Positions 1 to 64,000 of a stretch of DNA of 64,000 bases are shown here, piece after piece (position 1 is the stretch's first letter; each line of letters opens with the position of its first letter). This DNA comes from Gemmatimonadota bacterium (lineage in GTDB: Bacteria > Gemmatimonadota > Gemmatimonadetes > Gemmatimonadales > GWC2-71-9). Location: NCBI GenBank assembly GCA_036679645.1, contig JAZDCY010000011.1, positions 1-64,000 of the forward strand, read 5' to 3'. The translations under genes and the position numbers were made by a program. The notes under the pieces are model-generated. The model had not been told where the DNA came from. It saw nothing but the letters and a program-made list of their open reading frames with translations, and did no database searches.

Positions 1-113
1 GGTGTTGGCAGGAGCACGGTTCAGAGACGGCATGCAGGAAACTGACCGAGGGAAAACGGATCGAAAGGTTGCCGCTTGATCAAACCGCGATCCACAACAT
101 TTGACAATACCTC
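1..113 (+). mobile_element. Right end of an IS256-family-like insertion sequence (transposase C-terminus 2..79 plus terminal IR ~91..113)
   Basis: Frame starting at 2 reads VLAGARFRDGMQETDRGKTDRKVAA* (stop 77-79), resembling IS256 transposase C-termini. It is followed by TCCACAACATTTGACAATACCTC, an IS256-type terminal IR. The rest lies outside the window. Confidence 0.6.
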
Positions 114-257
114 CACTGCCGGCTGGTAAGGAGGTCGTTGGCTTGTGCGCCGGGTGAGGATTGTGCACGTTCGGCAAGAGTTGATTATGCGCGGTGCAGG
201 TACCGGTGGCTCGCCCGCCAGTGAGTTGCCTGCAGCTCAAGCGCAAGGACGTTAGAC
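114..257 (+). repeat. attC site, long family, left arm cut off by the IS256 end
   Basis: Ends CAGCTCAAGCGCAAGGAC-GTTAGAC (R' GTTRRRY at 251-257). 134-257 is a near copy of 1918-2040. Confidence 0.8.
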
Positions 258-279
258 GGCGGCAGCAAAGGGAACGCCG

Positions 280-525
280 GTGCAAGAAGGCAACCAGAGT
301 TTCGTTGATGTCTATCATCCTGCCAGCCACGAGGAGTTAGCGGTCCTTCGATTGGCGCTGGACGCTGCCGCCATCCACCATTTCGTGAAGAACGAATACG
401 CCACGCTCGGATCGCGTGGCGCGATTGGCTCGGATCAGCTGGCTATCATGGTGGAAGCAGCTCGCGCTGACGAGGCCGGGCATCTGATTCGCAGCGCATT
501 GGGCGTCGGGCGGACGCCTCAATGA
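280..525 (+). CDS. Cassette ORF, small DUF2007-like (putative signal-transducing) protein
   Basis: 81 aa, pattern ELAVLRLALDAAAIHHFVKNE...IMVEAARADEA. Bracketed by GTTAGACGGCGGC (251-263) and its complement GCCGCCGTCTAAC (526-538). Confidence 0.65.
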   Translation: MQEGNQSFVDVYHPASHEELAVLRLALDAAAIHHFVKNEYATLGSRGAIGSDQLAIMVEAARADEAGHLIRSALGVGRTPQ

Positions 526-539
526 GCCGCCGTCTAACA

Positions 540-825
540 CCATTAAAAAGTGCCCTGTCAAGTGGACGCAGTATCCCTAGCGGCGAGCGTGCTCGCCGCT
601 TTCTTGCTTTCGCAGCTGTTCAACTTCCCTGAGCGCGACGTGGCGTCTGCCGGTGGTATCGCGTGGAGCGTCACGAGCAGTGGCGTCCAAACACCATTAT
701 GGGCTTGCCGATTCGCTACGGTTGCGCGCGAGTCGTCGCCTCGCACCGAGGCGATCCCAGATACGTTCCTGGCACAACGCCGGGCTTCCCAATCAAGCGC
801 GTGAGCCCGCGTGCTGCGGACTCAG
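540..825 (-). ncRNA. Putative IS1111 seekRNA/bridge-RNA-encoding non-coding region
   Basis: ~285 bp non-coding region downstream of the transposase, the IS1111 arrangement. Contains CAAGCGC (794-800; core plus target flank) and CACCATTA (692-699; core plus IS end). RNA ends are unknown. Confidence 0.55.
579..610 (+). terminator. Intrinsic-terminator-like hairpin inside the IS
   Basis: AGCGGCGAG-CGTG-CTCGCCGCT followed by TTCTTGCTTT. Confidence 0.5.
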
Positions 826-1790
826 TTAGGCGGGTGGGCTTGCCCGGCGTGGCCACTGCGCGAGTTTCCGATGACTCAGCGCTCGACCCTTGAACTGCCC
901 ATTGAAGTCCTCGTGCGCCGTGAGGACGTGATAGACGATGCGCGCCAGCTCGAGCGCGACCAACGTGCGCGCGATCCGGATCGGTTTCTTGCGGGCCTTG
1001 GCTTTGAAGAAAGCACGGATCTCCGGGTTGTACTGGACGGCGCGGATGCCGGCGTGACTGAACGCGAGCTTGAGGTAGCGATTGCCCGCCTTCGAGCCCG
1101 AGCGATGCCGCGTGCGCCCGGCGGAGTTGTCGGCGCCGGGAACGAGGCGGCAGTGGGAGAAGAACTGTTTGGCCGAGGGGAAGCGTTCGATGCCATCGAT
1201 CTCGGTGTAGATGGTAAACGCGTTGACCTTGCCGATGCCGGGAATCCAGAGCAGGCGTTGGATGTCGTCATTCGGGATGAGGTGGGGATGGAGAGCGCGT
1301 TCTATAGTCGTGATCTGATCCGCGAGCAGCGCGATCTGCGCTTCATGACAGGCAGCCTGCAGGCGGTAGGCCTCGTCCAGCTCGGCGAGGCATGCGACGT
1401 TGAACTTCTCGAGCAGGCGTTCGATGCTGTTCTTTGCACTGGCACACTTCTCGACCAGGCGCAGGCGGGGATGAGATCAGCCCGGAGGAGCAGTGCGAGG
1501 ACATCGGAGTCGACCTTGTCGGTTTTGACCTTGGCAGCAGAAATGGCCTTGAGCCGGGTGGCATGCGCTAGTCGGAGGTCGACGTGCAGGTCACCGAGGA
1601 GATCCGCTAGCCAGTACCAGCTGCCGGTGGATTCGACGACCGCCCGGTGCGGACCGGTGAATTGGGCGAAGTAGCGCTGGAGTTGGAGTGGCACGTTGGG
1701 GACTCGCTCCTGTTTGACGACCGCGCCGTCGGGCCCGTAGGTTGTGATGTAGCAATCGCGTTTGTGCTGGTCGATGCCGGAATAGAACAT
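826..1790 (-). pseudogene. IS110-family (DEDD) transposase with internal deletion/frameshift near 1468
   Basis: MFYSGIDQHK...VVEST...KTDKVDS...LLRADLIP, then continues in another frame as RLRLVEK...IPGIGKVNA...RFPSAKQFFSHCRLVPGADNSAG...GNRYLK...RRASPPA* (stop at 826). Confidence 0.85.
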
Positions 1791-1875
1791 GGGGTGCCCT
1801 CTTGGTGGTAACGGGTCATGAGACGTGAGACCTCTTATCGAGACGTTACTCCTCGAGGGCACTTCTTGGAAACAT

Positions 1876-2040
1876 CAAGCGCTTGCAGTTGTCGGCCGCG
1901 TTCGATCGTTATGGATGTCGTTGGCTTGTGCGCCGGTGGGGGATAGTGCACGTTCGGCAGAAGTTGATTATGCGCAGGGCAAGTACCGGCGCCTCGCCCC
2001 TCAGCGAGTTGCCCACAACTCAAGCGCAGGGACGTTAGGC
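1876..2040 (+). repeat. attC site (remainder after IS insertion; R'' GTCTAAC at 532-538)
   Basis: L'' GCGCTTGCAGTTG pairs with L' CAACTCAAGCGC with one extrahelical base. R' GTTAGGC at 2034-2040. Reconstituted length 171 bp. Confidence 0.9.
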
Positions 2041-2155
2041 CGCGTTGCCACGGACGAGAGGGTCGACGAGCGGGAGGGGAACAGAGATGCCCTCCCGCGC
2101 CCCATGAGCCGCGCTCAGACGCTTCGGCTCTCGCCGCTCGGCGGTTCGTTCAAGG

Positions 2156-2184
2156 TTGACTAACTTTGCAGTACAAAGTACATT
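2156..2184 (+). promoter_or_regulatory. Sigma70-like promoter with a palindromic operator in the spacer
   Basis: TTGACT-17bp-TACATT; ACTTTG-N5-CAAAGT at 2163-2179. Confidence 0.65.
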
Positions 2185-2234
2185 GCCGTCGCCTTGGAAG
2201 GGCAGTGGACACGGAGGTGCATGGAGGCGAGCCA

Positions 2235-2819
2235 ATGGTAGGAGACTCAAAAAACGCAGGCGGACTGCACGGCGGCCGTTGGAGGATCGCGAGCTGGTCC
2301 GCCGCGGCGGTTGTGCTGCTGCTGCCCCTGGTTGCGATGCAGTTCACCGATGAGGTGAACTGGAGTGTGGCCGATTTCGCTTTGGCCGCCGCCCTCCTGC
2401 TGAGCGTTGGCATACCCCTTGAGCTTGCACTGAGGAAGTCGGGCGACATCGCGTACCGCGCCGGCGTTGGCGTTGCGCTCGTGGCGGCATTCATCCTTGT
2501 CTGGGTGAACGGTGCCGTTGGCATCATCGGGTCCGAGAACAACGACGCCAATTTGATGTATGGCGGGGTGCTGGCAGTCGGTATCATCGGTGCCATCATC
2601 GCGCGCTTCCAAGCCCGTGGGATGGCGCGCGCGTTGTTCGCCACGGCGTTCATCCAGGCGTTGATCGCCGTGATCGCGCTCGTCGCCGGGCTGGGTTCCC
2701 CGGAAAACGGGCCGCGAGAGATAGTGGGGATGAACGCGTTCTTTGTCCTGCTCTTCGTTGGATCGGCTTTGCTTTTTCAGAAGGCGGCACGTGGGCTACC
2801 CGAACGGCGCGCAGCATAG
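2235..2819 (+). CDS. Cassette ORF, multi-pass membrane protein of unknown function
   Basis: GGAGG RBS then ATG at 2235; ~6 hydrophobic segments (RWRIASWS...LVAMQFTDEVNW). Confidence 0.75.
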   Translation: MVGDSKNAGGLHGGRWRIASWSAAAVVLLLPLVAMQFTDEVNWSVADFALAAALLLSVGIPLELALRKSGDIAYRAGVGVALVAAFILVWVNGAVGIIGSENNDANLMYGGVLAVGIIGAIIARFQARGMARALFATAFIQALIAVIALVAGLGSPENGPREIVGMNAFFVLLFVGSALLFQKAARGLPERRAA

Positions 2820-2911
2820 CCCAGCGCTGCAGGCCGATAGCAAGTGGATCTGCAGCATCGCCGTACGGCCACCTTCAGTCGCCTCTCAAACCGTACGCTG
2901 AAACCCTCGCG

Positions 2912-3032
2912 GCATAACCCGCGCTTGCAGCAGTCGAGCCCCTGACGCTTCGGCCGCCGCCGGATTTCTTTGGGCATTGGATCGGCGGTGGCCTCAGCAG
3001 GGACTCGCAGCTCAAACGCAGGGACGTTAGGC
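2912..3032 (+). repeat. attC site (121 bp)
   Basis: R''-like GCATAAC (2912-2918; CGCGGCATAAC complements GTTAGGCCGCG at 2034), L'' GCGCTTGCAGC, L' GCAGCTCAAACGC, R' GTTAGGC 3026-3032. Confidence 0.85.
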
Positions 3033-3114
3033 CGCGCAGACGCCGAAAGGGATCCTTCATGTACCAGGCAATTGTTGAGGCGTGGCTCGCCGCGTGGAGT
3101 GGGGGCAGGAAGCC

Positions 3115-4146
3115 GTGAAATCCGCAAGCGAGCTTGTAGGCGCCCTGTTCGTGGCTTCACTCATCTCCCTGTGGCCCGTCCCTGCGTTCGCGCAGGATCT
3201 GAAGATGGTCGAGCTCGGCACATGCCCGCTTGAAAGCGGAGAGACCCTGGCCCCATGCACCGTGGGATACCGAACGCTCGGATCGCTAAACAGCGAGCGG
3301 GACAACGCGATCCTGGTACCAACCTGGTTCACCGGTAACTCGGAAGCATCTGCGGGCTTCGCTGCCGCATTCGTGGACACCACTGCGTTCTACGTGATCG
3401 TTGTCGATGCCCTGGGCAACGGCGTGTCGACATCACCCAGCAACTCGCCGACCCAGGGCGGTGAGTCGTTCCCGAGAATCTCCATAGGCGACATGGTGGA
3501 GAGCCAGTATCGGCTCGTGACCGAAGTGCTGAGCCTCGACCAGCTCTACGCCGTAACCGGCGCGTCCATGGGTGGGATGCAGACCTTCGAGTGGATGGTG
3601 GCCCACCCACGCTTCATCCAGAAGGCGGTTCCGCTGATCGGATCGCCCAAGCTTGGCCCCTATGACATCGCACTGTGGGAGACTGAGCTCCGGATTCTCG
3701 ACCTTTACGAGGCTTGTCGCTGCACCGAAGCCGCGGTCACGCTCGCAGGTGTCGCTATGCTTGCCGGCTCCTCCCCGGAAAGGGTCGAGTCGCAAACTGA
3801 CCCTGAGCAGGTCGAGGCCTCATTGGAGGCTGCCGCTCGGCGCACGCTGGAACGCCCGGACGGGTGGACGCACGACATGGCAAGCCAGCTGCACGCCATG
3901 ATCGGCCACGACATCTCACGGAACTTCGACGGTGACATGTCAGCCGCCGCTGACGCCGCCCAAGCTGAGCTCCTCTCTGTGGTCGTCAGGACCGATCACG
4001 TCGTAACACCATGGTCGTCGATTGAGTTCGTAGAGATGGTCGATGGTGAGTCCTTTGTCATTGACAATGCAGGAGGCCACGGCGGGCTCTTCGTTCCAGG
4101 GACCGGATACGAAGCACGGGTCCGCGCGTTCCTGGTACGAGACTGA
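3115..4146 (+). CDS. Cassette ORF, secreted alpha/beta hydrolase of the homoserine acetyltransferase (MetX)-like family
   Basis: Signal-peptide-like N-terminus (..PAFA/QD), GYRTLGSLN..NAILVPTWFTG, GASMGG nucleophile elbow, C-terminal GGHG. Confidence 0.8.
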   Translation: MKSASELVGALFVASLISLWPVPAFAQDLKMVELGTCPLESGETLAPCTVGYRTLGSLNSERDNAILVPTWFTGNSEASAGFAAAFVDTTAFYVIVVDALGNGVSTSPSNSPTQGGESFPRISIGDMVESQYRLVTEVLSLDQLYAVTGASMGGMQTFEWMVAHPRFIQKAVPLIGSPKLGPYDIALWETELRILDLYEACRCTEAAVTLAGVAMLAGSSPERVESQTDPEQVEASLEAAARRTLERPDGWTHDMASQLHAMIGHDISRNFDGDMSAAADAAQAELLSVVVRTDHVVTPWSSIEFVEMVDGESFVIDNAGGHGGLFVPGTGYEARVRAFLVRD

Positions 4147-4164
4147 AGCGCAGGAACGTTAGGC
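4142..4164 (+). repeat. attC right half-site only
   Basis: ACTGAAGCGCAGGAAC-GTTAGGC overlaps the preceding stop codon; no R''/L'' arm visible. Confidence 0.65.
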
Positions 4165-4234
4165 AGACCGTCCTTCGGACAAGCCCGCAGGCGCTGACGT
4201 GTGGTAGGGAACTGACCCTCAACGTCCGAACGCA

Positions 4235-4883
4235 CCGCGTGCGGCATAGCCGGTCCCGTCGGCCCGTGCGGCCATTCGTCCCGGTTCATCGAGAGCCCCG
4301 GTCCAAGCCCGTCCACCTGCCCGAACGCCTTGTCGGGGGTGAGTTCGCCGGTGTCCGGGTCAACCCAGTACATTCGCACCAGTCTGGCATCCGTACCGAT
4401 GCCGGTCACCGCCACCCGGTAGGTGCCGGGGTCGACCTGCGCCCAGTGCGGCATGAACGCTTCCTCCAACGTCAGTCGCGCCACCTCGACCGGGCTCGTC
4501 GGATCAGACACGTCGAGTGTCACAATCTCGTTCGTGAACATGTTCGGGAGCACTTCGAACTTGCCGACTATGGTCGGCACAGCGCACCCGGCCGTCTCCG
4601 GCCAGTTCATGAGCACATCGACCCGAGGCTGGTCGGTCTCCATTGCGTGGATCCTGTAGAAGCCGCACGCGATCGTGTTCAAGATCGCCGACCCATCGGG
4701 AAGCGTACGGATTTCGAAAGGACGGTCGTGACCGGGGACTCTCGACGGAGTGCAGTCTTCTCCGGCAACCAGCTGTTCGATGAAGCACTCGGACCCTTCG
4801 GCGGGTGGCAGCGGCGGAAGCGACAAGGTGGCGAGCGGTGTGAGGTCGGAGAGCCGCCAGAGCTGAAGCACGTTCTCAGAACG
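4235..4883 (-). pseudogene. C-terminal fragment of a selenium-binding-protein (SBP56)-like beta-propeller, inverted relative to the array
   Basis: VLQLWRLSDL...PFEIR...CGFYRI...LDVSDPTSPVEVARL...PHW...DPDTGEL...WPHGPTGPAMPH; 5' end runs into the attC half-site at 4884. Confidence 0.55.
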
Positions 4884-4905
4884 CTCGAGCGCAAGGACGT
4901 TAGCT
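4883..4905 (+). repeat. attC right half-site only
   Basis: GCTCGAGCGCAAGGAC-GTTAGCT; its complement CAGCTAAC is at 5427-5434. Confidence 0.65.
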
Positions 4906-4939
4906 GCGTGCACCACGCCGAAAACTGCGGTGAGTGAAC

Positions 4940-5400
4940 ATGTCGCAAAGCAAATACCGGGCTGTAATGTTTGACCTGCTGACAGCCCTTTTGAATTCCT
5001 GGTCGCTTTGGAATCTGGTAGCTGGGTCGGATCAGACCGGTTTTAGTTGGAGAAGAAGGTATCTGAGATTGACCTATCAAGCGGGTCCATACCGATACTA
5101 CGAGGGAATTATCAAAGATGCCGCAAGAGATGTCGGGGTACCTTGTGAACGGGCAGAGGAACTCATACAGCGTTGGGACCAGATTGAACCTTGGCCTGAA
5201 ACGAAACAAGTATTGCGAGAGCTGAGCGGAAGGCGGAGCACGTTGTCTTCGTCGCCGGCTCAGCTTCAGATGTTCCCGGAGCATCGGGAGTTGGCATGCC
5301 TGTCTTTTGGCATAATCGAATGAATCTCGAGCCCTTGGATTCGAGTGCCGAGCCTCTGTACGTATCCGACACCCTATTGCCAGTATTGGATATTTTCTGA
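4940..5400 (+). pseudogene. Cassette HAD-family hydrolase (haloacid dehalogenase-like) with internal deletion/frameshift near 5233
   Basis: AVMFDLLTALLNSW...PWPETKQVLRELSGR, then another frame gives AEHVVFVAGSASDVPGASGVGMPVFWHNR...LDIF*; central HAD motifs II/III are missing. Confidence 0.75.
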
Positions 5401-5427
5401 GAGACCTCGGTGCACGGGAAAGAGTGC

Positions 5428-5500
5428 AGCTAACCAATCGCTGCACACGGGCGTGGATTCCGCTACGTTTCATCCACGCCTGTAAGCTCAAGCACTAGAC
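5428..5500 (+). repeat. Short attC site with degenerate R'
   Basis: AGCTAAC...GGCGTGGAT/ATCCACGCC hairpin...CTCAAGC-ACTAGAC. Confidence 0.6.
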
Positions 5501-5569
5501 GGCTTCATTGCTCAGCTCCCCGTGGCGGTAAGCGGGTCGTATGTTCACTGGAAAAAGAGCCGACTCAGA

Positions 5570-6580
5570 ATGAAGGCGGTTGTCCAAGAGAAGTATGGTT
5601 CTCCTGATGACCTAGAACTCCGCGAAGTCGACAAGCCGGCGGTCGGCGACGATGAAGTCCTGGTGCGAGTACGCGCGGCTTCGGTCCATCCGGATGTCTG
5701 GCATGTCGTGAGCGGGCGGCCCTATGTCCTTCGCCTGATGGGAGCGGGGCTCTTCAAACCCAAGAACCCGATCCCTGGCACCGACATGGCCGGCATCGTC
5801 GAGTCGGTCGGCAAAGGCGTGACACGGTTTCACCAGGGTGATGAGGTGTTCGGCGAAACCATCCACGTTCTGCAATGGACAAACGGCGGCGCATTTGCCG
5901 AATACGTAGCTGTTCGACGAGACTTGCTGGCGCTGAAACCTGACAACATCACGTTCGAACAGGCCGCCTCCGTCCCCTCATCCGGATTCATCACCCTGCA
6001 GAATCTCCGTGGCGCGAGCGAGGTACTCCCAGGCAAAAAGGTGTTAATCAACGGCGCCGGGGGCGGTGTGGGTTCCCTCGCCTTACAGATCTCGAAGGCC
6101 TACGGCGCGCACGTGACCGCCGTGGATACCACGAGCAAGCTGAGCATGCTCCGCTCATTAGGGGCAGATGATGTCATCGATTACACCCAGGAGGATTTCA
6201 CTCGAAGTGGCGTTCGCTACGATCTCATTTTCGATATTCCGGGGAACCGCCCATTCTCGACATTCATGGGGGCGCTAGAACCTGACGGGAGATACGTACC
6301 CATCGGGCACGGTAATTTTGGAGCGTCGGGCAGACATGTGTTCGGACTCATTCCCCATTTCCTAAGACTCATGTTCCTTTCACGCTTCGTGAAGCAACTG
6401 CGGGGTCCGAGCGTCCCGTTACCCAACAAGAAAGAGGTAATGGCCATCCTCACGGAACTGCTCGAAGCCGGGAAGATCACACCAGTCATCGACAGTACAT
6501 ATCCCCTGAGTGAGGCCCGCGAGGCTTTCCGGCACATGATCGAGGACGAACTCCAAGGGAAAGTGATCATCACCGCGTGA
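5570..6580 (+). CDS. Zinc-independent MDR-family NAD(P)H oxidoreductase (quinone-reductase/RTN4I1-like)
   Basis: MKAVVQEKYGSPD..., GTDMAG, VLINGAGGGVG, VIDYT, GKVII. Confidence 0.9.
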   Translation: MKAVVQEKYGSPDDLELREVDKPAVGDDEVLVRVRAASVHPDVWHVVSGRPYVLRLMGAGLFKPKNPIPGTDMAGIVESVGKGVTRFHQGDEVFGETIHVLQWTNGGAFAEYVAVRRDLLALKPDNITFEQAASVPSSGFITLQNLRGASEVLPGKKVLINGAGGGVGSLALQISKAYGAHVTAVDTTSKLSMLRSLGADDVIDYTQEDFTRSGVRYDLIFDIPGNRPFSTFMGALEPDGRYVPIGHGNFGASGRHVFGLIPHFLRLMFLSRFVKQLRGPSVPLPNKKEVMAILTELLEAGKITPVIDSTYPLSEAREAFRHMIEDELQGKVIITA

Positions 6581-6626
6581 TAGGTGGACGCGCAGAGTAT
6601 CGATATACAAGACGGCAGGGGTCCTC

Positions 6627-6981
6627 TTGAGCGGTACCGCACGTTTCAAGGAGCCGATCGCCTGTACGCAGACGGAGCACAGGGAGTTCGCGCGTCTTAT
6701 TCGCCAAGGCTTTGATGGCTCCGGCGGACGCACGCGTCAGCCCTGCAGATTACACGCTCGAACTTGGCTGGGTCTTCGTCACTCCTGCCCACCGAGCGAA
6801 CCGGATTGCCGAGAGCTTGTGCCGGCAGCTCTTGGCGCGCGTGCCTGCGTCCTGTGTTTTTGCCACGACCCGCCCCAACAACAGCTCCATGATTAGGATC
6901 CTTCTCGCCCTCGGCTTTGAGCGAGTCGGGAAGCCATATCCACGCCGCAACGAAGAACTTGTGCTATTCTTGCAGTCCTAG
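6627..6981 (+). pseudogene. GNAT acetyltransferase split by deletion/frameshift near 6722
   Basis: N-part ...EFARLIRQGFDGS and C-part ADYTLELGWVFVTPAHRANRIA...FATTRPNNSSMIRILLALGF are in different frames. Confidence 0.65.
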
Positions 6982-7109
6982 TCGAGGGGTCGCGGGCAGC
7001 GTTTGGGGTGATGGGTCTCGCAGATCTATTCCCGCGCTCGGGCCGCACTGGGCGACGACGCCTCGCTGTCATCGTAGGCGCTAGGCGTGAGTACGGCGCT
7101 CGCCGACCG

Positions 7110-7234
7110 GAACTAGTGTGGAAGCCGCTAACTTGTGCACCTGGAGACGGTTGAACACGTTCAGCTATTGAGCGCCGCCTGCGACGGCACGCCAACAGCG
7201 GGTCGCCCGGAACTGAAGCGCAGGGACGCTAGGC
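7110..7234 (+). repeat. Diverged member of the long attC family
   Basis: TGTGGAAGCCGCTAACTTGTGCACC aligns with TATGGATGTCGTTGGCTTGTGCGCC (~1910-1934). Ends AACTGAAGCGCAGGGAC-GCTAGGC (R' GTT changed to GCT). Confidence 0.65.
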
Positions 7235-7277
7235 CACATCATGTGGTTCCCTCCACCAGGCAAGGAGCGAGGCGCGA

Positions 7278-7649
7278 ATGAGCATCCGGCGAGTCGTCCC
7301 GAACATCCCGACCAGTCGGCTAGATGAAAGCCGTCAGTTCTACACGGACTTGCTGGGCTTTGAGGTCGGGATGGATATGCCTCTGGGCGCGGGCCGGATT
7401 CTGACGCTCGTTTCGCCGACCAATCCCACCGCTCAACTCAGTTTGCTCGCGAGTCCCGAGTCCACTGTGCAATCCCATCAGTTGACACTCTCGATTGAAG
7501 TTGCTGCAGCTGATTCGCTTCACGCGCGTGCGATCGCCAACGGCGTCCCGATTGTGTATCCGTTGACAACTGAGCCTTGGGGCGTCCGGCGGTTTCATGT
7601 TGCCGATCCGAATGGCATTGTCATCAACGTGATGACTCATAAGGAATGA
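7278..7649 (+). CDS. Cassette ORF, VOC/glyoxalase family protein
   Basis: SRQFYTDLLGF...LSIEV...EPWGVRRFHVADPNG; followed by R'' GCCTAAC (7654-7660). Confidence 0.9.
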   Translation: MSIRRVVPNIPTSRLDESRQFYTDLLGFEVGMDMPLGAGRILTLVSPTNPTAQLSLLASPESTVQSHQLTLSIEVAAADSLHARAIANGVPIVYPLTTEPWGVRRFHVADPNGIVINVMTHKE

Positions 7650-7660
7650 TGCGGCCTAAC

Positions 7661-8004
7661 GCGCGTCAGGGCGGCGTGGAGGCGTTCAAGCGATACCTAC
7701 GCCGCTCATTCGTATTCTATTCCTGAGTCCGGTCCTCAAGAAGGGCCGCTTTGGCCGGTCGTCGAAGACGCCGAAACCCTTTGAACCGGCTGCATCGCCC
7801 GGCTCGCTCGAGGTTGTCACGGCGCGACTGCAGGCGGCCGCCACCGCGTTGGAGGAGGACATTCAGACAGCAACTGGATCTGGACAGGTTACATTGAACC
7901 ACCCGGTCTTCGGGAAGCCCCTCGTCGATTACTTGCAATTCCAGGTCATTCACACCCACCATCACCGAGCGCACCTGGCCGCGAACGATCAGAAACATGG
8001 ATAG
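7661..8004 (+). pseudogene. 5'-truncated DinB-like gene remnant (absent from the ORF track)
   Basis: Frame from 7681 reads ...KTPKPFEP...NHPVFGKPLVDYLQFQVIHTHHHRAHL...* with no start codon; begins right after the orphan R'' site. Confidence 0.55.
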
Positions 8005-8077
8005 CACTTCACTCGTAGAACTCAGGAGTCGCCTGCAGCTCGTAATGCAAGAGCGGTGATCCACTCGGAGGTATCCG

Positions 8078-8413
8078 TTGAACATTCCCATTGTAGTGCT
8101 GATCGGTGCGGTCCTCGGTGCTTTGGCGGCAGCCGGCATCTACTTCGAGCCGCGGGAGCCATACAAGCCTCAGATCGTCGCGGCGGGTACGATACGCGGT
8201 ACGCTGGTAGCGGTGCTCACCGGTCTGTCGATGTCACCCGATAGCGGATGGCTCTCTGGACTTGGTCTCGGCGCAGTCTACGGTGCGTTGTTCGGTCTGG
8301 TGATCTACCTCGCGAAGGGTGGCTCAGCTTCCAAAGACGCACCTTTCGTCATCCCCGTGAGCGGCATTACAGGAGCTTTGAGCGGACTTCTCATAGTGTG
8401 GTTGGCGTTCTAG
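8078..8413 (+). CDS. Small membrane protein of unknown function
   Basis: 111 aa, four Gly-rich hydrophobic segments, GGAGG RBS with TTG start. Confidence 0.7.
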   Translation: MNIPIVVLIGAVLGALAAAGIYFEPREPYKPQIVAAGTIRGTLVAVLTGLSMSPDSGWLSGLGLGAVYGALFGLVIYLAKGGSASKDAPFVIPVSGITGALSGLLIVWLAF

Positions 8414-8433
8414 AGCAGATCCCGACGCATGGG

Positions 8434-8946
8434 TCAGATGTAGCGTCCAACCGCCATGGTGACGACGGCGACGATCAGTAGACCTGCCACCCACCGCCCT
8501 GCCGTGCGCGCCCTCAGGCGGAGCGTCTGAACGGTGGCCATGGTTACCTCTCGTTCGGCATCAGATGCCTGTTGCGCCTGAGCCATCAGTTTCCCGGCGC
8601 GAATGACAGACGCCCGCATCACGAAGATGCCGAGGACCGCTGCAAGGATGGCGGCGACGCCGCCTGTCGTGAGTGCCATTCCGTAGGTCGAGTGCATCCA
8701 CTCGAGCGGATGTCCGGCCGAGAGTCTCCAGAACATCACTAGACCGGACAGAATTGTAAGGATCGCCACGGCGGGCATGATGTTCAGGTAATGCCGCCTG
8801 ACCAGCCCCTGCATGACCTTCGCGCCATCGGGTCCGGCAGCCCGCACGCTGGGCTCCAGGAACAGTGCGACGAAGACCATCGTACCGGCCCAGAATACGC
8901 CCAACGTGATGTGAACGAGACGCATAGTGATCATCAACGCGTTCAT
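8434..8946 (-). CDS. Four-TM membrane protein (DUF2269/CopD-like)
   Basis: MNALMITMRLVHITLGVFWAG...; hydrophobic segments. Confidence 0.7.
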   Translation of the reverse strand: MNALMITMRLVHITLGVFWAGTMVFVALFLEPSVRAAGPDGAKVMQGLVRRHYLNIMPAVAILTILSGLVMFWRLSAGHPLEWMHSTYGMALTTGGVAAILAAVLGIFVMRASVIRAGKLMAQAQQASDAEREVTMATVQTLRLRARTAGRWVAGLLIVAVVTMAVGRYI

Positions 8947-9088
8947 GGAAATCCCCGGCATGGTTGGCGGTACGCCGAACCTACGACCATGCGTGCGATT
9001 CGCCAGGTTGCCGTCTTGCGGGCGGGGCTTGGAGATCCCCGCGTAACCAACACGAAGCACCTCCGTAGGGTTTTATTACGGAGGTCCA

Positions 9089-9964
9089 ATGAGAGATACG
9101 ATTGCCATCGTAACCGGCGCGAACGTCGGTGTTGGGTTCGCAACCGCGACAGCACTCGCTCGAGCGGGCGCGTGCGTCGTACTCGTCTGCCGGAACGCCA
9201 AGCGCGGCGCGCAGGCAACGGACCGGATCTCGAGAAAGATATCCGCCGCCAATCTTCAGGTCGCGACCGCGGAGCTTCGGTCGTTGTCCGCGGTTCGCGC
9301 GCTCGGCACGGAGCTGGCGGCGGATTATCCGAAGATCGATGTCCTGGTCAACAACGCCGGTGTGTATCGGGTGCGGCGCGAGATCACAGAAGATGGCTTC
9401 GAGCACACGTTCGCGGTGAACCACCTCTCCCATTTCCTGCTCACCCATCTCCTTACCGCATCGCTCACGCGTGCACATGGACGAGTCATCACGGTCGGCT
9501 CCGAAGCGCACCGTGGCGCCAAGCTGACACGCGCGCCGTTGGAGAGGATCATGCGCGGCGAGGTGCGCCACCGCGCCTTCCTGGCATACTCGGACTCCAA
9601 GCTGGCCAACCACCTGTTCACTGCCGAACTCGCACGGCGCCACCGCGCCAACGAGCTGGCCTCCGTGACACTCCACCCCGGAGTCCTGGCCACGCGCATC
9701 TGGAACCGAAACCTAGATCCGGTGAGCCTCTTCATGATGCTGATCAAACCGCTGCTCGGTAGGCCGTCCGTCGGTGGCAACGCCGCCGCATTCCTGGCCC
9801 AGGAACCGGCCGACCGGATCCACGGCGGGTACTACGAAAAACAGAAGCGATCCACTCCCTCTCCGTCCGCAACCGATCCGGGGCTCGCCAGAGAACTTTG
9901 GGATATCAGCTCGCGTCTCGTCGGCATTGACACAGCGAACGACGAACCGAGCGCGCACCACTAG
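9089..9964 (+). CDS. Short-chain dehydrogenase/reductase (retinol-dehydrogenase-like)
   Basis: TGANVGVG, LVNNAG, FAVNHLSHF, YSDSK, LHPG. Confidence 0.92.
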   Translation: MRDTIAIVTGANVGVGFATATALARAGACVVLVCRNAKRGAQATDRISRKISAANLQVATAELRSLSAVRALGTELAADYPKIDVLVNNAGVYRVRREITEDGFEHTFAVNHLSHFLLTHLLTASLTRAHGRVITVGSEAHRGAKLTRAPLERIMRGEVRHRAFLAYSDSKLANHLFTAELARRHRANELASVTLHPGVLATRIWNRNLDPVSLFMMLIKPLLGRPSVGGNAAAFLAQEPADRIHGGYYEKQKRSTPSPSATDPGLARELWDISSRLVGIDTANDEPSAHH

Positions 9965-9996
9965 ATTACTGGAGAGCCGCCCACAAGAACCTGCCC

Positions 9997-10818
9997 ATGA
10001 CCGTTCTCCGTGTTGCCGCCATTCAGCTCCGGTCCGCACAGGACCGGGAAGAGAACCTCACTCGGGCGTCGGCCTTGATGGAAGAGGCGGTCGGGAGCGG
10101 CGCGCAATTGATCGCCCTACCCGAGAACTTCTCGTTTCTCGCTCGGGACAGTGACAAGATCCCGGTCGCCGAGACGTTAGAGACCGGGCCGAGCGTGGAG
10201 CTGCTCCGCTCGTTCGCCGTGCGGCACAACGTCGCCATAGTCGGCGGCTCAATCCCACTCGAGACCCGAGACCCGCAGAAAGTCAGCAACACGTGTCTCG
10301 TGTTCGACGAAACGGGCGACATCAAGGCGCGCTACGACAAGATCCACATGTTCAATGTCGCGGTCGACGACACGAACACGTTTCAGGAATCGCGTTCCAT
10401 ACAAGCTGGAACCGAGATCGTCACTCTCGAGGTGTGCGGTCGTACGATGGGCGTCGCGATCTGCTACGACCTGCGGTTCCCCGAGCTGTTCCGGTCACTG
10501 GCTCTTCGGGGAGCCGACGTGATCTTCCTGCCGTCAGCGTTCACGCGCGAGACAGGGAGGCATCATTGGGAGGTGCTGCTCCGTGCACGGGCCATCGAGA
10601 ATCTCTGCTACGTCGTCGCCCCGGCGCAGTGGGGAGAACACGGCGCTGGACGCGAGAGTTTTGGACATACGATGATCGTGGGACCATGGGGAGACGTGCT
10701 CGCAGTGCGCCCCGAAGGGGAGGGTGTGATTGTCCACGATCTCGACTTCGACACGGTGGCCAGTGCGAGACGACGGCTTCCCAGCCTGTCGCACATCCGG
10801 TTGCCATCCATCGGGTGA
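9997..10818 (+). CDS. Carbon-nitrogen hydrolase (Nit1/deaminated glutathione amidase-like)
   Basis: LPENF, YDKIHMF, ICYDLRFPE, RARAIEN. Confidence 0.92.
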   Translation: MTVLRVAAIQLRSAQDREENLTRASALMEEAVGSGAQLIALPENFSFLARDSDKIPVAETLETGPSVELLRSFAVRHNVAIVGGSIPLETRDPQKVSNTCLVFDETGDIKARYDKIHMFNVAVDDTNTFQESRSIQAGTEIVTLEVCGRTMGVAICYDLRFPELFRSLALRGADVIFLPSAFTRETGRHHWEVLLRARAIENLCYVVAPAQWGEHGAGRESFGHTMIVGPWGDVLAVRPEGEGVIVHDLDFDTVASARRRLPSLSHIRLPSIG

Positions 10819-10831
10819 TAGGAGGAGGCAC

Positions 10832-11359
10832 ATGCGATCCACTCTCTCGGCGGTTCTTCTCGTCCTTGGTGCTACCCCACTCGGCGCGAGCCTGGCGGCT
10901 CAGCAACCGTCACGCGCCACGCTACTGTCCGCCGCACGAGAAGTCATGACTTCCGTACGCTACGCCGCACTCGTCACGCTGGACGATACCGGACACCCTC
11001 GAGTGCGCACGATGGAGCCGTTCGCCCCCGACGAGTACATGGTGATCTGGCTCGGCACGAACCGGCGGACACGCAAGGTGGAGCAGATCGCCAACGATGC
11101 ACGCGTCACGCTCTACTATCCGGCCCCGAACGGCAGCGGTTACGTCTCGATCTACGGCACGGCGCGACTAGTCGACGACCCGGCAGAAAAAGCAAGGCAC
11201 TGGAACCCGTCGTGGGACCAATTCTATCCCGACCGCGATGAGACCTACCTCCTCATTCAGGTGACGCCCCGGCGATTGGAGATCGTGAGTTACCCTCACG
11301 ATCTGGTCGGCGATCCGAACACATGGACTCCGTTCTACGTGGATTTCCCCGACCCATAG
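10832..11359 (+). CDS. Exported pyridoxamine-5'-phosphate-oxidase-like (general stress protein 26) FMN-binding protein
   Basis: Signal peptide; GHPRVRTM...IWLGTNRRTRKVEQI...GYVSIYG. Confidence 0.8.
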   Translation: MRSTLSAVLLVLGATPLGASLAAQQPSRATLLSAAREVMTSVRYAALVTLDDTGHPRVRTMEPFAPDEYMVIWLGTNRRTRKVEQIANDARVTLYYPAPNGSGYVSIYGTARLVDDPAEKARHWNPSWDQFYPDRDETYLLIQVTPRRLEIVSYPHDLVGDPNTWTPFYVDFPDP

Positions 11360-11381
11360 CACGAACGTGGCCCCAGCGAAG

Positions 11382-11413
11382 CGCCCCCTCTCCAAGAATT
11401 TGAAGAGGGGGCG
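11382..11413. terminator. Hairpin between convergent genes
   Basis: CGCCCCCTCT-12nt-AGAGGGGGCG, 10-bp stem. Confidence 0.55.
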
Positions 11414-11436
11414 TAGTCCATTGCATGTGGTCACGG

Positions 11437-11952
11437 TTACCGGCCGCGCCTACGCCGGTTGCGACGTCGATCGCGATCGCGGTCGTAGTCGCGACCACGG
11501 TCACTGTGACGATCGCGCTCCAAGTCGCGGTCGTGCCGCTGCCGTGCGACCCTTTCCGCTCGGGAGCGCACCAGACGATACAGCCCGCGCCGGAACTCTC
11601 GGTGCGTGAAACCCACGGCCTCGTGCCACCGCCAGTGCCCTCGGGACAGCACAGTGCCGTGACGCAGTCCGCGGAGCAGTCGGTCGTGCTCGCGCTCGAG
11701 CTGTCGTAGATAGAACGGATGGCGCAGAGCATAGGCCCGGTGCCGTCGCCCGTCGCGCATGATCCAGCGCCAGCGATGCCCGTCGTAGACTCGCACACGA
11801 CGCCGGTAAGGTCGAGCATAGGTCACCCCGACTCTGAGGTTATCCGAGACGCGGATCGATGCGCCGATCGCCACCGACTGGGCCGATGCCGGAGCCAGCG
11901 AGCCGGCCACCAGGAACAGTCCCGCCACTGCGCTCACCATTACTCGGGTCAT
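11437..11952 (-). CDS. Secreted Arg/Asp-rich protein of unknown function
   Basis: AAGGAGG RBS, signal peptide (..PASA/Q), low-complexity DR/RR C-terminus. Confidence 0.65.
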   Translation of the reverse strand: MTRVMVSAVAGLFLVAGSLAPASAQSVAIGASIRVSDNLRVGVTYARPYRRRVRVYDGHRWRWIMRDGRRHRAYALRHPFYLRQLEREHDRLLRGLRHGTVLSRGHWRWHEAVGFTHREFRRGLYRLVRSRAERVARQRHDRDLERDRHSDRGRDYDRDRDRRRNRRRRGR

Positions 11953-12138
11953 GTCTGCCTCCTTGTGAGGGCCGAGAACTCGACCGCACCCTCTCCTAAG
12001 GCAGCGCACGTGCCATTGGCGTAATCTAGTGCTAACAAACGAGTTACCTTGCAACACCGTACTCGCGAACCCCGGAAAACGTCCTCTTTTGAGGACGTTT
12101 CTGATCGCGCTCCGGCGGGAATACTGTGAGCGGAGCCG

Positions 12139-13458
12139 ATGAAAACGCGTCACCTTACCCACGTGAGTTTCGAGAGCACTGCGGGTCGGTCACCGCCGGT
12201 CGACTTCGCCACCGCACTCTTCACGGGTCTTGCACCGGATGGCGGATTGTACATGCCCCGCGTGCTGGAGCGGTTGGACCGTGACGCTACTTCGCGCTTC
12301 CGCGACATGACCCTGGCGGAGACTACGGCGTTCGTGTTGCGCCAGATTCTCGCGGACGAGCTACCGAAGGGCGTGCTCCAGGGAATTGCGGAGAGAGCGC
12401 TGGATTTCGACGCTCCGCTCGTCCGGCTCGACGATCGGACGTTCGTGCTGGAACTCTTTCACGGACCGACATTGGCGTTCAAGGACGTGGGCGCGCGTTG
12501 CATGGCGCAATGCATTGCCCACTTCCGCCAGCATGCCGATAGAGACCTGACAATCCTTGTCGCGACATCGGGTGATACCGGCGGCGCCGTCGCGCACGCA
12601 TTCCATAACACGCCCCGTACGCGTGTCGTCGTGCTTTTTCCCAGCGGAAGAGTGAGCGCGCGCCAGGCACAGCAGTTCACGACGTTGAGTGGCAACGTTA
12701 CAGCAGCGGCGGTGAACGGCACGTTCGACGACTGCCAGCGATTGGTCAAGGAGATGTTCGCGGATGAAGCGTTGCGGGACGCGGTACCGCTTACATCGGC
12801 TAACTCGATCAACGTCGGACGCCTTCTGCCGCAGGTTGCCTACTACTTCCACGCCTGGGGTCAACTCCCTCACGACGATCGCCCCGTGATCGTCAGCGTG
12901 CCCTCCGGTAACCTGGGCAACCTGGCGGCGGGATTGATGGCCAAGCGGGTCGGCCTTCCCGTCGATCGCTTCATCGGGGCCACGAACGCGAACCGACTCC
13001 TGCCGGACTATCTCGAGCGAGGCGACAATACTCCACGTCCGGCCGTTCACACAATCTCGAACGCAATGGATGTGGGAGATCCAAGCAACTTGTCCCGGAT
13101 TATCCACCTCTACGACGGAGATCGCGACCGTCTCCGCGGTGACCTCAGCGCCGCCTCCTTCACTGACGACGATACCCGAAGCGCTATCCGCAGTGTGTTC
13201 GAGAAACATGGCTACGTTTTGGATCCGCACTCAGCAGTGGGGTATCTTGCACTCCAACGTGAACTGCAACGCGACCCGGACGCCGTCGGCGTCGTGCTGG
13301 CCACCGCCCATCCCGCTAAGTTCGCGGAGACTATCGAACCCATAATCGGCGAAGCGATAGCGAGCCCCGATCGACTCGCTGCATGTCTGACACGTGAAGC
13401 CACTGTGACGCCGCTCGAGCCACGACTCGCCGAGCTACGGCGTCTACTGACCGGCTAG
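12139..13458 (+). CDS. thrC: Threonine synthase
   Basis: GLAPDGGLYMP, ELFHGPTLAFKD, ATSGDTG, SANSINVGR, VPSGNLGN, TAHPAKF. Confidence 0.95.
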   Translation: MKTRHLTHVSFESTAGRSPPVDFATALFTGLAPDGGLYMPRVLERLDRDATSRFRDMTLAETTAFVLRQILADELPKGVLQGIAERALDFDAPLVRLDDRTFVLELFHGPTLAFKDVGARCMAQCIAHFRQHADRDLTILVATSGDTGGAVAHAFHNTPRTRVVVLFPSGRVSARQAQQFTTLSGNVTAAAVNGTFDDCQRLVKEMFADEALRDAVPLTSANSINVGRLLPQVAYYFHAWGQLPHDDRPVIVSVPSGNLGNLAAGLMAKRVGLPVDRFIGATNANRLLPDYLERGDNTPRPAVHTISNAMDVGDPSNLSRIIHLYDGDRDRLRGDLSAASFTDDDTRSAIRSVFEKHGYVLDPHSAVGYLALQRELQRDPDAVGVVLATAHPAKFAETIEPIIGEAIASPDRLAACLTREATVTPLEPRLAELRRLLTG

Positions 13459-13613
13459 TCCTCGGAGCAAGACGAGAGCGAGGGCGTACTGCATAACGGA
13501 TGTCGCCCATTACGTCGCGTGTAGCATCGACGGTTACATCGCCACACCAGACGGTGGCGCCCATAGTTAGATTTCTGAACCCGGCTGCCGCACCCACACT
13601 GGAGAGCTATCTG

Positions 13614-14936
13614 ATGGGCGAGATCACGGTTCCCACCGATCGGGTATTCCCGATCCTGCGTGAGAATATTCTGGTTGATGGCTTTCACATCGTCATCGAC
13701 CTCGAGCAGTCCCACGGTTGTTACATGGTCGACGCACTAGAGGGCAAGGAGTATCTCGACTGCTACTCCTCGTTCTCCACTTTGCCTATCGGTCACAACC
13801 ATCCAAAGCTGGCCGATCCCGACTTCCGCAAGTCCCTCATGCGGGCGGCCGTCAACAACCCGGCGAACAGCGACGTGTACTCGAGAGAGTACGCGGCGTT
13901 CGTGGAGATCTTCCGCGCGCATGCGGTTCCGGAGCCGTTCCAGCACCTCTTCTTCGTTGCGGGCGGATCGGTCGCCGTTGAGAATGCGATGAAGGCGGCG
14001 TTCGACTGGAAGGCGCAGCAGAACCGTGCACGAGGCGTCACCGGTGGCGGGGACAAGATCCTCCATTTCCGCCACGCCTTTCACGGCCGGACTGGGTACA
14101 CGCTATCGGTCACGAACACGGACCCGGCGAAGACCGCCGATTTCCCCCAGTTCACCTGGCCCCGAATCTCGAGCCCAGTCGTGGACTTTCCCATAAACGA
14201 GAGGGAAGTCGCGGCGGCGGAGTCGCGTGCCTGCGACGAGATCGTGGCGGCGTTCACGCAGGACGCAAATGGAATTGCGGCGATCCTGATCGAGCCAATC
14301 CAGTGTGAGGGCGGTGACCGGCATCTGCGCGCGGAGTTTCTGCAACGTCTGCGATCCTACGCCGATGAGTACGAGGCGTTACTAATCTTCGACGAGGTGC
14401 AAACCGGATTTGGGACGACCGGGAGCATGTGGGCCTTCCAGCAGCTGGGGATGGTGCCCGACATCGTGGTGTTCGGCAAGAAGACGCAAGTTTGCGGAAT
14501 CATGAGTACGGGCAGGATCGACAATGTCGAGGGCAACGTGTTCAAGGTCTCGTCTCGCATCAACTCCACGTGGGGCGGCAACCTCGTCGACATGGTGCGT
14601 GGGGCACGTTGCCTTCAGATCATGGTGGAGGACAATCTCGTGGAGAATGCGGCTCGTGTCGGCGCACGTTTCCTTAGCGGGCTCGAAGACCTTGCCGGCA
14701 GGGTGCCTGACGTTACCAACCCGCGCGGTCGTGGATTCATGCTGGCGTTCGACATGCCCGATACCGCGGCACGAGATGCGGTCAGGCTCGAGCTGTGGGA
14801 AGCTGGACTTGCGGCTCTTGCATGTGGTCCCCGGACCGTGCGGTTCAGGCCGGCACTCGTCTTTGGCAACGCCGAGGTGGATCGTGCTCTGGAAGTGTTG
14901 CACGACGTATTGACGAGTCGGGCCGCGACGGTCTGA
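13614..14936 (+). CDS. lat: L-lysine 6-transaminase (class III aminotransferase)
   Basis: ILVDGFHIVIDL, PANSDVY, VENAMKAAFDWK, FDEVQTG, FGKKTQVCG, SRINSTWGGNLVDM. Confidence 0.9.
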   Translation: MGEITVPTDRVFPILRENILVDGFHIVIDLEQSHGCYMVDALEGKEYLDCYSSFSTLPIGHNHPKLADPDFRKSLMRAAVNNPANSDVYSREYAAFVEIFRAHAVPEPFQHLFFVAGGSVAVENAMKAAFDWKAQQNRARGVTGGGDKILHFRHAFHGRTGYTLSVTNTDPAKTADFPQFTWPRISSPVVDFPINEREVAAAESRACDEIVAAFTQDANGIAAILIEPIQCEGGDRHLRAEFLQRLRSYADEYEALLIFDEVQTGFGTTGSMWAFQQLGMVPDIVVFGKKTQVCGIMSTGRIDNVEGNVFKVSSRINSTWGGNLVDMVRGARCLQIMVEDNLVENAARVGARFLSGLEDLAGRVPDVTNPRGRGFMLAFDMPDTAARDAVRLELWEAGLAALACGPRTVRFRPALVFGNAEVDRALEVLHDVLTSRAATV

Positions 14937-14968
14937 AGGGCAACTCACAGCCGCGTACTGGAGGCGCC

Positions 14969-15244
14969 ATGTGCAGGAATATTCGAACGCTCTTCAATTT
15001 CGACCCGCCGGCCGACGACGACGAGATCCGTGCCTCGGCGCTTCAGTTCGTGCGCAAGCTGAGCGGGTTCACGAAACCGTCCCAGGCAAACCAGGCTGCC
15101 TTCGAGTTGGCCGCCGAGGAAGTCTCTAAGTCCGCGCGCACACTGGTGGATTCACTCGTCACCAATGCTGCACCCAAGAACCGGGAGGTCGAGGCCGCCA
15201 AGGCAAGTGCCCGAGCAGCCCAACGTTTCGCCCGCAGTGGATAA
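14969..15244 (+). CDS. DUF2277 family protein
   Basis: MCRNIRTLFNFDPPADDDEIRASALQFVRKLSG. Confidence 0.9.
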   Translation: MCRNIRTLFNFDPPADDDEIRASALQFVRKLSGFTKPSQANQAAFELAAEEVSKSARTLVDSLVTNAAPKNREVEAAKASARAAQRFARSG

Positions 15245-15250
15245 TCCACG

Positions 15251-16131
15251 CTAGATGGTGTGGATGACCGACGCAGAGCGTATCGTGACCCCTGCAACCA
15301 ACCCCAACCGGCCAAATCCGGCTGTCGCCGCGGCATCCGCATTCATGCAGTCGGGCGCGCTCACCGTGAGACTCCGCATGGCACTGCGACGCGGCTCCCC
15401 TGTCGTTGGGTCCAACAGGTGATGGTAGCGGCGGCCGTGATACTGGAAGTACCGCAGGTAGTCTCCCGACGTAGCGACGGCCAAATCTTCCACATCAACA
15501 GTGGCGAGCGTTCGATCCAGGTTATCCGGCGATCGGATCCCAATACGCCACGGGTTGCCGTCTTCTGACCTGCCCATTGCGTAGAGATCTCCGCCCACGT
15601 TCACGATTGCATGCGCAATGCCCCATTGCCGCAGCACGCGTACTGCCTCGTCCACTCCGTACCCCTTCCCCCCGCCAATTGACGTACCGCAATCACCTCC
15701 GGCGGCGCGGTGCGCTGCCCCGGATCCCACAACTCCATCGCCTGGCCTAGACATGGGTCGAACGCGCCGTCGGTCGCGCTTGCCCAGTCGAGCGCCGCGT
15801 GGAGGACGTGCGCGGTAACCCGCGATACCGTAACCGCATCATCCGCGGCCAAACGATTGGCCCGGCCAACATCCGATTGGTCGTTGAACCGGGTAAGCAC
15901 TACTTCCACATGCCGCAACCGCTGCAACGCCGCTTCAACCGCTCCTTGCGCGTATGCGGCGTCACGATGCACGACTGCGACCTCGGCGATCGTCCCCATG
16001 GCGGGGACGGAACGTCGCACGAGGTGACGCCTGTTCCGGAGGAACGGGACGGTTGCGACCGCGAACGCGCCGGCGCCCAGTGCAATGAACTCCCGGCGAC
16101 TCGTGTTCGATTGATAGTTGTCATTCCGCAT
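15251..16131 (-). pseudogene. apbE: ApbE/RnfF FAD:protein FMN transferase with Tat signal, broken by deletion/frameshift near 15668
   Basis: SRREFI Tat motif, AMGT, TDGAFDP in one frame; GKGYGVD, NVGGD, WRIGI, ATSGDY, RYHHLLDP in another; the DLGGI segment is missing. Confidence 0.85.
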
Positions 16132-16306
16132 GGTGATACTCCACCTCGCCTAGACGATGCCCATCTCTTTCGCAGACATCCGAGCAGTGACACCCCAGGC
16201 ACGCTCTGGACTGCTCGTCTCTTTCTGTCTTCCGACTTCCCTGCAACGCCCCAAAAATCGCAAAGAGGAGCGCTGTTCCAGCGATCCCACTGATAACCTG
16301 GATCAT
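16121..16306 (-). CDS. Small membrane-anchored Cys-rich protein
   Basis: 61 aa, N-terminal TM, CLGCHCSDVC; overlaps the rnfA stop and the apbE start. Confidence 0.6.
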   Translation of the reverse strand: MIQVISGIAGTALLFAIFGALQGSRKTERDEQSRACLGCHCSDVCERDGHRLGEVEYHHAE

Positions 16307-16881
16307 GCGCCGCTCAACATGCCCGCAAAGCCCATGAAAGCCATCGACAGCGCACCGGCAACGATCAGTATCAGCCCCATGCCTCGCGCGACGTCGGGTA
16401 CGTCGGCAAGCTCCATACGCTCGCGGATCGACGCCATCAGCACGAGAGCGAGCGTGAGCCCCAGGCCGGCACCGACAGCGAAGAACAGTCCCTCGACGAA
16501 CCCATATCCGCGGTTCGTCTGGAAGAGCGCGAGGCCGAGGATAGCACAGTTGGTGGTGATCAACGGCAGGAAGATGCCGAGTTGGCGGAACAGGGTAGGG
16601 CTCAGTTTCTTCACCGCCATCTCGACGATCTGGACCAGCGACGCGATCACGACGATAAACGAAATCAGACGCAGGTACGGCGCATACGGCAAGACAAAGG
16701 CGTTCAGGAACGACACCGCGACCGATGTCATGGTCAGAACGAAGATGTTAGCGAGGCCCATCCGCAGCGCGGTCTCCACTTTCCCGGAGACCCCCAAGAA
16801 CGGGCACAACCCCAGGAAGAGCGCCAGCGTGAAGTTGTTCACGACGGCGGCGGAGACGAGAATCCAAACCAGGTCGCCCAT
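16303..16881 (-). CDS. rnfA: Rnf complex subunit A
   Basis: NNFTLALFLGLCPFLGVS, LGIFLPLITTNCAILG, FMGFAG. Confidence 0.95.
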   Translation of the reverse strand: MGDLVWILVSAAVVNNFTLALFLGLCPFLGVSGKVETALRMGLANIFVLTMTSVAVSFLNAFVLPYAPYLRLISFIVVIASLVQIVEMAVKKLSPTLFRQLGIFLPLITTNCAILGLALFQTNRGYGFVEGLFFAVGAGLGLTLALVLMASIRERMELADVPDVARGMGLILIVAGALSMAFMGFAGMLSGA

Positions 16882-17546
16882 TACGCCGCCTTCCTCGACG
16901 CTGCCGCGCCAACGCCTCGAGGCCAGTCCCGAACCGTCACCCTCTCTTGCGCGCGGCGCTGAATCCAGCCCAACACCAACAGGATCATCCCCAGCGTCAG
17001 AAACCCACCCGGCGGAAGGACCATGATGACCCACGGCTCGAAATTCTGACCGAACACACTGTAACCGAGAAAGGTCCCGTTACCCAGCACTTCACGCACG
17101 CTTCCCATGAGGAGCAAAGCAATGGAGAAGCCCAGTCCGGTACCCAGGGCGTCCAGCAAGGACCGGCTAACGGGACGCTTGGACGCAAAGGCTTCCTGCC
17201 GGCCCAGAATCATGCAGTTCACTACAATCAGCGCCACGAACGCGCCAAGCTCCTTGTGGATCTCCGGCGCGATCGCTTGCAGCGACATATCGGCGACGGT
17301 GACGAACGTGGCGATGACGAGGATGTACGTCGAGATCCGGACGTCGTGGGGAACCCAGCGCTTGAATGCCGAAACCAGCATGCTCGAGCCGAGCAACACG
17401 AAGATCGTGGCCGCGGACATGGCGATGCTGTTTGCGACCGAGTTCGTGACGGCGAGGGCCGGACACAGACCCAGGAGTTGAATCAACACCGGATTCTCGC
17501 GCCACACACCACGAGTGAAAGCCTGCAACGGCGTTCTCGCCCTCAT
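16881..17546 (-). CDS. rnfE: Rnf complex subunit E
   Basis: ENPVLIQLLGLCPALAVT, LIVVNCMILGR, LPPGGF. Confidence 0.95.
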   Translation of the reverse strand: MRARTPLQAFTRGVWRENPVLIQLLGLCPALAVTNSVANSIAMSAATIFVLLGSSMLVSAFKRWVPHDVRISTYILVIATFVTVADMSLQAIAPEIHKELGAFVALIVVNCMILGRQEAFASKRPVSRSLLDALGTGLGFSIALLLMGSVREVLGNGTFLGYSVFGQNFEPWVIMVLPPGGFLTLGMILLVLGWIQRRAQERVTVRDWPRGVGAAASRKAA

Positions 17547-18229
17547 CGATCCCTTCCACCATCTGCTAGGTACGCCTCCATCAGGGGTGCCAACCGCTCG
17601 AGCGACAGGTTGATCGCGGCGATCACCGTGCGAGACGAGATCGTCGCACCGGTGATCATGTCGACGGCCCCTGGCGCGGTGGGGTCTTCTTTACGCCCAC
17701 TCTTGAGCCCGGTGATCGGTGTCTCAACACCGGTGAACCCCGCGACGAACGCGGAGTCCTTGATGATCTTGTCACCCAATCCTGGCGTTTCCCGGCTCTC
17801 GAGCACGAGCATCCCCAACACGCGGTGCGAGCGCGGGTCATATCCGTAGATGAGGCGCACGACGTCTTGGAATCCCGGCTTCGCCGCGACGACCGCAAAG
17901 CCAACCGGCCGCTCATCGCGATAACCCAGATAGACATGTTCCGCGGTCGCAGGATCAGCGCCGTTTGGAAGATCGGATACCAGGTTCCCATCGACCACGA
18001 AGAGCGTGTCGTAGTGTTCGGGAGCGGCCAGGACTTCCTCGATGGCAGCGGCGAGAACCTTTGCCTTGTATGCCAAGATGCGCGGCTGCGTGGCGCCGAA
18101 CACGAAGACGATGAGAAAACCCGCCACCGCCCCCGCACCACCGAGCGTCGCGACCAATCGCCACGGCGAGACCGACAGCGGAATCGACTGACCGTCCGCG
18201 CTCGTCACCGCGTTCTTGGTGGCGTTCAT
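17543..18229 (-). CDS. rnfG: Rnf complex subunit G
   Basis: N-terminal TM, ETPGLG, ITGATISS FMN-attachment motif. Confidence 0.92.
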   Translation of the reverse strand: MNATKNAVTSADGQSIPLSVSPWRLVATLGGAGAVAGFLIVFVFGATQPRILAYKAKVLAAAIEEVLAAPEHYDTLFVVDGNLVSDLPNGADPATAEHVYLGYRDERPVGFAVVAAKPGFQDVVRLIYGYDPRSHRVLGMLVLESRETPGLGDKIIKDSAFVAGFTGVETPITGLKSGRKEDPTAPGAVDMITGATISSRTVIAAINLSLERLAPLMEAYLADGGRDR

Positions 18230-19254
18230 ATACCAGGTCCTCGCACTCTCAGCTTGGGCGTGCCAAAGACGCGTGACTGCGTCGCGCGATCGATGAACGG
18301 CACCAGCGCGTTCATCAGGAGGATCGCGTACATCACGCCCTCGGCGAGCCCACCCCACAGTCGGATGATGACCACGAGCAACCCGATGCCGCTTCCGAAG
18401 AGCCACGACCCGGCGTTCGTCACCGGCGAGGTTACCATGTCCGTTGCCATGTAGACCGCACCGAGCATGAGCCCGCCGGAGAAGAGCATGAACATCGCAC
18501 TTGGGAAGCGCTCGGGATCGAGCACGTTCAGCACCGTCATCACAAGCCCGACCGTGAGGAAGATGCTGGCTGGAATACGCCAGTTCAGGTAGTTCCTGAG
18601 CGCGAGATACACGCCACAAACGAGGATTACGACCCCCGACGTCTCACCGATCGAACCGCCCACGCTCCCGGAGGCTAGGTCGGCAAGCGCTGTAGCCGTG
18701 CCCTCGAACTTGAGCAGACCAAGAGGCGTGGCTCCCGTGATCGCGTCCGGCGTGGCGCTCATCAGAGGCAAGGCGAAGTTGCTGGACTGAAACACCCACC
18801 ACGGATCTCCATCTCGCAACGCAGGCCACGTCGTCATGGCGACCGGAAACGCCGCCTGGAGAAAGGCGCGACCCAGCAACGCCGGGTTGAACACGTTCTG
18901 ACCCAGGCCACCGAAGATCACCTTGCCGAACCCGACGCCGAAGACTCCGCCCAGAAACGCCATCCACAACGGGATACCCGGCGGTAGCGTGAGCCCCAGC
19001 AGCAAGCCGGTAATGGCGGCCGATCCATCCAACAGCGTATGACGCTTGCCGAGCAGCCCCTCCGTACCCGTCGCACCAAACGTGGCAGCGATGACTACCA
19101 ACAACGAGCCGGGACCAAAGAAGTACGCTCCCACCACGATGATCGGGACGAGGCTGCCCACCACCGACCACATGATCGTCGGTGTCGAATCGGGCGTGGA
19201 GAGATGCGGCGATGCGGTAATGAGAAGACGTGAGGACGGCTTGTCTCCGTTCAC
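18226..19254 (-). CDS. rnfD: Rnf complex subunit D
   Basis: SPH, FGGLGQNVFNPAL, TGATPL, GSIGETS, MATDMVTSP. Confidence 0.95.
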   Translation of the reverse strand: MNGDKPSSRLLITASPHLSTPDSTPTIMWSVVGSLVPIIVVGAYFFGPGSLLVVIAATFGATGTEGLLGKRHTLLDGSAAITGLLLGLTLPPGIPLWMAFLGGVFGVGFGKVIFGGLGQNVFNPALLGRAFLQAAFPVAMTTWPALRDGDPWWVFQSSNFALPLMSATPDAITGATPLGLLKFEGTATALADLASGSVGGSIGETSGVVILVCGVYLALRNYLNWRIPASIFLTVGLVMTVLNVLDPERFPSAMFMLFSGGLMLGAVYMATDMVTSPVTNAGSWLFGSGIGLLVVIIRLWGGLAEGVMYAILLMNALVPFIDRATQSRVFGTPKLRVRGPGI

Positions 19255-20579
19255 GCCGCCGACTGCCTCGAGCGAATTGCCACCTTGGCCGCAGCGAACT
19301 GCTGTGACAGCGGGATGTTGGATGGGCACACGTAGGAACAACAACCGCAGAGCATACAATCCATCAAATGGTGTGCCTGCATCTCATCGTAGTGCTCGAC
19401 GGTCGCCAGCCTGCCGAGCAACTGGGGATTGAGAAACACCGGGCAGGCGTCGAGACAGTGTCCACAACTGATGCACGGGTATGATCGTTGTGGCTTGACC
19501 TCGTGCCTGGAGAGAACGATGACTCCGGTCGTTCCCTTGAGCAGCGGTGTCTTCATGTTGGCCTGCGATGCGCCCATCATGGGACCACCAAATACGATCT
19601 CCCGCGCATCGCGCGTCATACCGCCACAGGCGTCAATCAGGTACCCCAGCTTCGTACCAACCGGAACGATGAGGTTGGATGGTCGCCGCACACCGCGTCC
19701 CGTGACGGTGACGATGCGCTCGATGAGCGGGAGTCCGGTATCGAACACTTCGGCTACGGTAGCCACGGAGGCGGCGTTCTGTACGATCACACCGACATCC
19801 ATCGGCAAGCCGCCCGAGGGGACCTCACGTTGGGTAAGCGCCTCGATCAACATCTTCTCCGCACCCTGTGGGTACTTCACGGTAAGCGGATAGATCGTGA
19901 TATCGAGGTCGTCGGGAAGGCGCTCGCTGAGAGCGGCGATCGCATCGGGCTTGTTCCTCTCCACACCGATGGCGGCCCGGTGTACGCCACAGGCCTTCAT
20001 CAGGATCCTAACGCCGAGCAAGAGCCGGTCGGGATACTCAACCATAGTGCGGTGGTCGGTCGTGAGATACGGCTCGCACTCGCAGCCATTCACAATCAGG
20101 AGATCGATCGGCTTCTCCGCCGGTGGCGAGAGCTTCACGTGCGTCGGGAACGCCGCTCCACCCAGCCCCACGACGCCCGCGTGCCGGACGGCCTCGATCA
20201 ATTGTTTCGGGCCGAGGCCCTGCCAGTCCGGCACCAGGCGCGGGCGCGGTATCTGCGCGGAGTATGGCTCGACGGCAATCCGAATCGCCGGCTGATACGT
20301 CCCCGCCGGATGGGGCCAGAGATCGATGGCGCTGACCGTGCCGCTGGCGGATGCATGGATCGGGGATGACACCCAACCGTCCGGCTCGGCAATCAGGTCG
20401 CCGCGCTCGACCGCATCACCCGGCCCGACGATTGCACGGGCCGGTTTCCCTGTATGCTGACTCAGGGGAAGCACCACCTCGTCGGGAAACGCGATGCGAC
20501 GGATAGCCACGCCCGCCGTGAGTTGCTTGTGCTCCGGCGGGTGTACTCCGTGCCGAAACGTCAGTCCACCAAACACCAC
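19251..20579 (-). CDS. rnfC: Rnf complex subunit C
   Basis: GVVGLGGAAFPTHVK, NGCECEPYLTTD, KYPQGAEK, GGPMMG, two CxxCxxCxxxCP motifs. Confidence 0.96.
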   Translation of the reverse strand: MVFGGLTFRHGVHPPEHKQLTAGVAIRRIAFPDEVVLPLSQHTGKPARAIVGPGDAVERGDLIAEPDGWVSSPIHASASGTVSAIDLWPHPAGTYQPAIRIAVEPYSAQIPRPRLVPDWQGLGPKQLIEAVRHAGVVGLGGAAFPTHVKLSPPAEKPIDLLIVNGCECEPYLTTDHRTMVEYPDRLLLGVRILMKACGVHRAAIGVERNKPDAIAALSERLPDDLDITIYPLTVKYPQGAEKMLIEALTQREVPSGGLPMDVGVIVQNAASVATVAEVFDTGLPLIERIVTVTGRGVRRPSNLIVPVGTKLGYLIDACGGMTRDAREIVFGGPMMGASQANMKTPLLKGTTGVIVLSRHEVKPQRSYPCISCGHCLDACPVFLNPQLLGRLATVEHYDEMQAHHLMDCMLCGCCSYVCPSNIPLSQQFAAAKVAIRSRQSAA

Positions 20580-20583
20580 GACC

Positions 20584-23500
20584 TCACTGGAGCCGCTCCG
20601 CCCGCTTCACCCACTTCGCGAGGTCCTTTTCCTTCGGATTGAGCGGTGTTCCCGGATGAATGATGCTCACCGGGCACAGCTCGGCCGCCTTGACGAGTTC
20701 GCGGAACGACCCAGCAGACGCATCTTTGACGTAGGCCTGCTTGCGATCGTCGTATGCGAACATCTTACGATTGAGATTGGTGCACTCGTCACACGTCGTA
20801 CAACGCTCGGATTCGATATACGCCGCGATGGCGATCGCCTCGTCCTCGGCTTCTTCCTCCACCGCTATCGCTGTCGCGACGGGGGCGGACGCCGTGGCGG
20901 CCGGCGCAGCAACGGCCTCACCCCCATTGCCGCCGTCTGTCGGGATCGCAATGGGTTGCAGGTCCATGGCCTGAACACGCTTCAGCAGCTCACCGACCGT
21001 CTCCTTCCCGTCGCGGCCGGCCCTGATGAGACCCTCCGCCAGCCGCCGAGCGATCAGCGGCGGGTACGTCCTCTTGAGTTCCTGGATCGTCGCTTCGTGT
21101 TCCGCTTTCAGCGCATCTGCACGCTGTTCGAACACGTTTTCCAACTCGCCCGCCAGCGTATCGCGCGTCGACCGGCTGACCTGGAGACCTGCAAGCTCTT
21201 TGAGCTGGGCCCAGAGATTCAAGCGGTCTTCCGCTAGATCGACGATCTCATCGGCCACTAGCAGACGGTCCAGAGTTTCATTGTCGTCGAGTACATAGAT
21301 GAACGGTGTCTTGCCCTCGCGATCATCCGCGCTCGCTGCGATGAACTCGTCGAATCGCAGCAGTGTGTCCTCATCGATGTCGCTGGTGACTTTGTGGAAG
21401 TGCCTCTTGAAACGTGCCTCGGTCGCAGCCCAGTCGGCAATCGTGACCGGCAACTCCATGACCTGCTCTGCGCCGTTCTCGTCCCGGTACTTGAGATCAT
21501 AGGTGGGCCACGTATCATCGATTGACGGATTCCCGTCCAGATCGATTCGTTCGGCGAGTGTCTCTCCCGCGGCGGGATCATGAATCAAGAGTGGGAATGC
21601 TCGGCACTCCAGCGCCAGCCTGGCAGCCTCAACGGCCGCATCGTCACCCAACCCGTGTTCGGGTGGGCACGGACAGTTGAGACCGAACACCGCCGGGTAC
21701 TTCGACTGCAGGCCACGAAGTACGCCACCCAGCAAGTGCGACGGCGATGCCTGGGAAGACTGCAACACGAAGACATTGCGGTGCGCCATTGCGATCAGCG
21801 CCAGTTCCTTCCGGGTTTCTTCCTTCCCGTGTTGTCCCTTACCGTACGCGGCCATGTCGCTGACCTGACCATGGTATCCGCTGGTGCACGCCTGACCACC
21901 GGTGTTCGAGTAGACCTGCGTATCCAGCACGACGACGCGAATCGGCTTCCCCGACGCCAACAACCGGGACAGGTTCTGGAATCCGATGTCCAGCATGGCC
22001 CCGTCGCCGCCCACCGCGAGAATCGGCGGGCACATGGCGAATTCGTCGTCACTGAACTGTTGCCAGTCGAACTTCCCGAAGAACGCCTCGTGTCTGGTCG
22101 CGTCGTACCGATCCTCCAGTTCCAACTCCGCACGCCGCACGGCGGCGAAGCCCTTTGCCATCTTGCGCATGTTGCCCTCGAACAGACCGATGGCTATCGA
22201 CGGCGCGTCCTGGAACAGGTGGTTCACCCACGGATACGGGTACGGGTTGTATGGATACGTGCTGCCCCACACCGACGAGCAGCCGGTCGCATTGGAGATG
22301 CCAAGTGTGGCGCGACCCTTCCCGCCGGGTCCCTCGACATACCGCCAGCGCAAGTCCTCGAGATCGTCGATCATCTTGGAGAGTCGATCGACATGCGCAC
22401 GTTTGTCATCATCGAGCGGTACGGCCGCAGATTGGTTTCCGTCGGACCCGGATACGTTACGGAGATCCGCATCGGACGCGAGTATCTCGCGCGCCTTCTT
22501 GTCGAGCCGCCCAATCACGTCATCGAGTCGTTCTACATACTGCTTGATCTTCGGGAGCATCAACGCGTTGACGGCCGACACGACGAGGTGAATGACCGTC
22601 TTCTCGCCACAACCCATGCAGGATCCGTCTCCTCCGACCATCGAGCGATAATTCCCCTGCTTGAGCAGCAGCGAGGAGAGCACGCCAATTCCCTCTTCCA
22701 CGCTCGCGACATTCACGTAGCGGTCGTTGGTCTCGGGCAGTCGCTGCCAGAGATCCCAATTCCGCCGCAGCCGCTCGACGATCTCATCGGTCTGCTGGAC
22801 GGTGACCAAGGCGCCCTCCGGACAGACCTCGACGCAGATGTTGCACCCCTTACAAGCATCCGGGTTGATCGTGACAGACAGCAGCCCACCCGTTCCCTTC
22901 TCCTTGCTCTCCGGGAGGTCAAAGAACGGTCCCGTCTTGGTCAGGGGGAACTCCGCCAGTGCCCCGTATACGGGAGCGAACTCCGCGTCCAATGCCAACC
23001 GGCGCTCTGGATCGAGCTTCAGCTTCTCTACCACCGTCTTGTATGCACTCGAGAGGACGTCCGCGAACGTCGTGAACGGAACGCCCTTGATGGTCCGGCG
23101 CGCCTCGGCTGCGAGTGGCTTCACGACCTGACGCAGACGAGCGAAGGTTTGACCGTTGGCGACGGTCTTGATCGCCGCGTCGATCACCTCGGAGATCTCG
23201 TTCACTACACCGGGAATCGCGGCATCGGGACACTGGACCCAACACTGACTGCATCCGGTGCACTTGTCCGCAATGAAGTGCGGGACCTCGAACCGCACGT
23301 TGGTCATGTCGCGGATGGTGCTCGTCGCCGCCGGGATGGCACTGATCGCCGCGAAGGGATCGGCAATACCATCATCTCCCATGTTACACAGCACGCACAC
23401 CTGTTCCCAGAACCGGCCGCCGTGCCCGATACCGGGCGCCACGTTGCTGCCGCCGAGCATTGCGGGCATGTGCGGTACGTGACCGACCTCGTCGCCGCCC

Positions 23501-25626
23501 TCGACACTGAGCGACTCTGGGTCCAGTTCGACCGTCTCCTCGAAGCCACGGTGTATCACCTCAAGATTCGCTTCGACGACCCGCGTCCCCAGGTGACCGA
23601 ACTTCTTCTCGAGCTGCACACGGATGCCCTCGAACAGTTGCTGCTTGGCCAGTCCCTCGGTTTCCATCAACGGCGCCGCCCTGAAGAACGCCCCCATGAA
23701 CGCGCCGCCCTGCATGCGGTAGCGCAGTTCCGCGTCGGTCGCTTCTTCAGACGCGATCTTGAAGCCGTCGAGTAGGAACACCCTGTATTCCTTCTCCACA
23801 ATCTCCCGCCTGACCGAGGCGGGGAGCGAGCGCCACTGTTCCGCCGCATCGCCATCCGCCTGCAACACAAAAACGCCGCCCTTAACAAGTCCCAACAGCG
23901 GGTTCGAATGGTGGAACACGTTCGGGTCTGGCGAGAGCACAACGGTTACATGCTTCAGTTCGGCGTTGAGCTTGATGGGTTCATGCGCGAGCACCGCATA
24001 GAACGTTGTGGGCTGGCCTTTCTTCTCCGATCCATATTTCGGATTGGCCTTGATGTACATGTCGCATAGGTCACCAGCCGTCATCGCAATGTTCTTGCCC
24101 GTGGTGATCGCTCCCCATCCACCGACGGAGTGGATACGGATCGAGACGGCGCCTTCAGGCAACAGATTGACGGGTTCTGACGGCGAGAGGGAAAGATCTT
24201 CAATCCCTGGATACTTCTCGAGCAGTTCCTGTTGCCAGATCTGCAACTTCGGGAGGTTCGTGCCGCGGCGCACGAATTCGATGCCGAGGTAGAACTGCCG
24301 CTGCTGTCCAGCACCGTCCAACATGTTCTCTACAGCTACGATGATGTCGTTCGGCTGGAGATCACGACTTCCCAGCCCGAAGCACCCCGAGTAGAACGCG
24401 GGCATCTGATTTGGCGGACAGGTGGCGAGGTCGGGATATGGGCGCGTGCCGTTCCCGAATTTGTGATTTTCCATCGCCTGGTACAGCGCCGCGCGGATTT
24501 CCCGCAGCAGGGGCTGATCGACGGCGAGCGGCTGATCCACACGCTCGAGCACGGTGACCGCTCTCTTGCCCCGCAGCATCTTCGTCAAGAGATCCGCGGG
24601 AAACGGGCGGAACATCGTGATATTGAGCACTCCTATTTTGATGCCACGCTCTTCGCGCAGATGATCGACAACCGCCTCGCAATTCGGGACCACGCTGCCC
24701 TGACCCACCAGGGCGTAGTCCGCGTCGTCGAGCCGGTAGCCCATAGCGCGCTCGTAGCCACGGCCGGTGAGTGCTGCATACTCTGCCATCGCCCTATCCG
24801 TGAGGGCCGCCAGATGCTGGAAGTAGAACGGCCTCTGTGCCGCAACCCCCTGTGCATAGCTGTCCTGGTTCTGCACTACGCCCAGCATCGCCGGGTAATC
24901 GAGGTTGAACATCTCGGGCACGCGGCGACGTGTCTGGCCGAACACCCATTCCTGCGCCGGCGTGGGCGATTCGATGATGTCGGACGGATCACCGAGGTAC
25001 TCCCGCACCAATTCCCGCTCGGGTAACATCACCGTCTCGATGACGTGACTGGTGAGAAACCCATCCTGTGCGCACACTCCCGGATTGAGGGACAGCTCGG
25101 CGATCCGGTGCGCGATAAGATTGAGGTCAGCCGCTTCCTGCGCGTCCTTTGCGAAGAGCTGGAAGAACCCCGTGTCGTCAATTGCGTGGTAGTCGTCGTG
25201 GCCCGCGTGTACGTTGAGAGCGTGCTTGGTCATCGCCCGGCACGCAATGTTGAGTACGTAGGTGAGGCGTTTGCCCACCGCCGCGTAGAGCGACTCGTGC
25301 ATGTAGGCAATGCCCTGGCCGCTCGAGAAGTTGGTGGCGCGCAAACCGGTCATGCTCATACCGGCGGTGACCGCGGCCGCCGCGTGCTCACCTTCCGGCT
25401 CGAAGAAGATCAGCGAGCGACCGTGCACGTTGGTCTTCCCCGCCGCCACGGCAGACGCCCACCCCTCACCCATCTGGGTGGATGGGGTAATCGGGTACGC
25501 GCCCGCCCCCTCGCTCGCGGCGGTCTCCATCTCCACGATCGCGCCACTGCCGTCCGTCGCCGTCCGCTTGCCCGGGTATCTTGCGGGGTGCTTGGGCTTC
25601 CCGTGTTCCTTGCCACGAAACTTCAT
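20584..25626 (-). CDS. Large single-chain pyruvate/2-oxoacid:ferredoxin oxidoreductase-like protein (~1680 aa) with an extra C-terminal ferredoxin domain
   Basis: YPITPS, EGEHAA, split CxxCxxC ferredoxin motifs, SCMGCGE, NATGCSSVWG, GGDG...VYSNTGGQ TPP motif, C-terminal CTTCDEC...CPV. Confidence 0.92.
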   Translation of the reverse strand: MKFRGKEHGKPKHPARYPGKRTATDGSGAIVEMETAASEGAGAYPITPSTQMGEGWASAVAAGKTNVHGRSLIFFEPEGEHAAAAVTAGMSMTGLRATNFSSGQGIAYMHESLYAAVGKRLTYVLNIACRAMTKHALNVHAGHDDYHAIDDTGFFQLFAKDAQEAADLNLIAHRIAELSLNPGVCAQDGFLTSHVIETVMLPERELVREYLGDPSDIIESPTPAQEWVFGQTRRRVPEMFNLDYPAMLGVVQNQDSYAQGVAAQRPFYFQHLAALTDRAMAEYAALTGRGYERAMGYRLDDADYALVGQGSVVPNCEAVVDHLREERGIKIGVLNITMFRPFPADLLTKMLRGKRAVTVLERVDQPLAVDQPLLREIRAALYQAMENHKFGNGTRPYPDLATCPPNQMPAFYSGCFGLGSRDLQPNDIIVAVENMLDGAGQQRQFYLGIEFVRRGTNLPKLQIWQQELLEKYPGIEDLSLSPSEPVNLLPEGAVSIRIHSVGGWGAITTGKNIAMTAGDLCDMYIKANPKYGSEKKGQPTTFYAVLAHEPIKLNAELKHVTVVLSPDPNVFHHSNPLLGLVKGGVFVLQADGDAAEQWRSLPASVRREIVEKEYRVFLLDGFKIASEEATDAELRYRMQGGAFMGAFFRAAPLMETEGLAKQQLFEGIRVQLEKKFGHLGTRVVEANLEVIHRGFEETVELDPESLSVEGGDEVGHVPHMPAMLGGSNVAPGIGHGGRFWEQVCVLCNMGDDGIADPFAAISAIPAATSTIRDMTNVRFEVPHFIADKCTGCSQCWVQCPDAAIPGVVNEISEVIDAAIKTVANGQTFARLRQVVKPLAAEARRTIKGVPFTTFADVLSSAYKTVVEKLKLDPERRLALDAEFAPVYGALAEFPLTKTGPFFDLPESKEKGTGGLLSVTINPDACKGCNICVEVCPEGALVTVQQTDEIVERLRRNWDLWQRLPETNDRYVNVASVEEGIGVLSSLLLKQGNYRSMVGGDGSCMGCGEKTVIHLVVSAVNALMLPKIKQYVERLDDVIGRLDKKAREILASDADLRNVSGSDGNQSAAVPLDDDKRAHVDRLSKMIDDLEDLRWRYVEGPGGKGRATLGISNATGCSSVWGSTYPYNPYPYPWVNHLFQDAPSIAIGLFEGNMRKMAKGFAAVRRAELELEDRYDATRHEAFFGKFDWQQFSDDEFAMCPPILAVGGDGAMLDIGFQNLSRLLASGKPIRVVVLDTQVYSNTGGQACTSGYHGQVSDMAAYGKGQHGKEETRKELALIAMAHRNVFVLQSSQASPSHLLGGVLRGLQSKYPAVFGLNCPCPPEHGLGDDAAVEAARLALECRAFPLLIHDPAAGETLAERIDLDGNPSIDDTWPTYDLKYRDENGAEQVMELPVTIADWAATEARFKRHFHKVTSDIDEDTLLRFDEFIAASADDREGKTPFIYVLDDNETLDRLLVADEIVDLAEDRLNLWAQLKELAGLQVSRSTRDTLAGELENVFEQRADALKAEHEATIQELKRTYPPLIARRLAEGLIRAGRDGKETVGELLKRVQAMDLQPIAIPTDGGNGGEAVAAPAATASAPVATAIAVEEEAEDEAIAIAAYIESERCTTCDECTNLNRKMFAYDDRKQAYVKDASAGSFRELVKAAELCPVSIIHPGTPLNPKEKDLAKWVKRAERLQ

Positions 25627-26471
25627 CTTCCTGCCTCCGCAAGCTCCGGCTCGTCCGCGAATTGAGCGCCCTCGACCCACCGAATGGCTCCTGTGGGGCA
25701 CCGGGCGATTGCGTCCGGGCTCGCGATTTGGTTGTCGCCGTAGTCGATGACGGCCAGGCCATGCACCATCGAGATCAGCCCCGGCGCCGCGTCCGCCACA
25801 CACCGACCACATGCATCGCAGGCTACACTGCACGTCGCGACAGCCTCGTCACCCTCGAGCAGGTTCTTGCACTGCACAATCAGCTTCTGGCAGAGCGGCA
25901 TCAGCACGAACAGATCTTTGGGGCAGACGTCGACGCAATCACCGCATGCGGTGCACTTCTCAGGTGTGACTACCGGAAGTTCGACATCATTCATGTAGAT
26001 CGCGTCGAGATCACAGACGACGGCGCAGTCACCCAGTCCCAAGCAGCCCCACGCGCACGCCTTGCCACCACCGGAAACGGCGTTGGCCGCATTGCACGTC
26101 TGGAGCCCTATGTAGTCCGCACGTAGTGGCGCCACATCACACCCACCTGCACACAAGAGGCGCGCCACACGGGTCGCCGCCTCACCAACCGCAACACCCA
26201 GGTAGTTGGCCACGTCTTCCCTGTCTTCCGGCCCCATCACCGTGCAGGTTGCCGGCTGAATCGTGCCCACGACCAACGCCTCGGCGAACGCCCGGCATCC
26301 GGCCTGACCGCACGCGCCGCAGTTCGTACCGGGCAACATGTCGGTGACTGGGTCGAGACGCGGATCTTCCCATACCCACAGTTTCCTCCGCGCCAGCGCG
26401 ATCAGCGCGGCGAAGATCGTTCCGACACCGGCAAGGACCGCGGTGGAGAGGAGAATGTTGGAAGCGTCCAT
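25623..26471 (-). CDS. rnfB: Rnf complex subunit B
   Basis: TM then LPGTNCGACGQAGC, CLGLGDC, CTACGDC, CDACGRC. Confidence 0.93.
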   Translation of the reverse strand: MDASNILLSTAVLAGVGTIFAALIALARRKLWVWEDPRLDPVTDMLPGTNCGACGQAGCRAFAEALVVGTIQPATCTVMGPEDREDVANYLGVAVGEAATRVARLLCAGGCDVAPLRADYIGLQTCNAANAVSGGGKACAWGCLGLGDCAVVCDLDAIYMNDVELPVVTPEKCTACGDCVDVCPKDLFVLMPLCQKLIVQCKNLLEGDEAVATCSVACDACGRCVADAAPGLISMVHGLAVIDYGDNQIASPDAIARCPTGAIRWVEGAQFADEPELAEAGR

Positions 26472-27473
26472 CTACTCGGCTCTCGGAAGATCCGCCTGCT
26501 GCAGGAGCCACGTGGCCAATTTGTCCACCGGGTTCGCGGAGGCACCCGGCAAGGCGGGCGATGTCGCAGCAGCGCTCGGTCCCGCATTCTGCAACGACGC
26601 GAGTTGCGCCAGCTCGTCCTGCTGCTGTCGTGCCGTATAGGCTCCGATGCGCTTTCTTGGTGGGGACTCGGGCAACTCCGTCACCGTCAGACGTTCGGCC
26701 AAATCCGCGCCGGCCTCGGGATCGTGCGTGAAGCGCGCCGTCCCGCGGGGCATCAGCGCCACGATACCTGGCCCCTCCCACGCCGCCAGCCGCTCCAATG
26801 GAGTGTCGTCGGTGCTTTGGGCGACAAACACACCCGGACTAATGAGCCGCACCAACGGCGCAGGGGGGGCCACTCCGGTAACGATCAACACGACCTTCAC
26901 CCGCCCATCGAGAAAATCCGCAAGGCCTGCCACACGAAGGTCGGCACCATCTACCTCCGCCGCGAGGGGCGGAGCCAGATTGCGCTCGGACGTGTTCCAG
27001 TCCGAGAACGGGAAAAGCTTGAGCCAGGTGTCGTGGGTGGATGCGCGGTACGCACCGTTCCGTGCGAGGCGGACAATGCGGGCCGCTCCGAACGCGCCAC
27101 CGGCTACGCCCAATGCCGCCCGGACGGCTTCGACCAGATTCCCGCCCGCCGGAACGGACACGACGAAGTCATCTTCTCCGCGTCGTAGCAGCGACTGTAG
27201 CACATCGAGAGACGCCTTCATTACCTCGCCAGCCTCTCCGTTGAGGACCGGCTCTTCATTCACCAGCGAGGCGAAACGGGTGACTTCAATGTTGCGCTCG
27301 CCAATCAAGCCCAGCTCGCTCGCCGTTTGCTCTGTGCGACCGCCAGTCACCTCGTCATGCGCAACGAGGTACCCGCGTACTTCCTCAGCGGTCATCGCGA
27401 CGGCTGACCGATGGGCTTCACGAACCGCCCCGAGCTTGCGGCCGGCATTACGGGTTCGGTCGTCAGACGGCAT
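26472..27473 (-). CDS. Hypothetical protein (~333 aa) embedded in the oxidoreductase-Rnf operon
   Basis: Fills the gap between the beta subunit and rnfB with overlapping/abutting ends; no motif recognised. Confidence 0.7.
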   Translation of the reverse strand: MPSDDRTRNAGRKLGAVREAHRSAVAMTAEEVRGYLVAHDEVTGGRTEQTASELGLIGERNIEVTRFASLVNEEPVLNGEAGEVMKASLDVLQSLLRRGEDDFVVSVPAGGNLVEAVRAALGVAGGAFGAARIVRLARNGAYRASTHDTWLKLFPFSDWNTSERNLAPPLAAEVDGADLRVAGLADFLDGRVKVVLIVTGVAPPAPLVRLISPGVFVAQSTDDTPLERLAAWEGPGIVALMPRGTARFTHDPEAGADLAERLTVTELPESPPRKRIGAYTARQQQDELAQLASLQNAGPSAAATSPALPGASANPVDKLATWLLQQADLPRAE

Positions 27474-28422
27474 ATCGATCCAACTCGGCATTGAGCAATT
27501 CGATCTTTTCCACCGCCGTGAACGTGCGTTGGTGGCGGATCTCCTCGTAAAGCGGCTTCGTCTCATCCTGGTAGAAGAGACCCAATCGGACCACCTCGTT
27601 CGCGCCTTCCGCAAGACGGCGAGCGCCATCGAGGTCCGACGGATCGTGCCAAGTCTGGTTCTTGTAGATCCGTTCCAGGTCCGGGACCACGATACCTCGC
27701 TCATGCTGGAGGATCTCGACGAGATCCGGGTTGCGAACGGCTTCGTCGAAGAGCGTGAGTGTGTACTGCGGGCATCGCTGTAACACTCGTATGAACGAAA
27801 AACCGCGATGCAGAAAAGCCGCGTGCAACGTCGCATACAGGTGTGCCGGCACCCAGTCGGCGGTCTGCGCGACGAATGACGCGTTCGTCACGCCCAACGT
27901 TGCGGTCACCGGATTCAGCGGCTCCAGAAACGACCCGCGGGGTTGTGTGTTGCTGGGGTGGCCCGCGGGCGTTGTCGGCGACGTCTGGTTCTTCGTGAGT
28001 CCATAGATTTCGTTGTCGAGCATCAGGACCGTGAGATTCATGTTGTAGCGTGTGGCATGAATCCAGTGTCCCGCGCCGATCGAACAGCAATCGCCGTCAC
28101 CCATCACGACGAAGACGTCGAGATCCGGGCGGCGCAGCTTCACACCGGTAGCAATCGGCAACGCGCGACCGTGAATTCCGTGAAAGCCATACGTGCTCAG
28201 GTAATGAGGAAACCGGCTGGAGCAACCGATACCGGAGACGAAGACGGTCCGTTCAGGCGCGAGTTGTTCCGTCTCGAGTAAACGCTGCGCCGCTGTCAGA
28301 ACCGCGAAATCACCGCAACCCGGGCACCATTTTGCAACACCGGCTGCATAGTCGTCCATCGAGTACTCGTCGTCATCGTCGTCGTACCCACAACTCAACA
28401 GGGAACAGACAGAGTCGGTCAT
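27463..28422 (-). CDS. 2-oxoacid:ferredoxin oxidoreductase beta subunit (pair adjacent to Rnf)
   Basis: WCPGCGD, SGIGCSSR, GIHGRALP, GDGD, NEIYGLTKNQ. Confidence 0.93.
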   Translation of the reverse strand: MTDSVCSLLSCGYDDDDDEYSMDDYAAGVAKWCPGCGDFAVLTAAQRLLETEQLAPERTVFVSGIGCSSRFPHYLSTYGFHGIHGRALPIATGVKLRRPDLDVFVVMGDGDCCSIGAGHWIHATRYNMNLTVLMLDNEIYGLTKNQTSPTTPAGHPSNTQPRGSFLEPLNPVTATLGVTNASFVAQTADWVPAHLYATLHAAFLHRGFSFIRVLQRCPQYTLTLFDEAVRNPDLVEILQHERGIVVPDLERIYKNQTWHDPSDLDGARRLAEGANEVVRLGLFYQDETKPLYEEIRHQRTFTAVEKIELLNAELDRYAV

Positions 28423-30344
28423 TCGCCCCCCCGCGCCAGTAACTCCCCAATGCCGCGATGAATGTCCATGGGACGCAGCGGCTGACCCGGGACCTGGGTC
28501 CAGCAATCGACGTCCACGAGTGTCTGTGCCCGGAGCAGCCAGGCGAGTTGACCCCGGCGGCGGTTCTCGTCGGTGATGTGCGGGTCGCCTGGCCGGTCGC
28601 TGTAGTTGATTTCAACCGTCGCAACGCGGGCGAACCGAGCAAACAGATCTTTCAGCCCTGGGTGTAAAGGAGACAGGAACGTGAGATGCGCCGACGACAC
28701 CTTCACACCTTCCCGCCGAGCCCGGTCAATCGCCTCTTCGATGGCGCCCTTGGTACTGCCCCACCCGACGAGGAGGAGATCTCCGTCTTCGTCACCATGG
28801 ACGGGAGGCGGTTTGAGTGTTTCCTGGAGCACCGCGAGCTTTCGACTGCGCATGGCACAGCCGCGCTCGTGAACCTCCGGGTTGTGCCCGATCTTGCTAT
28901 GCTCGTCGTGCGATAGGCCGGTGACCGTGTGCATCCCGCCTGGTTGTCCGGGGATGATCCGTTTCGAAAGCCCCGTTGCCGGATCCCAATCGTACGGCAG
29001 AGCGTCTTCTGCCACGGGACTCATGTCCAGCCCAGTGCTCTGCCACCGTGTATCGAGCACCGGTCGCGGGAATGGCTGCACCCCCGTCGCGAGATTCGCG
29101 TCCGACAGCACGATCACCACCGTACGAAGGACCTCCGCAATACGCCGCGCGGTGATCACGAGGTGGAAGCACTCCTCGATCGTAGCCGGCGCGATCACGA
29201 CCTTCGGGACATCACCTGGCTGTGCAAACAGCGCCGCGAGCAGATCCGATTGCTCGACCTTGGTTGGTAGGCCAGTGCTCGGCCCGCCGCGTTGTACGTC
29301 GAGGACGACCAGTGGCACCTCGACCATCGTCGCGAGCCCGAGGAACTCTGTCTTGAGTGCCAGGCCCGGACCGGACGTCACCGTAAACGCGACTTTCCCC
29401 GCGTACGACGCGCCTATCGCGACACCGGCGGCGGCGATCTCGTCCTCCGCTTGGTGCACGATGCCGCCGAATCGCTCGAAAATGTCGCCGAGAAAGTGCG
29501 AGACAGAGGTCGCGGGAGTGATGGGATACATTGCGCACAATTCCATCCCCGCGGCGACGGCCCCCAGCGATAGCGCCTGGTTGCCGTTCATCACCACCAT
29601 CTCGGTCGACGGCCGCTCGATCGGTACGTCGACACGGAACGCGACGTGGTCTTTCGCCCACCCGTACCCGAGGTCGAGCAACTGGATGTTGCGCTCGGCC
29701 ACCTCAGCGGCCTTCCGCTGAAACGTCTCCGCAATCAGCGCGCGTGTGATCTCGAGATCGCGGTCGTAAATCCAGGCCAGGAGACCGAGGGCAAACATGT
29801 TCTTGCCACGTCGTGGGTTGTCCACGAGCGTGAGACACTGCTCCTCCATCGGCACGCCAATGATGCGGTAGTTCCGTTCGCCCAGTTCCTCCATGGCCTC
29901 AACCCACTCACGGCGGATTCGCTCGTCGTCGTGCGACGCCCACTTGTCCTCGATCAGGATGATCGCGTCATCGGCAAGCGCATCGAGTCGATGCCGCGAT
30001 AGCAAGACCTGTTCGTTGAAGGCAATGACGAGACATGCGGCGTCGCCCCAGTTGGTAACCGTCTTCGTACCGATGCGGATACGGTTGCCGCTCACGCTCG
30101 ACGGCGTTCGCGCGGGTGGTTGGATCTCGGCAGGGATGATCTCGACGGTCCACACCCCGTTGCCCATGCGAGCGGATGTCCGGCCAAAGAGTTGCCCGCA
30201 TTTCTGCGCACCCTCTCCGGAGTCGGATACGATCTCGACGGTATGTTCGGGAACGCGGAGGACGGACGGGCCCGCGTGATCCTCTGCGGCGGCGCGCTTC
30301 TTGGCGCGGGAGGAGGGTACCACAGTCGTCATCGTCGACCTCAT
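28419..30344 (-). CDS. 2-oxoacid:ferredoxin oxidoreductase alpha subunit (gamma-alpha fusion; pair adjacent to Rnf)
   Basis: SDSGEG, YPITPAT, QAEDEIAA, TSGPGLALK, QRGGPSTGLPTK. Confidence 0.93.
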   Translation of the reverse strand: MRSTMTTVVPSSRAKKRAAAEDHAGPSVLRVPEHTVEIVSDSGEGAQKCGQLFGRTSARMGNGVWTVEIIPAEIQPPARTPSSVSGNRIRIGTKTVTNWGDAACLVIAFNEQVLLSRHRLDALADDAIILIEDKWASHDDERIRREWVEAMEELGERNYRIIGVPMEEQCLTLVDNPRRGKNMFALGLLAWIYDRDLEITRALIAETFQRKAAEVAERNIQLLDLGYGWAKDHVAFRVDVPIERPSTEMVVMNGNQALSLGAVAAGMELCAMYPITPATSVSHFLGDIFERFGGIVHQAEDEIAAAGVAIGASYAGKVAFTVTSGPGLALKTEFLGLATMVEVPLVVLDVQRGGPSTGLPTKVEQSDLLAALFAQPGDVPKVVIAPATIEECFHLVITARRIAEVLRTVVIVLSDANLATGVQPFPRPVLDTRWQSTGLDMSPVAEDALPYDWDPATGLSKRIIPGQPGGMHTVTGLSHDEHSKIGHNPEVHERGCAMRSRKLAVLQETLKPPPVHGDEDGDLLLVGWGSTKGAIEEAIDRARREGVKVSSAHLTFLSPLHPGLKDLFARFARVATVEINYSDRPGDPHITDENRRRGQLAWLLRAQTLVDVDCWTQVPGQPLRPMDIHRGIGELLARGGE

Positions 30345-30536
30345 GGTAGACGAAGCCCATTGCGCGGTCGCACGGCGGCGACTGCCGTGTGGCTAGACGG
30401 CTGTTATTAGCACCGACGACGCGATAGGTGTGCACCCGGCCCATTCCGGGAACTCCGCGCTACACCCAGTATCGGCCAATCAAGGGAAAGGGCGCTGAAT
30501 CGCGCCCCGTTTTGGTATGAAGACTTCTTCACGAAA

Positions 30537-31553
30537 CTACCGCTCGATGGTCCAGGTCGGGCCGGAACGGAGCAGTGTATTCAGTTCAGCAACGGATGCG
30601 TCGCCAGTTGGAGTCTGGCCGAATAGATCCTCTTCGAAGGTCGCCGCCGGGTTGCAGTAGATCACACCCAACGCAACTGGAAAATCGGGGGGCTCGAGCG
30701 CCACGAGGAGGGTTGCCAGCACGCGGTTGGTCTCATCGTGTACGAGCACATCATCTTCCGTTACGCCATCCACGCCCACGGTTACCACGTCGAGCTTCAA
30801 CGTCTTCGGGTCCATTCGCAGCCCCTTGTTCCTATCGGCTCCAAACAGGAGGGGCTTTGCGTGCTCGACCAAAAGCTGGGTGTCGGCGGCGTGTTTCCGG
30901 TCCGTGAACGCTCTGAACACAGCGTCGTTGAACACAACGCAGTTCTGGAAGATCTCGACGAATGACGCGCCGTGGTGCTCCCGCGCCCGCTTCAGCACCC
31001 CGATGAGATGGGGCTGTGTGGTGTCGATCGATCTAGCTACGAACCGCGCGCCCACGCCGAGCGCGAAGGCGCCCGGCGACACGGGATTGGCGACCGATCC
31101 GAGCGGCGTGGAGGGCGAGCGCGTACCGCGGCGTGACGTAGGTGAGAACTGCCCCTTCGTGAGTCCGTAGATCTCGTTGTTGAACAGCACAATCTGGAGA
31201 TCGACGTTCCGGCGTAGCACATGAAGCATATGGTTCCCGCCGATGCTCAACCCGTCGCCGTCGCCCGTGATGACCCAGACATCCAGCTCCGGGTTGGCGA
31301 GCTTGACACCCGTGGCGATAGCCGGTGCACGTCCGTGGATCGTATGGAACCCGTAGGTCTCCATGTAATAGGGAAGACGGGCAGCACACCCGATGCCCGA
31401 CACGAACACCGTGAGCTCAGGGACGGCCTCGACGTCGGCGAGTGTCTTCTGGATTGCCTTGAGAATGGCGTAGTCACCGCACCCCGGACACCAACGGACC
31501 TCCTGATCGGAGGCGTAGTCCTTGGGCTTGGGAGGTGTCAAAGCGGCAGTCAT
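30537..31553 (-). CDS. korB: 2-oxoacid (probably 2-oxoglutarate):ferredoxin oxidoreductase beta subunit
   Basis: SDQEVRWCPGCGD, TGDGDGLSIGGNH, NNEIYGLTKGQ. Confidence 0.88.
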   Translation of the reverse strand: MTAALTPPKPKDYASDQEVRWCPGCGDYAILKAIQKTLADVEAVPELTVFVSGIGCAARLPYYMETYGFHTIHGRAPAIATGVKLANPELDVWVITGDGDGLSIGGNHMLHVLRRNVDLQIVLFNNEIYGLTKGQFSPTSRRGTRSPSTPLGSVANPVSPGAFALGVGARFVARSIDTTQPHLIGVLKRAREHHGASFVEIFQNCVVFNDAVFRAFTDRKHAADTQLLVEHAKPLLFGADRNKGLRMDPKTLKLDVVTVGVDGVTEDDVLVHDETNRVLATLLVALEPPDFPVALGVIYCNPAATFEEDLFGQTPTGDASVAELNTLLRSGPTWTIER

Positions 31554-31554
31554 C

Positions 31555-33423
31555 TCAGCTCTCCAATCGTGCCGCGATCGCATCGACGATCTCGGACACC
31601 TTGAACGGCTTGCCGGTCACCTTGTTGAGACCCTCGGCGGGGACGAGGAACGTGCTGCGCAGCACGGCCACGAGTTGTCCGGCGTTCATCTCCGGGACGA
31701 GCACGTACTCGGACTCTCGCAGCAGGTCCCCGAGGTTCCGGGGGAAGGGGACGATGTGGCGGAGATGGACGTGTGCCACCGACAGCCCAGCGGCCAACGC
31801 TTCCTTCACGCCTTGATACACGGGCCCGAACGTCGAACCCCACCCAACCACCAGACAGCGCGCTCCCCGCTCGCCAAGCGCGATCTCTTGCTCGGGGATA
31901 TCGTCGGCGATCCGCGCGATCTTCGCCGCACGTACGTTGGTCATCCGTTGGTGATTCTCGGCGTCGTACGAAATGTGGCCCGAATCGTAGTCCCGTTCGA
32001 TCCCGCCAATCCGATGCGCGAGGCCCGGCGTACCCGGCACCGCCCAGGTACGCGCCAACGTGTCGGCGTCGCGCAGGAGCGGGTGGAACCCCTCTGGGTC
32101 GGTCCGCTGCGTGACCGGGAACGGCTCGATTTCATTGATATCTGGGACGAGCCACGGCTCGGCCGCGTTCGCTAAGAAGCCATCAGTCAACAACATGACT
32201 GGCGTCATGTACTTTGTGGCCAGGCGGACCGCCTCAATCCCTACCTCAAAGCAATCTGCTGGAGTAGCTGTAGCTACTACTGGCATCGGCGCGTCAGCGT
32301 TTCGTCCGTAGACGGCCTGGAAGAGGTCGGATTGTTCGGTCTTCGTGGGCAGGCCCGTGGAGGGGCCGGCGCGCTGCGCATTCACTACTACGAGGGGTAG
32401 CTCGGTAGCGATTGCAAGTCCCAGCGCCTCTCCCTTGAGCGCTATTCCCGGCCCCGAACTCGACGTCATGCCGATGGCTCCGGCGTACGAAGCGCCGATC
32501 GCGGAGCACACGGCAGCAATCTCGTCCTCGGCCTGGAAGGTCACCACGCCGTGTTCGCGGAACTTGGCGAACAGGTGCAGGAGGGGCGACGCGGGTGTGA
32601 TAGGGTAGGAACCAAACACCAGACGCTTCAGGCCCGCAGCCCGCACGCCGGCGAGCAGTCCCCACGCGAGCGCCTCCGTGCCACTCACCGTGCGATAGAG
32701 TCCGGGTTCGAGATCCGCCTCCGACACCGCATAACCGGTCACATCGGATCCCATTTCGGCAGTTTCACCGAAGGCGTGCCCGGCATTCAGCGCCGTAGTG
32801 TTCGCTTGGGCAATCTCGGGCCGTTTCGCGAACTTCTGCTGGAGCCACTCGATCGTCGCCGCCCGCTCACGTCCGTACATCCACAGCATCAGGCCGAGCG
32901 CCCACATGTTTCGGCAGCGCAGAGCTTCCTTCTGACCCAACCCAGACTCCTTTACCGCCTCGAGCGTGCGTCGCGTGATGTCCAGCTTGAGGACCTGATA
33001 CGGCGCCAGCGTCTTGTCCTCGAGCGGGTTCTCGGCGAAGCCCGCCTTAGCGATGTTGCGGTCGGTGAAGGCACCAGTATCGACCAGCACCGTTCCACCG
33101 GCCCGCAGGTCGTCCACCGACACCTTCAGAGCAGCCGGGTTCATGGCAACGAGAACATCCAGCTCGTCTCCCGGCGTTTTCACGTCGCGCGAACCGAACT
33201 GGATCTGGAAGGCAGACACCCCGAACGTCGTGCCTGCAGGGGCTCGTATCTCAGCGGGAAAGTCCGGAAAGGTCGCCAGGTCATTGCCGAGCAGTGCGGT
33301 CTCTTGCATGAACTGAGACCCGGTCAGCTGCATGCCGTCGCCCGAGTCGCCCGCGAATCGGATGACGACGGAATCCCGTATCTGGCGCCCCGTGGGGCCG
33401 TGCGTGACAGTCGGACTGCTCAT
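31555..33423 (-). CDS. korA: 2-oxoacid (probably 2-oxoglutarate):ferredoxin oxidoreductase alpha subunit
   Basis: IRFAGDSGDGMQLTG, SYPITPAS, QAEDEIAA, PEMNAGQL. Confidence 0.88.
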   Translation of the reverse strand: MSSPTVTHGPTGRQIRDSVVIRFAGDSGDGMQLTGSQFMQETALLGNDLATFPDFPAEIRAPAGTTFGVSAFQIQFGSRDVKTPGDELDVLVAMNPAALKVSVDDLRAGGTVLVDTGAFTDRNIAKAGFAENPLEDKTLAPYQVLKLDITRRTLEAVKESGLGQKEALRCRNMWALGLMLWMYGRERAATIEWLQQKFAKRPEIAQANTTALNAGHAFGETAEMGSDVTGYAVSEADLEPGLYRTVSGTEALAWGLLAGVRAAGLKRLVFGSYPITPASPLLHLFAKFREHGVVTFQAEDEIAAVCSAIGASYAGAIGMTSSSGPGIALKGEALGLAIATELPLVVVNAQRAGPSTGLPTKTEQSDLFQAVYGRNADAPMPVVATATPADCFEVGIEAVRLATKYMTPVMLLTDGFLANAAEPWLVPDINEIEPFPVTQRTDPEGFHPLLRDADTLARTWAVPGTPGLAHRIGGIERDYDSGHISYDAENHQRMTNVRAAKIARIADDIPEQEIALGERGARCLVVGWGSTFGPVYQGVKEALAAGLSVAHVHLRHIVPFPRNLGDLLRESEYVLVPEMNAGQLVAVLRSTFLVPAEGLNKVTGKPFKVSEIVDAIAARLES

Positions 33424-33503
33424 GGGAGATACCCTGGTCGATACATCTACGTCATAAGCTAACGGGAGAAGGCGACGAAGCGGGAGGGTTCCGTTCCCCT
33501 TAC

Positions 33504-33914
33504 CTAGCTCCGGCGCTCCTTTCTAATAACCAACTTGAGCCCCGACCAGGTTTCATCGACCGCGCAGACCTTTACGTCCACCAGGTCGAGCGGGAACGCA
33601 ATCTCCCGCACCACGTCCTCCGTGATGTCGGTCGGCACCCGGGCCGCCTTCTTGGGCCACGACGCCCAGATCATGCCGTTTTGGGCCATTCGCTTGCGCG
33701 CCGAGCGGACAGACCTCTCCAGCGCCGTTCGACGAGTGGCGAAGATGTGCACGAGATCCAGCTCCTTTGCCGCCCCCGCCATGACCCGCACCCCACCCGG
33801 CAGTCGACCAACCAGATCCCAGTAGTTCGCGGGTGGCCCAACGACGGCGACGCGCATCTTCTCTCCATAACCCAGTTTGCGCACCAACGGTGTCCCTGAG
33901 TAGCCAGCAGGCAC
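33504..33914 (-). CDS. DUF3052 family protein
   Basis: AGYSGTPLVRKLG...WPKK...LVDVKVCAVDETWSGLKLV. Confidence 0.88.
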   Translation of the reverse strand: MPAGYSGTPLVRKLGYGEKMRVAVVGPPANYWDLVGRLPGGVRVMAGAAKELDLVHIFATRRTALERSVRSARKRMAQNGMIWASWPKKAARVPTDITEDVVREIAFPLDLVDVKVCAVDETWSGLKLVIRKERRS

Positions 33915-33916
33915 GG

Positions 33917-34924
33917 TCAGTCCTTTGCGAGGGTGATGCGCCAGATCCTTCCTTCAACGCCCGCAACCCATCCCACTCCCGCTGCGCCCATCGCAACCGC
34001 GTTCACGCTCACGGTATCGATCGCCGTCCAGGTGGTACCCCAGTCGGTTGAGAATCCATAGCCCGACGGCCCGGACGCGACCAGCGTACCGGGGCGACCG
34101 GTCGCTACGGACACCCCGTACCGCACGCCACGAGGGGCCGACGTTCCGACGACCTCCCACGTGACGCCCCCGTCGCGTGTGCGGATGACATTGTCCGACC
34201 CGTCAGTCCGCACCTGGTAGTTACCGCCAACGGCCACTCCGTTGCTCGGATCCTGGAAAGCCAGACCGAACACGCCCGCCGTGGCACCGACCTCCAGTGG
34301 CGTCTCGTGCGCCGTCCACGATCGTCCGCCGTCGGTCGTGCGCAGCACCCGCGCTGTCACGCCGCCACCCGTCCCTATCCACGCATATCGATCGCCGGCC
34401 ACAGTGATGGCGGTACCGCTGGCGGCGAATCCCGCTTCCCTCTCGAGGGGTTCGGGCAGCCGGTCGTGCGACACCTCCACCCACGATCGGCACCCATCCT
34501 CCGTTCGTAAGATGAGAAACGCGCCGTCAACCGGGTCGCCGAACGCGACGCCGCGCTCGTCGTTCCAGAAGGCGAGCCCGTCGAAGAACACGCCCTCGTG
34601 TGTGTTCTCGTACGCGACCGTCCACTGATCACCACCATCCGCGGTGCGATAGATCCGGGCCAACCCGCCCTCGAAACTCGTCCCGAGAACGCAGGCGGTA
34701 ACGGCGTCGACCGCGTGTACATCGACCAGAAACAATCCCTCGCCACCCGGGATGGTATCGGTGTACCAGGTCGTGCCTCCGTCATCCGTGCGTGAAAAAA
34801 CGCCGTTGCGTGCGGTAGCCCACACGACATTGGGGCCGGCAACGGACAGGCCGCGATACTCCGCCTCCGTGCCGGTGAATTGTGGCACGGCCACCGCCTG
34901 CATGGCGAGAGCCACTGCCGGCAT
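33917..34924 (-). CDS. BNR/YCF48-like beta-propeller protein
   Basis: Repeated RTxDGGxxW Asp-boxes, FAASGT. Confidence 0.85.
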   Translation of the reverse strand: MPAVALAMQAVAVPQFTGTEAEYRGLSVAGPNVVWATARNGVFSRTDDGGTTWYTDTIPGGEGLFLVDVHAVDAVTACVLGTSFEGGLARIYRTADGGDQWTVAYENTHEGVFFDGLAFWNDERGVAFGDPVDGAFLILRTEDGCRSWVEVSHDRLPEPLEREAGFAASGTAITVAGDRYAWIGTGGGVTARVLRTTDGGRSWTAHETPLEVGATAGVFGLAFQDPSNGVAVGGNYQVRTDGSDNVIRTRDGGVTWEVVGTSAPRGVRYGVSVATGRPGTLVASGPSGYGFSTDWGTTWTAIDTVSVNAVAMGAAGVGWVAGVEGRIWRITLAKD

Positions 34925-34945
34925 GAAACCCAAGTGACGTTCCTC

Positions 34946-35674
34946 CTACGCGATGAGAAGAGAGTTCAGACGTTCACGCGCACGCTCCCACTCGGGCATC
35001 GCGCGGCGGAGCAGTCGATAGAACCGCCTCGAGTGGTTCATCTCGATGCGATGACAAAGCTCGTGTACCAGGACGTAATCCAGACACGAGACCGGCGCCT
35101 TGATCAGCTCGACGTTCAGGGAAACCGTCCCCTTGGCTCCGCAACTTCCCCAGCGCCGGGTCATCTCTCGAAGACGGACGAGCGGCTCGGGACGTCCCAA
35201 CCACGGTGCCTGACGGAGCACGGCAACGAGCCTACGGGGCACTACCTGTTCGGCCCGATGCCGGTACCACGCCTTAAGGAGTGCCTCGATGCGATTGCGT
35301 GACATTCGCCGAGGAGTCGTTACCCACAAGAATCCACCTGAAAGCTTCACCAACTCGGCGCCACGGCGCACCCTCAGCCGATACTGCCGGCCGAGATAAC
35401 AGTGGGTCTCACCGCTCACGTAGCGACGCGGAACGGGAAGCGGGTGGTACTTCTCGAACTGCCGCTGCTGGCGGACGATCCAACCGACCCGGGCGAGGAC
35501 CCGCTGATCCACTTTCTCCAACTCGGCGCTAACCGGCGCCACCACGGAAACGGACAGATCGGGCTCGACCGAGACGGAGAGATACCGGGTGTCGGCGAAA
35601 TGCAGGGCGTATCTGATCTGCCGTCCGTTGATCCCAACTCGCCGGATGACCCCGTCATGCACGTGCCGGCTCAC
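34946..35674 (-). CDS. M48/YgjP/SprT-like zinc metalloprotein associated with type I R-M
   Basis: YLGRQY, RRWGSC, YVLVHELCH...NHS; GTGA overlap with the hsdR stop. Confidence 0.9.
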   Translation of the reverse strand: MSRHVHDGVIRRVGINGRQIRYALHFADTRYLSVSVEPDLSVSVVAPVSAELEKVDQRVLARVGWIVRQQRQFEKYHPLPVPRRYVSGETHCYLGRQYRLRVRRGAELVKLSGGFLWVTTPRRMSRNRIEALLKAWYRHRAEQVVPRRLVAVLRQAPWLGRPEPLVRLREMTRRWGSCGAKGTVSLNVELIKAPVSCLDYVLVHELCHRIEMNHSRRFYRLLRRAMPEWERARERLNSLLIA

Positions 35675-38600
35675 GGCTTGCGCGCCTTGGCCACATCGAG
35701 GCACCGTTCCATCACCGTGTCAATATCCTCGAGCGTCAAGGGGACGCCGTAGCGGTCCTTCAATTCGAACAGTCGGTCCTCGATGGCGTTCCGCATGCGG
35801 TTCTGTACATCGGTGTTCCGGGTCCAGTTCACCGTCCGTAGCTCTTCCACGATCCTGTCGATGTCGAGTGCGACCTCAGCACCTAGCGTATCTATGTCGA
35901 TACTGTCGGTCCCGTAGCTCAACACGCTTTCGCGCACGACACCGTATAGGGCCCTCGCATCGGGAGCATAGCGGACTGGCTCCGGGACGGTATCCCCCGA
36001 GCGGTCACGCACCTGCCCGCTGATTTCCTGAACGCGATTGAAATACTCGACATCTGACAGACGCCGCTCCCGAAAAGCCCGAATGGTCTCCTCGAGTAGA
36101 TCCGAGAATCGCCTGTAATACGCCGGATCCTCCTCCCAGCGCTCCTTGATTGTCTGTCTCGTGCGGTACGCAATCGTGTCCGCCTTACCGCCGGGCGTGT
36201 CGACCTTCTCGACCTCCCGCGCAAAGGCCTCCTGATCGAAGATGTTCACCAGGTCGGTGAGTTGTTCGACTTCTCCGGTCCCGACGTGCATGTCCAACAA
36301 CCGCTGGATGCGCGGCTCGTAGTCCTTGAACTCGATCTTCTCGGCGTAGCGCCGTTGCACCGAGGCACGCAGCGCCATGAAGAACTTCAGGTCATCCCTG
36401 TACTTCTGGACCTTCTTCTCCGGCGTTTCTTCCAGGAACTTCACGGTCGACAGCGCGACCTGCAGCGTGCGGGCGTACGCCGAGAGCCGTTCCTTGAACT
36501 CCGCCCGCAGGACCGGGTCGGCGAGAACGCGCTCGTACTCCTCTTCGTCCCGCTTGTTCAGTACCGTCTTGAAGACATCCCACAGGTCGGAGTGAAGCTG
36601 AGGGAGCTTGGCGATCTCGAGGGAAACATCGGTCAGCGTGTCTTCCAAGTCTTCCTGGTCGAACTCAGGCAGGCCGCCGTAGAGGTCGAGCGCCTTCTCC
36701 AGATCGTGGAGTACGCCGGCGTAGTCGATGACGTATCCGAAGTCTTTCCCCTCGTAGACGCGGTTAACCCTGGCGATGGCCTGGAGTAGCGAATGGTCCT
36801 TCAGCGGTCGCGTGAGGTACAGCACGACATTCCGCGGCGCGTCGAACCCCGTGAGCAGCTTGGCTACCACGATGATGATGTCGGGCTCAGGACCGTGCTT
36901 GAAGGCGCCGATCAGCTGTTCGTTGTACTCGGTCTCGGATCCGTACCGCTCCATCATCTTGCGCCAGAACTTGACTACTTCTTCGACGTTCTCCTCCAGT
37001 ACATCGACTTCGCCCTCGCGATCGTCGGGCGCGGAGATCAGCACCTCGGAGGTCACTCTGCCGCACTCGTCCAGGTGTTTCTTGTACAGCAGGGCGGTGC
37101 GCTTGTCGGGAGCCACGAGCTGCCCCTTGAATCGCGTGTCCTTCCACGCGTTGGCGAAGTGCGCGCTCAGGTCCCACGCGATGGTCGCGATCTTCTGTTC
37201 GGCTTTGTCGAGCTGGGCGGTGGAGCTGAACTTCTTCTTGAGATCCGCCGCTTGGTCCTTGGAGAGGGTAGCCGTGATCCTGTCGAACCAGCGATCGATC
37301 TGCTCCTTGTCCACCATCTGCGGCACGTAACGCCCCTCGTAGAGCAGGGGAACCACCGATTTGTCTTCAACCGCTTGCCGAATCGTATAAACCGGGGGGA
37401 TCAACCCGCCGAACTGTCGCACGGTGCTCTTCTCGCGCGTCATGATCGGCGTCCCGGTGAAGCCGAGGAAGCAGGCGTTGGGGAGCACACGCCGCATGCG
37501 GGCGTGGATTGGCCCATACTGGCCGCGGTGGCTCTCGTCGACCATCACGAAAATGTCGGGGCTGGTGAGTTTGAGGCCCTTGGTCGCCACCGCGGTCTCG
37601 AACTTGTCGATCACGGTCGTGACGACCATGTGTTTTTCACTCTTGAGCAGCTCGACGAAGTGCTTGCCCGTTCGCGCCCGCTGGGGTTCGAACCCGCAGT
37701 AGCGGAATGTATCCCGTATCTGCTTGTCGAGGTCGATGCGGTCGGTGACGAGAACCACCTTCTTGTTTGCCCCGACAATTTCCTCGGCGATCGCAGCGGC
37801 GAGCATGACCATCGTGAGTGACTTGCCGCTACCCTGGGTGTGCCACACCACGCCGCCGGGCCGGGTGCCGTCGGCACTAGGCCGAGCGACGCGCACCATG
37901 GTCTGCTTGACACAGAAGTACTGCTGGTAGCGGGCGATCTTTTTCTGGCCGCCGTCGTACACCACGAACCGTCGCATCAGTTCGAGCATGCGTTCCGGGC
38001 GACACAGGCTCACCAGCGTCCCGTCCTGCACCGTCGGCTCGCGGCCGGACTCGGAGAGCGCGTCGAAATGGCGGCGCACGTAGCGGAAGCGGTTAGCGAA
38101 CAGACGCTCCATTTGGTCTGAAGGCAACGGCCTATTGACTGCCTCATCGAGCGTCGCTTCGTCCAGGTCCTCTCGCCACACCGCCCAGAACGGCTTGGGT
38201 GTTCCCACCGTCCCATACAGCGCTTCGTTCTTAGAAATCGCGAACAACAGTTGGGCGTAGAGGAAGAGCCGGGGGATGTACTCGTTCTTCTGGTTCCGGA
38301 TCTGTTGTGAGATCGCCTGGTCCATGGGGTCGTCCAGATCCGGCCGCTTGCACTCGATCACTGCCATGGGAATCCCGTTCACGAACAGGACGATGTCCGG
38401 CCGACACGTGTCCGTGCTGCCGGTACGCTCGACCTCGAACTCCTCGGTTACGTGGAACGCGTTGTTCCCGGTGTGTCCCCAATCGATGTACTGAAGCGGG
38501 AACCCTCGTGTATCGCCGAGTATGCTTTGCTGCAGGGATTTGCCCAGCCGGAGCAGGTCGTAGACCTTCTCGCTGGTGCGCACCAGGCCGTCGATGGGAA

Positions 38601-38859
38601 TGTCCTCCAGCGCCTCGACGGCGGTGCGGATGTTCCCCTCCGAGAACGGCCATTCTCTTCCCTTATAGCGAATGCGATTCAGCTCGCGGAGCTTGGGTGC
38701 CAGAATGCCTTCCAACAGCACCCGGCGGGCACGCCCTCCCCGCAGTTCACGGGCCTCATCCGCTGTCAGATACTCCCACCCGAGGTTCTGTAACACCTGG
38801 AGCGCCGGGACCTGGGATATGTGGTCCTCTTTGAAGAGCGGAGTCGCCGAGTCGGTGAT
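35671..38859 (-). CDS. hsdR: Type I restriction endonuclease subunit R
   Basis: RPDIVLFVNGIP..IECK, WHTQGSGKS, VDESHR, GFTGTP, LLTGFDAP, LQAIARVNR. Conserved-looking N-terminus (FKEDHISQVPAL) extends upstream of the called GTG at 38796. Confidence 0.93.
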   Translation of the reverse strand: MTDSATPLFKEDHISQVPALQVLQNLGWEYLTADEARELRGGRARRVLLEGILAPKLRELNRIRYKGREWPFSEGNIRTAVEALEDIPIDGLVRTSEKVYDLLRLGKSLQQSILGDTRGFPLQYIDWGHTGNNAFHVTEEFEVERTGSTDTCRPDIVLFVNGIPMAVIECKRPDLDDPMDQAISQQIRNQKNEYIPRLFLYAQLLFAISKNEALYGTVGTPKPFWAVWREDLDEATLDEAVNRPLPSDQMERLFANRFRYVRRHFDALSESGREPTVQDGTLVSLCRPERMLELMRRFVVYDGGQKKIARYQQYFCVKQTMVRVARPSADGTRPGGVVWHTQGSGKSLTMVMLAAAIAEEIVGANKKVVLVTDRIDLDKQIRDTFRYCGFEPQRARTGKHFVELLKSEKHMVVTTVIDKFETAVATKGLKLTSPDIFVMVDESHRGQYGPIHARMRRVLPNACFLGFTGTPIMTREKSTVRQFGGLIPPVYTIRQAVEDKSVVPLLYEGRYVPQMVDKEQIDRWFDRITATLSKDQAADLKKKFSSTAQLDKAEQKIATIAWDLSAHFANAWKDTRFKGQLVAPDKRTALLYKKHLDECGRVTSEVLISAPDDREGEVDVLEENVEEVVKFWRKMMERYGSETEYNEQLIGAFKHGPEPDIIIVVAKLLTGFDAPRNVVLYLTRPLKDHSLLQAIARVNRVYEGKDFGYVIDYAGVLHDLEKALDLYGGLPEFDQEDLEDTLTDVSLEIAKLPQLHSDLWDVFKTVLNKRDEEEYERVLADPVLRAEFKERLSAYARTLQVALSTVKFLEETPEKKVQKYRDDLKFFMALRASVQRRYAEKIEFKDYEPRIQRLLDMHVGTGEVEQLTDLVNIFDQEAFAREVEKVDTPGGKADTIAYRTRQTIKERWEEDPAYYRRFSDLLEETIRAFRERRLSDVEYFNRVQEISGQVRDRSGDTVPEPVRYAPDARALYGVVRESVLSYGTDSIDIDTLGAEVALDIDRIVEELRTVNWTRNTDVQNRMRNAIEDRLFELKDRYGVPLTLEDIDTVMERCLDVAKARKP

Positions 38860-38866
38860 CGGAATC

Positions 38867-40114
38867 TCAGGCCGGCACCCTGACCTTGCCGGTCAGGAGC
38901 AGCTCCATGACGCCGCGGCGTTGGCGGTCGAGGACGTCTCTCAGCCTCTCGAGGTACCGGATTTCACGCTCTAAGCAGTCCGCAAAGTCGGCGATCGCGG
39001 CCTGCTCCGCCTTAGGAGGTAATCGAATGTAGATCTTCGAGAGGGCCTGCGGATTCAGTCTCTTGGCTTTCCGGCCGCCTTTCGTGAGTCCGATCTGCCG
39101 AAGGTAGAACCATGGCTGCGTCGCGAGACGGACAAGCCATCCGACATCGACTTCATCAGCAACGTCGAAGGCGGGTAGATCCAGTGTCGTCTCGTAACCG
39201 TCCAGCTCTTCCGGGACGATGCCGCATGCACCATTCAGAAAATCGAGCTTGCTATAAATGAACTGCCCAGCAGATCGACGGTAGTACTTGGTGTTTGCGC
39301 TACCTGGACGCCGGCTAGCGGACGCAACTACGCCCTTGCCGTACAGACGAATGGTAAGCCGTCGCGCATGACGGCCGTCAGACGACGATACGCGGCTCTC
39401 CGTGAGCAGGTCCCCCATTGGATGGGGCACCCATTCTTCCCCGAACTCCTTGAACCGTCGCTTGCCCGTCAGCAGTTGCTGCATGAGGCCGCGCTTGAAC
39501 CGGCGCTTGGCGTCGATTAGGGCCGTGAGCTGTGAATCCAGGAGTTCATGTATTGCTTGGAGCTGGCCGATTCGACGCTGATCGTCTACCGGAGGAACTG
39601 CGACCTTCATGGACGCAAGCCGCCTCCTAGACAACTTCTTCATGCTACCGCTTGTCCCGGCAGCCCGGGCTACTATCTCCCGTCGAGCACGTTCGCCACG
39701 CAGATATGCAGAGAGCCAACGCGGCTCTATCCCTTCGATCACCTCCATGGCCCACATGAGATCGGGGAGGTGGAGGTTTGGATAGTCTCGGTCTACATAT
39801 GCTGTAAGCCCCACGAGGTTTGCGGTGTTCGACCGTGTAATGAGGATCCACCCCGCCTTGATTGGTGGACCGAGTGGTCCACCGCGCTCCGGTCGGACAG
39901 CCTTGTTCTCGAGAGGCCGGAAAGTTCCGTTTGTCACAGCGCTGAGCTTCAGTATTCCATGCTCGCCAACATTCGTAGTACGCTCTTCACATGGAAGACT
40001 TACACCCCCGCGGAACGTTCTGACGAGGTCACCTAGTGTGGAGGTGGTCCATCCCCCGAGCGGTTCCGGGTCCGAGGTTGGTGGGGTGCCGACTAGCGGC
40101 CCGGCGCTAGACAA
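38867..40114 (-). CDS. hsdS: Type I R-M specificity subunit
   Basis: Two TRDs with conserved PPxxxQ..I and KRGLMQQLLTGKRR / RGVMELLLTGKVRV repeats. Confidence 0.9.
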   Translation of the reverse strand: MSSAGPLVGTPPTSDPEPLGGWTTSTLGDLVRTFRGGVSLPCEERTTNVGEHGILKLSAVTNGTFRPLENKAVRPERGGPLGPPIKAGWILITRSNTANLVGLTAYVDRDYPNLHLPDLMWAMEVIEGIEPRWLSAYLRGERARREIVARAAGTSGSMKKLSRRRLASMKVAVPPVDDQRRIGQLQAIHELLDSQLTALIDAKRRFKRGLMQQLLTGKRRFKEFGEEWVPHPMGDLLTESRVSSSDGRHARRLTIRLYGKGVVASASRRPGSANTKYYRRSAGQFIYSKLDFLNGACGIVPEELDGYETTLDLPAFDVADEVDVGWLVRLATQPWFYLRQIGLTKGGRKAKRLNPQALSKIYIRLPPKAEQAAIADFADCLEREIRYLERLRDVLDRQRRGVMELLLTGKVRVPA

Positions 40115-41603
40115 CCCCTAATCCTCTCAAGCGCTGCGCAATCAGGTCGCGGGTCTGTTCAAGCTCGGACTGGATGGACTCGATCTCGGCTTGCACCGCA
40201 GCGAGATCGACCTCCTCTTGCTCCTCGAAGGTGTCCACGTAGCGGGCGACGTTCAGGTTGAACTCGTTCTTCCTGATTTCATCGATCGTCGCCCGGTGGG
40301 CATACTTATCGACCGATTTCCGTGCGCGGAACACGGTCACGATCTTGTCGATATCTTCCGGCCGCAATCGGTTCTGGTTCTTTTCGTCCTCGTACTCCGA
40401 GCTGGCATCGATGAACAACACGTCCGTGTTGTCGCGGCCTTTGCGGAAGATCAGAATAGCGGCCGGGATGCCGGTGCCAAAGAAGAGGTTCGCCGGGAGT
40501 CCAATCACCGCATCCAGCAGGTTCTCGTCGATCAACTTCGTGCGGATCTTCCCCTCGGCGCCCCCGCGGAAGAGCACACCGTGCGGCACGATCACGCCAA
40601 CCCTACCACCGTCTTCCACCGCCGTCTCCACCATGTGGCTGATGAACGCGTAGTCGGCTTTTGATTTAGGGGGCGTGCCGCGATGAAAGCGGTGGAACGG
40701 ATCGCCTGGCGCGTTCTCGGCGCCCCACTTGTCCAATGAGAACGGGGGATTCGCCACGACCACGTCGAACTTCTTCAGCCGGTCACCCTCGACGAGCTTG
40801 GGGCTGTTGAGCGTGTCGCCCCACTCGATCCGCGCGCTATCCACGCCGTGCAGAAACATGTTCATCTTGCACAGCGCCCACGTACCCCCGTTCACCTCTT
40901 GTCCGAAGACGAAGTAATCTTCGCTGCCGACCTCGGCGGCGACCCGGATCAGCAATGAGCCGGAGCCACACGTCGGATCGCAGATCGTCTCGCCCGGCTT
41001 GGGCGCCAGCAGTTTGGCCAACAGAATAGAGACCTCGGCGGGCGTGTAAAACTCGCCGCCTTTCTTGCCGGCGTCGCTGGCAAAATGTCCAATGAGGTAC
41101 TCGTAGGCGTTGCCGATAACATCCAAGTTCCCGATCCGCGATGGCCGCAGATCCAGCACGGGATTGGCAAAGTCGTGGAGCAGGTTCTTGAGACGGCGGT
41201 TCCGGTCCTTGGTCTCGCCCAGGTACGGCTCACTGTTGAAGTCCACGTTCCGGAACACGTTTTCCAGCTTGGTCCGGTTGGCATCCTCGATTCTCTCGAG
41301 CGCAATGTTTATCAACTCGCCGACGTTCGGGGCATCCCGCCGGTCGTAGAGATAGGAGAAGTGCGATTCCTCGGGCACCACGAACCGCTCCCGGCCCAGG
41401 GCACGCTCAACCCGCACCTGGTCACCGCCGTACTTTTTCTCCAGCGCGGCGCGTTTGTCGGTCCACACGTCACTCACGTACTTCACGAACAACATGACCA
41501 GCAGGTAGTCCTTGTATTGCGCCGGGTCGAGCGCACCGCGAAAGGTGTCACAGGCTCGCCAGAGGGTATCGTTGATCTCCTTCTGCGAGATCTTGTCAGT
41601 CAT
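40107..41603 (-). CDS. hsdM: Type I R-M adenine methyltransferase subunit
   Basis: LWRACDTFRG, GEFYTP, DPTCGSG, VANPPF, PHGVLFRG. Confidence 0.96.
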   Translation of the reverse strand: MTDKISQKEINDTLWRACDTFRGALDPAQYKDYLLVMLFVKYVSDVWTDKRAALEKKYGGDQVRVERALGRERFVVPEESHFSYLYDRRDAPNVGELINIALERIEDANRTKLENVFRNVDFNSEPYLGETKDRNRRLKNLLHDFANPVLDLRPSRIGNLDVIGNAYEYLIGHFASDAGKKGGEFYTPAEVSILLAKLLAPKPGETICDPTCGSGSLLIRVAAEVGSEDYFVFGQEVNGGTWALCKMNMFLHGVDSARIEWGDTLNSPKLVEGDRLKKFDVVVANPPFSLDKWGAENAPGDPFHRFHRGTPPKSKADYAFISHMVETAVEDGGRVGVIVPHGVLFRGGAEGKIRTKLIDENLLDAVIGLPANLFFGTGIPAAILIFRKGRDNTDVLFIDASSEYEDEKNQNRLRPEDIDKIVTVFRARKSVDKYAHRATIDEIRKNEFNLNVARYVDTFEEQEEVDLAAVQAEIESIQSELEQTRDLIAQRLRGLGVV

Positions 41604-42228
41604 GGGAGTCCTCCTGCGCATTCAGACGCAGGTTGTCGATGAGCATCTGTCCGATCATCCGGTGGGACGTATCGGTGGCTTGGGCTAGGGCGCTCCTGAG
41701 ATCGCGCTCCCGCGTCAGCAGTTCGGCAAGTTCCGCGATCTCGCGCTGCGTCGCTACCGGCGGTACGACGATCTGCATGTTTTCGAAAACCTTCCGCTGC
41801 ACGATGGGCGTGCCGGCCCCGGTCCGGATCTGTTCGATGATCGCCTGCGCGGGCTTCTGATTCAGGTACCACGCCAGATACCGGCCGTCCAGGCCCTCGC
41901 GCGGGCGCAGGATGTAGAAACTGACGGGCGGCATCGTGCGGTCCGGCACTTCCCGCATCACCCAGGCTCGGTTCTGGATACCCCGGGACATGAACAGCAC
42001 GTCGCCGCCTGCCAGGTGGTACCTGCTCGTGTCCCGGGCACCCGGGTCCATGCGGAGTTCGTGCGCCGGCTCGTACACGTACGGCACGCCGTCTTCCAGG
42101 TGGCGAGAAAGCACGAGCTGGTGGGTCCCATCCGGATCGTGGTCCATCCGGCCGCGAACGGAGAAGCCGGGGAGAACCTCGGCGCAGTCACCGAGTGGCA
42201 TCACGCGGGTTGCCTCGGCTCTCCCCAT
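41596..42228 (-). CDS. Short single-TRD HsdS-like protein
   Basis: LGDCAEV..G, GDVLF, YLAWYLN, IVVPPVATQREI; overlaps the hsdM start. Confidence 0.8.
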   Translation of the reverse strand: MGRAEATRVMPLGDCAEVLPGFSVRGRMDHDPDGTHQLVLSRHLEDGVPYVYEPAHELRMDPGARDTSRYHLAGGDVLFMSRGIQNRAWVMREVPDRTMPPVSFYILRPREGLDGRYLAWYLNQKPAQAIIEQIRTGAGTPIVQRKVFENMQIVVPPVATQREIAELAELLTRERDLRSALAQATDTSHRMIGQMLIDNLRLNAQEDSHD

Positions 42229-42239
42229 TGCTCCTTCCT

Positions 42240-42569
42240 TTACTCGCCGTTACAGGGCGGCTTGTAGTTGTCGATCAGATCCCGCTCGATCGTCAGCCGC
42301 CGCTGCTGGGACGATTCGGTACAGACGCCGAGGTGCGTCTTCCCGTTGCGGTCGAAGCACTGCGCTTTGTGGTGACTGTCGAACCGCTCACTGAGGTTCC
42401 CGGTCTCCCCGATGTAGAGGACATCATAGCGGTCATCCGTACGGAGCTTGAGCACCGCATAGACGCCGCCGATGGGTTTGCACTCCGTCCTCCATGGGTA
42501 GACCGTGAACTCGTACGCGGCGCCCGAGCGCCCCTTCAGGACAACGGTGGTACTGGTACTGGTGGGCAT
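42240..42569 (-). CDS. Minimal stand-alone GIY-YIG nuclease-domain protein (109 aa)
   Basis: GGVY...LYIGET..LSERF..H...IERDLI...PPCN; GGAGGG RBS. Confidence 0.8.
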   Translation of the reverse strand: MPTSTSTTVVLKGRSGAAYEFTVYPWRTECKPIGGVYAVLKLRTDDRYDVLYIGETGNLSERFDSHHKAQCFDRNGKTHLGVCTESSQQRRLTIERDLIDNYKPPCNGE

Positions 42570-42758
42570 ATGGCCCTCCGTCAGGATGTGGGACCGACTG
42601 GACGGCCACCGGCTCGACGCGTAGACTTCTCTTACCATGTGCTCGGCCTGGGACGCTTATGTCGACCCTGGTTGAGAGGTGGCGAGAGGCCCGTGCTACT
42701 AACACGGGTCTTCTCATTTTTCCAGCAGAATGGCAGTACTCGGCTGGATATGCGTTGA

Positions 42759-42786
42759 AATGTACCGTTCGCAGGATGTATGTCAA
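42759..42786 (-). promoter_or_regulatory. Sigma70-like promoter for the GIY-YIG/R-M operon
   Basis: Minus strand TTGACA-16bp-TACATT in an AT-richer intergenic region. Confidence 0.5.
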
Positions 42787-42884
42787 ATTTCTGTTGCGGT
42801 ATGGGATTCTGCAAAACAATTTGCAATTGACTTATTGACAAGTATCGGCGACATTATTGACGCACTTTGGTTTCCAGGACCGCC

Positions 42885-44234
42885 ATGTCGCCACCCATCT
42901 CGTTCACTCCAGCTCTCTCGCCCGATCAGATCGCCGAACTGACCCGCCTGCTCGGAGAAATCGACGAGTTCAAGGGCCACTGGCGCAAGCTCGGGGAGAT
43001 CCGAGCCGAACGCCTGGCGTCGCTCAGGCAGGTGACCACCATTGAGTCGGCAGGCAGTTCCACCCGCATCGAGGGCGCCCAGCTCAGCGACGACGAGGTC
43101 AAGCTCGTCCTCCAGGGGCTACGCGTAGACAGTTTCCGCGAGCGCGATGAGGGCGAGGTCCGGGGCTACGGCGAGTTACTCCAGACCATCTTCGACAACT
43201 ACCGCGAGATCCCGGTCACCGAGAACTACATCAAGCAGCTCCATAAGATGCTGCTCGCCCACGTAGAGAAGGACGCCTGGCACCGCGGGGAGTACAAGAA
43301 GCAACCCAACCCGGTGGAGGCTCGTCACCCTGATGGGCGGGTAGAGGTGATCTTTGAGACCGCATCACCGTTCGATACGCCCCGCCTGATGGCGGAACTC
43401 ATCGCGGCAACAACGCAGAGCCTCGACGGCGAGCATATCCATCCACTGGTCACCATTGCCCGCCTCGTCGTCGAGTTCCTCGCCATTCACCCGTTCCAGG
43501 ATGGCAACGGACGGCTATCAAGGGCACTCACCGCGTTGCTGATGCTGCGCGCCGGCTACGAGTACGTCCCGTACGCATCCGTTGAGCGGATCATTGAAGA
43601 CAACAAGACGGAGTACTATCACGCGCTGCGTATGTCGCAGACCGGAATGTCCGACGATCCCTCGGATTTCGGCGACTGGCTGCTGTTTTTTCTCCGGGCA
43701 CTGCAAACACAAAAGCGGATTCTCGCCGGCAAACTCGAGGTCGAACGTTCAATCGTCCGCCTCAATGACATCCAGGTGCGTGCCCTGGAACTGGTCGAGA
43801 AGCATGGGCGCAGCACCAGCACGGACGTAGCCACCGCACTCTCGATCAGCACCCGGTCTGCGCGGTATCACCTCGGCATGCTTCTGGAACGGGGCCTCGT
43901 ACAGGCGCACGGAGAGCGACGCGGACGCTACTACACACGAGGATTGGGCACCAACGAAGGGATGCTCAGGGATCCGCGATCGAAAAACGCGGCCATCCTG
44001 GCAGAAATCCTCGCACGTGGAGGGTCGGTTACACAGAAAGAACTGATCGAACTGGTCGACGCTGAGCGTGCCGACCGCCGGATCGTCGGCTCGCTGCACG
44101 GTCGCCGGCAGGCACACCTGCAACGCGATCACAAGACCGGGAGAAGCAGGCTCACGGCTCGCGGAAGAGAGGTGGCGGAGCAGTACGTCTTTGCCAGACG
44201 ACTTTCCAAGGAGCCGGCCACCGAAACGACGTGA
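42885..44234 (+). CDS. Fic-domain protein (class II) with C-terminal HTH/winged-helix-like extension
   Basis: STRIEG inhibitory motif, HPFQDGNGRLSR catalytic motif, STDVATALSISTRSARYHL HTH. Confidence 0.9.
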   Translation: MSPPISFTPALSPDQIAELTRLLGEIDEFKGHWRKLGEIRAERLASLRQVTTIESAGSSTRIEGAQLSDDEVKLVLQGLRVDSFRERDEGEVRGYGELLQTIFDNYREIPVTENYIKQLHKMLLAHVEKDAWHRGEYKKQPNPVEARHPDGRVEVIFETASPFDTPRLMAELIAATTQSLDGEHIHPLVTIARLVVEFLAIHPFQDGNGRLSRALTALLMLRAGYEYVPYASVERIIEDNKTEYYHALRMSQTGMSDDPSDFGDWLLFFLRALQTQKRILAGKLEVERSIVRLNDIQVRALELVEKHGRSTSTDVATALSISTRSARYHLGMLLERGLVQAHGERRGRYYTRGLGTNEGMLRDPRSKNAAILAEILARGGSVTQKELIELVDAERADRRIVGSLHGRRQAHLQRDHKTGRSRLTARGREVAEQYVFARRLSKEPATETT

Positions 44235-44237
44235 CTC

Positions 44238-45596
44238 CTAGCTGAGTTCCTCGAACTCCGCGGTAAAGTGCCGCAAGAACGGCGGTTCGTTGGTCATCCG
44301 TAGTCCCGCGAGTTCCGACCGCTTCTCGAACACGGCGGCACAGGCCTCCACCACATAGTCGACGTGACTCTGGGTATACACCCGCCGCGGAATGGCGAGC
44401 CGTACCAGCTCCATGGCCGGCGGTTCATCGCCTCCGCCAAACATGACGCTGCCGATCTCGACAGCCCGGATGCCCGCTTCCCTGTACAGCGCGCAGACGA
44501 GCGCCTGCCCGGGGAATTGGTCCGGCGGGATGTGGGGACAGAGCACGCCGGCGTCGATGTAGATAGCGTGGCCGCCCGGAGGCTCGACGATCTGATAACC
44601 GAGCGCGAGTAGCCGTTCGCCGAGATACTCCGTGGACCGCAGGCGATACGCCAGGTAGTCCTCGTGCAGCACCTCCTCGAATCCCTGCGCCATCGCCTCG
44701 AGGTCGCGTCCGGCCAGGCCTCCATAGGTGACATACCCCTCGGTGAGGATGAGCAGCGCATCCGCACGCTGCACCAAATCCTCGTCCCGCAGAAGCAACA
44801 CACCTCCGATATTGACGAGACCATCCTTCTTAGCGCTGATCGTCGCGCCATCGGCCAGATCGAACATCTCGCGCGCAATCTGTCTTGGCGTGCGGTCTTG
44901 CTGGCCGGCCTCGCGCAGCTTGATGAAGTACGCGTTCTCGGCAAACCGGCAGGCGTCGAGGAACAGCGGAATCCCGTGGCGGTCGCAGATGGCACGCACC
45001 GCCCGGATGTTCTCGAGACTCACGGGCTGCCCGCCCCCGGAGTTGTTGGTGACCGTCATCATGCAGAGTGGAATACGATCTACACCGACGGCATCGATCA
45101 GGGCCTCGAGCTTCGCCGTATCCAAGTTGCCCTTGAACGGGTGCCGCGTCGCCGGCTGCCGACCCTCGTCGATGACGAGATCGACCGCTTCGGCGCCTGT
45201 GTGCTCGATGTTGGCGCGTGTGGTGTCGAAGTGGTTGTTGTTCGGGATGACTTTCCCCAGGCCCCCTACTAACTCGAACAGTATCCGTTCCGCCGCACGT
45301 CCCTGATGCGTCGGCAGAATGTGCTCAAACCCTGTGATCTCCTCGAGACTCCGCTTGAAACGATAGAAGCTCTCCGCTCCAGCGTACGACTCGTCACCCT
45401 GCATGATGCCGGACCACTGGAGGCTGCTCATGGCCCCCGTGCCGCTATCGGTCAGGAGGTCGATCAGGACATCCTCTGCGTGAATGGCAAACGGATTGAA
45501 GGCGGCGGCACGCAAGACCTCCTCCCTGTGCGCCGGCGACGTCATGTGGATCGGCTCGACAACCTTGATCCGAAACGGCTCGATGATCGTCTTCAT
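44238..45596 (-). CDS. tnaA: Tryptophanase
   Basis: EPFRIKVVE, IDLLTDSGT, THQGRAAE, SAKKDGLVNIGG, LRHFTA (His here, Phe in tyrosine phenol-lyase). Confidence 0.88.
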   Translation of the reverse strand: MKTIIEPFRIKVVEPIHMTSPAHREEVLRAAAFNPFAIHAEDVLIDLLTDSGTGAMSSLQWSGIMQGDESYAGAESFYRFKRSLEEITGFEHILPTHQGRAAERILFELVGGLGKVIPNNNHFDTTRANIEHTGAEAVDLVIDEGRQPATRHPFKGNLDTAKLEALIDAVGVDRIPLCMMTVTNNSGGGQPVSLENIRAVRAICDRHGIPLFLDACRFAENAYFIKLREAGQQDRTPRQIAREMFDLADGATISAKKDGLVNIGGVLLLRDEDLVQRADALLILTEGYVTYGGLAGRDLEAMAQGFEEVLHEDYLAYRLRSTEYLGERLLALGYQIVEPPGGHAIYIDAGVLCPHIPPDQFPGQALVCALYREAGIRAVEIGSVMFGGGDEPPAMELVRLAIPRRVYTQSHVDYVVEACAAVFEKRSELAGLRMTNEPPFLRHFTAEFEELS

Positions 45597-45677
45597 GTCA
45601 AGCACCCCGCTCCCTCGGTAACGTAGCCGTACAGACACGTTCTGCGAAGCCAGTGCCGCTTCGCGTATATTCCGGAA

Positions 45678-47091
<1,414 letters not shown>

Positions 47092-47115
47092 CGCAGCCCT
47101 CTCAGCGAGCGTTTC

Positions 47116-47313
47116 ATGGTCCCGATCTCCTCCCTGTGGCTCGCCATCGTCCTGTCATCGGTACTGGTCTTAGTGGTGAGCTTCGTCGTCTGGACGATGA
47201 TGCCGTACCACAAGTCCGATTACAAACCCCTGCCCAACGAAGACGCGGCCCGCAAGGCGCTCATCTACGGATCGCTGACCGCGGGCATCTTTGGTTGGCT
47301 GTGGCCGGCGTAA
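47116..47313 (+). pseudogene. Small membrane ORF, probably an internally deleted remnant of a larger membrane protein
   Basis: N-terminus (LWLAIVLSS..YHKSDYKPLPNED) joined directly to a C-terminus-like LIYGSLTAGIFGWLWP; as I recall, similar proteins have a long middle section. Confidence 0.45.
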
Positions 47314-47317
47314 GGCC

Positions 47318-48025
47318 GTGAAGCGTCTGCTGCTCCTCAGCAACTCGACCAATCCCGGCCAGCCCTTCCTCGAGCATGCGTTACCACACCTGGGCGCGTT
47401 TCTTGGCGAGCCGACGCAGATCGCCTTCGTGCCGTTCGCGGCGGTGCGATTTTCCTACGATGAGTTCACCGCGAAGGTGGCTGCGCGGTTCGGCGAGCTG
47501 GGACACACGGTACGATCCGTCCACGATGCGCGCGATCCAGCCGGCATGCTTCGCGACGCCGGCGCAATCGCCGTTGGTGGCGGGAACACATTCCATCTGC
47601 TGCGGGCGCTGGCCGAGCGGTCTCTGCTTGGTCCCATTCGCGAGAGTGTGGCAGGCGGGACACCGTACATCGGGTGGAGCGCAGGCTCCAACGTAGCCTG
47701 TCCGACCATCCGTACCACCAACGACATGCCGATCGTCGAGCCGTCCTCATTCGTTGCGCTTGGGCTGATTCCGTTTCAGATCAACCCGCACTTCACCGAC
47801 GCCGGGGTTCCCGGGCATGGCGGCGAGACCCGGACCGAGCGTCTGCTCGAGTTTGTCGCGGCGAATCCTACTGCTCGTGTGCTGGCGCTTCCGGAAGGGA
47901 CGATGCTGCGCGTAGAAGACGGCACGCTCACGCTCATAGGCGACCGACCTGCGAAGATCTTTGCGCAAAACGCCGCGCCTGCCGAAATAGCACCAGGCGG
48001 CTCGCTTCAGGGACTCGTGGCGTAA
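47318..48025 (+). CDS. pepE: Alpha-aspartyl dipeptidase (peptidase E)
   Basis: LLLLSNST, VGGGNTF, GWSAG, TTNDMPI, INPHF, GETR. Confidence 0.95.
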   Translation: MKRLLLLSNSTNPGQPFLEHALPHLGAFLGEPTQIAFVPFAAVRFSYDEFTAKVAARFGELGHTVRSVHDARDPAGMLRDAGAIAVGGGNTFHLLRALAERSLLGPIRESVAGGTPYIGWSAGSNVACPTIRTTNDMPIVEPSSFVALGLIPFQINPHFTDAGVPGHGGETRTERLLEFVAANPTARVLALPEGTMLRVEDGTLTLIGDRPAKIFAQNAAPAEIAPGGSLQGLVA

Positions 48026-48336
48026 CGGCGGCGCGGTCGCCACCTGAGGCGCTCCAGTGCCACGCGGCCCGAGGCGTCGAACGTCACACCTTCATCTTCC
48101 AGCAGTGTACGCTGGATCGTTTCACAATCACGCTCGGTCCGGGTACTCACACGGCCGCGCGCATTGATGACCCGGTGCCACGGAATGCGGTCGTCGGTGA
48201 GCGCGTTGAGGGCATATCCCACGAGACGTGGCTGTCGCGAGAACCCGGCGAGTTCGGCGACCTGGCCGTATGTGGCGACGCGGCCTCGTGGGATCCGCTT
48301 CACAACCGCGTAGATACGTGCGTGCGTACCGCGCAC
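48007..48336 (-). CDS. Alkyltransferase-like (ATL/YbaZ) DNA-binding protein
   Basis: IPRGRVATYGQVA, PWHRV (Trp in place of the catalytic Cys). Confidence 0.9.
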   Translation of the reverse strand: MRGTHARIYAVVKRIPRGRVATYGQVAELAGFSRQPRLVGYALNALTDDRIPWHRVINARGRVSTRTERDCETIQRTLLEDEGVTFDASGRVALERLRWRPRRRYATSP

Positions 48337-48337
48337 C

Positions 48338-50287
48338 TCAAATGAGTTCTGCGTCCGTCACGATCTCGACGAGTGCCGGCCCGTCGTGCGCCAACGCCTT
48401 CTCGATCGCCTCCCGCACATCGGCTCTCTGCTCGACGCGTTGCCCAAAGGCGCCGCACAGCCGCGCGTAGCGGGCAAAGTTGGGATTGTGCAGCGACGTC
48501 TGCCACACCTCCCATTCGCCCGCACGCTGTTCCTTCGAGATCTTCCCGAGTTCGCTGTTGTTGAGCAGGATGTGCGTGATGTTCATCCCGTACTTCACGG
48601 CGGTGGTCAGTTCGGCCATGTACTGGCCGAACCCACCGTCCCCGGTGACCGCGATGATCGTTCGATCGGGTGCTGCGGCCCACGCGCCCATCGCCGCCGG
48701 GAAGCCGAACCCAATCGACCCCAGATACCCCGACATCAGCACGGATTGGCGCTTGCATTCGAAGTAGCGGCCAAACGAGTACGTGTTGTTGCCCACGTCC
48801 ACCGCAATGACGGCGTCCTCCGGAGCAACGTCTGTCAGTGCGGCAAAGATCGACGCCGAGTTCACGCCGCGGCCACGATCGTCGAGGAGGCGCTTCGCCT
48901 TTTCGGTACGCCAGATCTCCCACCGTTTCGCAACCTCCGGTCGCTGGTCTTGCGTCGCCGGCGTACCCACGGCGTCGAGCATGAGACGAGCCGTGACACC
49001 AATCTCCCCCAGTACGGGAACAGCAACCGGATGGAATTTGCCGTGGGCCATGGGATCGAAATCGACCTGAACTATCGGCTTCTTTGGCGTGATGCCCGTA
49101 TGATTGGAGAACGACGCCCCGAACACGACGAGCACGTCCGACTCGTTCATGAACCAACTCGCGATCGGTGTTCCGCTGCGACCGAGCACACCACATCCCA
49201 GCGGATGCCCGTCGGAGATCAAGCCCTTTCCCTTGAAGGTCGTGAGAACCGGCGCGTTCAGCCGCTCGGCAAGCTCGATGATAGGAGGCATGTTGAAGCG
49301 TGCGCCATGGCCCACGATGAACACTGGGCGCTTGGCGCCCTTGAGGAGGTCGACCGCTTCAGCGAGCGCCGCCTGAGGCGGCGCAATTTCCTGGCTCGGC
49401 ATGCGGCCTCGAGGGGACGATGGCTTCTTGCCTTCAGCCGGGATCGTCTGCACTTCGTTCGGGAAGATCAACGCCGCCACATCACGCTGGAGGGTGGCGT
49501 GTTTCAGCGCGAGCGTCATGAGTTCGGCGTGGCGACTAGTGGGCAGGACCGTCTGCTTCCACGCCGCCACGGCCTCGAATGCCGAATTGAGATCGACCTC
49601 CTGAAAAGCCCCGGGACCGAGTACTTGTGTATCGACCTGGCCCGGCAGCGCGAGGATAGGCGCGCGATCGACCTTTGCGTCCCAGAGGCCCGTGAGCATG
49701 TTCGTCGCGCCCGGGCCGGCAATTGAGAAACATGCGGCGGGCTTGCCCGTCAGCTTTGCATACGCCGACGCGGCAAACGCGGCCGCGCCTTCATGGCGAA
49801 CACCAATGTAGGTGAGTCTGCCCTGTTGCTCTTGCCGGCGGAACGCGTCTGCCAGCCCCAGGTTGGAGTGTCCGACCATACCGAACACGTGGGTGACACC
49901 CCAGTTGACCATCGTCTCTACCATTACGTCGGCGACCGTGCGCACGTGCGGCGGCTCCGGTTCAAGCCCGAGGTAGATGCCGTCGTCCCGTATCTCGACG
50001 GGATACGTCGGAATCCCGTCGCCGAAGCTGCCCGGTGACTTACCTGTGCAGGGATGAAAATCCCACCCGTGCCACGGGCAGCGGAGCCACCCGTTCTCGA
50101 TGGACCCCTCACCCAGTGGCCCACCCTGATGCGGACACCGATTGTCGAGTGCCGCGTACTCGCCCTCGAAGTGCGTCAGAGCGAACTGGCGGTGGGCCGC
50201 CGTCACCGTCATGACGCGCCCCTCCGGAAGCTCCTCGACGTCGGCCACGCGATGCCAGGTCAGTTCACGTGTCTGCGACTCGGCCAT
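48338..50287 (-). CDS. Rieske [2Fe-2S] domain fused to a pyruvate-oxidase/acetolactate-synthase-like TPP enzyme
   Basis: CPHQGG...CPWHG; RHEGAAAF, GPGATN, GDGGF..NN. Confidence 0.9.
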   Translation of the reverse strand: MAESQTRELTWHRVADVEELPEGRVMTVTAAHRQFALTHFEGEYAALDNRCPHQGGPLGEGSIENGWLRCPWHGWDFHPCTGKSPGSFGDGIPTYPVEIRDDGIYLGLEPEPPHVRTVADVMVETMVNWGVTHVFGMVGHSNLGLADAFRRQEQQGRLTYIGVRHEGAAAFAASAYAKLTGKPAACFSIAGPGATNMLTGLWDAKVDRAPILALPGQVDTQVLGPGAFQEVDLNSAFEAVAAWKQTVLPTSRHAELMTLALKHATLQRDVAALIFPNEVQTIPAEGKKPSSPRGRMPSQEIAPPQAALAEAVDLLKGAKRPVFIVGHGARFNMPPIIELAERLNAPVLTTFKGKGLISDGHPLGCGVLGRSGTPIASWFMNESDVLVVFGASFSNHTGITPKKPIVQVDFDPMAHGKFHPVAVPVLGEIGVTARLMLDAVGTPATQDQRPEVAKRWEIWRTEKAKRLLDDRGRGVNSASIFAALTDVAPEDAVIAVDVGNNTYSFGRYFECKRQSVLMSGYLGSIGFGFPAAMGAWAAAPDRTIIAVTGDGGFGQYMAELTTAVKYGMNITHILLNNSELGKISKEQRAGEWEVWQTSLHNPNFARYARLCGAFGQRVEQRADVREAIEKALAHDGPALVEIVTDAELI

Positions 50288-50315
50288 GTCTCGCTATCTC
50301 CTCGTCTGCGGTGTT

Positions 50316-51923
50316 TCACTTCTCTCCGACCCCGCCGTAAGACACGCCCGACAGGGAGGCCATGTCGCGATCCCACGTCGTGAGGTCGCCGCGCGAGAAC
50401 TGATTCAGGTGTGAGTGACCGCATGCGCGTGCCAGGATCTTCATCAGGTCCGCGGCCGCGCCCAGAAATCGCGCGAGCCGCTCGGCCGCTGGCTGCGCCG
50501 GGAGGCGTGCCCGGAGATGCGGCTTTTGTGTGGCGATCCCAACGGGGCAGTTGTTGGTGTGACACGCCCGCATGGCGATACAGCCTATCGCCTGCATGGC
50601 CGCGTTGGAGACGGCGATACCGTCGGCCCCAAGCGCTAGCGCCTTGGCAAAATCGGCCGGCGTCCGCAGCCCGCCGGTGATGATCAGCGTGACGTCGCCG
50701 GCCCCACATCCGTCCAGGTGGCGCCGCGCGCGCGCGAGGGCCGGGATCGTCGGCACCGAGATGTTCTCGCGAAAGATCAACGGCGCTGCTCCCGTTCCAC
50801 CGCCCCGCCCATCCAAAATGATGTAATCGACCCCAATCTCCAACGCGGTATCGATATCGCGCTCGATATGCTGTGCCGAGAGCTTGAACCCCACGGGTAT
50901 TCCACCCGTTTGCGCGCGCACCTCCTCCGCAAAGTCACGGTAGTCAGCGGGGTGCGTCCAGTCGGGAAACCGCGCCGGTGACACCGCGGGTTCCCCCTCG
51001 GGGAGGTTCCGGACCTCTGCGATCTTGCCTGTCACCTTTGGACCGGGAAGGTGGCCACCCGTGCCCGTCTTTGCGGCCTGTCCTCCCTTGAAGTGAAAGG
51101 CCTGCACGCGCTTCACCTTGTCCCACGAGAACCCGAAGCGTGCCGACGCCAACTCGTAGAAATACCGGCTGTTTGCCGCCTGCTCTTCGGGCAACATCCC
51201 GCCCTCTCCCGAGGCAATGCCGGTACCCGCCAACTCGGCACCGTGCGCGAGTGCGACCTTGGCCTCTTGCGAAAGAGCGCCAAAGCTCATGTCGGATACG
51301 AAGATCGGTATCTCCAACCGCAACGGCTGTGGCGCCTTGGGACCAATAACTAGATCGGTGCCGACCTCCGTGCCGTCGAGGAGCGGGAGTGTGTGCAATT
51401 GGGCAGTGACGAACTGGATGCCATCCCAACTCGGGAGTTCGCGTTCCGGTACCCCCATCGCGGCAACGGGTCCATGTTCACCACCCAGTCCACGAGACGC
51501 TAGTTGCTGGATGTAGCCGGTATGGGGTTCGTCGGGCGTGCCGTGCGGGTCCTGATATGATCCCTGATAGGCATCCCGGTCATACGGCTGCGGGTATTCC
51601 GTGGCCCACGCCGCGACCTCGTCTTCATCAACCCAAACTGCTTCATCCTCCACCCAGCTCGTGAACTTCTGCAGGCGTTCGGTATTGTTGTACGCACTTA
51701 CACCGGTACTGATTCGGTAGTCCCACTGATGAACACCACAGATAAGGTTCTCACCGCGCACAAACCCGTCGCACAGGAGTGCGCCCCGATGCAGACACCG
51801 GCCGTAGAGCACGGAAACGTCGTCACCCTGTCGGACGACGACGAGATCCACATCCGCAACGAGCGCGTGGGTCGGCACACGTTCCTGCAGCGTGTTCCAG
51901 CCGGCAATCTTGACGCGCTTCAT
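50316..51923 (-). CDS. Rieske [2Fe-2S] domain fused to an FMN-binding glutamate-synthase-like domain
   Basis: CLHRG...CGVH; DMSFGALS, GEGG, KGGQAAKTGTGGHLP, DGRGGGTGA, CIAMRACHTNNCPVG. Confidence 0.9.
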   Translation of the reverse strand: MKRVKIAGWNTLQERVPTHALVADVDLVVVRQGDDVSVLYGRCLHRGALLCDGFVRGENLICGVHQWDYRISTGVSAYNNTERLQKFTSWVEDEAVWVDEDEVAAWATEYPQPYDRDAYQGSYQDPHGTPDEPHTGYIQQLASRGLGGEHGPVAAMGVPERELPSWDGIQFVTAQLHTLPLLDGTEVGTDLVIGPKAPQPLRLEIPIFVSDMSFGALSQEAKVALAHGAELAGTGIASGEGGMLPEEQAANSRYFYELASARFGFSWDKVKRVQAFHFKGGQAAKTGTGGHLPGPKVTGKIAEVRNLPEGEPAVSPARFPDWTHPADYRDFAEEVRAQTGGIPVGFKLSAQHIERDIDTALEIGVDYIILDGRGGGTGAAPLIFRENISVPTIPALARARRHLDGCGAGDVTLIITGGLRTPADFAKALALGADGIAVSNAAMQAIGCIAMRACHTNNCPVGIATQKPHLRARLPAQPAAERLARFLGAAADLMKILARACGHSHLNQFSRGDLTTWDRDMASLSGVSYGGVGEK

Positions 51924-51939
51924 GTTCTCCCCTTGCCAC

Positions 51940-52512
51940 TCAACCGTTATAGATCAGCCCACCACCCGTCCCATACGCTTCCAGAACGGCTGCTGCTTCC
52001 GCGCGCAGGACACCGTGTACCGCGGTAATGCCGCGCGCCTCGAGATAGCGGTACGACTCCGGGAAGACCGGCCCCTCATCGAACCCGATCCGATTGGCGT
52101 CTTCGCGCGTGGCTCCGCACACGACCCGGGTCACCCCGCTCCAAAGGATGGCTCCTAGACACATGGCGCACGGATTGCATGAGGTCACCAACTCGTGCGC
52201 CGGGCAGCCTTCCGCTTGGAGCGTGTATGCTCCTACGGCCTGTTCGGCCAACATCAGCGCGAGAACCTCCGCGTGCATCAAGGAGTTCCGAGCTCGCACC
52301 ACGCCGTTCACTCCCGCTGCCACAACACGGTTCGTGTCCGTGCGAACGACCACGGCCCCGAAAGGCCCACCCGCCTCTTGCTCGACGTTGCGCGCCGAAA
52401 GGGAGATCGCCAATTGCATCTTGTCCGCGTCAGTCTCATACGCGTGATTCCAGTCCACCATCGTGCCGACCCATTCCGGCACACCAACCCGAATCTCGTG
52501 GTGCGGTGACAC
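51940..52512 (-). CDS. Nucleoside/nucleobase deaminase (TadA/guanine-deaminase-like)
   Basis: GGPFGA, HAE, PCAMC, GFDEG. Confidence 0.9.
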   Translation of the reverse strand: MSPHHEIRVGVPEWVGTMVDWNHAYETDADKMQLAISLSARNVEQEAGGPFGAVVVRTDTNRVVAAGVNGVVRARNSLMHAEVLALMLAEQAVGAYTLQAEGCPAHELVTSCNPCAMCLGAILWSGVTRVVCGATREDANRIGFDEGPVFPESYRYLEARGITAVHGVLRAEAAAVLEAYGTGGGLIYNG

Positions 52513-53127
52513 TCAGTGCTGTTCGGTCATGATGTAGGCCCGCGTGATCACGGGAGGCTCGGTTGGGAAATGCGGGTACGTGCGGCGGCGTACGGTGGGG
52601 ACACGGGCAATGGAGTCCATCACGCTCAATCCCTCGATCACCCGACCGAACACCGCATACCCCCAGCCCGTGGCGGTGGACGCCGTGTAATCGAGTTTGG
52701 CGTTGTCGACGAGGTTGAAGAAGAACTGACTCGTTGCACTATGCGGATCACCTCCGCGCGCCATCGCCACCGTGCCGCGCAGGTTGTGCAGGCCGTTGGC
52801 CGCCTCGTTCTCGATCGGGAACACCGGACTGATGCGCTTGCGCCCTTCGGTATCCACCTCGCCCACCTGGGCGACGAACCCAGACTCGATGCGATGAAAC
52901 ACGACGCCATCATAGAAGCCCGACCGGACGTGCAGCAGGAAGTTCTCAACCGATACGGGCGCGCGCTCGTTGTCCAGCTCGATTACGATCCGGCCGAGCG
53001 TCGTCTCCATGACAACCGTGTCCGCCGCGACCACATCGACGGCGAGTTCATCCGAACCAGATTCCTCGCCCGTGCACGCCACGACGACCGCAAGGGCGGT
53101 GAACCAGTATCTGTGATCACGTCTCAT
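52513..53127 (-). CDS. Cyclophilin-type peptidyl-prolyl isomerase (lipoprotein)
   Basis: FYDGVVFHR, RGTVAMAR, ATSQFF, GYAVFG; VVAC lipobox. Confidence 0.92.
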   Translation of the reverse strand: MRRDHRYWFTALAVVVACTGEESGSDELAVDVVAADTVVMETTLGRIVIELDNERAPVSVENFLLHVRSGFYDGVVFHRIESGFVAQVGEVDTEGRKRISPVFPIENEAANGLHNLRGTVAMARGGDPHSATSQFFFNLVDNAKLDYTASTATGWGYAVFGRVIEGLSVMDSIARVPTVRRRTYPHFPTEPPVITRAYIMTEQH

Positions 53128-53636
53128 CGGTTCTCCAGCGATTCGCTGCGCTCACGCACGTCTTCCGAGGTAAGTCCATAGAGCGGTGGGGTGGCCACCC
53201 CGATCATGCCGAGCATCAGGTAGATCTGTCCCCGATGGTGCACTTCGTGCTCCACCATGGCGCGAAGCCACTTCCAGGCCGCCATGCGCGCCCCCGCCGG
53301 TGTGGCGATCTCCGCATCGAGCCCATCGTCACCCATGTCGCCGATAATCTCCACGGAGTCGGCGTGCATCTTGTCGAAGTACTCCAGCACCACCTCGTAG
53401 CCGTCCGCCAGAGCGCGACCATGCCCAGGGTAGCGGCTCGCGCGGCCGGCGACGTTCTCCGCAAACATCCATCGTTCCAGCGCGGCCAGATGGCGCACAG
53501 TGTCACCCAAGGTGAAGGCGCCGGCGCGGTGTGTCCACTCGAGCTTATCAGGAGGTATGCACGTGACTACCCGGCGTGTCCGGCTGCGAATCCGTTCGTA
53601 GTATGTCAGAAAACGCTCGACCGAACGAATCTCCAT
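53124..53636 (-). CDS. DinB family protein
   Basis: TLGDTVRH, MVEHEVHHRGQ. Confidence 0.9.
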   Translation of the reverse strand: MEIRSVERFLTYYERIRSRTRRVVTCIPPDKLEWTHRAGAFTLGDTVRHLAALERWMFAENVAGRASRYPGHGRALADGYEVVLEYFDKMHADSVEIIGDMGDDGLDAEIATPAGARMAAWKWLRAMVEHEVHHRGQIYLMLGMIGVATPPLYGLTSEDVRERSESLENR

Positions 53637-53749
53637 CAGACGCCTCCGGCTGGCACCGCGTCGTTCTGGGTATGTACAGCGTAGAGGTGGGAGCGAACCT
53701 TGGCGTCAGATAGCTGCTGGGCGTCGCGCACGGGGAATCTCGTGACGGT

Positions 53750-54961
53750 TCAGTCCAGCGACTCGAGGAACTCCTTCACGACTCGCGTCACGTTGACGGG
53801 TTGCTCCATAGGCGCGAGATGACCGGCGTCCGGCATCACCGAGAACTGCGCATGGGGAATGGCCTCGGCCATCGTCCGAGCCTCTGCTGCCGGCACGATC
53901 TGATCGTCGCTCCCCGCCATCACCAGGGTGGGCACGTCGATCCCGGACAGGGTCGGCGTGGAATCGGGTCGGTCGCGCACCGCGGTAAGCGCGCCGGCCA
54001 CTCCGTCGGCCACCTGATTTGTGATCATGTTGCGCACGTGCTCGACGACGTCCGGCATGGTTTGCCGGGTCGCGGGAGCCAGCAGCTTGGGCAGCATCTC
54101 CGCCGCGAGAAACGTCGGGCCGTCGCGTCGCACCCGTGCAAGGGTCGCGTCACGCTTCGCCCGGCCCTCCGGGTCGTCTGGGGTGGCGCGCGTGTTCATG
54201 AGTATCAAGGCCCGGACGCGATTGCTGTAACGGCGCACCATGTCGAACGCGACATACCCGCCCATCGAAATCCCACACACGACCGCTCGCTCTATATGCA
54301 GCGTGTCCAGCAACGCAATCAGATCGTCCGCGTATACGCCGATCGAGTACCCTTCTTCCGGTACTTCCGTCAGACCGAACCCGCGCAAGTCCACGGCAAT
54401 CCGCCGCCATCCGGTGAGTTTCCCCGACACCTGTCGCCACATCGTCCGGTCGAGTGGGAATCCATGCACGAGAAGCACCGCGACACCATCGCCGGACACA
54501 TCGACAGCCGTGGCGAGTCCGTTGACCGAAAGGTGTTGCGTGACACCCGTCCGCCGGGAAGGCCTGCCGCCAAAGAGTGCGGTGATCTCTTCGGGCACGG
54601 CTCGTGGTTTCCCGTCGCTGTCGACGCAGACGAAGACCAACTCCGCCTCGGCCGCGGGCCGGGAGCCATTCTCCTTGCGAGCCGACTGGCGGAGCGTGAA
54701 ACTAGTCTGCCCCTTCTGAGCCCACTCGATCGAGAAGTGCAGCCGGTCCCCGGGAAACACCTGCTCGTAGTACTCAATGGTCGTCTTTCGCACGACCGGT
54801 TGCACGTGGTTCCGTGCGAACACTTCCATGCCCGGACCTCGGGCAACCGCGTCCCACCGGGCGCGTTCGAAGAGTGCGAGAAAGCTCGCCTGATTCAGGT
54901 GGCCGAAGGCGTCGCAGTCGTCCGGGTAGACCGTAAACGCGGTGGATGGAGTTTCAGTCAC
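53750..54961 (-). CDS. 4HBT thioesterase fused to an alpha/beta hydrolase
   Basis: DCDAFGHLN..FERAR, then HGFP, GISMGG, AGHL. Confidence 0.88.
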   Translation of the reverse strand: MTETPSTAFTVYPDDCDAFGHLNQASFLALFERARWDAVARGPGMEVFARNHVQPVVRKTTIEYYEQVFPGDRLHFSIEWAQKGQTSFTLRQSARKENGSRPAAEAELVFVCVDSDGKPRAVPEEITALFGGRPSRRTGVTQHLSVNGLATAVDVSGDGVAVLLVHGFPLDRTMWRQVSGKLTGWRRIAVDLRGFGLTEVPEEGYSIGVYADDLIALLDTLHIERAVVCGISMGGYVAFDMVRRYSNRVRALILMNTRATPDDPEGRAKRDATLARVRRDGPTFLAAEMLPKLLAPATRQTMPDVVEHVRNMITNQVADGVAGALTAVRDRPDSTPTLSGIDVPTLVMAGSDDQIVPAAEARTMAEAIPHAQFSVMPDAGHLAPMEQPVNVTRVVKEFLESLD

Positions 54962-55024
54962 GGCATGAAAGGTAGCCGACGGTCGTCGTCCCGTCTCCCT
55001 TGGCAGACCGGGGGACATCTGGCG

Positions 55025-56200
55025 ATGATTCCGGCCAGCATGCCCACTCGATCTTCGTCCGCCGACCACCCGGCCATCGTCACGGACAGGGACGCCCTCG
55101 TGGCCCTGGTGAACCGGCTCAAACGCAAGCAGCGCATAGCCTTAGATACCGAGGCCGCGTCGTTTCACCGCTACGTTGACCGGGTCTATCTGGTGCAGGT
55201 CAGCTCGGATGACGAGACCGCGCTCATCGATCCCCTCGCGTTCGACGACCTGAGTCCGCTTGGGGATCTCCTGGCCGATCCCAAACTGGAGACGATCTTC
55301 CACGATGCGGACTACGACCTGCGGATCCTGCATCGCGACTACGGGTTCAGTGCCCGGCGCGTGTGGGACACGCGTATCGCGGCCCAGTTCGTGGACGAGC
55401 CGGGTGTCGGCTTGGGACCGTTGCTCGAGCGTCACTTCGGCATCACGCTGAGCAAGAAGCTGCAGCGTGCGGACTGGTCCCGCCGGCCACTGACACCGGC
55501 GATGATCGCGTACGCAGCCGCCGACACCGCTCACCTCCCGGCGTTGCGTGATCATCTGGAGCGCGAGCTGCGCACGCGGAAGCGACTGCCTTGGGCGGAA
55601 GAGGAGTTTGGGCGGCTCGAAGCGGTCCAGTGGACCCCACCATCCGAAACTCAGCAGTTTCTCCGGATCAAAGGAGCAAAGGCGCTCCCGGGGCATCAAC
55701 TGGCGATAGTGCGATCGATCTGGGAATGGCGAGAGCGCACAGCCGCCGCGATGGACCGAGCGCCGTTCCGCATCCTGGCAAATCAGTTGATCGTGGCGAC
55801 TGCGCGTACGGCCCCGACCAAACCCGGTGCGCTACGTCGCGTGGACGGGTTTCCCGAGAGTGTGGCCAAGCGCCACGGACGCGAAATCGTGGAGGCGGTG
55901 CTGGAGGGGAAGGCGACCCCGGAAAAAGACTGGCCTCGTGTGGAGCGGCGGCGTCGGGCAAAACCCGATCCCGCCGCCGACCGGCGATACCAGCGACTGC
56001 GGGAACTCCGCGCTATGAGGTCAGGCGAGACGGGACTGGAACCCGGCCTCATGTGCCCCAACGGAACGCTGCTGGCGATCGCGCGCGTCGGCCCCACCGG
56101 CGCAGCCGATCTCGACGGCATCAGCGAACTCCGCCGTTGGCAACGGGAGGTGCTCACGGACGCCGCGATCCTCCAGGCGGCGGGAGACGGGAAGGACTAG
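55025..56200 (+). CDS. rnd: Ribonuclease D
   Basis: IALDTE, HDADYD, DTRIAA, DWSRRPL..YAAAD, HRDC domains. Confidence 0.92.
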   Translation: MIPASMPTRSSSADHPAIVTDRDALVALVNRLKRKQRIALDTEAASFHRYVDRVYLVQVSSDDETALIDPLAFDDLSPLGDLLADPKLETIFHDADYDLRILHRDYGFSARRVWDTRIAAQFVDEPGVGLGPLLERHFGITLSKKLQRADWSRRPLTPAMIAYAAADTAHLPALRDHLERELRTRKRLPWAEEEFGRLEAVQWTPPSETQQFLRIKGAKALPGHQLAIVRSIWEWRERTAAAMDRAPFRILANQLIVATARTAPTKPGALRRVDGFPESVAKRHGREIVEAVLEGKATPEKDWPRVERRRRAKPDPAADRRYQRLRELRAMRSGETGLEPGLMCPNGTLLAIARVGPTGAADLDGISELRRWQREVLTDAAILQAAGDGKD

Positions 56201-56499
56201 AGCCCCAGAAACGCTCGCACCCGCGGATCGATGCGATCGGGCGTCCAGTACGGTTCCCAGACTATCTCAATCTTCACGTCCGTCACGCCGTCGAGCGCAC
56301 GGATAGCCTGCTCCACGTCGGCGAGGATCTCCGGCCCCGCCGGGCAGCCCGGCGAGGTCAGCGTCATCTTCACATCGACGACCTCCTGCTCAACTTCCAC
56401 GTCGTACACGAGGCCGAGGTCGATGATGTTCAAGTTGAGCTCGGGATCCTGGACACCACGAAGGCTCTTCCGAACGATCTCTTCAGTCAGGTCCGCCAT
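56197..56499 (-). CDS. SufT/DUF59 Fe-S assembly protein
   Basis: VQDPELNLNIIDLGLVY, MTLTSPGCP, WEPYW. Confidence 0.9.
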   Translation of the reverse strand: MADLTEEIVRKSLRGVQDPELNLNIIDLGLVYDVEVEQEVVDVKMTLTSPGCPAGPEILADVEQAIRALDGVTDVKIEIVWEPYWTPDRIDPRVRAFLGL

Positions 56500-56628
56500 A
56501 GCCCCTCTTTCCCGCGTTGCGGGGTCAGGAGTCACCCTCGAAGCTAGTGGGAGCGGGTCCCTGCCGGCTACCCCGAAGAGTGCTGCGTTCGCTGCGGTAA
56601 GTGTCCAGAACCCCGTTCGGGCTGACGG

Positions 56629-57750
56629 CTAGCGACATCCGGTCTCGCGCCGGCACGCGCTCCACAGGCCGACCGCCGCATCGGCCACTTCACCCCGTAC
56701 ACGCTTGAGCCCGGAGATCGACCGTCGCGTGCGCGGGGCGTAGACGCGGTTCGTCAACACGATCACCAAGAGATCCCGTTCCGGATCGAGCCACATCGAC
56801 GTACCGGTGTAACCCGTGTGACCGTAAGACGCGGGCGAGAAGAGAGTGCCCGCATTATCGGCGCTCGTGGTGTCTCGCATTTCCCACCCGAGCGCCCGAT
56901 TGCCCGGCCCGCGCCTCGTGAACAGCGCCACGGTCCCGGTCCGAACCACTTGTTCTCCGCTCGCGCTGCGACCCTGTCGCAACATGAACTGCGCGAAGCG
57001 CGCGAGATCCCTGCCCGTGGAGTAGAGCCCCGCATGCCCCGATACCCCACCCAAGCGGACGGCATTCTGATCGTGGATCTCCCCAGCGATCGGGTGACCG
57101 CGCCACAGCCCGACCGGGACCGTGCGAGCGAGCGCGCTGCGTGGCGGGCGGAACCGCGTTTCCGTCATCCCGAGGGGTTCGAAGACGGCATGGGTCGCGA
57201 ACCGATCGAGTGGCTCGCCCGCCATCGCCTCTACGGTCCACCCGAGCAACATGCCGTTCAAGTCACTGTACACAACGCGCGCGCCGGGCTCCCACCGCAG
57301 CGCTTCCACCTCGACCAGCCGCCGCGCTTCCTCCGCATCCGACGCCAGCGTGTTGAGCGGCAGGAACGCACGCAGGCCCGAGCGATGTTCCAGCAGATGA
57401 CGTACGGTCACACGGTCCTTCCCCTCACCCACGAAACCGGTCACGTAATCCGACACCGGGCGACGAAGTGCAATACGGCCCCGATCGGCGAGCACCATCA
57501 CCGACGCGGTCGTCGCAACGACTTTCGTGAGTGATGCCAGATCGAAGAGCGTGCTGCCCGGGTCGGGAACGGTGCTGAGGGTGTCCCAGGTGAAGTGTCC
57601 GTATCCTCGGGCAAAAAGCACCGAATCGCTCGTGCCGACGACCACGACCGCAGCGGGGTAGATCCCCTCGGCAATCCCGCGGTTGACGGCCCGGTCGATG
57701 TCGTGGCCTACACCCTGGACGGTAAGCAGCGCTACGATCAGCCCGGTCAT
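56629..57750 (-). CDS. Beta-lactamase-family serine hydrolase
   Basis: FDLASLTK, YSD, GHAGL, GHTGYTG. Confidence 0.9.
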   Translation of the reverse strand: MTGLIVALLTVQGVGHDIDRAVNRGIAEGIYPAAVVVVGTSDSVLFARGYGHFTWDTLSTVPDPGSTLFDLASLTKVVATTASVMVLADRGRIALRRPVSDYVTGFVGEGKDRVTVRHLLEHRSGLRAFLPLNTLASDAEEARRLVEVEALRWEPGARVVYSDLNGMLLGWTVEAMAGEPLDRFATHAVFEPLGMTETRFRPPRSALARTVPVGLWRGHPIAGEIHDQNAVRLGGVSGHAGLYSTGRDLARFAQFMLRQGRSASGEQVVRTGTVALFTRRGPGNRALGWEMRDTTSADNAGTLFSPASYGHTGYTGTSMWLDPERDLLVIVLTNRVYAPRTRRSISGLKRVRGEVADAAVGLWSACRRETGCR

Positions 57751-57801
57751 GTGTCTATGTTACCGAACATGCGGCGTCACGTGCCACCCGGAGTCTCGAC
57801 G

Positions 57802-59253
57802 ATGGTTCGCACAGCACACTGGATTCTTCTCACGCTGCTGGTCTTGCAGGGATGTGCTCCCCGGCGCCCGCCCCGACCGCAAACCGTCCGCGTTCGCAGT
57901 CCGATCGATACGCTGGCGCTCCGCGCCCACACTTACTTCCTCGCGAGCGACTTGCTCCTTGGACGTGGCACCGGAACACCGGGCGCGGAAGCGGCAGCAC
58001 TGTATATCATCAGTGCATGTCGACGCCAGGGACTCGAGCCGGTCGGCGGGCGGTACGCGCACCCAGTGTCTCTCGACCTCGTGCACATCCGCACCGCACA
58101 GAGTTCGGTCATCGTGGTCGGCCCAGGCTCCACTGAAGAGGCGTTCCCGGTCGGGGAAGAAGCCGTGTTCGCCGCCGGCTCGCGGACCGTGTTGCGGAGC
58201 TTCGCGGGTCCCGTAGTGTGGGTGGGATCGGGTGGCGAGATCACCGGGTCTCCCGACGAAATCCCGTCGTTGCGCGGCGCCATTGCCCTAACTGCCGGTA
58301 CCATTCGGCCGCGCGCCGCCCAAATCCTGCGAGACCGCGGAGCCGTGGGTGTCATCTACCTGATCGACGACGCCGAGACATTCCGGTTGTACGTCGCGAG
58401 CCGCGGGCCCGAGTTGATGGCGTTGTCCGACACGTTGGTCGCATCGTCCTTTCTTGCGCCCATTCCAAGTCTGATCGTAGGCCCGACCGCTGCACGCGCA
58501 CTTCTCTTGGCCGCGCATGCCGGGAGAGAAGCGCGGGTCCACGTCGAGGCCGACCGTCGCCCCATCCGATCGGACAACATCACGTGTGCGCTGCGCGGAA
58601 CGGATTCGGGGCTGCGCGACACCGCCATCGCGTTCACAGCCCACTACGATCACCTCGGCGTGAGTGTTCCGGACGCGGCCGGCGACTCGATCTATAACGG
58701 GTTCTCTGACAACGCCGTGGGAGTCGCGATGCTCCTCGCGATCGCCGAGGCCGCGCAGCGAGAGCCGCCGGGTGGGTTTCGACACACGCTGCTCTTTCTC
58801 TTCTTCACCGGGGAAGAACGGGGACTCCTCGGGTCCGACTACTTCGTCGCCAACGCGCCGTTTCCCCTCAACCGCATCCGCGCCGTGATCAACCTCGACG
58901 CGGGCGCACCGCCCGCGCGTCCTTGGAACTGGCGCATCGCCGGCGGTCAAGCGAACGCGTTGGGGTTGTTAGCCATGGACGTCGCGGCCAGTCGCGGGTG
59001 GTCGGCGACTACCTCCCCCGCCACTCCCAATTCGGATTACTTCCCCTTCGCACGGGTCGGCGTGCCGGCTGTCTTCATCATTCCCGGTTCTGCGCCGTAC
59101 GAGGGGCTTTCCGCCGACAGCTCGGCCGCCCTGCGCCGCCGTTGGGACCGCTACCACCAACCCGGCGACGCGTGGCACGAGGACTTCCCCTACGCCGGTG
59201 TGCAGCGTTACGCCGAGTTTGCGTATCTGTTGGCGAGGGCGATTGACAGATAG
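57802..59253 (+). CDS. M28 family peptidase (lipoprotein)
   Basis: LQGC lipobox, AHYDH, DNAVG, GEERGLLGS, INLD, SDY, YHQP. Confidence 0.9.
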   Translation: MVRTAHWILLTLLVLQGCAPRRPPRPQTVRVRSPIDTLALRAHTYFLASDLLLGRGTGTPGAEAAALYIISACRRQGLEPVGGRYAHPVSLDLVHIRTAQSSVIVVGPGSTEEAFPVGEEAVFAAGSRTVLRSFAGPVVWVGSGGEITGSPDEIPSLRGAIALTAGTIRPRAAQILRDRGAVGVIYLIDDAETFRLYVASRGPELMALSDTLVASSFLAPIPSLIVGPTAARALLLAAHAGREARVHVEADRRPIRSDNITCALRGTDSGLRDTAIAFTAHYDHLGVSVPDAAGDSIYNGFSDNAVGVAMLLAIAEAAQREPPGGFRHTLLFLFFTGEERGLLGSDYFVANAPFPLNRIRAVINLDAGAPPARPWNWRIAGGQANALGLLAMDVAASRGWSATTSPATPNSDYFPFARVGVPAVFIIPGSAPYEGLSADSSAALRRRWDRYHQPGDAWHEDFPYAGVQRYAEFAYLLARAIDR

Positions 59254-59350
59254 ACGCACAGACGCACAGACGCTCAGGTGCTCAGGTGCTCAGACATGTG
59301 GCAATTGTGAGCTTCCATCTCCCACCCTGAGCACCTGAGCGTCTATCTGT
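59246..59350. repeat. 8-bp tandem units forming an inverted-repeat structure between convergent genes
   Basis: AGACGCAC x2, AGACGCTC, AGGTGCTC x2; perfect 19-bp IR 59268-59286/59326-59344; 12-bp IR 59246-59257/59339-59350. Confidence 0.8.
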
Positions 59351-60080
59351 TCCCCAGTTTCAGCGAGCCCGGCGGTACTGAGTACAGCAACCGCGCCGTG
59401 TGGCGGTCGCGTTGCGTGATGTCGTGCACTTCGGTGGAGGGGAACATCACGTCGTCGGGGTCGTCTGAGTGGCCGAGTCCCAGCAGATGGCCAATTTCGT
59501 GGAGTGCTACCGTACCGACGGCCTCATCGGTGAGTTCGATGCCACTCGATGTATGTGTGGCGAGCGTGAGCTGCGCGCGCACGATCCACCCACCGTGCTG
59601 CCAGGTGACGTCTGCTTGGCCCGCCCGCCGGATATCGAATCGATCGATCCACGACACGGTCACCTCGGCGGACGCCGAGTCGCTGACGAAGGCGAACCGC
59701 ACCGGAATGGCACCGACACGTTCCCACCGGACGAACGCCGCGCGCGCCGCGTCGCGTAGGTCCCGGGAATAGCCGGGCACCCGTCCGTCGGGCAGGTAGA
59801 CCGCGATGGGCCGGGCCATTCGTTCGGGCCAGCGGCGCAGGATCGAATCGCCATCGGCCAGCATCTGGGGCAAGTACGTTCCGGGACCCGCTATGTGCCG
59901 GAGCACAGCCTGCCGCACCGCCCCCGCGGAATCCGCGTTGAGTGCCCCGCCAAGCGTCTGCGCATCGTCTGGCACCTCTCCCTCACGGCCCCTACCGAGG
60001 CGCCCGCGGGCCAGATCGACCAGCAACCAAGCCGTGGCGACGATCAACACGATCCTCAGGCCGGCGAGCAATACGCGCAT
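59343..60080 (-). CDS. Matrixin/M10-like zinc metalloprotease
   Basis: HEIGHLLGLGHS...VMFP Met-turn; N-terminal TM. Confidence 0.9.
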   Translation of the reverse strand: MRVLLAGLRIVLIVATAWLLVDLARGRLGRGREGEVPDDAQTLGGALNADSAGAVRQAVLRHIAGPGTYLPQMLADGDSILRRWPERMARPIAVYLPDGRVPGYSRDLRDAARAAFVRWERVGAIPVRFAFVSDSASAEVTVSWIDRFDIRRAGQADVTWQHGGWIVRAQLTLATHTSSGIELTDEAVGTVALHEIGHLLGLGHSDDPDDVMFPSTEVHDITQRDRHTARLLYSVPPGSLKLGNR

Positions 60081-60227
60081 ATGCACAATATGCCCGCCGG
60101 TCCACTGGCAACGCCATAACGGCATGCTGGCGGAGCACCCCCGAGCCGTCTATCATTCGGCCCCGTCGTGGCTTAGCTGCCGACCCCAGGACGGTTACCC
60201 CGTCCCAGTCCCTGCGGAGGTCGTTGA

Positions 60228-62513
60228 GTGATCGCGTTGCCCGCGCGCGCCATCATCAGGTTTCGGGTCCTCGTCATCGTCTTCTGGCTCGCCGTCGCCG
60301 CGTTCGCCATTCCGCGGGCGTCACGCGTACACGAGGTCCTGAACGTCGAAGGTCGGTCGGTGGAGACTACGGAGTCGGACGTCGCCACCAGCCTCATTCG
60401 GCGCACGTTCCGGCAGCCGTTCACCCACTTCTTTGCCGTCACCGTCCAGGGACCGGTACCGCTCGAGGATCCGGCGTTCCAGAACGTGCTCAGGGTGTTG
60501 ACCGGAGCCGCCGAGCGGGAGCCGTTTATTAGCGCGGTCGTCTCCGCGCTGACCACGGATGACTCCACGTTCGCGAGCCCTGACCGACACAGCACGTTCT
60601 TTGTCGCCGCTGTCGCAAACGCCCACGCCGACAGCTCTACGGACCTCGTGCCCAGGTTCCGCGAGGCCATTCACGGCGCGGCCGCCCGGCTCCCCAACCG
60701 AGACGACTACACGGTGGCAGTCACGGGACAACCCGCGCTCGACTACGATATCCGTACGGTGAGCAAGGAGGATGCGGACTGGGCCGAGGCCCGGGCGCTT
60801 CCGCTCGCGGCAATCGTGTTGGTCGTCGCGTTCGGCGCACTGGTCGCCGCCGTCCTTCCAATCGTTGTGGGGGTGTTCGCGATCACATGTTCGCTCGCAT
60901 TGGTACATGTCGCCGCCAGCGTTCACCCCATGTCGGTGTTTGTCCTGAACATCCTGACGATGATCGGACTCGGCGTGGGTATCGACTATTCCCTGCTCAT
61001 CGTTACGCGGTTCCGGGAAGAGTTGAACCGCGGGCTGCGGCGCAGCGACGCCGCCATCCGGACGGTGCAGACAGCGGGGAGCGCGGTCGTGACGAGCGGG
61101 CTCACGGTCGTGGTCGGGTTCGCGGCGCTCTTCATCACGCCACTGATGGAGACGCGATCCGTCGCAATTGGCGGGGTGATAGTCGTGAGCGTGGCGGTCC
61201 TCCTCTCGGTCACCCTGCTACCCTGCGTGCTTGCCTTTCTCGGTCGCGCTATCGACATCCCTCGTGGGCTGGCGCGCAAGCTCGCGTGGTATCACGCCCC
61301 CACCGGATGGGAGCGATGGGCACGGTGGCTAGGAAGCCACCCGTGGAGGGCCCTCGTGATTGGGCTCGTCGTGGGTATCACCATCACCTGGCCCATCACG
61401 CACATCGAGATCGGTCTCCCGCGCTCCGGGTGGTTCCCTGCCAATACCGAGTCGACGGCCGGCGTCGATGCTCTCGAGGAGATCGGCGCGAGTGGGGCAC
61501 TCCTCCCCATCAGGATTCTGGTAAGGGCTCCCGAGGGCCGGAAGATCGTTGGCTCGCGGTACCTGAGCGGTCTGCGGCGGCTCGCCGATTCCATCAGCCG
61601 GGATCCGCGCGTGAAACAGGTGCGTGGGGCCGTGATGCTGCAACCGCGGCTGTCGACGCTGCAGTACTCGATGCTGTACAGCAACATCCCACGAGCACGC
61701 GAGCGGTACCCCGATCTTCTAGCAACGTATCTCTCCGAGGACGCCAGCGTCACGCGAATCGATGTGTTCCTCACCGATAGCACCTCTCTCACGGGCTCCA
61801 TGGATCTCGTGCGCGATATCCGCACGATACGCGACACCGGTGTCCGCGGACTCGATTCGGTTGAGATTCTCGTGGGAGGTTTCCAGGCGGCGAGCGTCGA
61901 TCTCCAGCATCAGATGCTCGCGCGCTTCCCGCTTCTCATTGCCGTCGTTCTCGTGGTCACCGCCGTTGCCCTCTTCATCGCTTTCCAATCGGTCCTCGTA
62001 CCGATCAAAGCTGTACTCATGAACCTGCTGTCGGTGGGCGGCGCGTTCGGGCTCATAGTGCTCGTTTTCCAATTCGGCGTCGGCGTGGAGTTGTTCGGAC
62101 TCAGCGAGCCAACGGGGGCCATCTACGTCGTGGTACCCGTTTTCGTTTTTGCCGTCGTCTTTGGCCTGAGTATGGACTACGAGGTCTTCCTACTCGCGCG
62201 CATCAAGGAGGCATTCGACCGTTCGGGTCGAAACAGTCAGGCGACCATGGAGGGATTGAGCGCGACGGCATCGGTAATCACGAGTGCCGCGGCCATCATG
62301 ATCATCGTGTTCGGGACATTCAGTTTTTCGCGTGTGCTTGCGGTGCAGCTCACAGGCTTCGGATTGGCCGTGGCGGTGTTCCTCGATGCGACCCTGATCC
62401 GGATGGTGCTCGTACCGTCGTTCATGCACATAGCCGGACGTTGGAACTGGTGGCCCGGCGTCAAACCAAAGCCGGTGTCGTCGGGCTCACCCGGGGACGG
62501 TTCCGCGAACTAG
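60228..62513 (+). CDS. MMPL-family RND transporter
   Basis: GVGIDYSL..RFREE, GLSMDYEVFLLARIKE, DATLIRMVLVP, GRWNWW. Confidence 0.93.
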   Translation: MIALPARAIIRFRVLVIVFWLAVAAFAIPRASRVHEVLNVEGRSVETTESDVATSLIRRTFRQPFTHFFAVTVQGPVPLEDPAFQNVLRVLTGAAEREPFISAVVSALTTDDSTFASPDRHSTFFVAAVANAHADSSTDLVPRFREAIHGAAARLPNRDDYTVAVTGQPALDYDIRTVSKEDADWAEARALPLAAIVLVVAFGALVAAVLPIVVGVFAITCSLALVHVAASVHPMSVFVLNILTMIGLGVGIDYSLLIVTRFREELNRGLRRSDAAIRTVQTAGSAVVTSGLTVVVGFAALFITPLMETRSVAIGGVIVVSVAVLLSVTLLPCVLAFLGRAIDIPRGLARKLAWYHAPTGWERWARWLGSHPWRALVIGLVVGITITWPITHIEIGLPRSGWFPANTESTAGVDALEEIGASGALLPIRILVRAPEGRKIVGSRYLSGLRRLADSISRDPRVKQVRGAVMLQPRLSTLQYSMLYSNIPRARERYPDLLATYLSEDASVTRIDVFLTDSTSLTGSMDLVRDIRTIRDTGVRGLDSVEILVGGFQAASVDLQHQMLARFPLLIAVVLVVTAVALFIAFQSVLVPIKAVLMNLLSVGGAFGLIVLVFQFGVGVELFGLSEPTGAIYVVVPVFVFAVVFGLSMDYEVFLLARIKEAFDRSGRNSQATMEGLSATASVITSAAAIMIIVFGTFSFSRVLAVQLTGFGLAVAVFLDATLIRMVLVPSFMHIAGRWNWWPGVKPKPVSSGSPGDGSAN

Positions 62514-63979
62514 TTGGCGCGGCGCGTGCGTGCGGTTGTCCTGCCTGCGACCGGCCATCCGACCGGTTCCACGCGGCTGCGCGCCCAGAGTGCAACGATC
62601 TCTCCCGCACCACCGCCGCCGGTCTTCCAGGTCACGAAGACCGTCCCTGCGTTGCCAACTACCAGCCCCTCGGCCGAGCCACCGCCCGCTACGCTCCGCC
62701 ACACCAGGTTGCCGGTCACTTGTTGCACACCACACACCTCCCGCGCGGCCCCGCTCAGACACGGCACCACCATCGTCCCATCGAGCAGGAGTACGGGCCC
62801 GCCCACGCCACCCGTCGTCGCTCCGTACCCGAGGGAATCGGCTGCCCACTGTGTGGTACCGCCCGGCAGGTAGGAGACGAGCCCCGCTTCGGATTGGACG
62901 AAAATGTTGCCTGCACCATCGATGACCGGTGAAGACGCCTGCGCATCGACGGCAGCACCGGGAAGGTCGGCCATGAAGGCGCGGCTCCATACCACCGCGC
63001 CTGCCGTATCGTATACGGTCACGCCGCCTTCGTGTCCAACCACGATCCGGTTCCCGGCAATTGCGGGGCTGGCGTAGCGCGACCATCCCGGCATGGACAC
63101 CCTCCAGCGGACCGTACCGTCGGCGGCCACTCGCGTGAGCCAACTGGAGTCGGCAGGGGCACGCCACGGAACGTAGATGTCACCGTTGGCCGCTATGGCG
63201 GGCGCTGATGCCTGGGCCAGCGCTTCGCTCCGCAACGTATCCCGCCACGTCTCCGCGCCGGCCGATGAGATACTGCTCAACACCACAACATCTGCGGGCT
63301 GACCGGTCTCGTGCAACACGATGACGCTGCCGTCCGTCGCAAGCGCGACACCGGACGCAGCATCGCCAACGGGAAGCGACCAGTCCGCGGTACCGGAGGT
63401 GTCCGTACGGGATGTACACGCGTCGCCTGTCGTCACGACCTTGCCGGCGGGCAGTGTCGGTCCCAGGGAGCCGTTGCACACAGCGAACGTGAATTGCTGC
63501 TCACCCAAGGGTGAGAACGCGCTCGCCGTACCGGACCCGTGCATGACGACTACGCTGCTGTCGCCGGCAACTGCGGGAAGGAGTGCCGGCACGCCCGTGA
63601 GGGCGACTCGCCAACGCACGAGTCCGTCATTGACCACAGTGACCAGCACGCTGTCGCGAAAGTCTTCATTGATGAGCGCGATCACCCACGCGACGCCGGT
63701 GTCCTTGGCCGACACACTGCCCGAGAGATCAGCCAAAACCACTACAGCCAGCTTCGACGTATCGGAGATTCCCCAACTGATTGTCAGTGGAGCACCCGGT
63801 CCGAACGCATACTGCGCCACCGCACGCACGACGATCGCGTCGTCAGAGAAGATCGTGGTATCGGCGGTCTCGATCTCGGCCGAAAGCGTGTTCGTGAGAC
63901 CGCCGAACGGTTCCCCCCTGCACGCCGATACAGCCACGACGCCTGCTAGAAGTGTCAGCCAGCTCTTGGACATCGTCAT
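62510..63979 (-). CDS. Lipoprotein with a PQQ-like beta-propeller
   Basis: VSAC lipobox; repeated DGTxxW / PAI..DG blades. Confidence 0.75.
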   Translation of the reverse strand: MTMSKSWLTLLAGVVAVSACRGEPFGGLTNTLSAEIETADTTIFSDDAIVVRAVAQYAFGPGAPLTISWGISDTSKLAVVVLADLSGSVSAKDTGVAWVIALINEDFRDSVLVTVVNDGLVRWRVALTGVPALLPAVAGDSSVVVMHGSGTASAFSPLGEQQFTFAVCNGSLGPTLPAGKVVTTGDACTSRTDTSGTADWSLPVGDAASGVALATDGSVIVLHETGQPADVVVLSSISSAGAETWRDTLRSEALAQASAPAIAANGDIYVPWRAPADSSWLTRVAADGTVRWRVSMPGWSRYASPAIAGNRIVVGHEGGVTVYDTAGAVVWSRAFMADLPGAAVDAQASSPVIDGAGNIFVQSEAGLVSYLPGGTTQWAADSLGYGATTGGVGGPVLLLDGTMVVPCLSGAAREVCGVQQVTGNLVWRSVAGGGSAEGLVVGNAGTVFVTWKTGGGGAGEIVALWARSRVEPVGWPVAGRTTARTRRAN

Positions 63980-64000
63980 CCTCAAGTGGGTGGGACCCCG

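Follow-up and report, generated by a model that had tools for sequence, protein, structure and literature searches.

The window analysed here is a stretch of 64,000 nucleotides from a Gemmatimonadota contig (JAZDCY010000011.1). Its first 7700 positions are a decaying cassette array, without an integrase in that stretch, in which whole, half and eroded attC-like sites lie at about 251, 2912–3032, 4157, 4898, 5428, 7126 and 7654. One cassette, carrying a DUF2007 gene (280–525, plus strand), has had its attC interrupted. The R'' box of this site, GTCTAAC (532–538, plus strand), is unbroken at the junction with the right end of an IS110-family insertion sequence (540–1877, minus strand; 1338 bp including one CA core), and the remainder of the attC-like site follows the left end (1878–2040, plus strand, with R' at 2034–2040). 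The 2-nt CA core is present at both junctions, at 538–539 and 1876–1877, and target duplication is absent. These junctions, which span 532–550 and 1868–1888, and the CA core had been proposed in the original prediction and were found as described there. Subterminal inverted repeats lie at 545–556 and 1856–1867, the left one 8 nt inside the core, and match at 11 of 12 positions.

A -35 box, TTGACA (561–556, minus strand), is located 17 nt from a -10-like hexamer that exists only when the element is a circle. A sigma-70 scan found no promoter in the linear element, and no circle joint was present among the contigs listed. One RNA sequencing run contains a related contig spanning 539–795, although contigs cannot show transcription. 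A second full-length copy is found in the same genome (G000:C6, about 5462–6784), with a 12/12 match between its repeats and a frameshift caused by a different deletion. Beyond these two, a search with the model built here found no further full-length copies in the host genome. Fragments of the element lie at C6:11954–12000, C39:15371–15574 and C42:67018–67244 of genome G000, and are of the types left end only, right end plus donor loop, and internal piece within a cassette.

The reconstructed empty target is attC-like in its fold and resembles the host's own empty sites. The rejoined site, at 171 nt longer than usual, folds like an attC: its R boxes pair, its L boxes have bulges and the spacer at the centre is left unpaired. 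Its R'' and R' boxes with AAC and GTT are present, and the fold resembles those of empty sites on contigs C96 and C86. The 5-nt R''–L'' spacer is usual and recurs in the empty sites at C96:2977, 3720 and 4437; the L'–R' spacer, of 9 nt, is atypical. On C86, 600 bp separate a split intI gene from a site of the same attC family. Both integron integrase genes of the genome are split by frameshifts (G000:C86:51824–52734 and C33:1464–2106). In three other genomes, the distance between a relative and an integrase match that passes the family cut-off is 1 to 17 kb. Known sites were missed in two automatic attC censuses, whose output was noisy, and no genome-wide count is drawn from them. At G000:C96:1214 an unoccupied attC (L004) has three additional bases behind R'', identical to the left-end junction of the element. 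These bases may be the footprint of an imprecise loss through 4-nt microhomology, or may reflect a collapsed assembly.

The element contains a DEDD recombinase pseudogene (826–1790, minus strand) with Pfam domains PF01548 and PF02371. The catalytic residues D7, E53, D91 and D94 and the equivalent of S241 are all present. Compared with an intact relative that is 97% identical (P0001), and with the C6 copy, the gene has a 55-bp deletion near 1467, which shifts the frame and removes residues 109–126 of the intact relative. The original prediction made no mention of this break and spoke merely of a repaired transposase. The intact relative scores 178 bits against NF033542 (cut-off 140), and the only PDB sequence matches of the transposase are IS621 and ISCro4. 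No relatives of P0133, another relative, were found in viral contigs.

Downstream of the gene, and extending into it, is a predicted bridge-type RNA with a core of about 177 nt (680–856; this and all RNA features below are on the minus strand), bounded by an outer helix of 856–853 with 683–680. There is no Rfam match inside the element; the sole match in the window is a TPP riboswitch at 45672–45772. An alignment of 63 sequences contains a 9-pair stem that closes the target loop, with its 5' arm in the last codons of the gene (836–850, pairing with 791–777). This first helix has changes on both sides in 8 of its 9 pairs and 96.5% of cells paired; for the whole structure 89.5% of cells are paired and covariation is 0.438 versus 0.165. 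The region had been described as non-coding, which holds for most of it, lying as it does downstream of the gene, but not for the start of the conserved structure, about 30 nt within the gene. When the 540–830 fragment is folded alone it does no better than shuffled sequences (z -0.55), because it lacks the 5' arm. A TGCC:GGCA helix considered as the closure of the donor region is unsupported as aligned, and the window's donor loop lies 4.2 kcal/mol above the minimum-energy fold.

The two loops are of like design, each with 10 nt, a hairpin or branched insert, and a further 10 nt. In the target loop the predicted first guide, CCCGCCTAAC (825–834), resembles the attC top strand as far as the core and is identical to the window's own site at 8 of 10 positions. 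The second target guide with the core is at 794–801, and is followed by a predicted handshake dinucleotide, AT (792–793), the same two letters with which the left end begins. In the donor loop the predicted first guide (760–769) agrees with the circle junction at 5 of 10 positions exactly and at 2 more by wobble. The second donor guide with the core is at 692–699 and is followed by a further predicted handshake, TT (690–691), the dinucleotide with which the target resumes beyond the core. The original prediction had noted the two second guides, as GCGCTTG at 800–794 followed by ATTGGG and as TAATGGTG at 699–692 followed by TTTGGA, and both are located on the strand and at the positions it gave. 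In the consensus fold the guides are unpaired, so the matches do not fall in stems. The original prediction had not placed the opposite-strand guides with confidence; these are predicted, with weaker support, at 834–825 and 769–760, and the first of them was missed on account of its overlap with the stop and the codons before it.

Are such matches guides, or could they be copies or coincidences, arising from shared ancestry or duplicated end sequence and with no role in pairing? In 20,000 dinucleotide shuffles of the 288-nt region the 7-mer appeared on either strand in 3062 (15%), and is therefore not significant by itself; the target flank is, moreover, palindromic. The 8-mer was present in 38 shuffles and the two together in 6. 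With the next two bases added, the 9-mer was found in 33/20,000 and the 10-mer in 2/20,000.

The question can be addressed through relatives, for which we took the best 80 of 501 and the best 80 of 534 confirmed candidates, plus the genome's own two copies. In the resulting 162 parsed loci, the four guide segments were identified in 146, 148, 144 and 133, the right end in 138 and the left end in 148. Ends were placed without reference to the guides, the right as TTGAC plus 17 nt plus the core and the left via the inverted repeat; truncated or deleted loci and those with other letters after the donor guide were dropped from the parse, and no conclusion depends on the unpublished genome G016. 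Flanks were compared in 132 complete elements forming 62 clusters. On average the second target guide agrees with its own flank at 6.47 of 10 positions, versus 4.70 when shuffled (maximum 5.26; 57 clusters), and the second donor guide matches at 7.63, versus 5.86 (maximum 6.33; 54 clusters). In crossed controls the gain is at the core alone, where the first base (T or G) changes jointly in both guides. In 16 parsed elements, among them several Ignavibacteria loci such as L078, L095 and L104, the left flank has a TG core and the right end a GG core, and the first base of the core can apparently be mismatched there.

Changes on a tree tell the same two guides apart from copies. Using 25 non-overlapping pairs from a 51-row tree, the second target guide has 14 concordant changes, none opposite, 4 with the flank unchanged and 5 other, and the second donor guide has 8 concordant, none opposite, 1 with the flank unchanged and no other. 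One donor position matches in 51/51 with 6 joint changes. The crossed controls have no concordant changes. An unbiased column scan of 72 clusters, including the sister clade, links the flanks to RNA columns 61–66 and 163–168, and left-end positions 3, 6 and 7 to columns 98, 95 and 94, each in register. The concordant tree-pair changes, with none opposite and none in the crossed controls, refute chance or copying as the source of the matches, and we give that explanation practically no credence. The sequence and its comparison with relatives establish the ends, the CA core and the stems, and also that the second target and second donor guides change in register with their DNA; the expected covariation of 794–800 with insertion flanks holds among the relatives. 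Relatives whose flanks differ carry different guides, which supports the proposal that the RNA is programmed for this attC family.

The first guides, whose positions follow from symmetry and register, behave differently. For the first target guide the match to the flank does not rise above shuffled controls (6.83 versus 6.49, maximum 6.91), and the tree pairs have 4 concordant changes, 1 opposite and 28 in the flank only. The first donor guide is marginal (6.73 versus 6.36, maximum 6.71); 22 of its 27 changes on the tree are unmatched by the end and 2 of 27 are concordant. The handshake columns are nearly invariant, AA replacing AT in 26/132 elements and at least 6 loci outside the parse having TG or TA, and support for them therefore consists of the pattern, which most loci follow and which is as described for IS621 in the available text of PMC11208158, and of one covarying case, L201.

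The constancy of the first target guide bears on how the target is chosen. It could be picked mainly as a folded, single-stranded attC hairpin, as is done by group IIC-attC introns, retroelements of unrelated chemistry that recognise the folded strand, with the RNA match doing no more than setting the register. In 133/138 parsed relatives the right flank begins with TTA, which is complementary to the attC triplet region, and it varies freely beyond this while the first guide stays constant, as the 28 flank-only changes attest, and nearly all relatives are in attC-like sites. Two relatives, L201 and L170, are nevertheless in sites unlike attC, with guides changed to match, and within one host the choice of spacer tracks the guide. 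In that host, a single Rhodothermales genome, the guide-matched spacer is found at 14/14 occupied junctions versus 6/15 exactly matching empty sites. We therefore consider recognition mainly through the hairpin improbable. A Rhodothermales genome (G062) has at least 13 near-identical copies, with unoccupied matching sites remaining, and would be well suited to supply an intact element that was active recently.

The weakness of the first donor guide raises a different question, whether the donor loop is used at all. Under the seekRNA model a single short target-loop RNA is functional, the protein recognises the ends via the repeats, and the donor-like loop either serves as structure or can be dispensed with. 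According to the accessible text of PMC11187229, an 82-nt RNA is enough for movement of ISEc11. The subterminal repeats are kept in the present family, with 7–12 matches out of 12 in 127 loci and 11–12 in 51 of these, and the weakly supported first donor guide has a partner inside the RNA. No segment covaries better than the second donor guide, however, and covariation of this kind would not persist in a dispensable loop; the seekRNA model is in our judgement a highly improbable account of this family.

The internal partner is a conserved segment, GATAC in the window (656–660) and GATAY generally, about 30 nt beyond the donor loop and complementary to the 3' end of the first donor guide. At its sole variable position, agreement is 0.82 across 51 clusters versus 0.36 when shuffled, and on the tree the two sides change 5 and 8 times, 9 jointly, and share 4 of the changes. 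The 3' end of the guide covaries better with the internal segment than with the DNA end. The helix between them has a probability above 0.5 in 43/72 folds and of 0.06 in the window, and its pairing is broken in seven rows of one subclade. One reading is that it represents a closed state of the long transcript.

A further feature of the RNA is its overlap with the coding sequence. The stop codon TAA (828–826) lies within the first target guide, at the bases that read the AAC triplet of attC, and the stop is the guide's TAA in 140/146 parsed loci and 61/62 clusters. No guide containing a stop codon is described in the accessible text of PMC11187229 and its preprint, PMC11208158, PMC13626964, PMC3001079, PMC13604230, PMC11616780, PMC9229058, PMC12444791, PMC5034289, PMC11322120, PMC11208160, 10.1101/2025.05.14.653916 or 10.64898/2026.10.21.760802, although their figures and closed supplements may contain one. 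The idea that the overlap is obligatory was rejected, since 6/146 parsed loci differ and several sister-clade elements stop in another frame. Three relatives, single cases each, are informative. In L201 the target has TGAC for TAAC, the stop has changed from TAA to TGA, and the donor handshake has changed from TT to TC like the flank. L170 is at the start of a short tandem repeat that is not an attC; its guide has no TAA and its gene stops upstream. Its donor-loop insert is very short. In L271 the stop is in another frame, and GAAC is found in both guide and target.

The overlap probably arose through extension of the gene into the RNA. The first stem of the RNA and the first target guide occupy the last 10 codons, and in a structural model of P0133 the last 20 residues have pLDDT below 50; the protein tail therefore probably tolerates what the RNA requires. 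The overlap might act as a control, in which a transcript serves as message or as guide but never as both at the same time, and in which GATAY keeps the donor guide shut until the RNA is trimmed. A translating ribosome would have to unfold the target loop, whose beginning lies in the last codons and which includes the stop. We think a control function unlikely. If it were true, leaving the AAC of attC would need the stop to be changed or moved, as with the TGA of L201, the upstream stop of L170 and the other frame of L271, and this constraint would help to lock the lineage onto integrons across several phyla.

How does this element compare with known systems? As described in the available text of the sources, it resembles the IS1111-attC elements ISKpn4, ISPst6, ISPa21 and ISPa25 in having a downstream non-coding region and subterminal repeats, in its insertion near the 5' end of attC and against the array direction, and in the order of its guides, the top-strand match (in their convention) being first. 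Of the IS1111 definition of Siddiquee and Hall, the long downstream non-coding region and subterminal repeats of 11–13 bp are found here; the extensions beyond the repeats are 8 and 5 nt plus the core, where the accessible text of the definition has 7 (or 6) and 3. The core is 5–7 nt nearer to R'' than the insertion point of ISKpn4 as given in Table 1 of PMC13604230. The transposase is 21–28% identical to six named core IS1111 members, which form their own long branch, in a quick tree that has long branches, carries no AU test and contains no IS1111-attC member. Published tables group ISKpn4, ISPst6, ISPa21 and ISPa25 with one another, give them IS1111-type motifs and separate them from the ISGsu4 cluster, and in Durrant's table the IS1111-attC members and this lineage fall in different clusters. 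The label IS1111-type in the original prediction thus fits the layout but not the transposase, which is outside both core IS1111 and the IS1111-attC group. With its core also 5–7 nt away from the ISKpn4 point, the element is, judged by sequence, not a member of IS1111-attC, although its predicted mode of action is like that of IS1111-attC and IS621.

The nearest named elements by motif, read by eye rather than aligned, are ISGsu4, ISGsu5, ISShfr7 and ISShwo5; among the papers searched, one mentions any of them, in a different context. On plasmids, elements sharing this N-terminal motif (about 30% identical to P0001) have left ends with TG then AT and a first guide ending in CTAAC. In two whose ends are both visible the sequence goes on with TTA, and one rejoined site folds as an attC. 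In ISGsu4-like elements the guide is about 30 nt after the stop, and the non-coding region, of about 460 nt, is not detected by the model built here. The best plasmid matches are less than 34% identical. ISGsu4-like plasmid elements of marine Gammaproteobacteria (L277, L285–L288) are at the same attC base and have several TAAC modules within a longer non-coding region. That attC R'' targeting is unique to the present clade was rejected, as ISGsu4-like plasmid elements do likewise, and targeting of the R'' edge is therefore older than this clade. The clade-typical motifs DNSAG, DNSGG, DQHK and QWPR are absent from the ISfinder proteins of the published supplement, and ISKpn2, at the locus examined, is not in an attC. 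According to the available text of PMC3001079, group IIC-attC introns use the same attC end and orientation.

With IS621 and ISCro4, as far as these are described in the accessible text, the element shares two predicted loops, four predicted guide segments with a 2-nt core in common, putative handshakes that match the recombinant junctions, a predicted junction promoter, and DEDD residues with a serine. Unlike in those two, the RNA is downstream of the gene, overlaps it and is mirror-imaged relative to it, and there are a large branched insert in the donor loop, a downstream internal partner and 12-bp repeats. The RNAs of ISEc11 and ISPa11 are reported, in the text available, to start 39–86 nt after the stop, whereas here the structure starts within the gene.

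Taken together, the locus holds a frameshifted IS110-family copy at the R'' edge of an attC-like site, and the region 3' of its gene very likely encodes a two-loop bridge RNA for the target and the circle junction. The mechanism can be outlined by analogy with the systems in the accessible text of PMC11208160, PMC11208158, PMC13626964 and PMC11187229. As in IS621, excision to a circle would make a promoter (TTGAC, 17 nt, GATRTT) from which gene and RNA would be transcribed together. Each loop would then read both strands, through a first guide, a hairpin, and a second guide with the core and two handshake bases. The order of the guides on the attC top strand is that of IS621, which suggests that the top strand would be exchanged first, and handshakes that pair with recombinant junctions only would favour insertion over excision. 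The TAA that would read the invariant AAC of attC would also terminate the protein. As long as the element stayed in place the attC would be inactive, and the present copy could move only with an enzyme supplied in trans.

The principle of RNA guiding dates from 2024, and the copy studied here is dead. What it provides is a fully readable predicted bridge RNA of the downstream layout, with both loops and handshake positions; published work still resolves the donor loop of that layout poorly. Since the predicted RNA starts within the gene, a survey restricted to intergenic sequence would not see the first stem and guide, and the RNA would be broken in cis if the end of the protein were tagged or its codons optimised. 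For integrons, it means that attC has a second group of parasites, a widespread branch of RNA-guided recombinases whose hosts include Gemmatimonadota, Rhodothermota, Ignavibacteriota, Bacteroidota and Fidelibacterota and which use a base other than that of the clinical IS1111-attC elements.
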